A stretch of DNA of 64,000 nt from assembly GCA_963718895.1 (NCBI GenBank), contig CAVRAG010000007.1:224001-288000 (forward strand), read 5' to 3'. The translations under genes were made by a program, and so were the position numbers. Below, one piece after another: positions 1 through 64,000 of the stretch; the stretch's first letter is position 1, and each line of letters starts with the position of its first letter. Under the pieces are notes generated by a model. That model searched no databases. It had not been told where the DNA came from and saw only the letters and a program-made list of their open reading frames with translations. The DNA is from an uncultured Nitrososphaerota archaeon (GTDB taxonomy: Archaea > Thermoproteota > Nitrososphaeria > Nitrososphaerales > Gagatemarchaeaceae).

Positions 1-470
1 GCCGAGAATATCGCGGTCTGTGCGGAGAGCGAGAGGGAGGACATGTCCAGGCTTATCCCGTCTTCCCCGAGCGGGAAGACAGATGAAGGGAGGGGCTGAG
101 AAGAGTTCGTGAAGTAGAGCGCGAAGAAGATCTTCATCCCCTCACCATGCGCCTCGGCGACGAACGAGCTCAGCTGTCCAGGCTGGAAGAGCAGGGAACC
201 CTCCCTGTAGACCTGGAAGAAGATCGTGTTGAACCCCCGCGACTCCGAGAACGAGAGCATCGAGCCGAAGTTCGTCTCGTTTACGGCGCCGTTCCCTTGG
301 TTGACGTAGAGGATTATGGGCTTGGCCGAGGAGTCGGTCTTGCCGGAGGAGCCCGGTCGGAGGAGAAGCGCTCCCGCGACGACTAGAATCACGATGACGA
401 CGGCGACCGGAGCGTAGAGGCGGAGGCTGGTCTGCCGGGACTTCCTCCCTCTCCTGCCGCGGGTGCTAAA
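1..470 (-). CDS. Partial membrane-anchored extracellular protein, possibly glycoside-hydrolase-like; runs off the window edge, start codon not identified
   Basis: Manual translation: basic stretch (TRGRRGRKSRQ), TM helix (LYAPVAVVIVILVVAGALLL), then ...SRGFNTIFFQVY...; open to position 1. Confidence 0.5.
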
Positions 471-2062
471 GGCCGGCCGCCTCCGGGGATCCCGGTCCGG
501 GTGGCGTGCCTGGCGAGGTACCGGCCCTCCTCGACCGGAGGATGATCGACCGCGGCGCCCATAAGCTCTGCTGCGGAACAGACGGCGAGGGTCTCGATAG
601 ATAGCGCGTGACTCTTCCAGACCACGAACACGATGGTGTAGAATGCGGCGGGGAGAGTGAGCAGCAATTCACCCGAACCCACCCCTGCCATGAACCGCAG
701 AGCTGCGCCCTTGCCGCGCTCCGTCAGAGCCTTCAGGACGGCTACCTCGACGACACAGGCTGCAAAGACCGAGACCAGGGCGGTTAGGGGTATCAGCACT
801 CCGCCTCCGAACGTGGACGGCTTGGCGACAAGCACGACGGCCAGGGCGACCGGCACGGGGAGGTAGCTGGCTGTTGAGACCATGACCTTGGAGAGGGTCC
901 TGACCGCCTCGTTCAGCGGGAGCGCGGACCTGCGCTCGATTCCCAGGTCCTCCACGGTGACCAGGAGGAAGGCGATGAAGAGGGAGAAACCTCCTCCGAC
1001 CTGCGTCCCTACCAGGAGCGCGGACATCCTGACGACCGGCGTCGCAGTGAGCGGCACGACGACCGCGATTACCTCGAAGACAGGTAGCGCGAAGAGGAAG
1101 CCCGTCGCGGGGTTGCGCGATGCGACGCGAAGGTCCTTCAGAACATAGGCCGACAGGGGGGATCGCACTGGGAAAGAGTACTCGACGGCCCGTCGGTGCG
1201 GCGCCCCCGCCCTGGCGGGGAGGACGACCCCGTTGATGATCCGCGAGGCGCCCAGGCCGGCGAGGGCCGCGCCCGCGACGGCGGTGGCAAAGCCCGCGAC
1301 GGCGAGCACCGTAGCGAGGGAGCCCAGGGTCTCTCCGGCCAACGAGGCGACGAGCAGACCGGTCGAGAAAGGGAAGATTAGGGAGACGACCGCGCCGAGC
1401 GGGGTGTCTGGATTGGCGAGCAGGGCGTTCAAGGGCGGCGCGACGAACGAGACCAGGCTGAAGAGGAAGACCGCGCTCATCACGCCCAGCCCCCAGAGCA
1501 TGAAGAGGACCGGCCTGAAGAGGCCGCGCAGTCCCGCCAAGCTCCCTCCCTCGAGCCTCCTCTGGAAGACCGAGGTCAGCCATAGGGCCGTTCCTACCGC
1601 AAGGATCGAGGCCGAGGCCATGGTCACGAGAACCAGGAGCGTCGCGGTGGCCGACCCGGTGAAGTATGCGACGGTGAGGGCCTGGGTGAGGAGGCTCAGC
1701 CCGACTATGTAATCCATGGTCCTCCAGAGCGTGAAGGTCGCTACCGTCGACGTCTCACGCGGGGCGAGGGGGAGCTGTGCGAGGGGCCCGAACGACCCGC
1801 TGCTCACGAACGAAGGGAGGACCTGGACGGAGTAGAGGACGATGTAGCCGAAGACGAGAAGGACGCTGAGTGTGACCGCGACCTCGAGGGAGATCGAGGC
1901 CAGACCTAGCCTGTACAGAAAGAACGGGAAGACGGCGCCCCCCATCGTGAACAGCGAGAAGATCAGCTTGTTGACCGTGGCGCCCCGCAGCGCGCTCGCC
2001 ACGGCTCGGGGGGTCCCCGAATCCTTCATCGAGTAGCCCGACCTCAGGAGGGGCCTGTACAC
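466..2062 (-). CDS. Large multi-TM ABC transporter permease; probable indel near 548, true stop likely at 466
   Basis: Many hydrophobic helices; overlaps the ABC ATPase stop; the C-terminus reads better in the 466..672 frame and then avoids overlapping the next gene. Confidence 0.7.
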
Positions 2063-2898
2063 TAGCTCCGTGTAGGAGACCTTGCTGGCCCTCCAAGCCT
2101 CAGCCAGGTCCGTTGGATCTCACCCTCCCTTAGCCTCGCGACCGCCTCGGTGATGAACCCCTCCTCGTTGGTGACCTTGAGGAAGACCTCCTCCAGGGAC
2201 CTGCCCTTGCGGTCCGAGAGGTCCCTGAGCTCCTCCATCGTCCCTTCGGCGACGATCCTCCCCCCGTCGATTATGCCAATCTTCGTGCACATGCTCTCTG
2301 CTACCTCCATCACGTGCGTGGAGAAGATCACGGCCCCGTGCCCCTCGATGTGAAGCAAGACGAGTTCCTTCAGGATCCTGCTGCTCTTCGCGTCGAGCCC
2401 GTTCAGCGGCTCGTCGAGCAGGAGGAGCGGCGGCTCGTGCATCAGGGCGGCTATAACCGAGATCTTCTGCTTCGTCCCGAGCGAGAGAGCGCCCACAGGA
2501 ATGTCCAGGGACGGGCCTATCTCGAAGACCGAGGCGAGACGGGAGACCCTGTCCTGGACCCCCTCGCCGAGCCCCCTCGTCGAGGCCACGAACTCGAAGT
2601 ACTCTCTCGGTGTGAGGGACTCGTAGAGGACCGCGGACTCGGCCACGTAGCCGGTCCGTCGCTTCACCTCGATCCTCTGGGAGACCGGGTCGTACCCCAC
2701 GACGCTGACGGAGCCGCTCGTTGGGGTCTCGAGGCCGCTCAGGATGCGGAGGGTCGTCGTCTTTCCGGCGCCGTTGGGGCCTAGGAGCCCGTAGACCTCA
2801 CCCGGCGAGACCCTGAGGCTCAGTCCCGAGAGGGCGGTGACGGCCCCGTATCTCTTCACGACGTCGGAGGCGTTCACCAGAGGTTGGTCCGGGAGCAA
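2062..2898 (-). CDS. ABC transporter ATP-binding protein (ABC-2 type)
   Basis: Walker A GPNGAGKTT, signature LSLGTKQK, Walker B LLLDEP, H-switch STH. Confidence 0.95.
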   Translation of the reverse strand: MLPDQPLVNASDVVKRYGAVTALSGLSLRVSPGEVYGLLGPNGAGKTTTLRILSGLETPTSGSVSVVGYDPVSQRIEVKRRTGYVAESAVLYESLTPREYFEFVASTRGLGEGVQDRVSRLASVFEIGPSLDIPVGALSLGTKQKISVIAALMHEPPLLLLDEPLNGLDAKSSRILKELVLLHIEGHGAVIFSTHVMEVAESMCTKIGIIDGGRIVAEGTMEELRDLSDRKGRSLEEVFLKVTNEEGFITEAVARLREGEIQRTWLRLGGPARSPTRS

Positions 2899-2954
2899 AC
2901 AGGTTCGGCGCGGACCGGTCGCCTTGGCTATTTATCAATCTCAGCGTCGAGACA

Positions 2955-3428
2955 TCAGGTGTAGTCGCTGTAGTGCGAGGGATACGCCTGTATCAGCTGT
3001 ACGTTCAGCGAAAGGACGTTGACGTACTGGAGCTCGACGTACCGTCCCTGTGGATCGATGTTGTTGTTGACTAGCTGCTGGAGACTTGATACTGGTATCC
3101 CCGTTGCGTTGCTAATGCCGGGGACCTGGGACATGGCGTCCTGCACGGTGATGTCGGGGTCGATTCCTGAGGCCGACTCGTTGAAGGGGCGCTGGTGGAA
3201 GAATATCGGCAGCGTGAAGTTCTGAGCCATCAGGTTCGAGCCGACCGGCTGTCCGTTGAGGTGAACTATCTCGCCGTTTGCCTGGTACGGAAGGATCACC
3301 TGGGCTACCCCCGTTATGAGCAGCGGGAAGAACAGTCCGCAGACGAGCAGCGAGACTATCGCCACGCCGATCACAGGCCGGTACTCGGCCTTCTCTTGTC
3401 CGTCTTTGTTGTCTTTTTTTGTTTCCAA
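2955..3428 (-). CDS. kdpC: K+-transporting ATPase subunit C
   Basis: N-terminal TM, QANG, GSNLMAQNF, SASGIDPDI, VNVLSLN motifs; follows kdpB. Confidence 0.92.
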   Translation of the reverse strand: METKKDNKDGQEKAEYRPVIGVAIVSLLVCGLFFPLLITGVAQVILPYQANGEIVHLNGQPVGSNLMAQNFTLPIFFHQRPFNESASGIDPDITVQDAMSQVPGISNATGIPVSSLQQLVNNNIDPQGRYVELQYVNVLSLNVQLIQAYPSHYSDYT

Positions 3429-3437
3429 CTATCTCAC

Positions 3438-5600
3438 CTATAGCGCCGATATCAGCAGGTCGATCAGCTTGATCCCCACGAACGGGACTATGACCCCTCC
3501 GACTCCGTAGATCAGGATGTTCCGAAGGAAGATGCTCATCGTGCTGGCGGGCTTGAACGTGACCCCGCGCATAGCGAGGGGAATCAGCATCGGGATTATG
3601 GCTGCGTTGAAGATGAGCGCGGAGAGGACGGCGGTGTCCAATCCCAGGTGGAGTATGTTCAGGCCGGTGAGCTCCGGGAGGGTCGCGGCGAAGAGCACGG
3701 GTACTATGGCGAAGTACTTTGCGATGTCGTTGGCGATGCTGAACGCGGTCACGGCGCCCCTCGTCATGAGGAGCTGCTTTCCCAGGAGAACCACGTCGAT
3801 GATCTTCGCGGGGTTGGACTCCAGGTCCACCATGTTCGCCGCCTCCTTCGCGGCCTCTGTTCCCGAGTTCATGGCGAGCCCCACGTCCGCCACCGCCAGC
3901 GCTGGGGCGTCGTTCGTCCCGTCGCCGATCATGGCCACTATCCTCGATTGGGCCTGCTCCCTCTTCACTATCTCGAACTTGTCCTCGGGCTTGGCCCTGG
4001 GGACGAACTCGTCTATGCCTACCTCGGCCGCGATGTTCTTCGCCGTTAGCGGCTGGTCCCCGGTGATCATCACCGGCCTAATCCCCATGGTCTTGACCGC
4101 CTGGATCTTCTCCTTGATCCCCATCTTCAGCACGTCCTTCAGCCTGATGATCCCGAGCATCTCTCCGTTCCTCTCGATGGCGATCGGGGTCTCGCCGGCT
4201 GCCGAGATGCCGTCGGCGACAGTGTCGAACGTGGGCGGTACCGAAGTGACCTTCAGCTTCACGGCGTCAGGCGAACCCTTGATGATCTCCACCTCCGCCT
4301 CGGGGGGGACGTCTCCGGTGCCGACGTCGAAGGTCGAAGACTTCCTCCTGAACCTCGCCCTCTCCGCGCCGCCCTTCGGCAACATGAGGGTCGTGGCCCT
4401 CGATATCTTGACACCGCTCGTTCGGGTGCTGGCCGAGAACTCGTAGGCCTGCGAGAGGGCGAGGGCGTTGAGCTCCCTCGGCACGAAGCCCTTCCCGTAG
4501 GCCAGCCTTATGATGCTCCGGCCCTCGGGAGTGTCGTCAGCCCAGGAGGAAAGGAAGGCCGACTCGCCTACCTCTCTCTCCGTGTGCCCTTCAAAGGGGA
4601 CGAACTGGATTGCTTCCCGGTTCCCCACGGTGATCGTCCCCGTCTTGTCGAGCAGGATGACGTCGGCGTCTCCAGCGGTCTCTATGGCCCTGCCGGACTT
4701 TGCGACGATCTTCCTCTCGTAGAGCCTAGAGATCCCCGAGAGGCCTATGGCAGGCAGGAGCGCCCCGATGGTGGTCGGCAGGAGGCAGACATAGAGCGCG
4801 ATCAGGACCGAGAGGTCCGCCCCTAGGCCGAGCGTGACCGAGAGTCCGAGAAGGGCGACGATGATGATGCTGAATATGGCGGTCAGGCCGATGAGGACCA
4901 TCGTGACCGCCTGCTCGTTAGGCGTCTTCGGCCTCTTGGAGGACTCGACCAGCCTTATCATCTGGTTCAGGTAGCTCTCGCCGGGATTCGCCGCGACTCT
5001 GGCCGTGAGGGTGTCGCTCACAACCACGGATCCGCCGATGAGTGCGTCGCCGGGCGCCTTCCTGACTGGGGCGGATTCGCCGGTGAGCAGGGATTCGTCC
5101 ACCATGGCTATGCCTTCGAGCACCTCTGCGTCGATCGGGACGAGGTCGTTCTTCTCGAGGAGGATCAGCTCGCCCTTCAGGAGCTTGGCTGAGGGCGTCG
5201 GGATTATCTCCCTCGACCAGCCCTGGGTCACGACCTTCTTGCTGATGACCTGCGTCTCGAGCTTCCGTAGGCTGCTCGCAGTGTTCTTCGCCTGCTGCTC
5301 GGCGAGCGCGTCGGAGAGGGTGCTAAACCAGACGGTGATGAGCAGGATCGCGGCGACCTCGACGTAGAAGAGCCGTTCGCCGATGCTCGCAACGTCTACG
5401 AAGCCCTGTGGGTAGATGGCCATCGCGGCGACTATGAAGAAGGTGATCTCGACAATCAGCATCACGGGGTTCGCGACGAGGGAGACCGGGCTGAGACGGA
5501 CCAGGGAGTCGAGCAGAAGCTTGCCCGAGAGGACGCCCGGACCTCGGCGGGGCGGCTCTCCCCCCGGTTTCTGTTCCAACTTGGGTGTCTCTTTGTCCAA
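3438..5600 (-). CDS. kdpB: K+-transporting P-type ATPase subunit B
   Basis: TGES, CLLPTTIG, DKTGT, GDGTND, GKQLLMTRGA motifs. Confidence 0.97.
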   Translation of the reverse strand: MDKETPKLEQKPGGEPPRRGPGVLSGKLLLDSLVRLSPVSLVANPVMLIVEITFFIVAAMAIYPQGFVDVASIGERLFYVEVAAILLITVWFSTLSDALAEQQAKNTASSLRKLETQVISKKVVTQGWSREIIPTPSAKLLKGELILLEKNDLVPIDAEVLEGIAMVDESLLTGESAPVRKAPGDALIGGSVVVSDTLTARVAANPGESYLNQMIRLVESSKRPKTPNEQAVTMVLIGLTAIFSIIIVALLGLSVTLGLGADLSVLIALYVCLLPTTIGALLPAIGLSGISRLYERKIVAKSGRAIETAGDADVILLDKTGTITVGNREAIQFVPFEGHTEREVGESAFLSSWADDTPEGRSIIRLAYGKGFVPRELNALALSQAYEFSASTRTSGVKISRATTLMLPKGGAERARFRRKSSTFDVGTGDVPPEAEVEIIKGSPDAVKLKVTSVPPTFDTVADGISAAGETPIAIERNGEMLGIIRLKDVLKMGIKEKIQAVKTMGIRPVMITGDQPLTAKNIAAEVGIDEFVPRAKPEDKFEIVKREQAQSRIVAMIGDGTNDAPALAVADVGLAMNSGTEAAKEAANMVDLESNPAKIIDVVLLGKQLLMTRGAVTAFSIANDIAKYFAIVPVLFAATLPELTGLNILHLGLDTAVLSALIFNAAIIPMLIPLAMRGVTFKPASTMSIFLRNILIYGVGGVIVPFVGIKLIDLLISAL

Positions 5601-5605
5601 TTATC

Positions 5606-7258
5606 TCATGCTCCCTGGAAGTAGGAGAGGATCGGTCCGAGCGCCAGGAACGGGAAGAACGTAAGCACCACAAGTATGAGGATGCTCGCGACGAGGACCA
5701 CGGTGAAGATCATGCTGTCGGTCTTGAGACCGACCTCCTCTCCTCTCTTCCTGCCCATCATCGAGCCGGAGAGGGCCACGAGGATCCCGATGGGGGCGTA
5801 CCGGCCCAGGAACATCACGATCGCGGTGGAGACGTTGAAGAAGACCGTGTTCGCGGACGCGCCGAGGAAGTCGGATCCGTTGTTTGCCGCTGCGGTCGTG
5901 AACTCATAGAATATCTGCGTGAAACCTGACGCGCTCGTCCCGACGCCTATGGCGGAAGCGGCTCCAGAGGCATAAGCTAGGACAGTGGGCACGAGGATTA
6001 TCAGGGGATGAATGAGGAATGCCACCATGACTAGCTTTACGTCTCTCGAGGTTATCTTGATCCCGAGGTATTCGGGCGTCCGGCCGGACATCAGCCCCAC
6101 GATGAAGACAGTGATGATGATGTACATCACCATGTACATCAAGCCTACCCCTTTTCCTCCTGGTGTGGACTGGATGAACATCCCCATGAAAGCAGACAGG
6201 ATTACCAGTGCATGCTGCCCCGAAAGGGCGGAGTTGACTGAGCCCGTGGTTACGGCGGTCGTGACGACCGTCCAGAAGGCAGAGAAGAAACCCCCGAACC
6301 GGGTCTCAATGCCCGGGCCCAGTACGGTGTTGGGGATGAACGCTATCCCTAGGTCGATCGCGAAGAGGATGTAAGCTCCGATGAGTATCGGTCTGGTCTC
6401 ACGTCTCTTCCCTAGCATCTGTCCGTAGACGAAGCAGAGGGTCGTCGGCAGGAGCAGCATCAGGAATATCTCGAAGATGTCTGTCGCGGGGCTCGGGTTC
6501 TGGAACGGGTTGGCAGAGTTGGCGCCGTAGTACCCTCCACCGTTGGTGCCGAGCTGCATGATGGAGACCAAGGAGGCTACGGGGCCGATTCGGATGACTT
6601 GGGTAACTCCAGACGCAAGTCCCTCTACAGTCACTGAGTTCACATAGCCGCCTATGGTCTGGGGAATGCCCAACCAGACCAGGATGATAGCGGCTACTAG
6701 GCACAGCGGGATCAGCAAACGGGTGATGGTTCTGACAAAGTCGACGTAGAAATTTCCCATGTCCTTCGCTCCGCCCGTCAGACCTCTGGCGAACGCCACC
6801 GCGACGCAGATGCCCGTCGCAGCCGACGTGAATTGCAGGAACTGGATGGCAGACATCTGGCTGAAATACGAGAGCGCATACTCTCCACTGTAGTGCTGGA
6901 GGTTGGTGTTAGTGGCCATGGATACGACTGTGTTGAGCGCCAGGCTCCATGAGAGACCGGAGAAGTGCTGAGGGTTCAGTGGGAGCATGTTCTGATATGT
7001 CAGAATCACAAAACCGATGGCCATCTGCACGATGTTGACGAGCAGGGCAGCGAAGAAGTACTCCTTCCAACCCATCCGGTGGCTTGAGTTCACTCCGACG
7101 ACGCGGTAGATTCCGTTCTCGATCGGGTTGAGGAGCCTGTCGAGACGACCTGGGGCCCTAGAGAATACCCGGACGACGTAGGGAGCGAGGAGCCAGCCTG
7201 CCAGGATGGCCGACCCGAGGATGCCTATGACGTAGAGTAGGTCTGTGGCGTCTATCAA
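5606..7258 (-). CDS. kdpA: K+-transporting ATPase subunit A
   Basis: TNTNLQHY, LGTNGGG, TTGSVN, GRTPEYLG, AANNGS motifs. Confidence 0.96.
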   Translation of the reverse strand: MIDATDLLYVIGILGSAILAGWLLAPYVVRVFSRAPGRLDRLLNPIENGIYRVVGVNSSHRMGWKEYFFAALLVNIVQMAIGFVILTYQNMLPLNPQHFSGLSWSLALNTVVSMATNTNLQHYSGEYALSYFSQMSAIQFLQFTSAATGICVAVAFARGLTGGAKDMGNFYVDFVRTITRLLIPLCLVAAIILVWLGIPQTIGGYVNSVTVEGLASGVTQVIRIGPVASLVSIMQLGTNGGGYYGANSANPFQNPSPATDIFEIFLMLLLPTTLCFVYGQMLGKRRETRPILIGAYILFAIDLGIAFIPNTVLGPGIETRFGGFFSAFWTVVTTAVTTGSVNSALSGQHALVILSAFMGMFIQSTPGGKGVGLMYMVMYIIITVFIVGLMSGRTPEYLGIKITSRDVKLVMVAFLIHPLIILVPTVLAYASGAASAIGVGTSASGFTQIFYEFTTAAANNGSDFLGASANTVFFNVSTAIVMFLGRYAPIGILVALSGSMMGRKRGEEVGLKTDSMIFTVVLVASILILVVLTFFPFLALGPILSYFQGA

Positions 7259-7322
7259 TTATCCCAAGTTTCTCTTCGTCTATGGTCTCCGTCACCAAGA
7301 TTGTTTGTGAGAATCAGAAAAA

Positions 7323-7619
7323 CTACTGGCGGGGCGCTGTCTTGACCTTCTGCAGCTCCTCGTCACACCTCGGACCCTTGTGCGACTTCAGCACTATCGA
7401 GCTGACGGTGCTCTTGACACCCTTTATCTTCATGATCTTGTTCTTGAGGACCTCCCTGAACTCCTCTATGTCCGAAGCGGAGAGGAGTGTGACGATGTCA
7501 TACTCCCCGGTGACCTCATAGAGCTCTTCTAGGTGGTCGAGCTTCTTGAGGGAAGCCACTACGTCGTCCATGAGGGCTGATTCTACGAAGATGTCAACGA
7601 AGGCTAGTAGTCCGGGCAT
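7323..7619 (-). CDS. Stand-alone Lrp/AsnC ligand-binding (RAM) domain protein
   Basis: ELYEVTGEYDIV...GVKSTVSSIVL pattern; no HTH domain. Confidence 0.88.
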   Translation of the reverse strand: MPGLLAFVDIFVESALMDDVVASLKKLDHLEELYEVTGEYDIVTLLSASDIEEFREVLKNKIMKIKGVKSTVSSIVLKSHKGPRCDEELQKVKTAPRQ

Positions 7620-7794
7620 ATCATTTCATCGGAGTTCGACCATCGTCGAAGATGGTGATATAAGAGTTGCCCCCGTCGACAGCCACCTTATCGCGGGATT
7701 CGACTCCGGAGCAACATTCCAGACCGCCCGCGACCGTCCCGGATGACGCAGAGCCGTCTTCGGGAGCGAAAGTCCTGGAGAGACCTGAAACGGG

Positions 7795-8226
7795 CTATTC
7801 CTGCCTCAGGTATATGGCGAAGCACACCGCTGTCATCAGGTAGTTCAAGGTGTAGAGGCTGATGCAGACGGGACAGAGGGCGTGGATCTTGACCAGCTCA
7901 AGGTACCAGAGGTACAGCGTGAAGATGTTGCCGACCATCAGGAGGGGGATCATGACCTCAACCCGGAGGGAGCCCCGCTTCCTCACGAACCAGTATCCCA
8001 ACAAGAGCATCAGGGGGAACCAGACCAGCCCGTAGATGTAGAGCGAGACGCCGAGGAATTTGGTGTAGCCGCTGTTGAAAACGTTGCCGCAGGACCAGAA
8101 GCTGTTGAGGTTGCATATCGTCGAGCCGGGAGCGGAGTAGTTCGTGATCTCGTCGTATCCGTGGTAGATAGCGACAGGAATCCCGACGGCCGCGAGCGCT
8201 ACAAATGACTTGCTGAGCCTGTCCAT
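7795..8226 (-). CDS. Vitamin K epoxide reductase (VKOR) family protein
   Basis: Loop Cys pair (CNLNSFWSC), VFNSGY, active-site CPVC, about 4 TM helices; ATG at 8226. Confidence 0.92.
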
Positions 8227-9122
8227 CGGGCTTCTTCTCGGACTTGAGTGAGGAGGAGCAAGCTCGCCTGGGCGGCCGGACCCGGCGTCGTAGAGAAGGC
8301 GAGGGTCACCGTGGCGTAGGACTGGGTGCACACCGAAGCGGGCTGGGCCCCGTCGACCTTGCAGATCGCGGTGATCAGCGTGTTGGCCGCACCGTCAATG
8401 AACTGGGCGGTCGTGCTGCCAGAGGTGTTGAGGACGGATGCCACCTGAGTCCAGTTCTGTCCTGAGACGTCCAGCGTCGACTGGGCGCCGCAGTTGACCG
8501 CGTACTGGTTTGCGATGTCGACGAATGGGATGCCACCGCCGGACGACGCCCCTGGGCAGGTGTCATAGCTCGAGATCAGGCTCGACTGCTCTGAGTTCAG
8601 GGTCGTGATGGTGCTCGTGTCCCTGTTGAACTCCTCTATCCCGACGAAGGCGATGTATTGGCTCGTGTAGCTGGCGCTACTGAACGTGAAGGTCGGGGTG
8701 TTGGGGTTTTGGTCGGTCGACGAGGATAGCATGTACTCTAGACCGCTGAAGTTTCCGAACCGGGAAAGTGCTATTATCAGACTCCATCGCTCCACCGCGC
8801 AGTAGGGGCAGTAATCGCCCCCGATGTAGACCACCTCAGGCTTGCCGCCGACGGACAGTGCCGGGCCGGAGATTGCGCTGGGCGTGATCACGCCGCTCGG
8901 CTTACCGATTGTCGAGAGCGTGGAGTCGCTCACCCCGCTCATAGCCTGGAGGACGGATGAAGAGACAGGCTTTCCGATGGAGCCGCAGTATGGACCGCAG
9001 CCCGAAGAGAGGTCGACGATCAGGGTCAGGATCACGATTCCGGCGATGATCGCGACCACTATCGCTATAGTGATGATTCGTCGGTTCCTCTTCTTGGTGT
9101 TGAGCGTCGCGCGCCTGCCCAT
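8199..9122 (-). CDS. DUF929-type membrane-anchored thioredoxin-fold protein
   Basis: N-terminal TM; [15 protein letters not shown]; GIPFVD; overlaps the VKOR start. Confidence 0.88.
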
Positions 9123-9170
9123 TGTGGAACCCTCATGCGCCCCGCGCAGGGTGGATAAAACGGTTTGGCA

Positions 9171-9677
9171 TCAAAAGTCCCACAGGTCGATGAAACTGTC
9201 CGCCGCGACCGTCAGCAGGTTCCTCTCGAAGATGGCCAGGGCATCACCCACCCGAGCCGGGTCGCGTACTTCGTAGACCGTGCCGTCGAGCGTTATCGTC
9301 TTGCTCACAAGTTCGGCGTGGCAGAGAAGCTCCGTGTGCTCGCTCACGGTCGACTTCGGCAGCCCGGTCGTCGCCGAGATTTCCCCGTTCGCCAGGCGAC
9401 CCCCGCTCACCAGCGCCCGAAGGACGTGCCGCGTGGTCTTGTTGTGGAGGACGGAGTAGAGCCCCCTGGCCCGGCCGTCGAACCCCGCGGGGAAGAGCCT
9501 GGAGTATCCGCCCTCCTTCCAGCAGATGACCTCGCCGGCGCGCTCGAGGTTGTAGACGTGATACCTCGTAGTGTTGAACGACGCGTTCAGGAGCCTCTGC
9601 AGCTGTCTCAGGTGCACTCCGGGGAAGAGTAAGACGAGCTCCTTCGCTCTGAGCCTGTTGATGTTCTCCGCGCTCAC
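9171..9677 (-). CDS. Double winged-helix transcriptional regulator
   Basis: PGVHLRQLQRLL...TTRYHVYNLE and EISATTGLPKSTVSEH HTH motifs. Confidence 0.85.
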   Translation of the reverse strand: MSAENINRLRAKELVLLFPGVHLRQLQRLLNASFNTTRYHVYNLERAGEVICWKEGGYSRLFPAGFDGRARGLYSVLHNKTTRHVLRALVSGGRLANGEISATTGLPKSTVSEHTELLCHAELVSKTITLDGTVYEVRDPARVGDALAIFERNLLTVAADSFIDLWDF

Positions 9678-9988
9678 ACGTTCAACCCCCTTGCCGGGAC
9701 GATGAGCGCCAGGGCGAAGCTCACCATCATCAGCAGCTCCAGAAAGTGAACGAGGTGGAGGTCCACGTATGGAATGAGTATCAGGAATCCGCCTGTGTAC
9801 AACTCCTGGTAGAGCGTAACGACCTGGTCCGCACAGAGAAGGCCGAACGCGAGCATCAGGAAGAGATACCTGTGCCCGTGCCTCCTCACGAAGGCCCCCA
9901 CGGAGACGACGAAGAGGCCCACAGAGAAGACGACGAGGGCCATGTGGAGTATGTCGTTTGGATCTGAGGTCGTCGGCGAGAGGAGCAT
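9674..9988 (-). CDS. Small 3-TM membrane protein coupled to the wHTH regulator
   Basis: Three hydrophobic helices; 4-bp overlap with the regulator. Confidence 0.7.
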   Translation of the reverse strand: MLLSPTTSDPNDILHMALVVFSVGLFVVSVGAFVRRHGHRYLFLMLAFGLLCADQVVTLYQELYTGGFLILIPYVDLHLVHFLELLMMVSFALALIVPARGLNV

Positions 9989-10090
9989 GAACTATCGGTG
10001 CCCGGGATATAACCTACGTTCTATGATTTAAGAGTCGCGTGCGTTCGCACGTTGAGCCACAGAGGACCCACTGGTCCTAGGACGGAAGAC

Positions 10091-10552
10091 CTATGGAGTG
10101 ACGCGCAGCTCCCCATACTGCATGTAGATATGGATGGGACAGGGGATCGAGCAGTAGATCAGGAAGTTCCCTGACTTGTCCGCGACGAAGGCTGGGACGT
10201 GGAGCACCTCTCCGGGTTGGATTGTTACGACGGTGCTCTGGTAGTAGTTCGAGATCTGGAACCCGTGGGCGAAGTTGGCCGTGTTGCAGATGGTTATGTT
10301 GACGGTGCTCCCCTGGGTCACGTCGAGGACGGGCCATGAGCCCGTCCCGTAGTGGAGCTCGCTGTCGTTGTAGCCCAGGTTGGAGGCGACAATGAGGAAC
10401 CCGTCCGCGCCCGAAGGTTTGAAACACCCGGGTGGGAGTGGCTGGCTGCCCGTGCCTCTGCCGAGGCCGAGTTCGTACAGCGGGATGGTGAGGAGTATGG
10501 CGGCGACTATGACAATCCCAATTAGGACGAACAGTCGACGCCTCGGATTCAT
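10091..10552 (-). CDS. Membrane-anchored cupredoxin-domain protein with a CuA-like ligand loop
   Basis: N-terminal TM; AHGF and YCSIPCPIHIYM. Confidence 0.8.
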   Translation of the reverse strand: MNPRRRLFVLIGIVIVAAILLTIPLYELGLGRGTGSQPLPPGCFKPSGADGFLIVASNLGYNDSELHYGTGSWPVLDVTQGSTVNITICNTANFAHGFQISNYYQSTVVTIQPGEVLHVPAFVADKSGNFLIYCSIPCPIHIYMQYGELRVTP

Positions 10553-10563
10553 AGGTCCCCGAC

Positions 10564-11376
10564 CTAGGAATGCAGAAGCGCTGCCGTATAAAGCAGCGTG
10601 AACCCGATGAGGATGAATATCGCCACCTTCAGGGACTCGGACCTCGAGCCGGGCTCCCAGAAGAGAGGGCGGGCCAGCCGAAGAGCGGCGTAGATCGAGG
10701 TCCCCAGGGCAACGGCGTACACGTAGGTGAAGTCGGCCGCAGGATACGCCTGCACCAGGAAGTACGAAACTCCTCCTCCGACGATGCCCGGAAGAGTGAA
10801 CACGACCGCGACCACAATGAGGTCGATGATGCGCTGCTGCGAGTTCTTCGCGTGGTCCTTGGTGTAGATCCAGTAGACGGCGCCGACCATCATCGGCTCC
10901 AGAGCCTTGTGCAGGGTGAAGGCTACGCCTGCCGTCACGCCGCCGAAGGCCGAGATCAGATCGTTACCGGGAGCGGTCACCGCTGTAGCGGATATCGATG
11001 CTCCCTCTGCGAACCCATGCAGGCCGATGGCCAGGGCGGCGAGGAGGGGGATGGCAAAGCCGAGCTTGGGTGTGGCCTGGCCAGAATCTAGCAGGTCGGG
11101 GTCGACGTAGAGGAAGACGATCAGGCCAACCGCGAAGAGGACCCAGAGAGCCGCATGGAAGAAACCTCCCGAGAATCCCTCGTTGACCCCGAGAAGGTTG
11201 GCGCCGTCGATCGTGTCGTTGAAGAACCAGAGATAGAGCCCTATGGCGATAGCAGCCAGGTACCTGGCCTTCAGGAACTTTGCCAGGATGGAGATTACGG
11301 CCAATCCGACGAGCGAGGGGAAGATGAATGTTGCGACGGTAGCGCCGAACGTCTCAGCGAACCCTAACATTATCAC
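10564..11376 (-). CDS. ZIP-like divalent metal transporter
   Basis: About 8 TM helices; IGLHGFAEG and LHKALE motifs resemble ZIP TM4/TM5. Confidence 0.7.
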   Translation of the reverse strand: MIMLGFAETFGATVATFIFPSLVGLAVISILAKFLKARYLAAIAIGLYLWFFNDTIDGANLLGVNEGFSGGFFHAALWVLFAVGLIVFLYVDPDLLDSGQATPKLGFAIPLLAALAIGLHGFAEGASISATAVTAPGNDLISAFGGVTAGVAFTLHKALEPMMVGAVYWIYTKDHAKNSQQRIIDLIVVAVVFTLPGIVGGGVSYFLVQAYPAADFTYVYAVALGTSIYAALRLARPLFWEPGSRSESLKVAIFILIGFTLLYTAALLHS

Positions 11377-11434
11377 GTATGCTATGGTCGAAGTACATTA
11401 AGCGTTGTGGCTCAAACGGCGTATCGCACGGAGG

Positions 11435-12468
11435 TTAAGCCGGCAGGACGGTAACGGTGCCCTGCATCCAGGGGTGGTACACGCAGTCGTAGCTGTAGAC
11501 TCCGGGCGAGTCGAACGTGTAGGAGTAGGTCTGCCCGGGCGCGATGTTACCCGAGTCGAAGAGGCCGGAGTCGCTGCTGATGGTGTCGAAGGAGACGGAC
11601 CTGGAGACCCAGATTACCGTGTTGTTCACGCCGAGCACCACGGTGATGTTCTGCGGGGAGTAGTTCCAGGTGAGCGGGGACTCCACTATGTAGACGGTGC
11701 TCGTGTGCTGGGCGGGCGTGTAGGGGGTCGTGCCTATTGAGAGGGCCGCTGCGCCGAACCACCCGCCCATCACGATCAGCATAGAGAGGGAGAGCACGGG
11801 GACGTACCTCCGGCTCGTCTCGCCGAAGTTCGAGGCGGATCCCTGATCTTGTCCACGTTGACGCCGAACTGCTCCCTGAGGTCCGACGCGAACCTTGCGT
11901 TCGAGACTATGGCGTAGAGAACGATGCCGTAGAGAACGATGCCGTAGAGATACAGCGGGGTGGGCATGAAGACCCAGATGCCGAGCCAGAGCTGGTTGAC
12001 GACCGAGTAGAGGGGGTAGATCTGGACCTGGAGGATGAGGGCCAGGCCGTAGAGGATGTGCGTGGCGAACCCGAGCATCAGGATGTGCGACTTGTTCGAG
12101 TCGGAGAGCATCGGGAAGAACGCGCCTAAGAGGAAGCCTGCGAGGAAGAAGCACCCGTGCTCCGTGGCGTGTATGAGCGGATTCAGGACGGCGGCGTCCC
12201 AGGCGAAGGGCAGGTGCCAGAAGAACACGACAGCGCAGACGACGACGACGGAGATGATGGTCGAGGCCCCCCTCGGGAACCTGTCGAACCACCCGGCCCT
12301 GTAGAGCGGGTAGGCGACCAGCCAACCGGAGATCATTATCATGATGTGCTCGAGCATGTGGACCGAGAGGTTCAGCGTCGTCAGGTCGTCGAACGGCGGG
12401 AACGCGACGGAGAACACGAAGAGGATCACCCCCAGAAGCGGGACACAGTATAGGAATCCGAGTTTCAC
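11435..12468 (-). CDS. CtaG-family (oxidase copper assembly) membrane protein, probably fused to a C-terminal plastocyanin-like domain; indel near 11842
   Basis: HMLEH, FWHLP and HATEH motifs in one frame; TM plus cupredoxin (YDCVYHPWMQG) in the overlapping frame. Confidence 0.72.
11913..11950. repeat. 15-bp in-frame tandem repeat (2.5 copies) encoding LYGIV
   Basis: CGTAGAGAACGATGC x2 plus CGTAGAGA. Confidence 0.9.
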
Positions 12469-12608
12469 CGACGTATGCCCTGGGATTTCTGGCCCGGACC
12501 ATCGACCCCCATATCTCTTGACGGAGAGGAGCCGCCCACCGGGCTGCCCGTCCTCGCTGTTAAGAAAGGGACGATATCTTATATCAGGGCTGTTAAGGTC
12601 AGTCACCC

Positions 12609-12992
12609 ATGCCGATAGTCAGTCTCTCCTTCCCGGAGTCGATGATGAAGGAGATGGACGAGCTTCAGCGGGCGCTCGGATTCACCGGCAGGTCAGAGCT
12701 CGTCAGGGCGAGCATCCGCCTCATGATCCAGGACGTCAAGGAGAAGAGCGCTCTGACAGGGAGAGGAAGCGCAGTGATCGTCTTGACTCACACCGAGGAG
12801 AACGAAGAGCCGGTGACGAGGATCAAGCACAGGTACGACGAGATAGTGAGGACCCATATCCACAACAAGATCACGAAGAACAATTGCGTGGAGATGTTCC
12901 TGCTCGAGGGAAGCTCCCACGAAGTGGCGACCATGGCCAAGGACTTTCAGAAGGAAGAAGGAATAAAGAGCGTCCGGCTGGTCGTGTTGTAG
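12609..12992 (+). CDS. nikR: NikR-family metal-responsive regulator
   Basis: Ribbon-helix-helix N-terminus (IVSLSF...RSELVRASIR); C-terminal THIH...NCVE metal ligands. Confidence 0.85.
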   Translation: MPIVSLSFPESMMKEMDELQRALGFTGRSELVRASIRLMIQDVKEKSALTGRGSAVIVLTHTEENEEPVTRIKHRYDEIVRTHIHNKITKNNCVEMFLLEGSSHEVATMAKDFQKEEGIKSVRLVVL

Positions 12993-13254
12993 AATCGTTC
13001 CGGCATGTGGCTTGGCGGACCGGTGGGCTCTCTCTATACGTTGCCTCTGCTCTTGATTCTGCTCTATGTAGGGTGAGTGCTAGTGAGAATCCTTCAGTGT
13101 CTCTCAGGCTGGACCGCGCACATGTCGCCTCGTTCAGAATCCCCCAAGAGCATCGGCGTGCCCTCGCCATTCGTCCACTCTTAGTTACGGGGCGTCAACC
13201 ATAGGACCCCATATCGTCCATATTCTCTACGGCGCAATAAGCTAAAGCGCAAAG

Positions 13255-15210
13255 ATGGCAGGCTCGTACCTCATGCCGGTCCGAAATGCGGGACACAGCG
13301 AGACTTTGGACGGCTTGAAAGTCACCGGTCTCATCACTGAACTCGAGACGATACGGTCGGCTGTTCTCGAACAGGAGGAGGCGCTGGACCTGAGCAGGTT
13401 CGGCGACCACCTACCGAGCGCCAGGAACCTGGTGCAATATCTGGCCTTGCGCAGGTTCGACCTGCGGGAAACGCAGGAGAGGCTCTCGGAGATGGGGTTG
13501 TCCTCCCTCGGGAGGTCCGAAGGTCACGTGTTCTACAACCTCGAGGCTGTCCTTCAGGTCCTGTACAGCCTTGCGGGGCGCATCCCCCCGAGGAAGGGGG
13601 TCGGAGGGGTCAAGCCTTCTGAGGGGAGGCTCATCCTCGAGAAGAACGCAGCGATGCTGCTGGGTCCCAAGAGGAAGGGACGGAACGTGAGAATCATGGT
13701 GACGATGCCCACGGAGGCCTCCACCGACTACGGCCTCGTGCGGGCCCTGCTCGCCAGTGGCATGGACTGCATGAGAATCAACTGCGCACACGACAGCGAA
13801 TCCGATTGGAGGGGTATGATATCGAACCTCAGGCGCGCGGAGAAGCAGGTGGGAAGGACGTGCAGCATCCTCATGGATATCGCAGGCCCGAAGATACGGA
13901 CGGGGCCATTGAAGCCGGGACCGGAAGTGGTGAGGATAAGGCCCAAGAGGAATGAGCTCGGCAGAGTTCTGACGCGCGCAAGGGTTTGGCTCACGCCAGA
14001 CGAAGGGCAGGAGAGTCCACCGGGCCCGGGCGACGCGACCCTCCTGCTTCCCAAGAGGTTCCTGCGGGGTCTGACGACGGGGTCAAAGCTGGGCCTGAAG
14101 GATGCGAGGGGATCAAACCGCATGCTTCGTGTGGAGTCGCGCGCAGGGGAGTCGCTTTGGGCAACTTCGGGCAAGACCGCATACATCGTCAAGGGAACCG
14201 TCCTCTCGTACGGGAAGGAGAGCGCATCGGTTGGCGACCTGCCACACATCTTGCAGCCTATCACCCTGAGGGTCGGGGAGACGTTGGTCGTCACAGGAGC
14301 GTCAGTCGAGGGAACCGACGCCGTGAGGGATTCGAAGGGCGCGGTAAGGAGTTCGGCCATCATTTCATGCACGCTCCCGGAAGCGCTACGCGACGTGAAG
14401 AAGGGGCAGCCGATTTGGTTCGATGACGGAAAGATCGGGGCAGTCGTAACCGAGACCTCCGGGGAACAACTGAAGGTCAAGATCACTCATGCGGTCGAGG
14501 GGGGTTCTCGTCTTCAGAGCGACAAGGGAATCAACCTCCCTAGGACAGAACTCAGGTTGCCTCCGATTACCGAGAAGGATGTCAAGGACCTGAAGTTCAT
14601 AACGAGGCACGCCGACCTCGTGGGATATTCCTTCGTAAGGTCGCCCGATGACGTGGACCTCCTGCGGTCGATGCTCCAGAGGGAGGGAAGGAGTGAGATG
14701 GGCGTGGTACTGAAGATCGAGACATTGCGGGCGTTCGAGCAGCTGCCCAGCATCCTCCTCGCCGCGTTGCGCATGCCTCTTGCAGGAATCATGATAGCGA
14801 GGGGAGATCTGGCCGTCGAGTGCGGGTACGAAAGACTCGCCGAGGTGCAGGAAGAGATTCTTTGGCTCTGCGAGGCCGCGCACATGCCAGCGATATGGGC
14901 CACGCAGGTGCTCGAGGGACTGACCAAGAACGGGATCCCCTCGAGAGCGGAAGTGAGCGACGCCGCGATGGGAGAGAGGGCGGAGTGTGTTATGCTGAAC
15001 AAGGGACCGTACATGGTCGAGGCCGTCAGGGCGCTCGAAAACATATTGGAACGGATGCAGGCCCATCAGGCCAAAAAGAGCACGCTGCTTCGCCACCTGA
15101 ACATAGCCGAGAGCTTCTTCAAGGGTTCCTCAGGCGTGCCGACAGAAACGCGACATTGGGCCCGTCCCGCCGCCCGGAGACACGGAGAGGTTGCCGAGAG
15201 AAATGGATAG
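13255..15210 (+). CDS. pyk: Pyruvate kinase-family protein, long bacterial-like form
   Basis: RINCAH, DIAGPKIRTG, KGINLP, LKIET, IARGDL, WATQVLE, PSRAE, CVMLNKG. Confidence 0.9.
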   Translation: MAGSYLMPVRNAGHSETLDGLKVTGLITELETIRSAVLEQEEALDLSRFGDHLPSARNLVQYLALRRFDLRETQERLSEMGLSSLGRSEGHVFYNLEAVLQVLYSLAGRIPPRKGVGGVKPSEGRLILEKNAAMLLGPKRKGRNVRIMVTMPTEASTDYGLVRALLASGMDCMRINCAHDSESDWRGMISNLRRAEKQVGRTCSILMDIAGPKIRTGPLKPGPEVVRIRPKRNELGRVLTRARVWLTPDEGQESPPGPGDATLLLPKRFLRGLTTGSKLGLKDARGSNRMLRVESRAGESLWATSGKTAYIVKGTVLSYGKESASVGDLPHILQPITLRVGETLVVTGASVEGTDAVRDSKGAVRSSAIISCTLPEALRDVKKGQPIWFDDGKIGAVVTETSGEQLKVKITHAVEGGSRLQSDKGINLPRTELRLPPITEKDVKDLKFITRHADLVGYSFVRSPDDVDLLRSMLQREGRSEMGVVLKIETLRAFEQLPSILLAALRMPLAGIMIARGDLAVECGYERLAEVQEEILWLCEAAHMPAIWATQVLEGLTKNGIPSRAEVSDAAMGERAECVMLNKGPYMVEAVRALENILERMQAHQAKKSTLLRHLNIAESFFKGSSGVPTETRHWARPAARRHGEVAERNG

Positions 15211-15316
15211 TGGGCCGGCCCGGATTTGAACCGGGGACCTTGGCGGTTTTCTGCTTTCGCCGTGTGAGAGCTTGACGGATTGCTCTGACGTCCAAACCAG
15301 GCTAGACGACCGGCCC
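15211..15316 (-). tRNA. tRNA-Val(CAC) with two non-canonical BHB introns at 28/29 (15272-15286) and 44/45 (15240-15255)
   Basis: Removing the 15-nt and 16-nt introns gives a 75-nt cloverleaf: acceptor GGGCCGG/CCGGCCC, anticodon stem TCGCT/GGCGA, loop CT-CAC-AC, T-loop TTCAAAT, discriminator A. Confidence 0.9.
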
Positions 15317-15394
15317 CTGCACGAAGCCACGTGAAAGCCGATTTAACGATTGCCGTCTTGAGCGTTGTTACCTCGTCCGAGGAGGGCTCGGAGC

Positions 15395-16273
15395 TCACGA
15401 GCCAGTTCCGGCGCCTGCCGAAGCGCCGAAGATGAGGCCCAGGAGTCCGCCGATGATAGCTAACGCGCCAAGGGTGAAGACGAGCGTCGTGATCCTCTCG
15501 GTCGAGGCGAGGCGGAGGAGCCACCGGATCGTCAGGAGACCCACGACCGCGGTGACGGCGATGGCTACGACCACCGTCGCCGGGGAGAGGAGCGAGAAGC
15601 TTCCCTCTATCTCGTGGCGAGAGAACAGGAGGGTGACCGCCGTCGCGCCTATCGATGCTGGGATGAGAGCGAGGAAAGACAGTCTGAAGGCCGTCTTGCC
15701 GTCAGTCCCTAGGAGCAGCATCGAGGAGACCGTCGCGCCCGAGCGGCTCACGCCAGGGAACGCTGCTATTCCCTGGGCGAACCCGATCGCAACCAGGTCC
15801 TTGAGCGACATCGTCTCGAGTGTGAGACGGGGCGTGTACCTCTTCCTTGAAATCGTTATGAGCAGCCCGTCGAGGATCAGCACCGACCCGAGGATGACCA
15901 TGGGGATGCCGACCGCGTTTCCGAGGTTGAGGGAGGAGACGGAGACGTAGATCGCGACACCCATCACCCCGGTTATCGCTGTCAGCACGACCAGGTACTT
16001 GAGCATCAGCCGCCCCTCCTTCGTCCCCCTCCCCACAAGCGACTTGAGTATGAGCAGGACCTCGGTCCGGAAGTAGATCATCGCGGCTACGAAAGAGCCA
16101 ATCTCGAGGAACAGCCCGAGGGCGTAGCCTTCGGAGAACGTCAGCCCGAGGAGGAGCGACGAGACTATGAGGACCTGGGTCTTACTGCTGACGGGGAGCC
16201 ACTCGCTGATTCCCTGGACAACCCCAAGCAAAATCCCCGCGCCAAGTATGAACGTGAGGTCAGTTGGTTGCAT
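15395..16273 (-). CDS. uppP: Undecaprenyl-diphosphate phosphatase (BacA/UppP family)
   Basis: QGISEWLPVSS and PGVSRSGAT motifs. Confidence 0.93.
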   Translation of the reverse strand: MQPTDLTFILGAGILLGVVQGISEWLPVSSKTQVLIVSSLLLGLTFSEGYALGLFLEIGSFVAAMIYFRTEVLLILKSLVGRGTKEGRLMLKYLVVLTAITGVMGVAIYVSVSSLNLGNAVGIPMVILGSVLILDGLLITISRKRYTPRLTLETMSLKDLVAIGFAQGIAAFPGVSRSGATVSSMLLLGTDGKTAFRLSFLALIPASIGATAVTLLFSRHEIEGSFSLLSPATVVVAIAVTAVVGLLTIRWLLRLASTERITTLVFTLGALAIIGGLLGLIFGASAGAGTGS

Positions 16274-16292
16274 TCGTCCAACTCTCTGGCGT

Positions 16293-16460
16293 CTACTTCT
16301 TGAGGCCCACGGAGCGGTTCTTCAACCGGAGGTCAGAGGAGTGGCATTTCCTGCACCTGGTCGCGGCGAGCGGGTTCCTCGAACCACACTTGAGGCAGAC
16401 CTTGAGGAAGAGGCGCTTCTTCTGCGCTATCTGCTTCTTAGTAACGTCAGCGATTGGCAA
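16293..16460 (-). CDS. rpl40e: 50S ribosomal protein L40e
   Basis: TTG start; KVCLKCGSRNP...RCRKCHS..LRLK zinc motif. Confidence 0.93.
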   Translation of the reverse strand: MPIADVTKKQIAQKKRLFLKVCLKCGSRNPLAATRCRKCHSSDLRLKNRSVGLKK

Positions 16461-16594
16461 TTCTAATCGGTTCTTCCCCGCCCTCCTGACCCCCCTTAAG
16501 GACTTTTCGAGGTGGAGGTCGCCTGCGTGCGTCGAGGCAGAGGGAGGAAGCTGGGGAACCGTAATAAAACCCCCGCCGAAAGGGGTTGGAAGAG

Positions 16595-17305
16595 ATGGCA
16601 CGAAGGTCCAGGCGGGCCAAGAAGTCCTCGAGGCGGAATCTTTGGCTCGGAATAGCGGTCCTCGCCGTGGTGGTGATTGCCGTAGGAGCGTACTATGTCT
16701 CCTACGGCCACGGAACGAACAGCACGACATCCACGAGCTCGTCGGCCAGCAACTCAACAAGCTCCTCAGGGTCCGGTGATTACGCAGTCCTCGACACGAG
16801 CCAGGGCACGATAGTGGTTCAGCTCTTCCCGCAGAACGCGCCGAAGACGGTCGCGAACTTCGTTAGCCTAGCCAACTCGGATTTCTACAACAACCTGGTC
16901 TGGCACCGGATCGTCTCGGGGTTCATCATACAGACAGGGGACCCGAATACGAGGGGGGCAAATGTAGCGTCGGAGGGCACATGGGGCCAGGGAGGCGCTA
17001 ATTCGACGATTCCCTTTGAGAACAGCGGACTTCCGGAGGGGCAGTACTACGTCGCGATGGCCAACACTAGCCCGCAGGGCGCTGGCGCATCGTCTCAGTT
17101 CTTCATCAATCTGGTCGACAACACCCAGTCGCTGGGCTCAGGCTACGCGGTCTTCGGCGAGGTCGTGCAGGGCATGAGCGTAGTGCAAGCGATCGGCGCG
17201 CTTCCAGTGGCTTCCTCGTGTGCGAGCACCAGTGGCCTCACATGCCCACCGACGAACCCGAGCCAAGCTCTTCTGATCAGCGTCACGATCCAGAGCACAC
17301 CGTAA
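16595..17305 (+). CDS. Membrane-anchored cyclophilin-type peptidyl-prolyl isomerase
   Basis: TM plus Ser/Thr linker; APKTVANF, WHRIV, IQTGDP, SQFFIN, YAVFGEV. Confidence 0.93.
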   Translation: MARRSRRAKKSSRRNLWLGIAVLAVVVIAVGAYYVSYGHGTNSTTSTSSSASNSTSSSGSGDYAVLDTSQGTIVVQLFPQNAPKTVANFVSLANSDFYNNLVWHRIVSGFIIQTGDPNTRGANVASEGTWGQGGANSTIPFENSGLPEGQYYVAMANTSPQGAGASSQFFINLVDNTQSLGSGYAVFGEVVQGMSVVQAIGALPVASSCASTSGLTCPPTNPSQALLISVTIQSTP

Positions 17306-17379
17306 CTAGACAAGGGCCCCGGCAACTGGCGAGCCCAAGAGTCCTAATACTAGGCCCTCGGCGACGGTGCCGAAGACCA

Positions 17380-17946
17380 TTGGATACGGCACCTTCAAGC
17401 GGTTCAGGTCAGCGAGCGGTCATATCGACCACGCAAGGGACCTTCGAAGTGGAACTGTTCCCCAAGGCTGCGCCGAGGACAGTAGCGAACTTCGTCAGCC
17501 TCGCCAACACCGGGTTCTACAATAACCTGGTCTGGCACAGGATCGTCAAGGGATTCGCAATACAGATCGGCGACCCGACGTCTCGAAACGGCGGAGGCAA
17601 CCCCTCCAGATGGGGGAGCACAGGTTCGAGCCAGACCGTCCCCCTCGAGGCAAGTCAGGCGCTCGTCAGTGAAGGATACGTGAACGATGCGGGGTCTCTG
17701 GGGATGGCCCGAACCTCAGACCCGAACAGCGGAAGTTCGCAGTTCTTCATCAACCTGTCCAACAACTCCTTCCTCAACGGACAGTACACAGTCTTCGGGA
17801 AGGTGACCGGCGGCATGGATGTGGTGAACAAGCTGGGAGACCTTCCGGTGGACCCCGAGTGCGTCTCCAGCGGGGGCATGAACTGCAGGCCGCTGAACCC
17901 CACGCAGGCCGAGATTCTGACCATAACAATCCTGGACAAGCCATAG
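17380..17946 (+). CDS. Cyclophilin-type PPIase paralogue without TM anchor
   Basis: APRTVANF, WHRIV, MART, SQFFIN, YTVFGKV; start (TTG 17380) uncertain. Confidence 0.9.
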   Translation: MDTAPSSGSGQRAVISTTQGTFEVELFPKAAPRTVANFVSLANTGFYNNLVWHRIVKGFAIQIGDPTSRNGGGNPSRWGSTGSSQTVPLEASQALVSEGYVNDAGSLGMARTSDPNSGSSQFFINLSNNSFLNGQYTVFGKVTGGMDVVNKLGDLPVDPECVSSGGMNCRPLNPTQAEILTITILDKP

Positions 17947-18091
17947 GGAGGGGGTTCGTTTTGTCCGATTCTGTGTCATAGCCTAAACCATAGGCGGCGG
18001 GAGCCACCTGCCATGATCCCGTATTGTCCCCCCGTGTAGCTTCGAACTCTGAGCCACAAGTCTTAACTCGGGAGAATTTCCTCGCCGCATC

Positions 18092-19627
18092 ATGGCCACG
18101 CAGCGCGATGGCCCCAAGAGCCGGGTGAATCCCAAATATCTGGCGGTGCTGGCAATCGTGCTCTTCGGGAGTGCTGCGATCGCCGGATTCTACTCGTTCG
18201 GCATGCAGGGCACAGGGACGACGAAAACCACATCCACGACTTCGAGCGCGACAACGGCCTGCACGACCGCGGCGCCCGCCGTCGACCAGCAACTTGTCCC
18301 CAAGACGTTCGGAGCCATCACGGAGTATACGCTCTCACCCAACAGGACTCCTGGAGGAATAGCGGTCAATGAGACGGATGGCTCGGTGTGGTTCGGAGAG
18401 TGGGGACTCCCCGGCGTGGCTCATCTCTACCAGAACGGCACGCTCACCGAGTTCCCGTGGCCGTCCTCCAAGTCGACTTCGCTGGGCTACTGCGGGACTC
18501 AGACGAACATCTGGGGCGTCGTCCTCTGGAACGGGTCGGTCTGGGGAAGCGACTTCTTCTACAACAGGCTGGTAGGGGTCAACCCTTCCACGGGTCAGAC
18601 CCAGCAGATAGAGCTCGCAAACGACACGTCGCCGTACACCCTGGCGGTCAGTTCGAATAACTACCTCTGGTTCACGGCGAGCAAGCTTGGCGCCCAGATC
18701 GGCAAGGTGAACCCGACCGACCATGCCGTCACCTACTACAACCTCCCCACAGGAAAGGCTTGGGAGTCGGTCTACATCCTGTTCAAGAACAGTACCGTCG
18801 GGTACGTCCTTGCTCTGGACGCACAGAACTATGACACTACGCAGGTACTGTCCTTCAATCCTACCCTGCCTGATCCGAGCTTCACACCCATCGGCGACAA
18901 TCAGACGCTGTACGCTCCGACTAGCTTGGCCTTGGGGGAAGGGGGGCTTTGGGCCACGGAACACTCGGCGTCTGCCATGGCCTTCCTGAACTTCACGACG
19001 GGTGCATGGACGATATTCCCCGTTTCCACCGTGCCCTACACGCCTTACGCCCTGACCTACTTCGACGCCACGAACGGCACGGATGTTTGGTTCAACGAGC
19101 ACTATGCCAACCGCATGGGCGTGATATACGACAACGCCTCCCAGCTGACCGAGTACAACATCTCGAATCCTCCCGTCTACAACCTCACCGAGATCACCGA
19201 TCCGACCAGTGGCATCAACATGGTGACGATGGGCATCGCGCCGGACGGCGCCTGGTTCGCCGCCTCTAGCGCCCAGACCATGGGATTCGTGAGCGGTTCC
19301 TACCTTCCCCCGTTCGCAATCTCCCTCAGCACGCACAAGGTCCAGCTCGCCCCGGGCGGTTCGGCGCAGATCTCAATCACCCTCTCAGGAGACACGATTG
19401 GCAGAAACCTCTCGCTCCAGTTCTCCGACAACGAGAACTACAGTGGTACTCCTCAACAGTTATCCTTCACGACCCCCGCGCCGATAGCCTCTACTGTCGG
19501 GACCAACTCGATCGCGATGACTATCCAGGCGGCCAGCGGCATCCAGCCGGGAACCTACCTCGCAGCCGCCACTGTCACCGACGGAAGCATCTACAGGTCT
19601 GTCTACTTCACCGTCATAGTGACGTGA
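18092..19627 (+). CDS. Membrane-anchored beta-propeller protein (Vgb/NHL-like) with C-terminal Ig-like domain
   Basis: TM and Thr-rich linker; repeated DGSVWF / NYLWFT / DVWFNE blade motifs; many N-x-S/T sites. Confidence 0.78.
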   Translation: MATQRDGPKSRVNPKYLAVLAIVLFGSAAIAGFYSFGMQGTGTTKTTSTTSSATTACTTAAPAVDQQLVPKTFGAITEYTLSPNRTPGGIAVNETDGSVWFGEWGLPGVAHLYQNGTLTEFPWPSSKSTSLGYCGTQTNIWGVVLWNGSVWGSDFFYNRLVGVNPSTGQTQQIELANDTSPYTLAVSSNNYLWFTASKLGAQIGKVNPTDHAVTYYNLPTGKAWESVYILFKNSTVGYVLALDAQNYDTTQVLSFNPTLPDPSFTPIGDNQTLYAPTSLALGEGGLWATEHSASAMAFLNFTTGAWTIFPVSTVPYTPYALTYFDATNGTDVWFNEHYANRMGVIYDNASQLTEYNISNPPVYNLTEITDPTSGINMVTMGIAPDGAWFAASSAQTMGFVSGSYLPPFAISLSTHKVQLAPGGSAQISITLSGDTIGRNLSLQFSDNENYSGTPQQLSFTTPAPIASTVGTNSIAMTIQAASGIQPGTYLAAATVTDGSIYRSVYFTVIVT

Positions 19628-19795
19628 TGAAAGCCGAAACCTGTAAAACCCAGGCCTAGGGCAAAGTCCAAGGCTCGAGAAGATCTCTGGCGAGAGAAGA
19701 CGGAGCGGATAAGCATACCCGGAATGCTACATCATTACTTCCTAACGTCTTATGGTTATGCCCTGCTTAAGCACCCCTCTCTCAGAGATCCTGTC

Positions 19796-19933
19796 ATGCG
19801 AAGACGCCAGCTGATCCCGGTCATCATCAAGCGAGAGCCGGCAGAAGAAGACAGGATCTCGGAGAGGATGTTCGCGGACTACAGGGAGGAGAACGGCAAA
19901 GACCTAGAGAGGGAAGGTTGCGGCGAATGGTAG
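19796..19933 (+). CDS. Putative small protein (45 aa)
   Basis: MRRRQLIPVIIKREPAEED...; TATA-like CTTAAG about 25-30 nt upstream. Confidence 0.4.
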   Translation: MRRRQLIPVIIKREPAEEDRISERMFADYREENGKDLEREGCGEW

Positions 19934-20113
19934 TCGCACCGGCGCAGCTGCAGTGTTGTCCACTTGCGCGTTTGCGATACGTTAGGATGGATTCACGACT
20001 ATTGTCTGCGACGAAATAGCATGCTCACCGTGCATAATCTATGAACCATATAGGAAGTTCAACAAATATATAGACGCCCCGAACTCCTTTTCGAACGCGA
20101 ATCGGTGTTCTTG

Positions 20114-21175
20114 ATGGCAACATTACAAGAAAAGGAGAGACGGAAGGTCCAGATCTCTGGCAAGTCGTCGTGCATGGTCGCCCTCCCCAAGAAGTGGGTC
20201 AAGGAGATGGGGCTTCGGCAAGGCTCTGAGATCGTAATAACCCGGCCGAGCCTTTCATCGCTCCTCGTGACGGCCGACGTCACTGAACCAATCAGCGAGA
20301 AGCAGGAGGCGATAATCGAGGTCTCCGAACGGGACAGCCCCGATCTCCTCTTCAGGAAGATCGTCTCGCTCTACATCCTCGGGTACAACCAGATCAGCAT
20401 CAGGGGCGCGAACGGTTTCCTCAGCCCGGCCAAGAGGGACGCCATCAAGGAGCTCGTGAGAAGGCACCTCATCGGGACGGAGGGAGTCGCCGACTCGAAG
20501 GAAAAAATCACAGTGCACGTCCTCCTCGGATACTCCGAGCTGAGCGTCGACAACGCTCTGAAGAAGATGCTGCTCATCACATCCTCGATGCACAGGGACA
20601 CTATCGTAGCGCTCGAAAACATGGACAAGGCTCTCGCCGATGGCGTGATCCAGCGGGAGGATGAAGTCGGGAGATTCGGCCTCTACGTCATCCGCCAGCT
20701 GAACATGTCGATAAACCAGGGAATCTTCAAGGAAGCCATACTCGAGCCGAGGGACCTCCTCGGCTACACCCAGGTCGCAAGGACCGTCGAGCGGATTGCG
20801 TCCCACGCGGGCAGGATGGCCAAGGTCGTCGCAGGACTCGAGAAGGGCCTACCAAAACCACTGGTCGTGAAGCTGAGTTCCACGAGCGAATACGCAGCCG
20901 GCCTGGTCGAGGAAGCGCTCCTTTCCCTGTTCAAGAGGGATCACGGGGGAGCGGACATAGTCGTCGAGAAGGCGAAGCGGTTCATCGAGATGGAGGACGA
21001 ACTCGTCCGTTCCATGGACGAGAAGGAGATGCGGGCGTACTACACGATCCACGTGCTGGTGGACTCGCAGAAGAGGATAGCCGAGTACGCGAGGGACATC
21101 GCAGAGGTGGTCTTGGACCTCACCATAGAGAGGGTCGTCAGAAAGGAGGTGGCACCCTTTCTCAGGGCCTCGTGA
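20114..21175 (+). CDS. phoU: Archaeal AbrB-PhoU phosphate uptake regulator
   Basis: RRKVQISGKSSCMVALPKKW AbrB domain; PhoU repeats (ERIASH, RIAEY). Confidence 0.92.
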   Translation: MATLQEKERRKVQISGKSSCMVALPKKWVKEMGLRQGSEIVITRPSLSSLLVTADVTEPISEKQEAIIEVSERDSPDLLFRKIVSLYILGYNQISIRGANGFLSPAKRDAIKELVRRHLIGTEGVADSKEKITVHVLLGYSELSVDNALKKMLLITSSMHRDTIVALENMDKALADGVIQREDEVGRFGLYVIRQLNMSINQGIFKEAILEPRDLLGYTQVARTVERIASHAGRMAKVVAGLEKGLPKPLVVKLSSTSEYAAGLVEEALLSLFKRDHGGADIVVEKAKRFIEMEDELVRSMDEKEMRAYYTIHVLVDSQKRIAEYARDIAEVVLDLTIERVVRKEVAPFLRAS

Positions 21176-21202
21176 TCGTCGACCCGGGCGGGCGGTGGGT
21201 CC

Positions 21203-22078
21203 CTACTTCCTGAGGCTCGCCGTGAGAAGCTCGGGGATCTCGGCAGGCGTCGAGGCGACCTTCACTCCGGCAGCTCTGAGCGCGGTGATCTTCGAGTCTG
21301 CTGTCCCTGCGCTGCCATAGATTATCGCGCCCGCGTGGCCCATCCTCTTCTCTCTGGGAGCCGCCCTGCCCGCGACGTAGGCAAGGACGGGCTTGGGGAA
21401 CCGGGACTCGGTGATGTACTTCGCGAGCCTCTCCTCGGCGTCCCCTCCGATCTCCCCGACCGCGACCACGGCGCTCACCTCGTCCCGCATCCGAACCCAG
21501 TCGAAGCAGTCTATCAGAGACGAGCCGTTGATTGGGTCGCCCCCGATGCCGAGCGCCACGGACTGGCCGAAGCCGTTGGCTGAGAGTTGGTTCGCGATCT
21601 CATACATTAGGGTCCCGCTCCTCGAGAACAGGGCGATGCTGCCAGGCCTGAACGAGGTCGCAGGCATGATCCCGAGCTTGATGAGCCTGGATGGGATGAT
21701 TAGACCAGGCGTGTTCGGCCCTATGACGGTGGCCCCGAGCGTCTTGGCGAGCTCGACGAGCTTGAGTTCGTCCCGAACCGGGACGTGTTCCGTTATGGCG
21801 ACCAAGAGCTTGATGCCCGCGCGGAGCGCCTCCTCGGCTGCGGCGTAGAAATACGGTGCGGGCACGAAGACGACCGAGCTCTTCGCTCCGGTCTTCTCGA
21901 CGGCGTCCGCCACCTTGTCGTAGACCTTCACGCCCGTGACCCTCTCGCCTGCTTTGCCGGGAGTCACCCCGGCGGCTATGTTCGTCCCGTACTGCAGCAT
22001 CAGGGTGGTGTGGAGGCTGCCGAAGTGCCCGGTTATCCCCTGGACGATCACAGGCGCGCCCTTCTCCGGCAGTATCAT
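21203..22078 (-). CDS. sucD: Succinyl-CoA synthetase alpha subunit
   Basis: VQGITG, GPNTPG, SRSGTL, MGHAGA phospho-His. Confidence 0.96.
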   Translation of the reverse strand: MILPEKGAPVIVQGITGHFGSLHTTLMLQYGTNIAAGVTPGKAGERVTGVKVYDKVADAVEKTGAKSSVVFVPAPYFYAAAEEALRAGIKLLVAITEHVPVRDELKLVELAKTLGATVIGPNTPGLIIPSRLIKLGIMPATSFRPGSIALFSRSGTLMYEIANQLSANGFGQSVALGIGGDPINGSSLIDCFDWVRMRDEVSAVVAVGEIGGDAEERLAKYITESRFPKPVLAYVAGRAAPREKRMGHAGAIIYGSAGTADSKITALRAAGVKVASTPAEIPELLTASLRK

Positions 22079-23172
22079 GCTGCGCTCACCGCGGCCTCGA
22101 CCGCCTCTTGCGCGCTCGCGTAGAGCTTCACGGGGACGCCGTCAAGAAGGCTCTTCGCCTGCGCCTCCTCCGAGCCGCTCAGCCTGGCGTAGATCGGTTG
22201 CATGCCGCCCTCGGCCACGACGTTCTTGAGCCCCGCCGCGACGTCGGTGGTGCGGGTTATCCCCCCGAAGATGTTCACGATCACCCTCTCCGCGTTGGGG
22301 AGCTTCCTCACGAGCCGCATCGCGGCCTCGACCCTCTGCTGCTGGGAGCCTCCGCCGAGGTCGAGGAAGCAGGCCGGCTTGCCTCCAGCGTCGGACACGA
22401 GGTCCAGGGTCGATAGGACGAGCCCAGCGCCGTTCCCTACCACGGCTATGTCGCCGTCCAGCCTGACGAACGAGAAGCCCTCCTTCGAGGCCTCGCCCTC
22501 GAGGAGGTCCTCGGGCGGCAGCTGGGAGAACTCGGGGTGCCTGAAGAGGGCGTTGTCGTCTAGGACTATCTTGGAGTCGAGCGCTATCATAGATCCGTCA
22601 TCGGCGATCGCAAGGGGGTTGACCTCGGCCAGCTCGCACTCCTCCTCTCTCGAGAGTCGCTCGAGGTCCATGAGGATCCTCACGAACTGAGCCTCGTCCT
22701 GCCCCCAGAGGTTCATCCTGAAGGCGAACGACTTGGCCATCGGCTCTCTGAGACCGTCGGCCGGGATGGGTTCGATTATCTTGCCCTGCATCGACTCGAC
22801 GTCCACGCCCCCGACCCTTGCGCCTATGACCACGAAGCTCCCAATCCCCCGGTCGAGAGTGACCGAGAGGTACATCTCTTCACGGTGGGGGGTCGCCTTC
22901 TCTATCAACAGGGAACTGGGCTTCTCGCCGCCTATCCTGAGCCCCATTATCCGGGTCGCCTCCTTCCTGGCCTCGACCCTTGTGCTCACAGTCACGACCC
23001 CGCCAGCCTTTCCCCTGCCCCCCGCCAGAACCTGGGCCTTGACGACGGCGGGGAGGCCCACCTTCTGGAGGGCCGAGTCTACCTCCTCAGTGGTCCGGGC
23101 AAGCGCGGAGACGGGGACGGGGATTCCGTACTTCCTGAAGAGGTCCTTCCCTTGGTACTCGAAGAGACGCAC
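22075..23172 (-). CDS. sucC: Succinyl-CoA synthetase beta subunit
   Basis: LFEYQGK, KAQVLAGGRGKAGGV, EVNPL, GNGAGL, FLDLGGG. Confidence 0.96.
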   Translation of the reverse strand: MRLFEYQGKDLFRKYGIPVPVSALARTTEEVDSALQKVGLPAVVKAQVLAGGRGKAGGVVTVSTRVEARKEATRIMGLRIGGEKPSSLLIEKATPHREEMYLSVTLDRGIGSFVVIGARVGGVDVESMQGKIIEPIPADGLREPMAKSFAFRMNLWGQDEAQFVRILMDLERLSREEECELAEVNPLAIADDGSMIALDSKIVLDDNALFRHPEFSQLPPEDLLEGEASKEGFSFVRLDGDIAVVGNGAGLVLSTLDLVSDAGGKPACFLDLGGGSQQQRVEAAMRLVRKLPNAERVIVNIFGGITRTTDVAAGLKNVVAEGGMQPIYARLSGSEEAQAKSLLDGVPVKLYASAQEAVEAAVSAA

Positions 23173-23284
23173 GCCCGAGCGACCTCCGGATATTGCATAA
23201 ACTTAACGGAGGATCAGTCTGGACGAGAGGGACCCCGTGTCCATTAAGGATAAATAACAATCGGCTTTGCGCGCCTCGAAGAAA

Positions 23285-23569
23285 ATGACCGAGCAGCGAA
23301 ACGACAGCACCGTGTTCGTGGGCAAGAAACCAGTGATGAGCTACGTACTGGCATGCCTGACGCTCTTCCAGAACGGGACCGTGGACATCACCCTCAAGGC
23401 ACGCGGGCGGGCGATATCCAAGGCCGTCGACGCCGCTCAGATACTGACCAAGAAGTTCGTCCCCGACGTCACGGTGAAGAGCATCGAGCTCGGGACCGAG
23501 CTCGTAAAGAGCCTGGACTCCGGCGTGACGAGCGACGTCAGCTCGATGGAGATCCACCTCTCGAAGTGA
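23285..23569 (+). CDS. albA: DNA/RNA-binding protein Alba
   Basis: VGKKPVMSYV, KARGRAISKAVD, VSSMEI. Confidence 0.96.
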   Translation: MTEQRNDSTVFVGKKPVMSYVLACLTLFQNGTVDITLKARGRAISKAVDAAQILTKKFVPDVTVKSIELGTELVKSLDSGVTSDVSSMEIHLSK

Positions 23570-23659
23570 GCCGTCCCTGACCGGACGGGCGACTGTGTGT
23601 GGAGGTTCTATCGCGGCCGATATTTTTATATTGGAAGCAATCGCTGGCTTTCTCGTATC

Positions 23660-24191
23660 TTGCCACTTAGGATTCCCATTTGCGCATTCGACGCAAAGAC
23701 AGGCATCCTTTGTGGCAAATGTCAGGCCAAGCTCACAGCGGGCCAGATCACCGAGGCGGACATCCAGGTCTCTCGCGCCCTGGTGAAGCTCGCCGAGAAG
23801 ATTCCGGACGTGAACAAGATGACGCTCCTCAGGAGTTTCCACGTCGATGGGAGCTACGTGCTGGAGGTCGAGCAGTCAGATGCAGCAATCGTGCGCTCAA
23901 AGCCCGAGATAAAGCAGAAGCTGGAGGAACAGCTCAAGGGCCGCGGTCTGGGTGATAGCGGCGTCGAACTCTGAGAGGAGGTTCCTTGAAGACCTCTTCT
24001 ACCCGATAAGGCTCCTGACCGTCAACACCGTCTGGCTCCCCGACGGGTCGAAGCTCACCAAGGCGATAATACCCGGTCGGAGGGTCGAACGGCTCTCTGG
24101 CGAGATCGAGCTCCTCAAGAAGATAGTGAAGCAGGTGAAGGGCATCGAGCTCATGGTCGAGTTCGAGCGCGAAGCCACGGTGCGGCTCTGA
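23660..24191 (+). CDS. Archaeal NusA-like KH protein; indel near 23950
   Basis: PICAFDAKTGILCGKC N-terminus; continues in another frame as EDLFYPIRLLTVNTVWLPDGS. Confidence 0.8.
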
Positions 24192-24217
24192 AGACGCGGC
24201 GGGCAGAGTCCCTTTTG

Positions 24218-25532
24218 CTACGGCTGCAACCTTTCAGGATCTCGTGGGAAGAGCGCCGCCTCCTTCACGCTCACGATGTTGAGCAACTGGGCCGTGAACC
24301 TCTCGATGCCCAGGGAGAACCCACCGTGCGGCGGCACGCCGTACCTGAACGGCTCTGTGAACCATTCTAGCGCCGCTTCGTCCATGCCCTTCTCGCGGAT
24401 CTGCTCGACGACCCTGTCGTAGCGGTGCTCCCTCTGCCCGCCGGACGAGAGCTCGAGCCCCTTGTACATCATGTCGACCGAGCGCGCGTACCTGGGGTTC
24501 TCGTCGACGCGCATCACGTAGAAGGGCTTGACCTTCGACGGGAAGCGGTTCACGAAGAAGAAGTCCGAGCCGAACTCAGTCTTGACGTGCTCGCTGAGCA
24601 GCTTCTCAGACTCCCTGTCGAGGTCGGAGTCCTCGGGGAGCTTGTGACCCAAGCCCTCGAGTACGGGATAGATGTCCGGGAAGGAGAGCTCGGGGAAGGG
24701 CGTCTTCGGCTCCTCGAGCGAGACCTTGAGGAGCTCGAGCTCGGAGCCGCAGGAGCCCAGGACCGACTTGATCCCAGACACTATCATCCCCTCCTCCACG
24801 CGCATCGTGTCCCTCTCGTCGGCGATGAACGACATCTCTGGCGCGATTGTCCTGTGCTCGCTCATGTGCCTCGGGGTGTGTGAGAGCTCGGCGCTGCCAG
24901 TTCGGACCGAGGTCGTACACCTTTCCCAGACCTCCTGCCATCGCCAGCTGTCTGTGCAGCTGCGGGTCCTGGCGCAGGAACGCAGGCTTGCCGTAAAAGT
25001 CAATCTTGAAGACCTCGGAGCCTCCCTCTGAGATCCCTCCGAGTATGCTCGGCGTGAAGACCTGGAGGAACCCTTCCCTCCGGAGGTAGGCTTCCATCCC
25101 GTAGACCAGCGCGGCTTCCACCTTGAAGAGGGCGGTGGTCTCTGGCCTCCGCAGGTCGAGCGTCCGCCACTGGAACCTCGTATCGAGGTTGGCGTCGGTC
25201 ACACCCCTCGGGTCGAGGGGAAGCGGCGTCGCCGAGGCGCTCAGGACGGTGATCGAGTCCGGGATTATCTCGAAACCGTTCCTCGCTATCTTGGACTCCT
25301 TGACCAGGCCGAGGCACAGGATGACGTCCTCCGGGTGCAGCGCCGAGACCGCGTCCAGCACCTCCTTCGTCACGCTCTTCTTGGGGGTCGTGACCTGGAC
25401 GATGCCCTCCCTGTTCCGAAGCAGAACGAAGTTGATCCCGCCGAGCAGGCGGACGTCGTGAACCCACCCAGCGACCCGAATCTTCTGTCCGATCCTGCTC
25501 CTAATCTCCGCGATGGGGAGAAGCTCTTCCAA
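24218..25532 (-). CDS. aspS: Aspartyl-tRNA synthetase (archaeal type); indel near 24897
   Basis: AGWVH OB-fold, LDLRR, LRQDPQL, ELSSGGQREH, PPHGGFSLGIER, FPRD split over two frames. Confidence 0.93.
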
Positions 25533-25650
25533 GGCACCTCCCGCTCTCGGTTGGAGCTTAATGAAGATTGAAGAAACCGGGGTTTGCAGGAGCGTTTTCG
25601 ACCGGGGAGATCCCCTCGCCGCGGAGGAACGCGGACGAGGGCGGAACCGG

Positions 25651-26904
25651 TCAGAGGGCCTTGTACTGTTCGGTCCAGTTGGTGTAGGCGCGGAGCATCT
25701 CAGGAGAGACGCTGGGCCGACGCGACTTCATTATCTCCTTGAAGTCGGTCATCACTATCGGCCGGGGCTGCACAGACTTGTCGACGGCCCTGCCGCTCTC
25801 GAAGAGCTCGCGCACGACCCGCAGCTGCCCGCCCTGGCAGATGTCCCGGATGTCCGAGCCGGAGTAGCCCTCGGAGATCCTCGACAGGTCCTCCAGGCTT
25901 ATGGTCTGGTCGACGTTTATCGGGGCGGTGTAGTTCTTGAACATGGATATCCGGCCTTCGAAGTTCGGAAGAGGGACGTAGATGCGCTTCTCGAAGCGGC
26001 GAAGGAACGGCCAGTCCAGAGCCCAGGGCTTGTTCGTCGCGCCAATCGTGTAGAGGTGGGTGTGCTTGCCCTTGTCCTGGATGCCGTCCATCTCCTTGAG
26101 GAACTGGTTCCTGACCCTGATCTCTCCTCCGACCTCGTTGTTGCGGGAACCGAGCATTGAGTCGAGCTCATCGATGAATATGATTACGGGGTCCCCCTTC
26201 TCCAGCAGCTTCCTGGCCTCGGTGAAGAGCTTCGCCACATTCTTCTCGGCCTCCCCCAACCACTTCGACATTATCGATGCCGCGTCGATGGAGATGAAGT
26301 AGCCGTTGATCTCGGCCGCGGTCGCGGCGGCGAGGATCGTCTTTCCGCACCCGGGAGGACCGTAGAGGAGCATCCCTCGGGGCCAACCGAGGGGAAAGAG
26401 GTCGGGCCTCTCGAACGGGAAGACAATCGACTCCCTGATCGCCCTCTTCGCGTCGTCTAGGCCTATCACGTCATCCCACCTTACGTTCGGCTTCTCCTTG
26501 ACCACGAGCTCGTTGAACGAGGACTTGAGCTGCTGGACCATCTGTGGCCCCTTCGACCCTCCGTTGCCTCCCTCGGGCGCGTGCCCGTTGCCTCCCTCTG
26601 CCACGGCACCCGTGGGCACCGCCATCGGGGTGAAGGTCGATTCTTCCGGCTGTATGTCTCTGGGTATCAAACCGTGAGCCTGCTGGATGGCCTTGACCCT
26701 CTCCTGGTAGAGCCCGGCGCGCTCCATGTAGTGCCTGTTCAGCTTGTAGTCGGGATAGAGGTGGACCAGCTTGATGAGGGTCGAGATCGCCCTCTGGTAG
26801 TTCTGGATCGCCATCCCGTGCGCGCCCTGGGAATCGAGGCGGATAGCCTCGCCCGCGTACTTCCTTGCATCTTCTTCAAGCTCTCTGGCAGCTACGACGC
26901 TCAT
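25651..26904 (-). CDS. cdvC: Vps4-like AAA+ ATPase CdvC
   Basis: N-terminal MIT domain; GPPGCGKT, SKWLGEAEK, IFIDE, ATNKPW, RRFEKRIY. Confidence 0.95.
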   Translation of the reverse strand: MSVVAARELEEDARKYAGEAIRLDSQGAHGMAIQNYQRAISTLIKLVHLYPDYKLNRHYMERAGLYQERVKAIQQAHGLIPRDIQPEESTFTPMAVPTGAVAEGGNGHAPEGGNGGSKGPQMVQQLKSSFNELVVKEKPNVRWDDVIGLDDAKRAIRESIVFPFERPDLFPLGWPRGMLLYGPPGCGKTILAAATAAEINGYFISIDAASIMSKWLGEAEKNVAKLFTEARKLLEKGDPVIIFIDELDSMLGSRNNEVGGEIRVRNQFLKEMDGIQDKGKHTHLYTIGATNKPWALDWPFLRRFEKRIYVPLPNFEGRISMFKNYTAPINVDQTISLEDLSRISEGYSGSDIRDICQGGQLRVVRELFESGRAVDKSVQPRPIVMTDFKEIMKSRRPSVSPEMLRAYTNWTEQYKAL

Positions 26905-26909
26905 CGCAA

Positions 26910-27764
26910 TCATTCACTCCTGCGTTGTGACCTGACCTTCCCCGCGGCGACTAGGCGGATCATCGACTGTTCGACCTCGTCTTGGGGTATTCCGAGGTTG
27001 ATGGATGTCTCAGAGACGTCGATGACACCGTCGTGGGAGGTCGCGTACTTCAAGACCTCTCCCTCGACCTTGGGGTCGGCGCTCGGGCCGAAGATGGTCC
27101 CGAGGATTATCTGCTCGTCTTCGCTGTCGTCGCCCGTAGCGAGTATGGGGATGCGGTCGTCCGTTCTGTGGATCTCCTCCTCGTACCTGCTCGGCATGAG
27201 GTGAAGGCTCGTCTTCAGCCTCTCGGCCTGCTCCTCGGCGAACTTCTGCGCCTGCTGGACCAGCTCCTCCGCGTTCTCGGTGTGCACGTCCACGGTGATT
27301 CCGGGCGAGATCTGGCCCATCTGGGCCATCGTCTCGGTCAGCGTGTTGTTGATGCTCGCCGAGGTGGCGTCCAGCGCCGGTCCGAACTCCTCCATCGTCT
27401 TGGAGACGGTCTTCAGGGACTTGAAGGCGGCACCCACGTGGACCATCGCGTCGCCCACCTCCATTATGGACTGGAGACGGAGGGATACCTGGGTTAGGGC
27501 GAGCTCGCTCGCCTCGACTATCCTTATCGTCTTCCTGATCTCGGCGTGCTCGTTCGCATAGACGTTCGCCTTCGACTTGTTCTTCTCCTGGAGCGACCGG
27601 ACGGTCGAATCGAAGAGCCTCTGCCTTCGCTCGGCGAGGCGGCCCTTGAGCCCCTCCAGCTCTCTCCTCTGGACCTCGATCTCCTTTAGCGCCACGACGA
27701 TCTTGTTCTTGTAGTCTCCCTCCTTCTTGCCGTGGAGTGAAAACACCGAGCCAAAAGCACCCAA
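26910..27764 (-). CDS. cdvB: ESCRT-III protein CdvB with C-terminal winged helix
   Basis: Snf7 core (AxVYANEHAEIRK...LALTQVSLRL); C-terminal wH (VIDVSETSINLGIPQDEV); start uncertain. Confidence 0.85.
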   Translation of the reverse strand: MGAFGSVFSLHGKKEGDYKNKIVVALKEIEVQRRELEGLKGRLAERRQRLFDSTVRSLQEKNKSKANVYANEHAEIRKTIRIVEASELALTQVSLRLQSIMEVGDAMVHVGAAFKSLKTVSKTMEEFGPALDATSASINNTLTETMAQMGQISPGITVDVHTENAEELVQQAQKFAEEQAERLKTSLHLMPSRYEEEIHRTDDRIPILATGDDSEDEQIILGTIFGPSADPKVEGEVLKYATSHDGVIDVSETSINLGIPQDEVEQSMIRLVAAGKVRSQRRSE

Positions 27765-27920
27765 AGTAATTCCCACTAACCACTCTTGAGAGTACCGGGG
27801 ACGGACTTGGTAATCACCATCTTGGTCAACAATCGGAAACAAAAAACTAAACGTGTGACAAATCTTGCACCTAGAAGAAGAGGAGCGCGCATCAAAGTAT
27901 GGGCACCCTCACAAGGCATT

Positions 27921-27996
27921 GAAGAAAAAAGAGGAGTGGAGTGGGTGTTTCGCCCGCGCGGCAAGTTTCTCAGCCCCGCGGGCATGTACCCCACTC
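27921..27996 (-). terminator. Stem-loop plus U-tract downstream of the cdvB paralogue
   Basis: GAGTGGG/CCCACTC and GCCCGCG/CGCGGGC stems, then CTCTTTTTTCTTC on the minus strand. Confidence 0.5.
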
Positions 27997-28005
27997 TCGG
28001 TTTCC

Positions 28006-28650
28006 CTAGGATGTCTCTGCGGAACCTTCCACAGAGGGGAGTCCGGAGGGGATCTCCGGGAACTTCTCCTTCATTCTCTGCTCTGCCACTGCTGCAGCCT
28101 CTGCCAGGACCTTCTCTGCGTCCTCGTTGGCAGCCTCGAAGTTCAGGTTGTATCCGCCCACCGTGCCGGCATCCACCAGGATGCTGCTGAGTAGGCCCGA
28201 TATCTCACCGATCTCTCCTTCGGCCTCTGGAAGTACGCTGACGAGTCCCTGCCGTACGCTGCGGATCACGGACATTGCAGGAGTGAGGGTGACGACTATG
28301 TCGCCGAGTTCTGTGATGGTGTTGAGACGGAGCGTGATCTGTTCGAGAGCCAGTTTGGCCTGCGTGACCATCCTGTTCATCTTCCTTACCTCCGCGAGCT
28401 CATTCGCGTAGACTGAAGCATGCTGTGAGTCGTGCTTCTGGATGGATGAAACGACCTTGTTGAAGATCGAAGCGTCCCTCTCTCTCAGTTTCGCTGTGGT
28501 CGCGTCGAGCTTTGCGACCTGCACCTGGATCTGGCGGATTGCTAGGTCCAACCTTGGCTTAAGAGGACCTGGATTCTTGACGGACTCACGCATTCTCGTC
28601 GTGAATCCGGTGTTGTTTGACTTCTCCCACTTGCTGCTGAAAGTGCTCAT
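28006..28650 (-). CDS. ESCRT-III paralogue (CdvB1/B2-like, Snf7 family)
   Basis: ASVYANELAEVRK...KLALEQITLRL; MIM2-like tail FPEIPSGLP. Confidence 0.92.
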   Translation of the reverse strand: MSTFSSKWEKSNNTGFTTRMRESVKNPGPLKPRLDLAIRQIQVQVAKLDATTAKLRERDASIFNKVVSSIQKHDSQHASVYANELAEVRKMNRMVTQAKLALEQITLRLNTITELGDIVVTLTPAMSVIRSVRQGLVSVLPEAEGEIGEISGLLSSILVDAGTVGGYNLNFEAANEDAEKVLAEAAAVAEQRMKEKFPEIPSGLPSVEGSAETS

Positions 28651-28703
28651 GTTGCCTCGGGTTGGTCGAGGCGAGGATAAATCGGCGGCGTGACCGGAGC
28701 CGT

Positions 28704-28878
28704 TGTCTCCGCGGTGACAGGGTGCGCGGTGACATGTGGTGTCCGGGTTGGCGGGCGTGCGGGCACCCGCGGGCACGACGTCGAGCCCTTCTAGCTGATC
28801 TTGACGTGTTTGTTGATTCCTGATGACCAGACAGCTTATCGAAACTTGTTACCACGAGGTGAGAGGTCTCGGTGACAA
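28704..28878. promoter_or_regulatory. Candidate GGTGACA operator repeats between the cdv cluster and trmB
   Basis: TGTCTCCGCGGTGACA (28704-28719), CGCGGTGACA (28725-28734), TTGTTACC...GGTGACAA (28846-28878). Confidence 0.4.
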
Positions 28879-28890
28879 TGGCAATGGAGC

Positions 28891-30102
28891 GTGTCTTTGG
28901 TGCTTTCCGCTAACGAAGTCGGTGAAATCTCTTCGGGTCTGCAGGGGTTCGGGCTGACGGAGTACGAGTCGAAGGTCTATGTGGCCCTCCTCTCGGGCGG
29001 CCCGAGCACTGTCAACCAGCTCCAGTACGTCTCGATGGTCCCCAGGACCAAGGTCTACCAGGTAGCCCTGCAGCTGGTGAAGAAACAGGTGGTCAAGGAG
29101 CTCGACGGCAAGCCGGTCAGGTTCGAGGCGCTGCCGCCGGACGTCTTTCAGGGTGTCCTGGTCGACCGCGAGAGGAACGTGAGGTCGCTGAAGAGGGCGA
29201 TGGGATCCCTCAAGAAGCTCAGGGAGAAGAACATCATGCCCCAGGACTCGGTCGAGGAGAGGTACCTCTCCCTCGGGTCCCAGAGCACCCTCATGAAGTT
29301 GAAGGAGGCCATCCTGAAGGCCCAGGGCAACATCAAGTGCGCCGTCGACGGTTGGGGGTTGCATCTCATCCAGGAGTGCTCGGAGGAGATCGAGACGGTC
29401 TGCAGGCAGGATGTCGAGGTGAGAGTCGTCGCCTCGGTGCCGGCCCTGCTACCGACGTTCCCCTTCGCGTCCTCCAAGCTCAAGATCAGGTACGGGAAAC
29501 ACATGTCGGGGAGGAGCGCGTTCATGATCGACAACGGCGAGGTGCTCCTGGTCAATAGCCAGACGGGGCGAGGGTTCCAGTTCATGCTCCCCGAACTGAG
29601 GGGCGCGTTCAGCGAGGACCTCTTCGAGGAGTTCTGGAAGGCGTCTACCGGGAGCAAGACCCTCGCATCGGTCTCGAACGCCGACAACCTCCCCTTCCTC
29701 ATAGACGGACAGAGGATAAGCAGGGTGTTCGTCGAGGCGGTCACCAGGGTCGTGAGGGACGAGTCGCAGATGGAGGACATCGGACATGAGTTCCTCAACA
29801 TCCTCGAGGAGAGGGGGGCGCCCAAGTTCAAGGACGAGTCCTTCGAGAACGCGGTCAAGCTGATCCTGGCGCTGATGCAGGAGGAGCTGGGAGAGGAGGC
29901 GACCGCCGAGTACGACTCCCTCACCAGGATATTCAGGCTGGAGCTCCCGAGCTACCAGGAGGGGACGCCCATCTCGGCCTGGTACTTCGCCCTCTCCGGG
30001 CTGCTCAAGGACTCAGGGATAAGGAACGAGCTGCTGCACGACGCGCCCTTCCCGGAGGCAAGGAACAGGATAATCCAGCGCAGGTTCGCGGCCACGAACT
30101 AG
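28891..30102 (+). CDS. TrmB-family transcriptional regulator
   Basis: FGLTEYESKVYVALL...VPRTKVYQV HTH; long C-terminal effector region. Confidence 0.9.
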   Translation: MSLVLSANEVGEISSGLQGFGLTEYESKVYVALLSGGPSTVNQLQYVSMVPRTKVYQVALQLVKKQVVKELDGKPVRFEALPPDVFQGVLVDRERNVRSLKRAMGSLKKLREKNIMPQDSVEERYLSLGSQSTLMKLKEAILKAQGNIKCAVDGWGLHLIQECSEEIETVCRQDVEVRVVASVPALLPTFPFASSKLKIRYGKHMSGRSAFMIDNGEVLLVNSQTGRGFQFMLPELRGAFSEDLFEEFWKASTGSKTLASVSNADNLPFLIDGQRISRVFVEAVTRVVRDESQMEDIGHEFLNILEERGAPKFKDESFENAVKLILALMQEELGEEATAEYDSLTRIFRLELPSYQEGTPISAWYFALSGLLKDSGIRNELLHDAPFPEARNRIIQRRFAATN

Positions 30103-30299
30103 TCGACGGCGCTCCAGACGAGCACCGCCATGAGCATCAGGAAACCGCCCGCTATCCCGGCGAGGATCGCACCGCCGATGTCCTGGTTCACGCCTATGCT
30201 GGCCACGAGCCTCGCCACGGGGGCTCGGAGGAGCCACGCGAGGAACCCGAGGACGAATCCGAAGAGCGAGAACCCCATGAGGGTCGTCTTCCTTCCCAT
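30099..30299 (-). CDS. Small 2-TM membrane protein
   Basis: 66 aa, two Gly-rich hydrophobic helices; TATA-like sequence upstream. Confidence 0.7.
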   Translation of the reverse strand: MGRKTTLMGFSLFGFVLGFLAWLLRAPVARLVASIGVNQDIGGAILAGIAGGFLMLMAVLVWSAVD

Positions 30300-30362
30300 G
30301 TCCGCCTTCCGACGGAGCCCCGATGTTCGGTATATAAGCGCTGTCGGGCCAGACGGGACGGG

Positions 30363-31061
30363 ATGGGCTGGAAAGGAGAGCTCGCGTTCATCTCGGACAT
30401 ACACTCGAACCTCGAGGCGCTGGAGGCCGTGCTCGAGGATACCGGCGGAAAGGTGACCTACTGTCTGGGGGACATCGTCGGGTACGGCGCTTCACCGAAC
30501 GAGGTCGTGGCGCTTCTGAAGAAGCGCGAGGTCACCTGCATCCTCGGAAACCACGACTTCGCTGTGCTAAGTGGCAGGGTGAACGAGTTCAACGCGCGCG
30601 CGATGCAGGCAGTCACTTGGACTATCAGGAGCCTGAGCGAGGAGAGCCGGCGGTTCCTGGCGGGCCTCCCGCTGAGCCGCACGATCCCATTTGAGGGCGA
30701 GAAGGTCTACATGACCCACGGCAGCCCAGACGACAACCTCTGGGAGTACGTCTTCCCCGCGACCCACTCGGACATCCTGGGCTTCTACCTGCAGAGGCTC
30801 GGCGTGAGCGTGATCGCGCTGGGGCACACCCACGTCCCCTTCGTCTGGACGGACAGGGAAGGGACCGTCTTCAACCCCGGCTCTGTCGGGCAGCCACGCG
30901 CGGGGGACAGGCGCGCCTCTTACGCGCTCCTGAAGATCAACGAGGTCGGGATCGCGGTCGAGCACCGGACCGTCGAGTATGACATCGAGAGATCGGCGCG
31001 CAAGATTGTCGAGGCCGGCCTCCCGGGGTCCCTGGCCCGCCGCCTCTTCACAGGAGACTAG
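30363..31061 (+). CDS. Calcineurin-like metallophosphoesterase
   Basis: DIHSN, GDIVGYG, GNHD, THGS, GHTH, NPGSVGQPR. Confidence 0.95.
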   Translation: MGWKGELAFISDIHSNLEALEAVLEDTGGKVTYCLGDIVGYGASPNEVVALLKKREVTCILGNHDFAVLSGRVNEFNARAMQAVTWTIRSLSEESRRFLAGLPLSRTIPFEGEKVYMTHGSPDDNLWEYVFPATHSDILGFYLQRLGVSVIALGHTHVPFVWTDREGTVFNPGSVGQPRAGDRRASYALLKINEVGIAVEHRTVEYDIERSARKIVEAGLPGSLARRLFTGD

Positions 31062-31063
31062 GC

Positions 31064-34000
31064 TCAGGAGACGTCGATGTAGATCGGTCTGCCGTCAAGC
31101 TCGTCCTCCTCCCACTCTCCGTCTTCGGTCTTCTCGGCGAGGATGCGGACGCCCTTCACCCGGACGAGGAAGCTCAGCTCCCCCGCGAGGGGCCTCAATA
31201 GCGAGGTCATCTCCTCGTCGAGACCCGCGACCATCGCCTTCTCGAGCACCGCCGTCGGCGAGTAGCCCCTGGCCTTCCTGAGCGCCTGCAGCCTGCGGGC
31301 GATGTCCCGTAGAAGGCCCTCCGCGATCAAGGCGTCATCGCGGACCTTTTCCAGGGCGATCATTATCCCGTCCCGGGCTACGGCCTCCCACTCTCCCGTC
31401 CCCTGGAAGCTGAAAATCAGGGTCGAGATCGGGACCTCGACGACCCCCGACTCGGTCTGGACGTGCAGCGGCTCGCCGGCCTGGAAGGCTCGCCAGGCAT
31501 CGTCGCCCTCCAGCCCCCTGAAGCTCTTGAGGACGGCCTGAGTCTTCTCCTTGAAGTGGGCGCCGATCTGCGACCGGTTCGGCGATAGCGAGACGGAGAT
31601 CGGCAGGGAGGAGACGCTCTTGGTCACCGAGACCTTCTTGACGTTGCAGAGGAGGGAGACGAGGTCCTTCGCCTTCTCCATCTGGGGGAGCTTCGCCTCG
31701 GTCACCAGGACCTGGATCTCCCTTAGGGGCCACCTCCTCTTGAGCTTGGCCTTCTGTCTCGCGGAGTTGCATGCGCCCTCGACCTCGAGGGCGAGCTCCA
31801 CGACCTCCTTGTCGTCGCGGGCGGTCGGAGGCATCGAGACGACGGGGAAGTCCTGGACCAGAAGCGGCCGCTCCCAGGCGCCCTGGAGGAAGGCCTCCTG
31901 GTAGAGATACTCGGTGAGGTACGGGGAGACGGGGTGAAGAAGGAGGTCGAGCGTCTTCAGCGCGAACGCTATCACGGCGTAGATCGCAAGGCGACGGTCG
32001 AGGCTCTCGGGCGAATCGCTCCAGAGCTCGTTCCGGACCATCCGTACGTAGCCCTGGCTCAGGACCTCGACTATGGCGCTCTCGATCCCCTTGCAGGCGT
32101 CGTTGTAACGGCCCTCGGCGTAGGAGGCCTTGATCTCAGTCGAGGCCCCATCGATGCTCGCCAGGAGCCATCGGTCCATTATTGTGAGGACGCCCCTCTG
32201 CTGGGCCCAGGCGATGTCGTGCAGGCCGGGGTCGAACCCGTCCTGTTCCCCGTTCTGTCTGAGGTAGACGTGGAGGTGGTAGAGGGTGTTGAGGATCTGG
32301 TACGGCCGGCCCGCCATCTCCTTCAGGTCCAGGCTGACGGCGTCGACGGGCGAGCTCTTCCATGTGATGTAGAACCGCAGGAGGTCCACCGAACCCTCCC
32401 GCAGAAGCCCGAGGGCGTCGACGACGTTGCCCAGGCTCTTGCTCATCTTCCTGCCCTTCTCGTCCAGGACGTGCCCCTGAAAGAGGAAGGCGCGGTAGGG
32501 CGCGACGGGCTTCCTCAGATAGATGACATTGAGCACAAGGAGCGTGTACGCCCAGCCCCGGGTCTGGTCGATCCCCTCGGTGAGGTGCTCGACCGGGACG
32601 AGCTCCGCCCTCTCCTCGTCGGTGAAGGACGCGAGGGGCGCCGAGCCGCTGTTGTGCCACGTGTCAAGGACGAAGGGCTCCCGGTGGGCCTCGCCTCCGC
32701 ACTTGGGGCACCGCAGGGCGATCCGGTCGATCCAGGGCCTGTGGAGCTCGAAGGCCTCTCCGTCGGGGAGGGAGACGGCCTGGCGGACTATGCTCTCCCT
32801 CGAGAAGGCTGGGACCTTCTCCCTGCAGCTGGCACAGACCCAGATCGGGAGCGGAGTCCCCCACACCCTCTCGCGGGAGATGCACCATGGCGGCGACTGC
32901 CTGATGAACTCGATGAACCGATTGCGGGGCTGGTCGAAGTAGTACTCGACTTTCTCGGCGGCAGCGACGAGGTCCTCCTTTATCTGATCTATCCAGTAGA
33001 AGTACTCCCTCCTCGCGACCCAGACGAGACGGTGTCCCGACCTCCAGCAGGTGGGGTATTCGTGCTCGAGTCGGCCGTCGCTGACGAGGTTTCCGGTCTC
33101 ACGGAGGAGTTTCGCCACGAGGGCGTCCGAGTCCCTGACGAACATCCCGGAGAACCTCCCGGCGTCCTCGGTGAAGCAGACCCTGTCGTCGATGGGCACG
33201 AAGACCGGAAGCTTCCTCCTCGTCGCGACGAAGAAGTCCTCCTCCCCGTTCGCGGGCGCGAGGTGGACGAGGCCGGTCCCGGTGGCGGTGTCGACGAAGT
33301 CCTCTGCGACCACCACGTGTATCTTTCCCTCCTTGCTCAGCCTCTCCAGGCCAGGAATGAGGCCCAGAAGGGGGTGGGCATAGTGGAGGCCCTCGAGCTC
33401 CCTGCCCTTGACCACCTTGATCGTCTCGCCCAGCTCGAACTTGAGCTCCTTGGAGAGCGCGGTCATCCTCTCGACCCCCAGGACCCAGACCTCGGACCCG
33501 ACCCTCACGTAGGCGTAGTCGGCTTCGGGCCTGACGCCGACCATCTCGTCCGTGACCAGGGTGAAGGGCATGGTCGTCCAGATCAGGAGGTAAGCCCCGT
33601 CGGAGGTCCGGACTTTGTAGTACAGGCTCGGGTCCTCGAGCGTCTCATAGCCCAGGACGGCTTCGGCGTGGCTGAGGGAGGTCTGGCAGCTCGGGCAGTA
33701 TGGGACGACCTTGAACCCCTCCCCGAGTATCCCGTCGGACCAGGCTCTCTCTAGGAACAGCCACTCCCTCTCGATGTACGAGTCCCGGTAGGTCATGTAC
33801 GCCTTGCTGTGGTCGAGAAGCAGTCCCAGAAGGTCGTCGGCCTCCTCCCAGGCGGCCAGGTACTTTGCGACCAGCCTCTTGCAGGCCTCCACCATCTTCT
33901 CCTCACCGATCTGCTTCAGGTCCTCCCACTTGTTCCCGGAGAGCCCGAGCTCCTTCTCGGCCTGCAGCTCGACCGGGAGCCCCTGGCAGTCCCACCCGGC

Positions 34001-34282
34001 CCTGAAGACGACGTTCTTCTTCGAGAGGGTGCTGAAGCGGTACCAAAGGTCCTTCATTATCCTGCCTCGGATGTGGCCGATGTGCGGCACCCCGTTGAGG
34101 GTCGGTGGGCCCTCGACGTAGCCCACCAGAGGATACTTCGCCAGGGCCTCGCGGACGGTCTTTGGCAGGTCCAGGTCGTCGCCGAAGCGCCGGGCCCTCG
34201 CCTCCAGGACCTTCCAGTCGTAGTTGGGGAGGAGAGGGAGACCCGCCGTCTGTGAATCACTATGGCTGGATTTTATAACCAC
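31064..34282 (-). CDS. ileS: Isoleucyl-tRNA synthetase
   Basis: PHIGH, WTTMPFT, GTGLVH, WCISRER, KMSKS. Confidence 0.97.
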   Translation of the reverse strand: MVIKSSHSDSQTAGLPLLPNYDWKVLEARARRFGDDLDLPKTVREALAKYPLVGYVEGPPTLNGVPHIGHIRGRIMKDLWYRFSTLSKKNVVFRAGWDCQGLPVELQAEKELGLSGNKWEDLKQIGEEKMVEACKRLVAKYLAAWEEADDLLGLLLDHSKAYMTYRDSYIEREWLFLERAWSDGILGEGFKVVPYCPSCQTSLSHAEAVLGYETLEDPSLYYKVRTSDGAYLLIWTTMPFTLVTDEMVGVRPEADYAYVRVGSEVWVLGVERMTALSKELKFELGETIKVVKGRELEGLHYAHPLLGLIPGLERLSKEGKIHVVVAEDFVDTATGTGLVHLAPANGEEDFFVATRRKLPVFVPIDDRVCFTEDAGRFSGMFVRDSDALVAKLLRETGNLVSDGRLEHEYPTCWRSGHRLVWVARREYFYWIDQIKEDLVAAAEKVEYYFDQPRNRFIEFIRQSPPWCISRERVWGTPLPIWVCASCREKVPAFSRESIVRQAVSLPDGEAFELHRPWIDRIALRCPKCGGEAHREPFVLDTWHNSGSAPLASFTDEERAELVPVEHLTEGIDQTRGWAYTLLVLNVIYLRKPVAPYRAFLFQGHVLDEKGRKMSKSLGNVVDALGLLREGSVDLLRFYITWKSSPVDAVSLDLKEMAGRPYQILNTLYHLHVYLRQNGEQDGFDPGLHDIAWAQQRGVLTIMDRWLLASIDGASTEIKASYAEGRYNDACKGIESAIVEVLSQGYVRMVRNELWSDSPESLDRRLAIYAVIAFALKTLDLLLHPVSPYLTEYLYQEAFLQGAWERPLLVQDFPVVSMPPTARDDKEVVELALEVEGACNSARQKAKLKRRWPLREIQVLVTEAKLPQMEKAKDLVSLLCNVKKVSVTKSVSSLPISVSLSPNRSQIGAHFKEKTQAVLKSFRGLEGDDAWRAFQAGEPLHVQTESGVVEVPISTLIFSFQGTGEWEAVARDGIMIALEKVRDDALIAEGLLRDIARRLQALRKARGYSPTAVLEKAMVAGLDEEMTSLLRPLAGELSFLVRVKGVRILAEKTEDGEWEEDELDGRPIYIDVS

Positions 34283-34535
34283 TCAAGGCCCGCACCGTCC
34301 ACGCCCTGCCGATTTTAAAAAGTTTGGTCGCTGGTTCCCCGTTTCCGTCCCAGGAGGTCACGCCATCTCGACGCGCGCGCTCGGTGAGCGCGAAGAGCAC
34401 GCCCAGATTCTCTACGGACCCGGTCCCTCCCACGAACCCTGGTGCAGTCTCGAGCCTTTCATTCGCGACGACTGGTCCGGCCGCCCAGCGAGCCTTATTT
34501 AACGAGGGTGAACGGGCGGTACGCTCGCAGTGGAC

Positions 34536-34943
34536 ATGCCCAAAATCAGCTACGAGCCCACCGAAGAGATAGTCCTTCATCAGGTGCTGGAGTACGACAA
34601 CAAGGCCTTCTTCGAGGAGGTCATGCGCCAGAACCTTGCCCAGCAGATGTCCGTGATCCCTACCGTCAACTGGATTGACGGGATAGCATTCTCGGTCTGG
34701 AGGTTCCCTGAGACCGACGATGTGATACGCGACGCGCTGGACGGGAAGCTCCACCTCTTCTCGGTCGCCTTCACGAGGGTGGGTTTCCAGACCCACTACC
34801 CCATAAACCTGGCAAACCAGGACATCAAGGTCCCGCTCCGGAACGCAAGCAACAACGCCAACTTCGTCGCGCTGGTCGCCTTCCTGAAGGAGTTTAGTCA
34901 GCAGAAGGCATCCGCCTCGGTCTCCGAATCAAAAAAGGACTGA
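34536..34943 (+). CDS. Hypothetical protein
   Basis: Genome-typical codon usage; fills the gap between flanking genes. Confidence 0.7.
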   Translation: MPKISYEPTEEIVLHQVLEYDNKAFFEEVMRQNLAQQMSVIPTVNWIDGIAFSVWRFPETDDVIRDALDGKLHLFSVAFTRVGFQTHYPINLANQDIKVPLRNASNNANFVALVAFLKEFSQQKASASVSESKKD

Positions 34944-34951
34944 GGACAGCC

Positions 34952-35935
34952 TTAGTAGTCCGATAGGAAAGCCTGATACCCGTTCAGTGGCTTTGCGTCG
35001 AAGCCTAGCCTCCGCAGGTCCTGGGCGAACTCCTCGGTGAAGCCGTGGGTCGTGTAGACCTGTTCCGGCGATACCTCTTTGACCAGGGCGACGAGCTCCT
35101 TGTAGTCGCAGTGGTCGCTTACCGCGAACGCGTAGTCGGCGCCTATGGAGTAGGCGTACCCAGGGTCTGCTGCCCACCCGCTGAATGCGACCAGGGCCGC
35201 GCCGTGTTCCTTCTTCAACCGCTGGGCGAACTTGCTCCGCGAGCTCATCATCGGCGCGACCATCACCCACGGGCCGGCCGAGATGCCCTCGAGGTCCGCG
35301 CCCACGACCTTCCCCTTCCTGAGATTCACGCCGCACTGGCCGTAGACCTCGTTGATCTCCGCCACCCTCTTGTGCACGTAGAAGGGGCTCCAGGACGAAA
35401 AGAGGTGAGAGAGGATCTGCGACTTGCCGAGCGCGTACCCCATGAGGACGACGGGCCTGCCCTTGTCGAAGAGCATCCCTATGGTCGAGTTGACCTCCTT
35501 CACTATCTGCGAGATCGGGGGGAAGACGTAGTTGCTTCTGCCAAAGGTCGACTCAGTGATGAGTATCCTCGCCTTCTTGGTCCTGCACCTTCCAAGGAAC
35601 GCGCGGTCCCTCCCCGCTGCGTCTCCTGTATAGAGGACCTCCTCGCCTATGCAGATGGCACGAGCTCCGAGTATGTGTCCCGAATCGAGGAGCCTGACCT
35701 CATCGGCAGTCTCCGAGGTTCTCCCCAGGTCGAAACCCCTCGCCTTGGCGAGGAGGCGAGTCTCTCGAGATGCGAGGACCTTGCTCCCCGCGTCCGGGTT
35801 ATGGACGTGATCGAGGTGCGCGTGGGAGACGAACGTGTAGTCGGCCTTCGACGGACCCTTGGGGTCGAGAGCGTAGGACGCGGCGCCGTACTCGACTGTT
35901 ATGCCGCTTCGCAAAGATATCCTGGCGCGACCCAA
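34952..35935 (-). CDS. Metallo-beta-lactamase/beta-CASP exonuclease
   Basis: SHAHLDH, GHILG, YTGD, ESTFG, SDHCD, THG. Confidence 0.9.
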   Translation of the reverse strand: MGRARISLRSGITVEYGAASYALDPKGPSKADYTFVSHAHLDHVHNPDAGSKVLASRETRLLAKARGFDLGRTSETADEVRLLDSGHILGARAICIGEEVLYTGDAAGRDRAFLGRCRTKKARILITESTFGRSNYVFPPISQIVKEVNSTIGMLFDKGRPVVLMGYALGKSQILSHLFSSWSPFYVHKRVAEINEVYGQCGVNLRKGKVVGADLEGISAGPWVMVAPMMSSRSKFAQRLKKEHGAALVAFSGWAADPGYAYSIGADYAFAVSDHCDYKELVALVKEVSPEQVYTTHGFTEEFAQDLRRLGFDAKPLNGYQAFLSDY

Positions 35936-35989
35936 GCAGGTGACCTGCTCGGCTCGTCGGCGAGCGTGGGTTTATGATGTTATCCCCGA

Positions 35990-38349
35990 CTATCGGTCAG
36001 TCCGCTGGCGGTCGGGCTGGTGCGAGATCTGGACGGCCCTGAAGGCCCTCCACGAACCGGGCCCCACTTCCAGGCGGAGCTCCAGTCTGTCGAGGAGCTT
36101 CCTCCGGTCGACCCTCTCCCACTGGCAGCTCGCCTGGTTGAACTCGTCCAGGTCAGCGAAGAGAGCGCTCGCCAGCGGCTTACCCCTCAACGGGACGCTG
36201 ACGACCTCGGACAGAATCCGAGCCAGAGGCGTTCCCCAGACAGACCAGCAGCGAGGACTGGTCCCAGAACAGGAGGCACTCGATCGAGGGAGAGACCTCC
36301 AGCGGCTCGCTCCGAGGGAGCTTCACCGAGCCCTCGACCTGGGTCTTCTCGTAGCTCGAGACTATGAGGGCCTGGGACTGTGTCCTTCCGACGAAGAGAG
36401 ACCCGTCTCCGCCGATCCTGAACCCCCGCAACGAGAACCACCCCAGGCGTGACCCACGAGCGACCCGGAGCGTCGGTCCCTCGGGCGAGACGGTCATCCC
36501 CGCCTCTCCGGTCAGCAGCGTCTCCACGAACCTCGAGGCTGCCACCGGGTCCGATCCCAGGGACTCGATCTGCCTCTTCTCCGGGTCGAACCAGTAGGGG
36601 AACTCCCCAGGGACGCCTCCCATCCTCTCGCAATCGGAGTTCACGAGCGCCGCGACCTTCTCGAGCTGGGCGCTCCCCAGGGCCGGATGACCAGAGGTGT
36701 AGGAGAGTATTGCAAGCGCGAGGGAGCCCCTCGTCCAGCATCCGCCGAGCTGCCCGTCACCGTACACAGGGCTGTAGTAGAGGGCGTTGGCCAGAGAGAC
36801 GGTTCGGGGGCCGTAGCCCGTCTCAAAGTCCTTCTCCAGAAGCCTGTGGACCGTCGAGGACCCGAGGTTCGCGTCGGGCCCGGAGTAGGACAGCGCGACC
36901 GCCTGGTCGACGGTGACCTCGGAGTGAAGCCTTCCCTTCGGGTCGAGATTGAGCGCGAGGTTCCCGGTCTCGACCTCCTTGAGCCTCTCGCCGACGGACT
37001 CGAGGATCCTCGCGCTCGCGTCGCGGAATCCCGAGGATTCGTCCGGCTTGCTGAGGGAACGGGAGAGCGAGGAGAGCTCCGAGAGTGCCCGGGCCGCGAC
37101 CATGTTCACCTCGCTCACGTGGCCGGTGGGGTAGCCTGAGCCGAGGCGTCTCCTCCAACCGTCGGGCGAGCCCGGCTGGGTCGAGATGAGTCCGCCCTGG
37201 GCTGCGGCGCGGAGGGCGTTTCCGGCCTTCCTAAGGGCGGGATACCACTTTCTCGCCAGCTTCCTGTCTCCCTTGAGGCCGAGGTAGCTGCAGGCGTTTA
37301 TGACGAAGAGAGACGTCTCCATCGGACCGCCCCGGTCCGAGCTGGAGTGGGGCAGGAGACCATCCCTGCGCATGGAGCCCTTCGAGGACCCGAACTCCTC
37401 CTCGAATAGGGCCGGTCTGAGGAACCCGAGACCGAAACCGGCAGAGATGCGGTCGAGAGAGTAGGGCTCGCGCTCGAGCGAGTCGAGCGATGCCTTCGCC
37501 CAGGCATAGGCGAAGTTGACCGGGGGGCTCGAGCAACGAAAGAGGGGTCCGAGCCGATCCCGGGGAGCATCGCCCACGCCGGCGATCCCATCCTTGAACT
37601 CCGAGAGCACAGACTCCAGCGAGGAGCCGTGATAGAGCGACGCGGTGACGACCTCGTGCGAGCCGCCCGGAGGAAGGTCGACGTCGTGCTGGCTCACGAT
37701 CGATGATCGCTCCGGACATGCCCGCCGTGTTCTCCGGGATCTCTCCCGAGGCGAACAGGTCGATCGCCTTCTGCCTGGACCTCGTGAGGTAGACGGCGGT
37801 GGGGTGAGGCGAGAAGCCGATCACGCGGACCCCCGTCGTGTCCCCGACGTCGTCCATCACGACGTGGTCGCCCCGGTTGAAGGCGTTCACGCCGACGTCC
37901 GCCGGCGGGTCACGGTCGAGTCTGAAGTTCAGCGACGTGGGGTCGTGAAGCGTGAGCACCCTCAACCTGAGGCCGGCCTCTGATCTGTTCGTGTACCTGG
38001 CGAGCCGCAGGTATCCGTTCGAGTCCTTCCCGCAGAGCCGGATGTGGTGCGACGCCTGGACCGGCTCCTGTCCCCCAGACGAGAAGCCCAGGTATCCGGG
38101 CGAGAGCCTCACCTTCTTGTCCCTCTGTCGCTGTGCGATCACCACCCCCGCCTGAATCTTGAAAGCCTCGACCGATTCCCTGCCGAACAGGAGCTTGCCG
38201 AACCTGGCCGAGTGGAGGTGCGCCACGCTCCCATCGGGGTCGACCCTGAGCCGGTCGTAGCCCGCCGCGACGAAGACGCTCCGCCTGAGCGACGAACTCG
38301 TGACTTCCCTAGCGTAAGGGAGCAGGGCCTCCTCTTGCATTGGTGCCAT
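35990..38349 (-). CDS. Glycogen-debranching/six-hairpin glycosidase-like protein; at least two indels (near 37697 and 36190)
   Basis: Three overlapping same-strand ORFs; FETGYGPRTVS and GGCW resemble amylo-alpha-1,6-glucosidase. Confidence 0.55.
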
Positions 38350-38434
38350 CTCGACTCCGAAGAACTAATGGGGCTGCATTTACCTAAGTTGAGCGATTGT
38401 TCACCAGTTCTTTACTACGCCGGCTGGAAGGAGG

Positions 38435-39838
38435 TCAGTCCGCCTTCCACGAGACGCCGCCCCCTGGCTTGTCCTCAAGGGATATCCCTTCTTTCTTGAG
38501 CTGGGCCCTTATCTCGTCGGCCCGCCGGTAGTCCCGCCTGCGCCGCGCGTCCTCTCGGTCCCGGATGAGCCCCTCGACGCGCGCCGAGACGACCCCGTCC
38601 TCCTCCGGCTGCATCACCCCAAGGACGGAGTCGACCCTCCGGAGCGCCTCGATAACGGCCAGGCGCCCGGTCCCAGAGAGCCCCCCCGTATCGATGAGCG
38701 AGTTGATGGTTCTCTGGAAGCCGTAGAGAGCGGCGAGCGCCTCGGCCATGTTGAGGTCGTCGTCCATGGCTCTCTCGAACTCTTCGAGGAAAGAGGCGCT
38801 CTCCGGAACCCCCCGTTCGCCGTTCTCTGCCGCAGGTGATTCTCGAATCCTCTTTGCGAACGAGTCCATCCTCGCGATGTTCGACTTCGCCTGCATCAGG
38901 GAGTCGTCGGTGAGGTCGAGCTTGTCCCTGTAGTGCGCGCCGATCAGGAAGAGCCTTATGGCCCTCGGCTTCCACCCTTTCTCCGTCAGCTCCCTGAGCG
39001 TGACGACGTTCCCGACCGACTTGTGCATCTCCTCGCCCTTGACGTTGAGGAAGTCGGAGTGAAGCCAGTATCGGACGAACTTCTTCCCCGTGGCCGCCTC
39101 AGACTGGGCGATCTCGTTCTCGTGGTGCGGGAACCTGTTGTCAATCCCTCCCGTGTGGATGTCGAAGGTCTCGCCCAGATACTTCATCGACATTGCCGAG
39201 CACTCGATGTGCCACCCCGGCCTGCCCTTGCCCAGCTCCGTCTCCCAGAACACGTCCCCGTCGTCCGCGTCCCACGCCTTCCAGAGGGCAAAGTCGTTGG
39301 CCTGATCCTTCTCGTAGGAGTCGTTCTTGACCCTCGCTCCCGCCACGAGCTGTGAGGGCCTGATCCCCGAGAGGTCCCCGTATCTCCCGAACTTGGAGAC
39401 GTCGAAGTAGACGGACCCGTCCTCCGCTCGGTAGGCGTATCCCTTCTGCATGAGCGTCTTTATCAGCTCGACCATCTCTGGGATGTGTCTCGTAGCGCGC
39501 GGATAGAACTCCGCCCTCTCGATGTTCAGCGCAGTGAGGTCCTCCATGAAAGCGCGCTCGTAGTATGAGGTCAGCTCGTCAAGGCTCTTGTTGAATGCCT
39601 TCATCCCCTTGATAATCTTGTCTTCGACGTCCGTGATGTTCATGACCTGTGTGACCTTGAAGCCCTTGAACTTCAGGTAGCGGCGCAACACGTCCTCGAA
39701 GACGAACGTCCTGAAGTTGCCGATGTGGGCGTAGTTCCAGACGGTGGGCCCGCAGGTGTACATCCGCACCTCACCCTCCCGGAGCGGCTCGAAGAGCGAG
39801 AGCTTCCTCCCGAGACTGTTGTAGAGGTACAGAGCCAA
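38435..39838 (-). CDS. cysS: Cysteinyl-tRNA synthetase
   Basis: [31 protein letters not shown]; KMSKS site reads EMHKS. Confidence 0.96.
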
Positions 39839-39914
39839 GTCGGGAGGAACCCGCGCCGGTTGGCGTGATAAGTTCTTCCCTCGGTCTCAAAATAAAAAGG
39901 AAAGGGAGATCGGA

Positions 39915-40064
39915 TTACTTGAGCTTGCCGATACGGAATATTGGCTTGCCGCAGGATCCGCAGATTCCCTTGACAGCAGCTCTACCGTTCTTGAGCTTGA
40001 TCTGTTTCGGGTTCTTGATCTCCCTGTTCTTCTTCTTCTCATACACACAGTAGCCGGTTACCAC
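39915..40064 (-). CDS. Small basic DUF5679-like protein (putative nucleic-acid binding)
   Basis: MVTGYCVYEKKKNREIKNPKQIKLKNGRAAVKGICGSCGKPIFRIGKLK; strong TATA (TTATATA) upstream, T-tract downstream. Confidence 0.85.
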   Translation of the reverse strand: MVTGYCVYEKKKNREIKNPKQIKLKNGRAAVKGICGSCGKPIFRIGKLK

Positions 40065-40413
40065 TGTACATTTCCTCGGCTCTTGGGCGCCGGAGTTGAT
40101 ATATAAGCTCTTGGTAAAGAGGCAAGAATCAAGGTTTTTTCGGAAAACAGAGACTTGTTGCGACCGGAAAAAAGGATAGGAGCAAATCGTCATTCTATGG
40201 AGCAGCTCCATTTCTCCGATTTTTGCTCCCAACCGAAAACATGCCAAGACCGACTGGTCGTGCATCTTGTAAGGAGAATGAATCGGAACGTTTTCTCCGG
40301 GTCGCTGAGGCATGGCGCGGGCCGTTGGCCAAAATCGGCCGAAAAAGGGCGCGTCGAGAAAGTTGGTCGCGCGCCCAGTTAGAAAAAACATAGTCGCGCG
40401 AAGCGCGCTGAGG

Positions 40414-40899
40414 TCACGTCTTCACGATGATGGTGCCTTCCACGATCTGCGAGAGGAAGACCTCGTAGGTGTAGGTGCCCGGTGCGGTGAGGGTGACGCA
40501 GTAGATGTTGCCGTAGGTCATTCCGTCAAAGTACCACTGCACTCCGTTGGGCGGCACCGAGACCGATATCACGTTGTGCGCGGCGCTCGAGTCCTGGTCG
40601 TTCCAGATCACGGTGTTGTTGATCCCTACGACGACGCTCAGCGTCGGCGGCTCGAAGCGGATGCTCGAGTTCGCACCCACTCCCTGAGGGATGACAATCT
40701 GGGCCCCCTGCGGAGAGCAACCAGAGTCCGAGGTCGCGTTCGAGGGAGGCAACGAAGGCGGTGTCCCGACATAGTAGGCCAGCCCCGCTATCGCGGCTAG
40801 CACCAGGATTATCACGGTCGAGATCGAGATGTTTCGTTTCTTCTTCGACTGACCCGGGAGCTGCCGCGTCCCGCGGAAGACCGTCGCGCTTCGCCTCAC
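40414..40899 (-). CDS. Membrane-anchored cupredoxin-fold protein lacking the Cys/His/Met ligand loop
   Basis: FEPPTLSV, HNV, PGTYTY; loop reads EVFLSQIVEG. Confidence 0.75.
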   Translation of the reverse strand: MRRSATVFRGTRQLPGQSKKKRNISISTVIILVLAAIAGLAYYVGTPPSLPPSNATSDSGCSPQGAQIVIPQGVGANSSIRFEPPTLSVVVGINNTVIWNDQDSSAAHNVISVSVPPNGVQWYFDGMTYGNIYCVTLTAPGTYTYEVFLSQIVEGTIIVKT

Positions 40900-41064
40900 T
40901 GACCCATCCCTCGCGAAAGTTGACTCAAGTCTCCACTTTCACTTAGTGGCAGCCGCTGAGCCTCATGTGTCATGTCCGAACTCCCAAGCGTCGTGGACAA
41001 ACGCCAAGCTCAGGCCTATAGCTTGTTGCATCGGCGGCTCAGGCTCGCCTCGGCATCGTGCTGC

Positions 41065-41556
41065 TCAGCCCGTGACGGTTATCGTTCCCTTCATCCACGA
41101 GTGGAAGTCGCAGACGTAGGTGTAGGTGCCGGGGGTCGTCAGGGTCACGCTGTATGAGTTGCCGCCCTTCAGGTTCGGCGACGTGGTCCCCGCCGTTACC
41201 GTCGAGCCCGCGGGCACCGTCTGGAAGTCTACGTTGTGGGTGACTCCCGTGTCCTGGTTGGTGAACGTGATCGTAGTGCCCGAGGTCACCGTGAGGGTGG
41301 ACGGGGAGAAGTTGGCGCCGTTCCCGGCGCCAGCCGGGATCGTCACCGATTGGGTCTGGCCGGAGATGCTGGAGGAGGAGGTGCTAGTAGAAGGCGCTGT
41401 GGCGGTCTTCGACGGAAGACCCAGAGGACCCCCGGCTCCGGTGGCACCGGTGACCAGAACCGTTCCGAGGACTATGGGGATCACGATCGCTATCACCACG
41501 ACGAGCGCCAGGACAGCTTTTGTTGAACCGCTCATCTTTGTGCTCATTTTTCTCAC
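41065..41556 (-). CDS. Membrane-anchored plastocyanin/halocyanin-like blue copper protein
   Basis: TM, Ser/Thr linker, HNV and YVCDFHSWMKG type-1 Cu ligands. Confidence 0.92.
   Translation of the reverse strand: MRKMSTKMSGSTKAVLALVVVIAIVIPIVLGTVLVTGATGAGGPLGLPSKTATAPSTSTSSSSISGQTQSVTIPAGAGNGANFSPSTLTVTSGTTITFTNQDTGVTHNVDFQTVPAGSTVTAGTTSPNLKGGNSYSVTLTTPGTYTYVCDFHSWMKGTITVTG
41075..41362. repeat. 288-bp exact direct repeat, copy 1
   Basis: Base-for-base identical to 44220-44507 by manual comparison. Confidence 0.95.
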
Positions 41557-41825
41557 TGGATTATCGGGAAGGCGAGCAGCAGGGTGATGATGAGGACCCC
41601 TACCAGGAGGACCGGGATAAGGAAGAGGTACTTTATCGCAGTCGACTCCTCCCTGATGTTCATCGAGAAGAGGGCGGTCACGACTGCACTGACCGCGGCG
41701 ATCGTCCCGATCACGACGTCGATGTTCAGGTTGCCTGGGTTTGTCTCGTAGGCCGCGACCTCGATCACGCTAGCAACGACCAGGTACAGCCAGACGCCGA
41801 CGGCTAGACTCGTTTTCATCATCAC
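41553..41825 (-). CDS. Heme-copper oxidase subunit IV-like protein
   Basis: 3-TM, 90 aa, directly after subunit I/III. Confidence 0.7.
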   Translation of the reverse strand: MMMKTSLAVGVWLYLVVASVIEVAAYETNPGNLNIDVVIGTIAAVSAVVTALFSMNIREESTAIKYLFLIPVLLVGVLIITLLLAFPIIQ

Positions 41826-41827
41826 AC

Positions 41828-44203
41828 CTACAATAGATAGAAGAGCGGGAAGACGAAGACCCAGATCAGGTCGACGAAGGCCCAGTAGAGAGCGAAGTTT
41901 TCGACGCCCGTGAAGTTTGAGGTGCTGAACCCGTTCTTCCTCGCCTTGTTGATGAGGTAGGCCATGACCACGAGCCCCGCGGTGACGTGGGCTCCGTGCA
42001 GGCCTACGGTGAAGAAGTAGGTGCTCTCAGGCAGCGACCCGCCCCAGGGCGTGAAGGCCGGGACCTTCGTCACCAGGTAGCCATACCATTCGTAGCCCTT
42101 GATCACCATGAATGTGGCTCCGAGGACGAAGGTTATCGAGAGGTAGCGGATCAGGTTGCCGTTCTTGCCCTCCTTCGCCGCTTCGAGCGCGAGGACCGCC
42201 GTCAGGCCGCTCGTCAGCAGGATGATCGTAAGTATGAGGCCCAGCGTCACGTCGTGGATGCTGCCCGGGATCGGCCAGGCGAGCGGATCGTTTATCCTGA
42301 GGTAGAGGTCGCTCGCGATTATCGCGCCGAATACGATGATGTCTGAGGCCAGGAAGATCCACATCGCGAGCCGGAGCTTCGGGATGCTGGTGAAGGGCCA
42401 CCTCTCGGACGGGGTCTCGGGGAACTTGAACTTGTCCTTGGTGTCGTCGCCGGCCCACCCGATCAGCGTGTAGCCGAGGAAGACGAACCCGGCGAGCATC
42501 ATCAGGACGCTCGAGGTCTGGTAGTAGGTGAAGAGGCAGATGCCGAAGAAGGTGACCGCCATGCCGCCGGCCAACTGGATGGGCCTAGGACTGTAGTGCT
42601 CCTCGTGACCGCCTTCGTGGTAGCCCGTGTCGTGGCCTGCATCGTGTCCCGCCAAGGGCTGGGCCGCGTCGTGAGCTCCCGAGGCGCCCATGATCGTCGG
42701 GGTCCACTCGAGTCCCGTCGCGCCCCACGGATTCACGGGGGCGGTGGTTCCGCTCCGGAGAGTGTAGACCAGGTTGAGGATGAGCAGTATCTGGGCGAGG
42801 GCGAAGATGAAGGCCCCGACCGTAGAGATCAGATTGAGCGTGTTCCAGGCCGGTATCGACTGGTAGGTGTAGATGCGCCTGGGCATGTCGTAGAGGAAGA
42901 ACATCGGGAAGTAGAGGACGTTGAAGCCGATGAAGGAAAGGACGAAGTGCGTCTTCGCCATCCCTTCGTGGAACATCCTGCCGGTCATCTTCGGGAGATA
43001 GAAGTAGATGCCGCCGAAGAGCGCGAAGATCGCGGCGCCGACCATTACGTAGTGGAAGTGCGCGACGACGAAGTACGTCCCCCTGAAGACGACGTCGAGC
43101 ACGAACGACGAGAGGAAGACCCCCGTGATCCCGCCGATGATGAAGAGGATGATCGAGCCGATCGCGAATAGCATCGGGACCGAGAGCCTGATCGAGGACT
43201 TGGCGAGCGACTTTACGAACGCGAGTATGATTATGTCGAAGGGCAGCGAGATCAAGAGCGTCGCGACGCTGAACGCCTCGTCCTCCGTGAGGCTGACACC
43301 TGTGATGAACATGTGGTGTTCCCAGACGAGGTAGGAGAGCGGGACCACCACGGCACCGGTGACCGCGAGGATGATGTTCCTCTCTGCGATCGGCCTACCC
43401 GAGAAGACTGGGAGGATCTCCGAGATCATCCCGAATCCTGGGAGGAGGACCACGTAGACCTCCGGATGGCCGAAGAACCAGAAGACGTCGTCCCAGAGGA
43501 CCGATCCTCCTGCGGCGACTCCCTGGGAGACCGGGAGCGAGAAGATGACCGTGCCCAGGACCCTATCCGAGACGAGCATGAGCAGCCCCGCTAGAAGCGA
43601 CGGGAACGAGAAGAGCATCTGGAGTATCGTGAAGAGCACGAACCAGGTGAACATCGGAATCTTCCGCCAGGTCATCCCGGGCGCGCGCATGTACGCGATC
43701 GTGAGCAGGATGTTGACGCTGCCTATGGTGATCGAGACGACGAGCATTATCAGTCCGAGGAAGGCGAGCGTCGGTCCGGGGCCTGGAGTGTAGCTCGTCG
43801 AGAGGGGGACGTACGTCGTCCAACCCCCGCTGGCGTTGCCGCCGGGGAGGAAGAAGCCGAGAGTGGCGAGGAGCCCTCCGAAGACGAAGAGCCAGTAGCC
43901 GAGCGCGTTCAGTCTCGGCATCGCCATGTCCTTCGCGCCGATCTGGAGCGGCATCATGTAGTTCATGAAGGCGATCGCGAGCGGCGAGAGGAACCAGAGA
44001 ATCATTATCAGGCCGTGCAGCGTCACCGCCTGGTCGAACGCAGCGGCGCCCAGGAAGTTGTTGAGCGGCACCGAGAGCTGGACGCGCATGAAGATTGCCA
44101 GGAGCGCGCCGACGAAACCGAAGTAGAGGGCGCTGATGAAGTAGAGGATCCCTATGTCCTTGTGGTTCGTCGTGTACAGCCAGCGCTTGAGCCAGGGGTC
44201 CAT
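41828..44203 (-). CDS. Heme-copper oxidase subunit I/III fusion, A1 type
   Basis: TTNHKDIG, FGHPEVY, WEHHM, VAHFHY; C-terminal subunit III motifs (MWIFLASD, GLHGAHV, YWAFVDLIW). Confidence 0.96.
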   Translation of the reverse strand: MDPWLKRWLYTTNHKDIGILYFISALYFGFVGALLAIFMRVQLSVPLNNFLGAAAFDQAVTLHGLIMILWFLSPLAIAFMNYMMPLQIGAKDMAMPRLNALGYWLFVFGGLLATLGFFLPGGNASGGWTTYVPLSTSYTPGPGPTLAFLGLIMLVVSITIGSVNILLTIAYMRAPGMTWRKIPMFTWFVLFTILQMLFSFPSLLAGLLMLVSDRVLGTVIFSLPVSQGVAAGGSVLWDDVFWFFGHPEVYVVLLPGFGMISEILPVFSGRPIAERNIILAVTGAVVVPLSYLVWEHHMFITGVSLTEDEAFSVATLLISLPFDIIILAFVKSLAKSSIRLSVPMLFAIGSIILFIIGGITGVFLSSFVLDVVFRGTYFVVAHFHYVMVGAAIFALFGGIYFYLPKMTGRMFHEGMAKTHFVLSFIGFNVLYFPMFFLYDMPRRIYTYQSIPAWNTLNLISTVGAFIFALAQILLILNLVYTLRSGTTAPVNPWGATGLEWTPTIMGASGAHDAAQPLAGHDAGHDTGYHEGGHEEHYSPRPIQLAGGMAVTFFGICLFTYYQTSSVLMMLAGFVFLGYTLIGWAGDDTKDKFKFPETPSERWPFTSIPKLRLAMWIFLASDIIVFGAIIASDLYLRINDPLAWPIPGSIHDVTLGLILTIILLTSGLTAVLALEAAKEGKNGNLIRYLSITFVLGATFMVIKGYEWYGYLVTKVPAFTPWGGSLPESTYFFTVGLHGAHVTAGLVVMAYLINKARKNGFSTSNFTGVENFALYWAFVDLIWVFVFPLFYLL

Positions 44204-44209
44204 CTCTTA

Positions 44210-45190
44210 TCACCCAGTTACGGTTATCGTTCCCTTCATCCACGAGTGGAAGTCGCAGACGTAGGTGTAGGTGCCGGGGGTCGTCAGGGTCACGCTGTAT
44301 GAGTTGCCGCCCTTCAGGTTCGGCGACGTGGTCCCCGCCGTTACCGTCGAGCCCGCGGGCACCGTCTGGAAGTCTACGTTGTGGGTGACTCCCGTGTCCT
44401 GGTTGGTGAACGTGATCGTAGTGCCCGAGGTCACCGTGAGGGTGGACGGGGAGAAGTTGGCGCCGTTCCCGGCGCCAGCCGGGATCGTCACCGATTGGGT
44501 CTGGCCGTTGCCCGAGACCGAGCTTGTCGTGCTAGAACCCGAACCGCCTGTGCTCGCGTACCACTTGTCATAGGCGGACTGCGAGAGTACGTTGAGGTTC
44601 CCGATCATGGTCGCGTGGCCGATCCCGCACAATTCCTTGCAACGGATCCCTCCGGTGACCTTGCCGAGGGTCGTCGCGTTGAACCAGAGGAAGTTGTACT
44701 GGCCAGGGATAGCGTCCTTGGCGACGCTGAGGCTGGGTATCGTGAACGAATGGTCGACGTCGACCGACGTGATGTTCAGCACGATTATCTGGTCGACCGG
44801 GACCGTCAGGTTGTCAAAGGTGGTGTGCCCGTTCGGATAGGTGAAGATCCAGACGAACTGCTGGCCCGTCACGCTGATGTAGAGAGGCGGGTCCGCGTTG
44901 GCCGGAGGGTTGATGAGATTCGTGGAGGCGAACGTCTGGTACTCCACGAACCCGAGGACCGTCCCGGTCACCACCAGGGTCATGAGCACGTTCTTCCAGT
45001 TCCCCCACCCGCCCTCCTCGTGGAAGTTCGGTGCCTCCTTGACGTCCTTCCGCCTGTACTTCATGATCCAGTAGACAATGAAAGCGGTGACGATTGTGCC
45101 GGCCGCGAAGCCGAAGAACATGTAATAGCGGAAGAGAGACCACCAGATTGCGTTCGTAGGGGCCTGCACGTCGATCTGCAGAAATAACAT
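44210..45190 (-). CDS. Heme-copper oxidase subunit II with fused C-terminal blue-copper domain
   Basis: 2 TM; CuA ligands DVDHSF and CKELCGIGHATM; Gly/Ser linker; HNV...CDFHSWM. Confidence 0.95.
   Translation of the reverse strand: MLFLQIDVQAPTNAIWWSLFRYYMFFGFAAGTIVTAFIVYWIMKYRRKDVKEAPNFHEEGGWGNWKNVLMTLVVTGTVLGFVEYQTFASTNLINPPANADPPLYISVTGQQFVWIFTYPNGHTTFDNLTVPVDQIIVLNITSVDVDHSFTIPSLSVAKDAIPGQYNFLWFNATTLGKVTGGIRCKELCGIGHATMIGNLNVLSQSAYDKWYASTGGSGSSTTSSVSGNGQTQSVTIPAGAGNGANFSPSTLTVTSGTTITFTNQDTGVTHNVDFQTVPAGSTVTAGTTSPNLKGGNSYSVTLTTPGTYTYVCDFHSWMKGTITVTG
44220..44507. repeat. 288-bp exact direct repeat, copy 2
   Basis: Identical to 41075-41362. Confidence 0.95.
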
Positions 45191-45355
45191 TCGACGCAGG
45201 AGGCGAGACGTGGTTTCGATATAAAGATTATCAACTATGTCATCTTTGCCTAGTCGTTCCAGAGGCCGCCGAGCTCGGCTGGTCCCGCGCCCTGCCTCCC
45301 CCCTTGGCTTCGCGCTGCTAACGCATAATTAGCCTCCCAACGGACGCGCGCTCGC

Positions 45356-45427
45356 GGTGGGATGGCGGAGCGGCTACGCGCACGCCTGCAGAGCGTGTTT
45401 ACGAGGGTTCAAGTCCCTCTCCCACCT
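45356..45427 (+). tRNA. tRNA-Cys(GCA), no intron
   Basis: Acceptor GGTGGGA/TCCCACC, anticodon stem CACGC/GCGTG, loop CT-GCA-GA, TTCAAGT, discriminator U. Confidence 0.96.
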
Positions 45428-45522
45428 CTTGCCTCAATAGCTCAGAATACGACCTGATTCCCCGTCTCGTCTCGATTTGACTATTGTTTCTTTTGCAGAG
45501 CATGATAAGAACCTTTCTCTGG

Positions 45523-46341
45523 TTAACCTCTGGAAAGCGCTTCGGCGAGGGCGTCGTACTTTCTTCGAATACTGAACCCAACCCTGGCCTGAAAAATCGC
45601 GAGGGACCGTGTCCTCACGTAGATGATGTATTGATCCAAGTTCTGCATCCACAACTTGCCGCGAATCATGACTTGCTGGCCCCCTTTCTTAACGAGACGA
45701 GGTCCGGTGGTCTCTATCCCAAGCGCCGCGAGCCGCGCACAGACGAGGTTTAGCAGTTCGGGATCTCCGTTTGAGGCGGTCAGACTTCTTTCGAACATGC
45801 TCCCTTCAGAGTCAAAGAACCCTCTGAGGAACCCGCATGTGCATTCTCCGCTCTGGCCGATGAAGCCGCCCAACTCCGCGACTGGTTTCTTGAGGAACTC
45901 CTGCAGGAGCAGGCTCGAAGCATCGACGTGCCAGGCGTTGGTCTTCGCGTGGTATCTTACATGCGGGACACTTCTCTCGAGCACAACGGTGATGGCCTGG
46001 GCGAACGCCTGGGCGAAGTCCCTGTCCGTGACCCTGAGCTTCAGCCTGTAGTTGTGGTCCCCGCAGACGCTCATCGATCCGTCCCCGAGCATCACGCCGA
46101 TCACGTACCCCAACTCTGCTGTCGAGACCGGGAGGAACTTCCTCACGCTCCCGTCGGGCACATGTTCGCCGCGGACCCAGTCGCTAACATGGGACTTGTT
46201 CAGCCTGACGTGGAACTCCTCCTCGACGGACCTGATCACCTGGTTGTAGCTCTTGCCCTCGGCGCGTCTCCTCATCACAGCCTCGTAGAGCCTCATCCTC
46301 GTTCGCAGGTCGCGCTGCGGCCTCTTCGTGCCGTGCCTCAC
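45523..46341 (-). mobile_element. Free-standing double-motif LAGLIDADG homing endonuclease
   Basis: LGYVIGVMLGDG and FLRGFFDSEG motifs; N-terminal HTH-like region; no intein splice motifs or host gene. Confidence 0.88.
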
Positions 46342-46464
46342 AGAGGTCTACCGGCGGGCCGCATAAGAGCGCCATGCCCGGGCTCCCCCGGGCCTCATTG
46401 CCGAATTTGAGAACCGTCATCCAAGCTTAAATCGAGTCCGTGCGAGGCGAAAGCGAGCATACAC

Positions 46465-47337
46465 TTGAGCTTCAGCAGCGCACCTCGAGGCGCACGTTCC
46501 GGCGGCAAGGCGGCACCTACCAAGAAGGCCAAGAAACAGAAACGCGAGTTTCGCACCACCAAGGCGAAGCAGCCAAAGGGAGAGAAGGAGGTCGACCTGG
46601 GCGCGGCCAAGGCTCGCGTGCTGGAGGGGCTCGACCACCTCGGCAAGCAGCAGTTCACACCGGGCCCCGGAGGGTACGACCTCAAGAACTGGCTCAAGTC
46701 TCTTAACCTCCTGCTAGACGACTTCGAGGCCAAGGTGAAGAACGAAGACCTGCCGGCCGAGTATCACGAGAGGAGGACCGAGGTGACCTCGCGCTTCTCG
46801 GCTGGCGTCGACACCTCGCAGATCGAGTCGGAGGTGGAGACGGTCAGGAAAGAGGAGACGGAGATAAGGTCGACCTTTGACCGGGAGAATGAGCGGATCT
46901 CCGCGAGGCTGGTCACCCTGCGCGCCGAGAAGGAGGGGAACGCCAAGGAGCTCGGGGAGCAGAAGACAGCCCTGGAAGGAATCAGGGCGCAGAGGAAGTC
47001 CGCGTCGTTCTTCTCAAAGCTCGTGGGCAGGTCCGGCCCGCCCACCGAGCCGGTGGAGGAGAAGATAAGGGAGCTCGAGAAGGGCTCCGCCTCGCTCGAA
47101 GAGGAGGCGCTCAACCTTCAGAGCGTCCGCGCCTCAATCGAGAGGAACGGCGGGACGCCCTCGGGGCTCTACGAGCAGCAGTGGGTCAGGCTCGACGCCA
47201 TAGGGACGAGGCTGAAGGAGCTCGAGGCGGAGATGCAGGAAAAGTCGCAGCTCGCCAAGGAGAGGGAGGACGCGACGGCGACCCTTGCGGAAGCGGTCTC
47301 CAAGATCGAGCCGAAAGAAGGCTCGAAGCAAGGGTAG
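46465..47337 (+). CDS. Coiled-coil protein with basic N-terminus
   Basis: E/K/R-rich heptads, SFFSKLVG hinge. Confidence 0.8.
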   Translation: MSFSSAPRGARSGGKAAPTKKAKKQKREFRTTKAKQPKGEKEVDLGAAKARVLEGLDHLGKQQFTPGPGGYDLKNWLKSLNLLLDDFEAKVKNEDLPAEYHERRTEVTSRFSAGVDTSQIESEVETVRKEETEIRSTFDRENERISARLVTLRAEKEGNAKELGEQKTALEGIRAQRKSASFFSKLVGRSGPPTEPVEEKIRELEKGSASLEEEALNLQSVRASIERNGGTPSGLYEQQWVRLDAIGTRLKELEAEMQEKSQLAKEREDATATLAEAVSKIEPKEGSKQG

Positions 47338-47347
47338 ACGGAGAAGA

Positions 47348-48424
47348 CTAGGCAGACGCAGACCCGCTGGCCGTCCCGTTCAGTAGTGCGAAGTAACTGG
47401 CGCCGGTCACGCCCGAGCTAGAACCATACCCTCCCACGCAGTAGAGGAAACCGGTGCCCGCGACACAATCAGTCGCGATGCCTAGCGGGTAACTCGCTAC
47501 GGTCTGCCACGAACCCATCCCCGAGGCGGAGATGCCGGCGTAGTAGACCGCCGAAGTGGAGGTGCCCCCGCTCTGGAGGCCGCCGACGCAGTAGACCGAG
47601 GCGTAGGAGGAGACGCACGACTGGGCGATGACCTGAACCGGGTAACCCGGTCCCGCAGTCCACGCTCCCATCCCCGAAGGAGTAACATAGGCGGAGTAGG
47701 TCGCGTTCTGAGGGTCGTCTTGGGAGCCTTCGCCTCCTATACAGTAGACGTAACCTCCGAGGCTCGAGCAGCTTGGGAAGTACAGGCCGGCCGGGTAGAC
47801 CGCAGAATGGCTCCAGCTGCCGATGCCTGACGAGGAGACGGGGGCGTACCAGACGGACCGCGACATCACGGTGGTGGAGTTGGTGCTGGACGTCTCGTTC
47901 TCTCCGCCGACGCAGTAGAGGTCGCCGACGGCGGCGACGCAGGACGGGGCGTCGATCGCCACAGGATACGGGGTGGTCTGGGCCCACGCGCCTACCCCGG
48001 ATGGAGAGAGCGTTGCGAAGTAGGACGAGGCGGTGTCGTCGCCACTAGAGTCGTGCGTGCCGCCGACGCAGTAGACGTACCCCGAGGCTGGAGCGCAGGA
48101 CTGGAAGGCTATCGACTGCGGGTAGGGATTCGCCGAGAGGGTCCAGTTGCCCACGCCGCCCGAGGAAGCGGGAGCATAGTAGACCGAGCTCGTGGGGTTG
48201 CCACCCGCGTCGTTGCCGCCGACGCAGTAGACGTACCCCGCGGAGTCGACGCAGGACTGTCCGACGACCCCGGTCGTCCCTCCGACCTCGAGCGGATAGA
48301 CGTAGGTCGGGCGCCACGGGCCGCTCGAAGACGGGGTCGAGAGGTTCGAGTAGACGGTCAGCGCGACGAGACCGACAAGGACTATGGCAAGCGCGATTAC
48401 TGCCGAGCGGGGGAGGGCTCGCAA
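47348..48424 (-). CDS. Secreted Cys-rich Kelch-like beta-propeller
   Basis: Signal anchor; six repeats of SC-x4-GYVYCVGG...W...YP. Confidence 0.85.
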   Translation of the reverse strand: MRALPRSAVIALAIVLVGLVALTVYSNLSTPSSSGPWRPTYVYPLEVGGTTGVVGQSCVDSAGYVYCVGGNDAGGNPTSSVYYAPASSGGVGNWTLSANPYPQSIAFQSCAPASGYVYCVGGTHDSSGDDTASSYFATLSPSGVGAWAQTTPYPVAIDAPSCVAAVGDLYCVGGENETSSTNSTTVMSRSVWYAPVSSSGIGSWSHSAVYPAGLYFPSCSSLGGYVYCIGGEGSQDDPQNATYSAYVTPSGMGAWTAGPGYPVQVIAQSCVSSYASVYCVGGLQSGGTSTSAVYYAGISASGMGSWQTVASYPLGIATDCVAGTGFLYCVGGYGSSSGVTGASYFALLNGTASGSASA

Positions 48425-48607
48425 ATGTCGGCTCCCCTCCGGAAATCATCTTAAAGCTTGTGAACGTCGGTTCTCTGCCGGACGAAGGCCGGACCGCCGG
48501 CAAGGGTGTCCCGACGTCCGTGGTCCCGGGGGTCCCGGGGGTCCCGCGGCTGCGAGTGCGCGGTGGCCGCGACAAGCATAATAATTCAGGTCTGGAAAAG
48601 CCTCCCC

Positions 48608-48982
48608 ATGAAGTACATAGTCACACCCAAGGCAGTCAAACCGGTAGGTCCGTACTCCCAGGGCATCGTCGCCAACGGGATGGTCTTCGTCTCAGGGACG
48701 GTCGCCATGAATCCCGTGAGCAACTCGATGGTCCCTGGAGGCATAAAGGAGCAGACCGCGCAGACGCTCGAGAACGTGAAGGCGATACTCGAGGCCGGCG
48801 GGAGCGGGCTGGAGAAGGTCCTGAAGGTCTCGGTCTACCTCAAGGACGGGAACGACTTCAAGGTGATGAACGAGGTCTACTCGTCCTTCTTTGGGGATCA
48901 CAAGCCCACCAGGACGACGGTCGTCGCAGGCTTTGTGAGAGACGGGATATTGATCGAGATCGACTGCATCGCGTCACTCTAG
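48608..48982 (+). CDS. ridA: RidA/YjgF enamine deaminase
   Basis: GPYSQG, VFVSG, MNEVY, PTR, IEIDCIA. Confidence 0.93.
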   Translation: MKYIVTPKAVKPVGPYSQGIVANGMVFVSGTVAMNPVSNSMVPGGIKEQTAQTLENVKAILEAGGSGLEKVLKVSVYLKDGNDFKVMNEVYSSFFGDHKPTRTTVVAGFVRDGILIEIDCIASL

Positions 48983-49019
48983 GGGCTCCAAATCCTCAAG
49001 AGCCCGGGCGGATGATAGC

Positions 49020-49136
49020 GTGGAGAGACAGATCTGCCCCTGCTGCGGGACCGGGATGGAATCGGAGGACAGGGGTGACAAGATACGGCTGCGCTGTCCG
49101 TCCTGCGGGCTCGACGAGCTCAGACTGAAGGCCTGA
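49020..49136 (+). CDS. 38-aa CPxCG zinc-finger microprotein (not in the ORF track)
   Basis: Manual translation MERQICPCCGTGMESEDRGDKIRLRCPSCGLDELRLKA. Confidence 0.75.
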   Translation: MERQICPCCGTGMESEDRGDKIRLRCPSCGLDELRLKA

Positions 49137-49139
49137 GAC

Positions 49140-51309
49140 CTAGACGAAGAGAGCGTAGAGCACTATGGCGGCGACGAAGACGATCGAGATTGTGTTGAGC
49201 ACCTTGATCAACGAGTTGATCGCCGGGCCCGCCGTGTCCTTGAACGGGTCGCCCACGGTGTCTCCCATGACAGCGGCCGCGTGAACGGGGGTCTTCTTCC
49301 CCCCGAGGTTTCCCAGCTCTATGTACTTCTTGGCGTTGTCCCAGGCGGCGCCGCCGTTCGTCATCATGAAGGCGAGGAAGACGCCGGTTATGACGCTCCC
49401 TATCAGCAGGCCTCCCAGAGCGACCGGCCCCAGGATGAATCCGACCAGCAGAGGGCTGACCACGGCCAGCAGCGCGGGCTTGGCGAGCTCCCTGAGCGCC
49501 GCAGTCGTGCTGATGTCGACGCACTTGGCGTAGTCGGGTTTCCCGGTGCCGTCCATTATGCCCGGGATCTCCCTGAACTGTCTGCCGGACCTCGTTCACC
49601 ATCTCGATCGCAGCCCGGCCGACGGCCTGGATGAGGAAGCTGGAGAAGTAGAACGGGAAGGAGGCTGCCGATGAACAGCCCGATTATCACCCTCGGGTCG
49701 GACAGGGCGAAAATCAGTGTCATCCCGCTGGTCAGTCCGTACTTTGCCATGAGGCTGGCGTTGCCCGTGATCTGGTTGTTCACCTCGCTCTGGAACGCGA
49801 AGAAGATTGCCACCGCAGCCAGCGCGGCCGAGGTGACCGCGAACGCCTTGGTCGTCGCCTTGGTAGTGTTCCCGACCGCGTCGAGTTCGTCCGTGACCTC
49901 CCTGACCCCGCTCTCCAGGCCGGCCATCTCTACGATTCCGTTGGCGTTGTCCGTGATCGGCCCGAAAGAGTCGATAGACATGATGATCCCCGTCAGCGAG
50001 AGCTCGGCCATGGTCGCCACGGCGGTGCTGTACACGCCGAAGAGCATGCTCTGGCCCGAGGCGTAGTAGCCGATGAAGTAGGAGAGCGCTATGGCCAGGA
50101 CGAGCACGAGTGCTGAAGGAGCGGTGCTCTGCAGGCCCGTCGAGAAGCCGGCCAGGAAGTTCGTGGCCGGGCCCGTCTGGCTCGCCTCGGCGATGAACTT
50201 CACGGGCCTGTACCTGTACGACGTGAAGTAGTCGGCGACCCTCTCGATGACGATGACGACTATGACACCGACGACCGCGCTCGCGAGGAGAGCGTATCCG
50301 AGCGTGCTCCCGGCGAAGACCGACTCGGAGATCACTCCGTCGATCGCTATGGCGATCACTGCCGAGATAATCAGCGCGATGTTGAGCGACCCCATCGGGT
50401 CCTTCTTGATCGACTTTCGGATGTAGAGACCGCCGAGTATGGAGCCGATTATGCCCGACGCCCCGAGGAGGAGCGGATAGACGAGCAGCTGGTTCGAGGT
50501 GATGAGCGAGGTGAGGGAACCGAACTTGGCCGGGTCCGACGCCGCCGAACTTGTAATCAAAGCCGCGAGTATCAACGCCGCGATCGAGGTGACCACGAAC
50601 GACTCGTAGACGTCGGCCCCCATCCCGGCGCAGTCCCCTACGTTGTCGCCGACGTTGTCCGCTATCACGGCCGGGTTCCTCGGGTCGTCCTCGGGTATTC
50701 CGCCTCGGCCTTGCCGACGAGGTCCGCCCCCACGTCAGCCGCTTTGGTGTAGATGCCGCCGGAGACCCTCATGAACATGGCGATGAGGGAAGCGCCGAAC
50801 CCCAGACCCGCGATGACGTGCGGGCGTGGACACGATGATCGACTGGTATGCGATGTAGAACAGCGACACGCCGAGTAGCCCGAACCCGACGACGGCCATG
50901 CCCATCACGCCCCCGCCCCTGAATGCGAGGGTGAGCGCGGGCCCCGAGCCCATTCCTCGCCGCCTGCGCGGTCCTGGAGCTCGTCCTGACCGTCGTCGGC
51001 CATCCCGATGTATCCGGCTATCGCCGAGAGAGCTGCTCCGACGAGGAAGCCGATCGACGTGACCCCTCCGGTCTTCAGTGGGATGTCGATGAAGACGTAG
51101 ATGAGTATCGAGATCGCGATCGCCACGGGCGCTATCACGGTGTACTCTCTTCGAAGGAACGCGTTGGCGCCGATCCGAACCGCCGTCGCTATCTCGGTCA
51201 TCTTCGGAGTTCCGGGGTCCTGTCTCCTGACGGAGAGGAAGAGGGCGAGCGAGTAGATGAGCGCTACCGCCGCGATGCCGGCGGTTATGACTCCATAATC
51301 GGTGGGCAA
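49140..51309 (-). CDS. hppA: Membrane H+-translocating pyrophosphatase; several indels
   Basis: [47 protein letters not shown] across four ORF fragments. Confidence 0.92.
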
Positions 51310-51388
51310 ATCGGTTTTGTCGACCTTGGCTCCCGTGGGATTTGGGAACCCGTTATAAACAGTAGGGCGCGCGCCGCGTCCAGACTCG

Positions 51389-52337
<949 letters not shown>

Positions 52338-52507
52338 GGGAACAAGCGTCCGCGCCCTCCCACGATTTTTAAAGGGTTGGGTGGAGCACACTTTCGGGGA
52401 ACCCGCCCCTCCCCGCCAGCCGAGGAGGACGCATCGGCAACGCACCTGCTCGCGGTAGTCGTCCGTGGCCGAGCCAGTGGATTAGTCCTTGTCCGTGTCA
52501 ACTCTCC

Positions 52508-53509
52508 ATGTTAAACTCTGAGTATCTCGAAGGATGCACCCAATGCCTTGGCCGGATAGTCGATGCTGGCGACGAGCTGGTCTGCTCGTCGTGTGGAATC
52601 GTGACACCCAAGGAGGTGGTCGAGACAGTCGAGGAGAGGGCGCCCCACGCCGCGGACTACACGAACCACTCGCTCGGCAGCTACATGGGCCCGCTGGAGT
52701 TCGGCTACGAAGAGATGAACTCGAGAGGCCTCTCGGCCTCCCCTTCCACGTACAAGTACCTCAAGACCCTGTCTGACTTCTCGTGCAGGAAGGGCGTCGC
52801 GGTCTACAACTGTGCCAAGCTGATGGAGCGGGTCTGCGAGAAGCTCGAGCTCCCGGGGACCGTCGTTGGGGAATCGGTTGCGATCGCGAAGAGCGTGATG
52901 GAGATGAGGGAGGGGCACGGAGAGATCACGCTGGCGGCGGTCTCTGCGTTCGCCATCATCAACGCGTGCAAGAGGCAGAGGGTGACGAGCGTCGGAGTGA
53001 GGGAGATCATGGACGCGCACAGGAACCTCGGATACCGCGTGAAGGCGTCGATCATCATCCAGATCTCCATAGACTCCCCCGTGAGGACCGGTCCGAGGAT
53101 GGCCGAGGAGTACCTCGGGAACGTCCTCGTCCACCTGCAGCAGCGACTCACGGAGGACGGAGCGGTCCCCACGGGCTACTTCAACGCGCTCTACGAGGCG
53201 GCGAGGATAGCGCTCGAGAACACCGACGGTCCCTCAAGGGGAGGGCACAACCCCCGGGCGCTCGCCGCGACCGCCGTCTACGCCGGTGAGATGGCGCTCT
53301 CAGTAGCCGAAGAGAGGAAGAGGATCATCTCCCAGAGGGAGATAGCTGCCTGCGTCGGTGTCGCCGAGTACACCGTGAGGGAGCAGTTCGTCGAGATATT
53401 CAGGCCGAGGATGGAGGAGATCCAGCGTTCACTGAGGTCGCGAGGGAGCCCTCGCCCACAACCGTCAGCTGAAATGGTCCCGATACCCCTTCAAGCCCGC
53501 TCTCCGTAG
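52508..53509 (+). CDS. Divergent transcription factor B paralogue
   Basis: Zn ribbon CTQC...LVCSSCG; two cyclin-like repeats; GHNPRALAATAVY, QREIAACVGVAEYTVR. Confidence 0.85.
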   Translation: MLNSEYLEGCTQCLGRIVDAGDELVCSSCGIVTPKEVVETVEERAPHAADYTNHSLGSYMGPLEFGYEEMNSRGLSASPSTYKYLKTLSDFSCRKGVAVYNCAKLMERVCEKLELPGTVVGESVAIAKSVMEMREGHGEITLAAVSAFAIINACKRQRVTSVGVREIMDAHRNLGYRVKASIIIQISIDSPVRTGPRMAEEYLGNVLVHLQQRLTEDGAVPTGYFNALYEAARIALENTDGPSRGGHNPRALAATAVYAGEMALSVAEERKRIISQREIAACVGVAEYTVREQFVEIFRPRMEEIQRSLRSRGSPRPQPSAEMVPIPLQARSP

Positions 53510-54206
53510 TCGAGATCCAGTAGTCGACCGAACACCCCGAAGGTGCGGGGGTCGCCGAGGCTCCCACCGAGTAGGAAGCCAGCAGAGGGTAGCTGGAATC
53601 CGCGGCCCCGACTGCGCTGTCGACCCCCGTGGAGTTGCAGGACTGGAGCGAGGCTAGGGCGCCGCCTAGGTCCGACAGTGCGCCAAGGCAGTCTGAGATG
53701 ATGGAGGCGAGGGGGATCGGGAGATGCGCCGCTTCGGTCGCCTGCACCGAGTATGACGGCAGGCCGCCGTCGTAGGATTCTTCCATCGTCGTCCGGATTT
53801 CCAGGTTGAGATCCCCGGCTTCGAAGCCGCCGAACTGGGCGACGCCTGCGGAGCCGCCGCCCGAGGTCGGAGCGGGGGCGTAGGACCACGAGGTACCGGC
53901 GGTATAGGATATCCCCTCGTCGACCCCGGAGTCACGCTGACTCCCAGCCATGGAGTCCAGATAGGGTTCAGGAGAGGTGCAGTCGAGGGGGTTCGACTGG
54001 AGATACCCCTCGGCTCCGGCGAGGGACGCGTAGGCCGAGAGGCCGAGGAGGACTTCGCTGTAGGCTCGCTCCCTCACCTGGACGGCCGAGAGGACTGCTG
54101 CACCGAGACTGCTGTTCTCAGAAGAGTATAGGGCGGAATTGGCCACGAGGAGGGAAGTGAAGATCACGAAGGAGATCAGGGTGGCGGCTACGGCGCTTCG
54201 ACCCAT
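53400..54206 (-). CDS. Membrane-anchored extracellular protein, minor-pilin-like
   Basis: MGRS plus N-terminal hydrophobic helix; Ser/Gly/Cys-rich domain; last gene of the operon. Confidence 0.65.
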   Translation of the reverse strand: MGRSAVAATLISFVIFTSLLVANSALYSSENSSLGAAVLSAVQVRERAYSEVLLGLSAYASLAGAEGYLQSNPLDCTSPEPYLDSMAGSQRDSGVDEGISYTAGTSWSYAPAPTSGGGSAGVAQFGGFEAGDLNLEIRTTMEESYDGGLPSYSVQATEAAHLPIPLASIISDCLGALSDLGGALASLQSCNSTGVDSAVGAADSSYPLLASYSVGASATPAPSGCSVDYWISTTESGLEGVSGPFQLTVVGEGSLATSVNAGSPPSSA

Positions 54207-54547
54207 GCCTCTATCTCCATCTGATTGCCCGAGACCGAGAACCCGAAGCTGGAAGAGCCGAGAAACTGCTGCGGGGCGGGACCGCACGGGACCCCGTTGA
54301 TCGTCCCACCGAGGACGACCGTCTGATTGTCCGATTCCCGGAGCGACTCGCAGAACTGAGAGTGAGTCGCGGTCGCGAGAAAGGGAAGCCCCACGCTCTG
54401 AACGTATTGGGCCACCGCTGAGCTCGCACGGGCATCCGATAGGGCGGCCACCGCGGACCCCTCGACTGGATAGGGGTTCAGCACAGCGATCAAGGACACG
54501 CAGAGGATCGCGTATCCAGCGGCCACTGCGATGTCGAGTATTCTCAT
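54188..54547 (-). CDS. Small pilin-like protein
   Basis: MRILDIAVAAGYAILCVSLI N-terminal helix; Cys pair. Confidence 0.6.
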   Translation of the reverse strand: MRILDIAVAAGYAILCVSLIAVLNPYPVEGSAVAALSDARASSAVAQYVQSVGLPFLATATHSQFCESLRESDNQTVVLGGTINGVPCGPAPQQFLGSSSFGFSVSGNQMEIEAWVEAP

Positions 54548-54549
54548 CT

Positions 54550-54663
54550 TCAGGCTCCTGCGTGGGAAGCGACTAGGGAGAGACAGACCACGGCGAGCAC
54601 AAGGATGAGGACGAAGGCGAGGGCCACGTCGATGTACAGGTCGATGAACCCTCGTCTACGCAA
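54550..54663 (-). CDS. 37-aa pilin-like peptide with class III-like signal (not in the ORF track)
   Basis: MRRRG|FIDLYIDVALAFVLILVLAVVCLSLVASHAGA; fills the gap between neighbours. Confidence 0.65.
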   Translation of the reverse strand: MRRRGFIDLYIDVALAFVLILVLAVVCLSLVASHAGA

Positions 54664-55027
54664 ACTCGAGCGAGCCTCCTTCAAGTTCGACCACGTACCC
54701 ACGATCTGACGAGAGGACGGAGCCCGGCAGCGTCCAGATCACATCCTCGCGGGCCGACGAGCCGTCGACAGTCGCCGTCACGCTCCGTCCGGAGAGAGCA
54801 ACGGATATGTCGACCCCTGGGAATGACCCGAACCTCAGCACTGTCGTCATCCCGGGCGAGAGCGCGTCTATCTGGCCAGCGATGCTCTCGGCCAGGTGCT
54901 TCGCGGCCGCAAGGTCCGCGTCACCATAGGCCGTCCTAACGGGGGGGATCAGAATCCCGAGCAGGAGGAGCATGGAGGCGAAGTAGACGGATGTGGAGAG
55001 CGCACCCGACAGGCTCGAGACAGGCAT
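54656..55027 (-). CDS. Small pilin-like protein
   Basis: N-terminal hydrophobic helix, then an AKHLAESIAGQIDAL helix and beta-rich tail. Confidence 0.65.
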   Translation of the reverse strand: MPVSSLSGALSTSVYFASMLLLLGILIPPVRTAYGDADLAAAKHLAESIAGQIDALSPGMTTVLRFGSFPGVDISVALSGRSVTATVDGSSAREDVIWTLPGSVLSSDRGYVVELEGGSLEFA

Positions 55028-55389
55028 CAGCTCTCGACCTTCAACTCCAGACCGTCAGGGCCCCGGCTGAAGGCCAGCGTGCAGAGGCAGGATACGCCGT
55101 CGAGGTTGAAGCTGCACGGGTATCCCACAGCCGTCGAGAGGTTTGAACCTCCCGAGGAGAATCTCAAGATCCCCTGCGAGCAGGATATCGAGGCCCCGGA
55201 GAGCGGCAGGATCACTGTCGCGTTCCCGTTCAGGGCGGCAAGGCTAGCTGCACCTGCGATTTCGTCCATCTGGGCCTTGGCCTGGGTCTGATCCATTATC
55301 GGAAGTGAGCCTCCGAGGATCAGGATGCTGAAGGCAGAGAGGGAGACCGTCACTGCGAAGACTAGGACATACTCTATCAGTTCGACCAT
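55027..55389 (-). CDS. Pilin-like protein (xxLIEY motif)
   Basis: MVELIEYVLVFAVTVSL... resembles a Flp/TadE-type N-terminus; four Cys. Confidence 0.7.
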   Translation of the reverse strand: MVELIEYVLVFAVTVSLSAFSILILGGSLPIMDQTQAKAQMDEIAGAASLAALNGNATVILPLSGASISCSQGILRFSSGGSNLSTAVGYPCSFNLDGVSCLCTLAFSRGPDGLELKVES

Positions 55390-55467
55390 CTTTGACCAGA
55401 CAGATACCTCCCCGCCCGTTTTAAGCGGCAACCCCGTGGTGGTTTAGTACCTGCGGCGGGTATCCGT

Positions 55468-56925
55468 GTGATGGAAGGCCCGATCACAAGGACGATCCAA
55501 AGGATCGCAGGGAAGAAGAGGGGCGCTGTCCGATCCCAGCCCCTCCTCCTGGAACTCTTCCAGGAAACGGGTGGAGACGAGGCCGAGACCTACAGCATCC
55601 CTCCGTTCGTCTTCACAATCAAGAGGGAGGACGGGAGGATGAACTACCAGGCGGTCCCCGACTTGTCACCGAGGGAGCTCGTGAGGCTGCGGGAGACGGT
55701 CGCCGAGGTTAGCGCCGGGCTCAGGCCGTCCGCTCTGAACCCCCTTACCTTCACCGGACTCGTCGAGACGCTCAGCCAGGCGGGAGCGGGGTGCCTTGCG
55801 ACGATCGGTGACACCGACAGGGTGAGGATCCTCTCCAGGCTCGCCGCATTCGAGGCGGTCGGTATCCCCACGGTCTACTGCCTCTCCCTGGACGATTCGG
55901 TCTCGGAGTTCTACGTCGACTCTCCGGGGACCCCGATCTACCTGGACCACGCCAAGTACGGGAGGTGCGAGACCCAGTTGACCCTCACGGAGAGGGAGAG
56001 GAAGGCGGTGGAGACTCATATGGACACGTTCAAGGGATACACCATCGACTTCTCGAACCCCTCCCTGAAGAACGAGTTTGACATCTTCGGTCACCGGCTC
56101 CGGGTCTCACTCGACCTCTCCCCGCTCGCCGTCAGCTCATTCTCGCTGGACGTCAGGAAGCTGACCTCGAGCGAGTTGACGCTGGTGGACCTGGTCCGCG
56201 GGAACGTCCTCTCGGCCGAATCGGCGTCCTTCCTGTTGGCCGCGCTCGACCTCGGGATGAACGTCACCATCGTCGGGGAGACGGGGACCGGCAAGACGAC
56301 TCTCCTCAACGCGCTGGACGAGGCGATGAACCCTCGGCTCAGGAGGATCTACGTCGAGGACGCGGTCGAGACCAAGGACATGCTCGCCAGGGGCTACCAC
56401 CAGATGAAGCTGAAGGTCGATCCTTTCGAGAGAGGGGCCGAGAGCTCTCGGACGAAATCCATCGAGATCACAAAGATCCTTCACCGGTCCCCCGATGTGG
56501 TGATCCTGGGGGAAATCCAGTCGGAGGAGCACAGCAAGGCGTTCTTCCACGCGCTCTCGGCGGGGATAAGGGGCCTGCAGACCTTCCACGCGTCATCCAC
56601 GACCCAGGCGGTCAGGAGGTGGAGGGAGATGCACGGGATCTCGAAGACCAACCTACTTGACCTTGACGTCCTGGTCCAGATGGCGCGGCCGGAGAGGCTG
56701 GGGTCATCCAGGCAGGTATTCGGGATAAGCCTGGTGGTCGAAGAGGAGGGTGAGGCCAGGCTCCGGGAGCTCTACTCGAGGGGCAAGGACGCGCACCTCC
56801 AGCGCATCGTCTCATGGGACAGGCTGCAGATCCGTCGGCCCACCTACACGAGGGAAGAGCTCCTCCAGAACCTGGAGCGGATCCAAGCAGCGATAGAAGA
56901 CCGCGTCGTTAGGGTGAGCAGATGA
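55468..56925 (+). CDS. Type IV pilus/Tad assembly ATPase (VirB11/TadA/FlaI family)
   Basis: GETGTGKTT, YVEDAVE Asp box, RSPDVVILGEI, TFHA His box. Confidence 0.92.
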   Translation: MMEGPITRTIQRIAGKKRGAVRSQPLLLELFQETGGDEAETYSIPPFVFTIKREDGRMNYQAVPDLSPRELVRLRETVAEVSAGLRPSALNPLTFTGLVETLSQAGAGCLATIGDTDRVRILSRLAAFEAVGIPTVYCLSLDDSVSEFYVDSPGTPIYLDHAKYGRCETQLTLTERERKAVETHMDTFKGYTIDFSNPSLKNEFDIFGHRLRVSLDLSPLAVSSFSLDVRKLTSSELTLVDLVRGNVLSAESASFLLAALDLGMNVTIVGETGTGKTTLLNALDEAMNPRLRRIYVEDAVETKDMLARGYHQMKLKVDPFERGAESSRTKSIEITKILHRSPDVVILGEIQSEEHSKAFFHALSAGIRGLQTFHASSTTQAVRRWREMHGISKTNLLDLDVLVQMARPERLGSSRQVFGISLVVEEEGEARLRELYSRGKDAHLQRIVSWDRLQIRRPTYTREELLQNLERIQAAIEDRVVRVSR

Positions 56926-57626
56926 AGACCAACTCGTGGGATGCGCTCGGACTCGACCGAAGACGCATGTCATTCTTGGTGGTCCTTGTGTCGAGCTTGG
57001 TGGGCTCGGCGGTCGTCCTGGTTACATACCATCTTCTCGGACAGCTGGCCGTCGTGCTGGGGGCGATCGTCGCTCTCGGTTCAGGATACGCCTTGGCGGC
57101 TCTACCACGAAGGTCGGTCGAGAGGTCGGCCATTCGCCAGGCGGGAGAATCGCCAGCGCTCGCAGCGGCGGCCTCCGTCTATCTGCAGAGCTCCGGATCC
57201 AAGAGCAAGACCCTCCTGATGCTCCAGTCGGAGGAGCCGAGGCTCTCCGCGCTTCTGAGTGAACTGAGGAGGGACATGTTGCTCGGGATCGACCCGGCCG
57301 AGACATATGCGAGGATGGGAGGGAGGACGGAGTCGGAGTCGGTATCCAAGATCCTTGGCTCGGTCGTCAGGGCACAGGGCGAGAGGCTGGCCGACGAGGG
57401 AGAGGAGCTCGAGGGGATAGTCAACGGGTCGCTCTCGAGGGAAGAGACCAAGTTCCCGGTCTTCCTGACGATCTCGTTCTTCCTGCCCATAATGCTGATG
57501 CTTCTGGCCGCCCTCGGCCACCACACGGACCCCGTCTCCATCGTCAGCCTGACCTTCTTGGAGGTCGTCATCCTGGACCTGGCACTGACGCTCTCTTCCA
57601 CCGAACGGGCGAGGCTCGCCGCATGA
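56922..57626 (+). CDS. TadB/TadC-like membrane platform protein
   Basis: TM pair, LRRDMLLGIDP cytoplasmic domain, C-terminal TMs; coupled to the ATPase. Confidence 0.7.
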   Translation: MKTNSWDALGLDRRRMSFLVVLVSSLVGSAVVLVTYHLLGQLAVVLGAIVALGSGYALAALPRRSVERSAIRQAGESPALAAAASVYLQSSGSKSKTLLMLQSEEPRLSALLSELRRDMLLGIDPAETYARMGGRTESESVSKILGSVVRAQGERLADEGEELEGIVNGSLSREETKFPVFLTISFFLPIMLMLLAALGHHTDPVSIVSLTFLEVVILDLALTLSSTERARLAA

Positions 57627-58238
57627 GCTCGCCGGACCTAGGGCGATTGGCGAAGCTCAGACAGGTGCTCAGGCTCGCGGCCCACGGAAAGGGAATAGCC
57701 GCCTCGATCGTCGAGGCGTTCCGAGAGAGCAAGATCGAGGAGGAACGGGAGATGGTGAGACGGATACTCCTGGGGATCCCGGTCGAGCAGTCCGTTGCAG
57801 GACTCGTGTCGAGGGACGACCGCTCGCGGGACGTCCTGCTCTACGTCGTGAACCAGGCGAAGGTGAACGCCGTCGAGGCGAGCAGGAGGGCGGACAAGCT
57901 CTCTTCACTCTTCGAGCACTGGGTCTGGATGAAGAAGCAGCGCGTAGTCGAGCAGAGGATCATGGAGACGAGGAGCATTCTTGTCTCGGGAATACTCGGA
58001 GGAGTCACCGCGATGATCTCAGCCCTCGCTCCGGTCCTGGCCACGTTCCAGCTCACGCTGGGCGACGCCACCACCTCCGACCAGCCCTGTCTACCTCGGC
58101 ATCCTCTTCGTCATCCCGGCGGCATCTTTTCTCGGGTTCTTCTTCTCTCCTGGGAGAGCCTATGTGAACGTGATCGTCTCCGTGCTCGCGTTCTCTCTGG
58201 TGAGCTACTTCTTCACACCGCTCATCGTCGGCTTCTGA
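57623..58238 (+). CDS. Second TadB/TadC-like membrane protein; indel near 58075
   Basis: RRILLGIPVE domain; hydrophobic C-terminus resumes in another frame (PVYLGILFVIPAASFLGF...). Confidence 0.65.
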
Positions 58239-58277
58239 CAGGTTGGAGGTTAAATATCTCGTCGGCATAATGGTTCA

Positions 58278-58493
58278 ATGATCGAGCGTATCTTCAAGAG
58301 GCTGAGAAAAGACAGGAGGGCTGCGCAGCTGATCGAGGAGGCTCTCCTCCTCTCGGTCGCGCTCGTGGCGCTGTCGCTGCTGGTGGGCGGGATCGACTCC
58401 ATCCTGAAACAGGCCGGAGGGTTCACGTCGGGTATCTGGAGCTCAATCTCCTCGACCCTGAACAACCTCTTCAGCTCCGCGTTCCAGTGGTGA
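58278..58493 (+). CDS. Flp-like major pilin candidate
   Basis: MIERIFKRLRKDRRA|AQLIEEALLL: basic class III leader, Glu at +5, short amphipathic body. Confidence 0.78.
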   Translation: MIERIFKRLRKDRRAAQLIEEALLLSVALVALSLLVGGIDSILKQAGGFTSGIWSSISSTLNNLFSSAFQW

Positions 58494-60256
58494 ACGGGTT
58501 GGAGACCGACGAGGACGGCGGCGGAATCTTCTCCAGGATGAGGTGGAAGGTGAGGAGCTGCCTCGCCCATCAAGATAGACTCGATCGGGGTTCTCGACGA
58601 CCGCTACCTCGCCATCTCCAGGGGCGACACCTCGAGGCTCATGTCCCTGCTCAGGGTGGGGCTGGCCGAGACGGTCGACGACTCGAAGCTCGACTACTCG
58701 ACCGCGGTCAGGATCACCCTGCAGCAGCAGCGGATGAAGGGCCTGTTCGACGGGCTCCACAGGTCGAAGATACCCTTCCTCTACCTCATCATAGTCAAGC
58801 CCGCCGAGCAGGGCGACCGAGGACAACCAGGTCTTCGAGTTCGACCTCGTGGTCGGGACTTGGATGGACGTCAAGGCGAGGAAGGCCGCGGACGTCGATG
58901 TCCACCCTCGAGCAGAACACCGGGGTGCTCGCGGCGACCCTCGCCGTCGGCGTCCCCAACTCGGCCGTCAGGAGGCTCACCAGGAACGAGCTGAAGGACT
59001 TTGGGCAGGAACCTGCTCCAGCCGAGCGAGCCGAAGCTGACACAGGTGGCGGACGCCTCGACGATCAGCAGGCTGGAGTCGTTCGAGAGGCGGAGCCCCG
59101 CAGTGCAGACGGGCCAGACTGCGCCGGAGTTCTACGTCCCCAACGCCTCGGAGTCCGGGACAGAGCGGGATCCTGCTGGGCAGGGTCAGGACCCGCTCGG
59201 GCACGTCCCACGAGTTCAGGCTGCAGCTCGACGACCTCAGGAGGCACGTGGCGATCCTCGGGATGACGGGGGCCGGCAAGTCGACGAGCGCGTCGGTGAT
59301 CGTGAGGCAGGTCGCGGGGATGGGGCTGCCGCTGATGGTACTCGACTGGCACAACGAGCACTCGGACCTTATCAGGTCGATAGGCGGCCAGGTCTTCTCG
59401 CCCGGGAAGGACCAGTTCACGATCAACCCCCTCGACATGACCACCTCGACGGAGCCCGTCGAGCACATCGCCATGATGACGGACATCTTCTCCGACATCT
59501 ATCACTTCACGCACCCCCAGGCCTACATGTTCCGGAACGCGCTCCAGAGGTGCCTCGGGGAGGCCTCCGACCGCGAGGTCCCGACCCTCTCCTCGCTCGT
59601 CAAGGTCATCGAGGGCTACCCTCTGAGGTCGGCCTACGACAACGAGACGAAGGTCGCGCTCCTGAGGAGGCTCGTGCCTCTCACCGAGGGGCAGGTGGGC
59701 AGGGCCCTGAACGGACCGTCGAGCCACACCGTCGACGAGCTGCTCGACAAGGTCCTCTGCATCGAGCTGGGACAGATCAGGGACATCCAGACCAGGAGCA
59801 TCTTCGTGGACATACTGCTGAAGATCATCTACGAGCACAGGGTCAGCAAGCGAGGCAAGCTGGAGCACCTAATCGTGGTCGAGGAGGCGCAGGAACATCG
59901 CGCCGGTGAGGAGGGAGGAGGACCCGCCGAGCGTGGGCGAGAGGATGATCTCCGAGCTCCGGAAGTTCGGGGAGGCGATGGTCTTCGTCGCCCAGTTCCC
60001 CACCCAGGTCGCTTCCGAGGTGATAAAGAACTCCGGAGTCAGGATAATCCACAGGGTCTCCTGGGCGGAGGACCTGAAGCTCATCGGGGAGGCGCTCAAC
60101 CTGAACAGGGAGCAGCTGGCCCACGTCTCGAGCCTCGGGGTCGGGGAGGCTGTGGTCAGTCTGGCGAGGCTCCAGAATCCGATACTGGTTCAGGTCGAGG
60201 CGGGGTCCGTCCTCGGGGCAGAGAGGAGAGACCTCAGCTTGCTAGAGGAATCGTAG
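58487..60256 (+). CDS. HerA/VirB4/FtsK-like ATPase; multiple indels
   Basis: HVAILGMTGAGKS, VLDWHNEH, INPL, LIVVEEA, ELRKFGEAMVFVAQFP across several frames. Confidence 0.85.
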
Positions 60257-60813
60257 CCGAGCGTCCAGTCGATCCAAGGCGCGGACTGCGGGACTCCGGC
60301 GCGGAGGTCGCGGACGATCTTCCTCGCGAGCCGAGCGGGCTCCGCCTTGGTCGAGTCGTACTCGTGGACTCTCGACCGACCGAACCTTCGGACCGCACCG
60401 TCGAGGACGACCCCTATCAGCTCGGCTTCGACGTTCTCGAGGACCTTCTCGCTGGAGTAGCCCCTGGAGGCGAGGCGCCGCTTCAGGACGGCGGGGTCGC
60501 ACCTCAGGACGGCCACGAACTCGACGTCCGCGGGACCGAGGACGTCGGCGAGGAGGTGGCCCGAGATGACCGCGCCCGAGAGCGGACGGCCCCTGAGGGC
60601 GACGCCCAGCGCCTTCACGTCGACGACGAGCTCTCCCGACTCGCTCGCGACGGAGTGCGCACCCGCGAGTGCGTTTATCTCGAGGAGCTCACCACGGATC
60701 ATGGGGGCCAGCGCACGGGAGACCGACTTCTTCCCGGTCCCCGGGGTTCCTGTGACCCCCAACGCACCCCTTCGTCCCACGCCGGGCCGGCGTCTGCGGT
60801 CGAGTTCTCGCAC
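60190..60813 (-). CDS. Archaeal adenylate kinase (AK6/Fap7 family)
   Basis: GTPGTGK, SGHL, LRCDP...RRLASRGY, KVLENVEAE. Confidence 0.9.
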   Translation of the reverse strand: MRELDRRRRPGVGRRGALGVTGTPGTGKKSVSRALAPMIRGELLEINALAGAHSVASESGELVVDVKALGVALRGRPLSGAVISGHLLADVLGPADVEFVAVLRCDPAVLKRRLASRGYSSEKVLENVEAELIGVVLDGAVRRFGRSRVHEYDSTKAEPARLARKIVRDLRAGVPQSAPWIDWTLGYDSSSKLRSLLSAPRTDPAST

Positions 60814-60875
60814 GCGCCTGCGAAGCGTCTCTATCGCATAAATATTCGCCCTCGCCTGCGTTCCGGGGAGAGAGC

Positions 60876-61061
60876 TTGAGCGAGAAAAGGACCGATGAGA
60901 GGGACAAGGGAGAGGTCAAGCCCGAGGGAGAAGAGGAGAGCGAGGAGCTGGCCAAGGAGACCGAGGGGCAGGACCAGGAGATCAAGATCGAGAAGATAGA
61001 AGGCATGGAGACGGAGCACGAAAAGGCGAAGAGACGGAAGCGCGGAAACAACACCCAGTGA
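60876..61061 (+). CDS. Small highly charged hypothetical protein
   Basis: 61 aa, E/K-rich; TATA-like ATAAATA upstream. Confidence 0.55.
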   Translation: MSEKRTDERDKGEVKPEGEEESEELAKETEGQDQEIKIEKIEGMETEHEKAKRRKRGNNTQ

Positions 61062-61077
61062 GTCGAGCAGAGCAGGA

Positions 61078-62056
61078 TTGAACGGGAGGCGGAGCCCCGC
61101 CGTCAACAGCGCCCCGGCGGCGGGCGAGGAGACCTCCGGCGAAACCCTATTCTCGTCGAAGGGGCAGGGACAAGCCTTGGAAACAGCTCCCGCCGGGGGT
61201 TCGCTCTTCGTCGTAGGAAGGCTGGACGCAATCGCTCCGAGGGAGCAGAGGCGCGGGCACCGGGTCAGGGCGCGCAGGGGCGAGCTGCTGCTCGACTCCA
61301 CCTTCACCGACAGTTCGGGAAGGTTCCTAGTCGAGTGGAGAGACGACGGGCGCGGGGGAAGGACGGTCATAGAGCTGCTGGACTCAGCAGGGGAGGTCTC
61401 CGAGTCCGCGGAGCTGGCTCGCGACGGAACTCGACTCGCCGCCTGTCCTGGTCTTCTCAGGAAGGCGCGTCCTAGGCGCCCGCGTCCCAGTCGCCGACGC
61501 TCCCGCGGACCGCTTCGAGGCTGAGGGCGACGCCCCGATCTGCGTGGCCTCCGCGTGTCAGGAGGTCACACTCTCCTGGATCTCACCGCCGGGGACCCGG
61601 GTCGCGCTAATCTCGGGAGGGAAGGCGCTGCGTGACGGACTCGCTTCTCGTGGGTCGGTGAAGGTCGTGGCCACCCGGAGCACCAGGTACCTGAAGCGGG
61701 CCTGGCCGAGCGGGTCGGAGCCAGGGAGGCGCCTCGACCTGTCTGTGGAGGTCAGAAGGTATCCCTCGCTCTCACTCGTCATGGACGGGAACACCTTCAG
61801 GACAGCGAGCTCCGCCGAAATCGGGGCTTCGATCAGCTGCCCCGCCGGAGACGAGGGGCTCTCGGTGGAGGTCGCGAGCTCCGACCTCGGGATGGTCCCC
61901 CGCTTTGAAATCCGGATACCGCCGGGCTCCGTGTGGGGGAGCACGAGGGTCAGCCTGGGGAGAAACGATGGAACGGTCAAGGTCACCGGATCGGCGCCGG
62001 GATACGCAAGGGACGAGGTCACCTTCAACCTGCTCCCGACGGGACCTTCCTCCTGA
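61078..62056 (+). CDS. Hypothetical beta-rich (Ig/transthyretin-like) protein, probably frameshifted near 61430
   Basis: Two adjacent ORFs; TFTDSSGRF and VKVTGSAPGY motifs. Confidence 0.45.
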
Positions 62057-62144
62057 TCTACCGGACTCGGGCCAGGCAGAGGCGGACTCGTCACGCCGTC
62101 ACATTGATATCCCTGAGTCAACCCCGTGGACGTTCAGGACGAGG

Positions 62145-62219
62145 TGCCCCGGGTGGGATTTGAACCCACGTCGCTACCTCGAGAGGGTAACATGCTTGAC
62201 CGGGCTACACTACCGGGGC
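62145..62219 (-). tRNA. tRNA-Glu(CTC), no intron
   Basis: Acceptor GCCCCGG/CCGGGGC, anticodon stem TTACC/GGTAG, loop CT-CTC-GA, TTCAAAT. Confidence 0.96.
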
Positions 62220-62556
62220 CAGATGAGCGATGCCCCTTTACAGGTGAGGATTAAAACTTGTCACGCGGCGTCCAACATCCCCTTGGTCGAAGGGCAGACT
62301 CAGAAGGCAGGCCGGCGGTCGTCGACCATCTCGCCCGAGATCGAGGGCACCCATTGGCATTCGATTCGTAGGCCTCGGGGCAAGTGGCAAACGCACCCGG
62401 GGGGCTGACAAACGATCCTGCGCTGGCTCACACGGAGGAACAAACGACGCGGGTGGGAGCGTGGCCGCGACGGCGGAAGGCGTTCTACCCCCGGATATCA
62501 ATCGGGCGCGGCGAAAGACGGGGCAGAACAGCCCCCAAGAACGTAAAGAGCCCAGC

Positions 62557-62778
62557 CTAAGGCTTCAGAATGGCCTTCGCGGCGAGTTTCACGTCCGAGG
62601 GCTTCACGGTCTTCCTGCCTGCGTGCTTTGCCAGCTCTATCGCCTGCTTTGCAATCTGTGTCCCGACGTCCTCGAGAACCACGCGAAGCTCCACCGCCGC
62701 ATCATCCCCGACTCTGTCGGCGCCCGCCTTCTTTATCAGGCGGTAGACCGCAGCTAAACCAAACTCTGACTCAGACAT
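62557..62778 (-). CDS. Archaeal histone
   Basis: [12 protein letters not shown]...[14 protein letters not shown] histone fold. Confidence 0.96.
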
Positions 62779-62967
62779 ATGCTGTATTGACCTGCAGAGC
62801 GAATTATTAAACGTTTGGTGTAAAAACGTTTGCATCTCGGCTCCATTGCCGTGCGCCTGCATGATTCTCACCTCTTACAGCCAGAGGGGCAGAATATTGA
62901 GGAATAGCACTTCGGGAGAGTCGAAACACACCCGTAGGAATATATCGTCCGAGAGCAAAGGCGACTC

Positions 62968-63708
62968 ATGACGCTGGTCGACGCCCACGTACACCTCCCC
63001 GCATACGGGGCAGACAGAGGGCCGCTGAAAATCGCCCTGGAACGGTCGATGTGTCTCATCTCCTGTACCGTGAATCCATCCGAGGCGCGGGTTGGGGCGC
63101 GATTGAGGTCCGAGGCGCCCCACAACGTCAGGTCGTTCGTCGGGGTGCATCCCTCGGACGTCACTGGCGACCTGCCCAGTGTGGCGCTCGCCCCGTTCCT
63201 GGAGGGGTGCGACGGGATAGGTGAGATCGGCCTTGACGAGAAGTACTCGCCGACGTCCGAGGGGAGCGCCCAGATGAATTCGTTCCTGGACCAGCTTGGG
63301 GTGGCCGAGAGACTCGGCAAGCCGGTCCAGGTGCACAGCAGAGGCTCGGAGCAGAAGTGTCTCGAGATACTCGGCACGTTCAACCTCAGGCGGGTGGTGA
63401 TGCACTGGTTCGAGAGCGAGCCACTTGTCCCGGAGGTGATCGAGCGCGGATACTTCGTCTCGGTCGGACCTGCGGTACTGTACTCGAAGAAGATACGGAG
63501 AATCGCTCAGGGCATCCCCTTCGGTAGCATTCTGACCGAGAGCGATGGTCCCGTCGCCTTTGGGCCTCTGGGCGGGGCGAACGGGCCCGACCTCATTCCC
63601 AGTGTCCTCTTCTGTCTCGCGGGGCTCAGGAGGGAGAGCTACGGGGACTTGGAGAAGCAAGTCGAGGAGAACACCAAGAGGCTTCTCGGCGAGGAAAGGT
63701 TAATCTAA
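62968..63708 (+). CDS. tatD: TatD-family hydrolase
   Basis: DAHVH, GVHP, IGEIGLD, VHSR, HWF, ESDGP. Confidence 0.94.
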   Translation: MTLVDAHVHLPAYGADRGPLKIALERSMCLISCTVNPSEARVGARLRSEAPHNVRSFVGVHPSDVTGDLPSVALAPFLEGCDGIGEIGLDEKYSPTSEGSAQMNSFLDQLGVAERLGKPVQVHSRGSEQKCLEILGTFNLRRVVMHWFESEPLVPEVIERGYFVSVGPAVLYSKKIRRIAQGIPFGSILTESDGPVAFGPLGGANGPDLIPSVLFCLAGLRRESYGDLEKQVEENTKRLLGEERLI

Positions 63709-63735
63709 CCTCCTGCCGGGGCGCGCCTGCTAATA

Positions 63736-63948
63736 TTGGACAGAGTTCGCAGGATATCAGAGGAGATGGTTCAGAAGTTTCCGGAGGCTTTCGGAACCGA
63801 TTATCAGGCGAACAAGGATAAGCTCAACACGCTCGCCGTCGTGCACTCCAAGATGCTGCGGAACAAGATAGCGGGCTACATCACCAAGATGAACGGGAAG
63901 GCCGCTAGAGAGGAAGAAGAGGAAGCGGTCGAGCAGCCGGCCGAGTAA
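63736..63948 (+). CDS. rps17e: 30S ribosomal protein S17e
   Basis: FGTDYQANK...SKMLRNKIAGYIT. Confidence 0.95.
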   Translation: MDRVRRISEEMVQKFPEAFGTDYQANKDKLNTLAVVHSKMLRNKIAGYITKMNGKAAREEEEEAVEQPAE

Positions 63949-64000
63949 GATGTGGCAACCGCACGCGATGAGATCAATCTCAGGCTGAGACCGCTCTCCC

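Follow-up and report, generated by a model that had tools for sequence, protein, structure and literature searches.

The window, a stretch of 64,000 nucleotides, belongs to a soil Nitrososphaerota (Thaumarchaeota) MAG with a GC content of 62%, which is not a member of the Sulfolobales. It contains an old gene cluster of the archaeal type-IV-filament kind that is chromosomal and has been inherited vertically. The cluster comprises a TFB paralog, five minor-pilin-like genes, a T2SSE ATPase, two membrane proteins in platform position, a 71-aa pilin and a CedD-like ATPase (Table 1). The identity of these parts is assigned with high confidence. The arrangement described in an earlier, sequence-only reading, with five pilin-like genes on the minus strand diverging from an ATPase operon on the plus strand, was recovered in full, including the short spacer.

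Table 1. Positions of the genes and features of the pilus cluster in the window.
Feature	Position	Strand	Characteristics
Divergent TFB (TFIIB) paralog	52508..53509	+	333 aa, Zn-ribbon; Pfam TFIIB E 3.3e-7
Minor pilin-like protein D	53400..54206	-	268 aa from MGRSAV; 56% identity to G007
Minor pilin-like protein C	54188..54547	-	119 aa; 62% identity to G007
Tiny pilin-like peptide	54550..54702	-	50-aa ORF; conserved part ~40 aa
Minor pilin-like protein B	54656..55027	-	123 aa; 67% identity to G007
Minor pilin-like protein A	55027..55389	-	120 aa from MVELIEY; 60% identity to G007
Divergent spacer	55390..55467		78 bp, given a start of the first minor pilin at MVELIEY (55389)
T2SSE/VirB11/FlaI-family pilus-assembly-type ATPase	55468..56925	+	485 aa; Pfam T2SSE E 1.7e-20
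Platform-like membrane protein 1	56922..57626	+	234 aa; 73% identity to G007
Platform-like membrane protein 2	57623..58238	+	204 aa in G007; frame broken here
71-aa Flp-like pilin	58278..58493	+	86% identity to G007
CedD-like HerA/VirB4-class ATPase	58487..60256	+	DUF87 E 1.5e-12; 587 aa in the intact G007 ortholog
Insertions in the CedD-like ATPase gene	near 58559, 58817, 58895, 59008, 59162, 59891	+	relative to G007
Adenylate-kinase-6/Fap7-like kinase (AK6)	60190..60813	-	convergent neighbour; Pfam AAA_18

A hydrophobic helix stands at the N-terminus of all five minus-strand gene products (best 19-aa hydropathy 2.1-3.3), and no Pfam family was matched by proteins A, B, C or D. In protein A the leader is nearly absent, the hydropathy peak lies at residue 8 and the N-terminus appears TadE/Flp-like by eye. 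The helix of protein B covers residues 9-27. Protein D combines its helix (hydropathy peak at residue 4) with a large Ser/Ala-rich outer part. Read by eye, the counterparts of proteins C and D in other lineages start with KG↓Q/N-[IV]-P-L-I-D-A, a class-III-type leader, and with leaders of the [KQ]G↓[IV]F type, respectively. The tiny peptide shows the motif RRRG↓F-I-D-L-Y followed by a single hydrophobic helix and was matched by tblastn in the genomes G007 (79% over 42 aa), G017 and G009. Since a stop is located upstream in G007, its true start lies inside the listed ORF.

The TFB paralog reached 31 bits against NCBIfam PRK00423 (cut-off 384). Of 20 loci from other families, 14 keep it beside the cluster, as do most of the public loci treated below, and it is likely to be the dedicated regulator of the pilus cluster. 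On direct reading, the sole A+T-rich element of the spacer is TTTTAAG (55419-55425), which could be a TATA box with presumed promoter activity shared by both operons. The AK6 kinase, whose G007 ortholog matched PRK03839 (E 2.3e-26), is convergent to the 3′ end of the cluster in 17 of the 20 loci; it is a conserved boundary marker outside the machine.

The Flp-like character of the 71-aa pilin, which had been proposed before, was supported by its short length and its motif. Cleavage is predicted at R-R-A↓A-Q-L-I-E-E, with Glu at positions +5 and +6, and the single hydrophobic helix is followed by an amphipathic tail. Among 18 aligned orthologs, which come from several classes, no variation is seen at E20, E21 and L24, both motif Glu residues being found in 18 of 18 sequences. 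The identity within the family ranges between 62 and 86%. No match to Pfam or NCBIfam was found. A Peptidase_A24 gene heads the minor-pilin operon of the related locus L049 (29.3 bits; cut-off 26.5), and an A24-like gene of the host genome is located in its second pilus locus.

The start codon of the T2SSE ATPase is likely to be the ATG at 55471. The best NCBIfam matches of its G007 ortholog were FlaI (3e-20) and TadA (4e-19), followed by TrbB (4e-16) and VirB11 (2e-15), with the scores for FlaI, TadA and TrbB all far under the model cut-offs. Platform 1, which has a 4-nt overlap between its start and the stop of the ATPase gene, consists of one N-terminal TM segment, a helical cytoplasmic part and C-terminal TM segments. 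Platform 2 was found in two tblastn pieces (57623-58090 and 58071-58235) and aligned to platform 1 by hhalign with a probability of 43% (E 2.5e-4). Neither protein matched the T2SSF family models. The Atlas clusters nearest to platform 1 contain PF00482 in 28% and 72% of their members, respectively. All genes of the operon outlined by the sequence-only reading are present; the TadB/C-like label given there to the two membrane proteins is confirmed by no family model; its grounds are the position, size and topology of these proteins and a single language-model lead.

These matches bear on the possibility that the cluster forms a pared-down conduit of the T4SS/Ced kind instead of a type IV pilus. 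Its parts would then be a VirB11-type ATPase, VirB6-like membrane proteins, a VirB2-like pilin and a VirB3/VirB4-like ATPase. Such a conduit is consistent with the TrbB and VirB11 matches, the missing T2SSF match and the VirB4-like fold of the last ATPase (see below), but is considered very unlikely. The conserved Glu residues directly after a basic leader, the class-III-type leaders on four to five additional pilin-like genes, the A24 prepilin peptidase within one related locus, the ranking of FlaI and TadA as best matches and the Atlas lead towards T2SSF all argue for a type IV filament.

The last gene has a GTG start and a 7-nt overlap with the stop of the pilin gene. The HerA_C match of its product (E 6.7e-4, 18.8 bits) is below the Pfam cut-off of 22 bits. 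Among the NCBIfam models CedD scored best (E 7.4e-51; 173 bits at a cut-off of 600, aligned over the ATPase domain only), followed by HerA (8e-17, 60 bits) and VirB4 (1e-8). CedD was the best family for 83 of 83 representatives scanned among the top 150 matches, two of which exceed its cut-off. By sequence, the closest characterised relative is CedD, which, with TedD, belongs to the crenarchaeal Ced/Ted DNA-import systems and has the same class of ATPase domain (NF053655; PMC11868833, PMC11823120). The pilus-linked ATPases make up a separate clade (SH-aLRT 99), beside the CedD clade and not inside it; the tree gives no firm branching order between the two. A CedB partner was found neither in the host genome nor in the module-carrying families f22 (0/17), f24 (0/32) and f30 (0/6). 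Further differences to the Ced system concern the neighbourhood, since the ATPase is encoded in a type-IV-filament operon and not beside VirB2-like (CedA1) or VirB6-like (CedA) genes.

In the fold comparison, residues 216-576 came closest to the VirB4 C-terminal domain (Z 33.6, rmsd 3.0 over 339 residues), ahead of HerA (Z 29.1). A TM segment is absent in the host's family. In other lineages its anchor consists of two N-terminal TM helices, in the architecture 2 TM + N-domain + ATPase, or of a separate small TM protein. The former architecture has been published for CedD (PMC11868833), and some CedD orthologs reportedly lack TM segments, as do some relatives of the ATPase studied here.

The HerA/VirB4-class ATPase is, as the sequence-only reading had it, physically coupled to the pilus genes, and this linkage is kept in relatives. 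Neither a grouping with the NurA-linked repair HerA nor a missing linkage to pilus genes in relatives, which together would have spoken against the proposal of the sequence-only reading, was observed. A separate full-length HerA (339 bits to HerA_Thermprot) adjoins a NurA-like gene on contig C8 of the genome, by which the identification of the cluster's ATPase as the NurA-linked repair HerA is ruled out. An ordinary repair HerA next to pilus genes by accident might be suspected from the Pfam name DUF87/HerA and from the top Foldseek match by E-value, which is HerA (4d2i). This is extremely improbable in view of the 60 bits to HerA models compared to 173 bits to CedD and of the pilin linkage conserved across classes.

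The HerA-type gene had been taken for one open frame. The DNA alignment to the intact G007 ortholog revealed six 1-base insertions, due to which the gene is read here in four frame pieces, and a single 1-base insertion near 58065 in platform 2. These seven frame breaks are most likely assembly errors, since both genes are intact in relatives and the extra base is missing from independent short-read contigs (X3, X5) at the two of the six sites that they bridge (58560 and 58894). In run X2, the short-read contigs are interrupted precisely at 58065. It is highly improbable that the CedD-like ATPase and the platform gene are true pseudogenes of a decaying system. Six insertions in 1.77 kb compared to none in the 1.45-kb T2SSE ATPase gene, with only two of six sites bridged, would fit decay. 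On the other hand, housekeeping genes in the window (H+-PPase, deoxyhypusine synthase) are broken likewise, the six insertions sum to a restored frame at the end with no stop-free decay seen, and the genome completeness is 80.5% despite megabase contigs.

The order DHS, TFB, pilins, then divergently ATPase, platform 1, platform 2, pilin and second ATPase, with convergent AK6, was found in the window and four relatives, one of them from another genus; in a fifth relative locus (L031) the contig stops within this order, at the T2SSE ATPase. The arrangement from the TFB paralog through ATPase, two platforms, pilin and CedD-like ATPase to AK6 is seen again in Nitrososphaeria that do not oxidise ammonia and in Bathyarchaeia, Methanomethylicia and Brockarchaeota. 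Loci with the T2SSE ATPase upstream of the HerA-like gene include L095 and L129 (Bathyarchaeia), L123 (Brockarchaeota), L103 (Conexivisphaerales) and L110, L113, L116, L118, L128 and L132 (Methanomethylicia). L132 is from the cultured Ca. Methanosuratincola verstraetei. The module is spread across the phylum and not confined to this lineage. Both ATPases occur together in 15 of the 20 loci of other families, and the T2SSE ATPase is located upstream of the HerA-like gene in 57 of 59 public loci, chosen by a HerA-like match with at least 4.5 kb of upstream DNA. An ortholog of the T2SSE ATPase was detected in 85 of 401 sampled genomes of the phylum, with the HerA-like gene within 6 kb in 57 of these 85. 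This arrangement is far beyond chance. The last ATPase gene always lies directly 3′ of the pilin gene, often overlapping it, with a small 2-TM protein in between in some lineages (L033, L049, L051). Three lineages (L140, L141, L142) keep TFB, ATPase, platforms, pilin and AK6 without the CedD-like ATPase, so the pilus core can do without it. No description of the cluster as a pilus-coupled DNA-transport machine was found in print.

A published orphan, 'subclade/subsystem 4D' of Pyrobaculum/Thermoproteus, resembles the cluster in a TFIIB-family gene directly upstream and in short membrane proteins without recognisable T2SSF signature after the ATPase (Makarova, Koonin, Albers 2016, PMC4858521; Sivabalasarma and Albers 2026, PMC13705601). 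Its 343-aa ATPase is the reciprocal best match of the cluster's T2SSE ATPase (E 1e-29, compared to 3.7e-5 for the other T2SSE of the genome). As described, 4D has zero pilins, a shortened Cys-rich ATPase and one membrane protein, and repurposing was suggested for its operon (PMC4858521, PMC13705601). In the cluster, by comparison, the ATPase is full-length, there are two membrane proteins and four to five minor pilins, and both the conserved Flp-like pilin and the CedD-like ATPase are present. A machine which no longer builds a filament and serves secretion or a transcription-linked role, as proposed for 4D, would agree with the cluster's ATPase as the nearest relative of the 4D ATPase and with the TFIIB gene in the 4D operon; it is regarded as unlikely, given the strong conservation of the short pilin and the presence of minor pilins.

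Like the cluster, the Epd-like pili of Methanococcus and the bacterial Tad/Flp pili have two short, separate platform genes beside the ATPase, a major pilin of very small size that carries Glu+5, and an operon that encodes a second ATPase (Denise, Abby, Rocha 2019, PMC6668835). Here, however, the second ATPase is HerA/VirB4-class and not FlaH/KaiC-like or TadZ/ParA-like, and no Flp or T2SSF family model is matched. To our knowledge, a secretin is not to be expected in archaea. In Sulfolobales, Ups pili and Ced combine a type IV pilus with a HerA/VirB4-class ATPase for DNA exchange. A parallel for the TFB paralog of the cluster is TFB3, which reportedly drives both the Ups pili and the Ced genes (PMC6101591, PMC6101594). 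The Sulfolobales encode separate machines at separate loci, whereas here both motor kinds are found in one operon, in which no CedA or CedA1 conduit protein was seen.

VirB4 is held to power pilus biogenesis and not DNA pumping, and the T4SS gene order is VirB2-VirB3-VirB4. The position of the last ATPase directly after the pilin, with the 2-TM protein in some loci, recalls this order, its best fold match is VirB4, and alignments to R388 VirB4 include the N-domain, though at an rmsd of 17-18. Genes for DNA handling (nuclease, ssDNA-binding protein, relaxase, ComEC-like channel) were not seen among the scanned ORFs of the locus. The CedD-like ATPase might accordingly act on the filament of the same machine as a VirB4-like second motor for pilin extraction or retraction; we know of no PilT in archaea. 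This is rated as rather unlikely. The pilin features are of type IV and not of VirB2, and the pilin is retained in lineages without the ATPase. Moreover, CedD is required for DNA import (PMC11868833, PMC11823120), and cedD deletion strains reportedly keep their Ups pili, a statement that concerns Ups and not Ced pili (PMC11823120).

We tentatively favor a pilus-coupled DNA-transport machine, at somewhat below even probability. Of the DNA-transfer machine suggested by the sequence-only reading, the type-IV-filament-like locus coupled to a HerA/VirB4 ATPase was confirmed; the role in DNA transport is deduced from homology, as the CedD relative drives DNA import. Against it stand the ATPase without membrane anchor in the host's family, the lack of DNA-handling genes among the scanned ORFs, the missing CedB, the CedD match limited to the ATPase domain, the separate clade in the tree, the pilus cores that do without this ATPase, the VirB4-like fold and the platform-like proteins without T2SSF match. 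In the proposed mechanism, the TFB paralog would switch on both divergent operons, and a signal peptidase of class III with its gene elsewhere in the genome would process the pilins, cutting the 71-aa pilin after R-R-A to leave Glu at +5. The T2SSE ATPase and the two platform-like proteins would then polymerise the short pilin on a minor-pilin primer. The CedD-like ATPase may form a ring on the cytoplasmic face of the same machine; with its anchor lost in the host's family, docking on a partner would be required. Like CedD in the Ced system, it would pump DNA across the membrane, for uptake or for cell-to-cell exchange.

All genes named in the sequence-only reading were found, and they lie between 52.5 and 60.8 kb of the window, which has a G+C content of 59-67%. 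Within the plus-strand operon, stops and starts overlap. The divergent spacer, read earlier as about 80 bp, has a length of 78 bp and holds TTTTAAG as its sole A+T-rich element. ParA/TadZ-like, secretin and KaiC/FlaH-like proteins had no match among the scanned ORFs of the locus.

Features of the pilus and ATPase cluster and its surroundings (window positions)
Feature	Position	Strand	Remark
H+-translocating pyrophosphatase and deoxyhypusine synthase genes	49221-52445	minus	four and two frame pieces, respectively
TFIIB-family (TFB) paralog	52508-53509		divergent, upstream of cluster
Pilin-like gene	53400-54206	minus	one strongly hydrophobic N-terminal helix
Pilin-like gene	54188-54547	minus	one strongly hydrophobic N-terminal helix
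Pilin-like gene, 50-codon ORF	54550-54702	minus	one strongly hydrophobic N-terminal helix
Pilin-like gene	54656-55027	minus	one strongly hydrophobic N-terminal helix
Pilin-like gene	55027-55389	minus	one strongly hydrophobic N-terminal helix
TTTTAAG element	55419-55425		in the divergent spacer
T2SSE-family ATPase	55468-56925	plus	Pfam E 1.7e-20
Membrane protein, platform 1	56922-57626	plus	
Membrane protein, platform 2	57623-58238	plus	
71-aa pilin	58278-58493	plus	
HerA-type (CedD-like) ATPase	58487-60256	plus	DUF87 + HerA_C
Adenylate-kinase-6/Fap7-like gene (AK6)	60190-60813		convergent, downstream of cluster
tRNA-Glu (CTC)	62143-62219	minus	about 2 kb downstream of cluster
Archaeal histone ORF	62557-62871	minus	104 aa, fold matches residues 39-97
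TatD/YchF-family nuclease gene	62968-63708	plus	adjoins histone ORF

The histone ORF, a neighbor outside the cluster, either carries an N-terminal extension or has a later start.

The HerA-like ATPase gene is present as read earlier, but not as a single open frame in the window. Compared with the intact 587-aa ortholog of the relative G007 (a single-contig genome, locus L026), six single-base insertions were located near positions 58559, 58817, 58895, 59008, 59162 and 59891, and one further single-base insertion was located near 58065 in the platform 2 gene. Upstream of the cluster, the pyrophosphatase and deoxyhypusine synthase genes are broken as well and intact in G007, which points to single-base errors being frequent throughout the assembly. 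The genome has a completeness score of 80.5% despite only 11 contigs. Six DNA sequencing runs, each with a small share, and no RNA run were listed for the stretch. Independent contigs from four public soil and peat runs, all with small shares of the stretch, bridge two of the six insertions in the ATPase gene: one contig of run X3 omits the base at 58560 and one of run X5 the base at 58894. Of two contigs from run X2, one ends and the other begins at 58065. Based on the broken housekeeping genes, the completeness score and these contigs, the seven frame breaks are very probably assembly errors and not gene decay. The practical lesson for this genome is that real genes are broken by many single-base insertions in the assembly.

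The first ATPase belongs to the T2SSE (VirB11/FlaI/TadA) family (PF00437, 73.4 bits against a cut-off of 24.9). The two membrane proteins that follow are compatible with a split platform in position, size (about 200-290 aa) and topology. The Atlas clusters nearest to a platform-like protein (scores 0.94 and 0.92) carry PF00482 in 28% and 72% of their members, and a weak profile-profile match links platform 1 to platform 2 (probability 43%). The TadB/C-like label given to them earlier was not confirmed by family models, profile searches in the PDB, the annotation of homologs or predicted structures. T2SSF (PF00482) was absent from the platform-like proteins at E≤0.01, with one of 12 platform proteins matching at E 0.75, and profile searches of both alignments against PDB sequences returned rows at chance level only. 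Comparison of the two alignments with the T2SSF protein of the same genome by hhalign was insignificant (probability 0.1% and 7%), and a homolog search with a platform alignment found 64 proteins, all lacking Pfam domains and informative names. Platform 1 was modeled poorly by AF2 (pLDDT 61, pTM 0.28), and a Foldseek search with this model found nothing at E≤0.001. A complex prediction for platform 1, platform 2 and the N-domain of the CedD-like ATPase reached a score of 0.00, which bears neither way.

For the 71-aa pilin, the alignment of 18 orthologs from several classes yielded the motif [KR][AG]|[SAT][QP]-L-[IV]-E-E-[GA]-[LM]-L, in which both Glu and one Leu are invariant. By its motif, the protein has a predicted class III signal peptide, with a basic leader, a small residue at position −1 and a hydrophobic helix, and is type-IV-like. 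The predicted cleavage after the small residue would set a Glu at position +5, which is the rule for bacterial type IV and Flp pilins. The minus-strand pilin-like proteins share 56-67% identity with those of G007, and the 50-codon ORF is conserved too. Their counterparts in other lineages have, as judged by eye, the leaders KG|Q/N-I-P-L-I-D-A or [KQ]G|[IV]F. Neither they nor the 71-aa pilin matched any model in Pfam or NCBIfam. The cluster provides context for a family of short archaeal pilins that are missed by current family models.

A Peptidase_A24 gene was not found in the studied locus. An A24-like gene (21-25 bits against a cut-off of 26.5) is located in a second, more ordinary pilus locus of the same genome (L139; G000:C7:358000-377000), together with a T2SSE ATPase and a true T2SSF platform (26.4 bits); the peptidase scored 21 bits in this locus. 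This peptidase probably cleaves the pilins of the studied cluster. In the related locus L049, a Peptidase_A24 gene with 29.3 bits, above the Pfam cut-off, heads the minor-pilin operon. The second pilus locus L139 adjoins a gene for an ATP-dependent DNA ligase.

The cluster resembles Tad systems, as proposed in the sequence-only reading, but membership in the Tad/Flp group did not hold, since the pilin and the membrane proteins have no Pfam family and no TadZ-like or secretin match was obtained among the scanned ORFs. Denise et al. (PMC6668835) characterize Epd-like and Tad systems by two genes for platform proteins, short pilins and an additional ATPase, which is FlaH or TadZ. The studied cluster is similar to Epd-like pili in its two platform-like genes and its 71-aa pilin, whereas its second ATPase is of the HerA class and not KaiC/FlaH-like.

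This second ATPase is related to CedD, which was named only recently as part of the Ced system. Two reports (PMC11868833, PMC11823120) describe CedD as a membrane-bound ATPase of the HerA/VirB4 class without which Saccharolobus and Sulfolobus cannot import DNA. The G007 ortholog was scored with NCBIfam models. It matched the CedD equivalog model NF053655 with an E-value of 7.4e-51 and 173.4 bits against a curated cut-off of 600, while true CedD representatives reach 659 and 746 bits. The alignment covers only residues 227-568 (profile positions 199-525) and not the full length. An exhaustive HMMER search with the CedD-like ATPase detected 5722 relatives, of which 112 reached E≤1e-30. All 83 scanned sequences, taken from the best 150 representatives leaving out the shortest and longest, had CedD as their best family; two were above its cut-off and five more near it. 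The CedB model found nothing at E≤1e-30 in the genome of the window, where the CedD-like ATPase was not found together with CedB, and exceeded its cut-off only in genome family f35 (15 of 15 genomes).

A NurA-associated repair HerA was rejected, as HerA models gave about 60 bits for the CedD-like ATPase against 339 bits over the full length for a separate gene. This canonical HerA gene lies beside a NurA-like gene on another contig, so that the grouping with NurA-linked HerA, considered earlier as the outcome that would speak against a DNA-transfer machine, was not observed. With TIGR00929 (VirB4) the ATPase reached 33.7 bits against a cut-off of 643. A VirB4 of a type IV secretion system, defined by this model and by VirB2, VirB3 and VirB6 neighbors, was not found; the likeness of the ATPase domain to VirB4 is at fold level only.

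The phylogeny was calculated by a quick IQ-TREE search from 53 rows and 495 columns, comprising 17 pilus-linked, two stand-alone, 26 CedD or CedD-like and three CedB sequences as well as five paralogs of this genome. The pilus-linked ATPases form one clade (SH-aLRT 99), in which the two stand-alone proteins are nested, and the CedD and CedD-like rows form a separate clade (SH-aLRT 95). The order among the pilus-linked clade, the CedD clade, CedB and the outgroups is not resolved in this tree. In an AlphaFold model from a 14-row alignment (pLDDT 75.8), residues 30-176 form an N-domain of alpha/beta type, which a disordered linker connects to the ATPase domain, modeled with confidence. The ATPase domain matched best the fold of the VirB4 C-terminal domain (Z 33.6, rmsd 3.0 over 339 residues), followed by the DndH C-domain (Z 32.5), HerA (Z 29.1) and TrwB (Z 26). 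A Pfam search of ten CedD-like proteins from other lineages identified no extra DNA-binding domain, only weak TrwB_AAD_bind matches in the P-loop region. In other lineages, two N-terminal TM helices are found on the CedD-like ATPase, or a small protein with two TM helices precedes it. A separate gene for a membrane-anchored N-terminal part is located between the pilin and ATPase genes in three lineages (L033:10416-11387, L049:8481-9107, L051:8473-9027). The published layout of CedD is the TM-anchored layout of these other lineages; the anchor is lost in the CedD-like ATPase of the window's family.

Sulfolobales, which had served as the frame of reference in the earlier reading, do not apply as such, because the close homologs of the CedD-like ATPase carry source names of Nitrososphaerales, Thaumarchaeota or Nitrososphaerota MAGs. 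The gene order deoxyhypusine synthase, TFB, pilins, then divergently the ATPase, platform 1, platform 2, the pilin and the CedD-like ATPase, followed by the convergent AK6 gene, is found in the window and in four relatives, one of them from another genus. A fifth locus (L031) ends with its contig at the T2SSE ATPase. The best conserved protein among the relatives is the CedD-like ATPase with 64-84% identity. In total, 130 of 401 sampled genomes of the phylum had a HerA-like match at E≤1e-20; in family f12, which belongs to the order of the window, none of 56 genomes had one.

Among 20 loci from other families, both ATPases occur together in 15, two are cut by a contig end, two contain the ATPase alone, and one has the pair of pilin and ATPase with 5.3 kb of upstream DNA and no T2SSE gene. 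An ortholog of the 71-aa pilin is located directly upstream of the CedD-like ATPase in 15 of these 20 loci. Starting from the T2SSE ATPase (ortholog threshold E≤1e-40), 85 genomes with an ortholog were obtained. A CedD-like gene lies within 6 kb of it in 57, on another contig or far off in seven, and was not detected at E≤1e-20 in 21. Eight further loci were taken from the T2SSE-ortholog groups. Three of these (L140, L141, L142) have the order TFB, ATPase, platforms and pilin, directly followed by AK6, without a CedD-like gene; L146 and L147 have a more divergent CedD-like gene, L144 shows a weak match only, and L143 and L145 are cut by contig ends.

In the other direction, 80 named public loci were picked by their CedD-like match, of which 59 have at least 4.5 kb of upstream DNA. 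The T2SSE ATPase was located upstream in 57 of these 59. One exception is L054 from a related MAG (L054:9811-10001), in which residue 65 of TFB is fused to residue 45 of the CedD-like ATPase and the pilus part is missing; this junction is either a deletion or a misassembly. The other (L081) is a partial ATPase copy (residues 280-587) with a second AK6 gene, about 20 kb downstream of a full cluster. The full order was found in records titled Nitrososphaerales, Nitrososphaeria, Conexivisphaerales, Bathyarchaeia/Bathyarchaeota, Methanomethylicia and Brockarchaeota, the Methanomethylicia including Ca. Methanosuratincola verstraetei isolate LCB70 (L132). This conservation of order and linkage across lineages indicates that the cluster is old, chromosomal and not mobile. 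A mobile element (ICE or plasmid) was considered and rejected, since housekeeping genes flank the cluster and keep their order from class to class.

The cluster is a widespread system in which a type IV filament is combined with a Ced-type ATPase; it was not found in print. In the literature searched, no paper describing a pilus operon that includes an ATPase of the CedD/HerA type was detected; the supplementary tables of PMC4858521 and PMC13705601 may list such loci. The terms HerA, CedD, VirB4 and TFB have zero occurrences in PMC13705601.

A related published subsystem is subclade 4D of Pyrobaculum and Thermoproteus (Makarova et al., PMC4858521). As described there, the operon consists of a shortened Cys-rich ATPase, one protein with 4-5 TM helices unlike any other and a TFIIB homolog; it is without pilins and, according to the authors, may no longer be a pilus. 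The description is repeated by Sivabalasarma and Albers (PMC13705601). A 4D-type operon was identified in three genomes of family f27, which we infer to be published 4D hosts from the match to this description. The f27 ATPase matches the T2SSE ATPase of the window with an E-value of 1e-29, compared to 3.7e-5 for the other T2SSE ATPase of the genome. As in 4D, an ATPase of this clade is accompanied by a TFIIB-family gene and a short protein with several TM helices, but the studied cluster differs in its six pilin-like genes. Based on the ATPase match, the studied cluster looks like the full form of the 4D system and gives context for this orphan subsystem. Near the 4D-type operon of f27 (L148:9946-10536, L149:4805-5395), a 196-aa protein with four TM helices is encoded, the N-terminus of which resembles a prepilin peptidase; no NCBIfam model matched it. 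If it is a prepilin peptidase, 4D may be less pilin-free than described.

In the proposed mechanism, the TFB paralog would control both operons and an A24 peptidase encoded elsewhere would cut the pilins. The 71-aa pilin would be polymerized into a thin filament by the T2SSE ATPase with the two membrane proteins, and the CedD-like ring would dock on the same machine. Of the DNA-transfer reading, the filament-type locus with a CedD-like ATPase stands, whereas DNA transport is put forward tentatively, as the most likely task of this ATPase. It is favored by CedD, the nearest characterized relative, which imports DNA, and by the Sulfolobales, in which DNA exchange likewise relies on a pilus together with ATPases of this kind and a TFB paralog. 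Against it speak the locus itself, which has no DNA-handling gene, the missing CedB in the genome of the window, the lineages without a CedD-like ATPase and the separation of the pilus-linked clade from CedD. The best fold match, VirB4, is a motor of pilus biogenesis and also argues against DNA transport. As the main rival, with a somewhat lower probability, the CedD-like ATPase could be a second motor that acts on the pilin or the filament.

Extending the preferred reading of DNA transport, a Flp-like type IV pilus might form one integrated machine with a CedD/VirB4-type ring ATPase, the two jointly taking up or exchanging DNA. Such a machine would be ancient and inherited across the TACK archaea as their main natural DNA-uptake route, would be the full form of the remnant 4D and would be an extant intermediate linking type IV pili to type IV secretion (Ced). 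This wider proposal is considered doubtful.

We know of no DNA uptake or exchange route for most archaea outside the Sulfolobales, and the Ced system is, to our knowledge, confined to the Crenarchaeota. In the studied cluster, the pilus operon includes a motor of the CedD type, and this operon has been conserved across soil Nitrososphaeria, Bathyarchaeia, Methanomethylicia and Brockarchaeota. The hypothesis can be tested directly, since the carrier Ca. Methanosuratincola verstraetei is listed as an isolate whose genome is complete.
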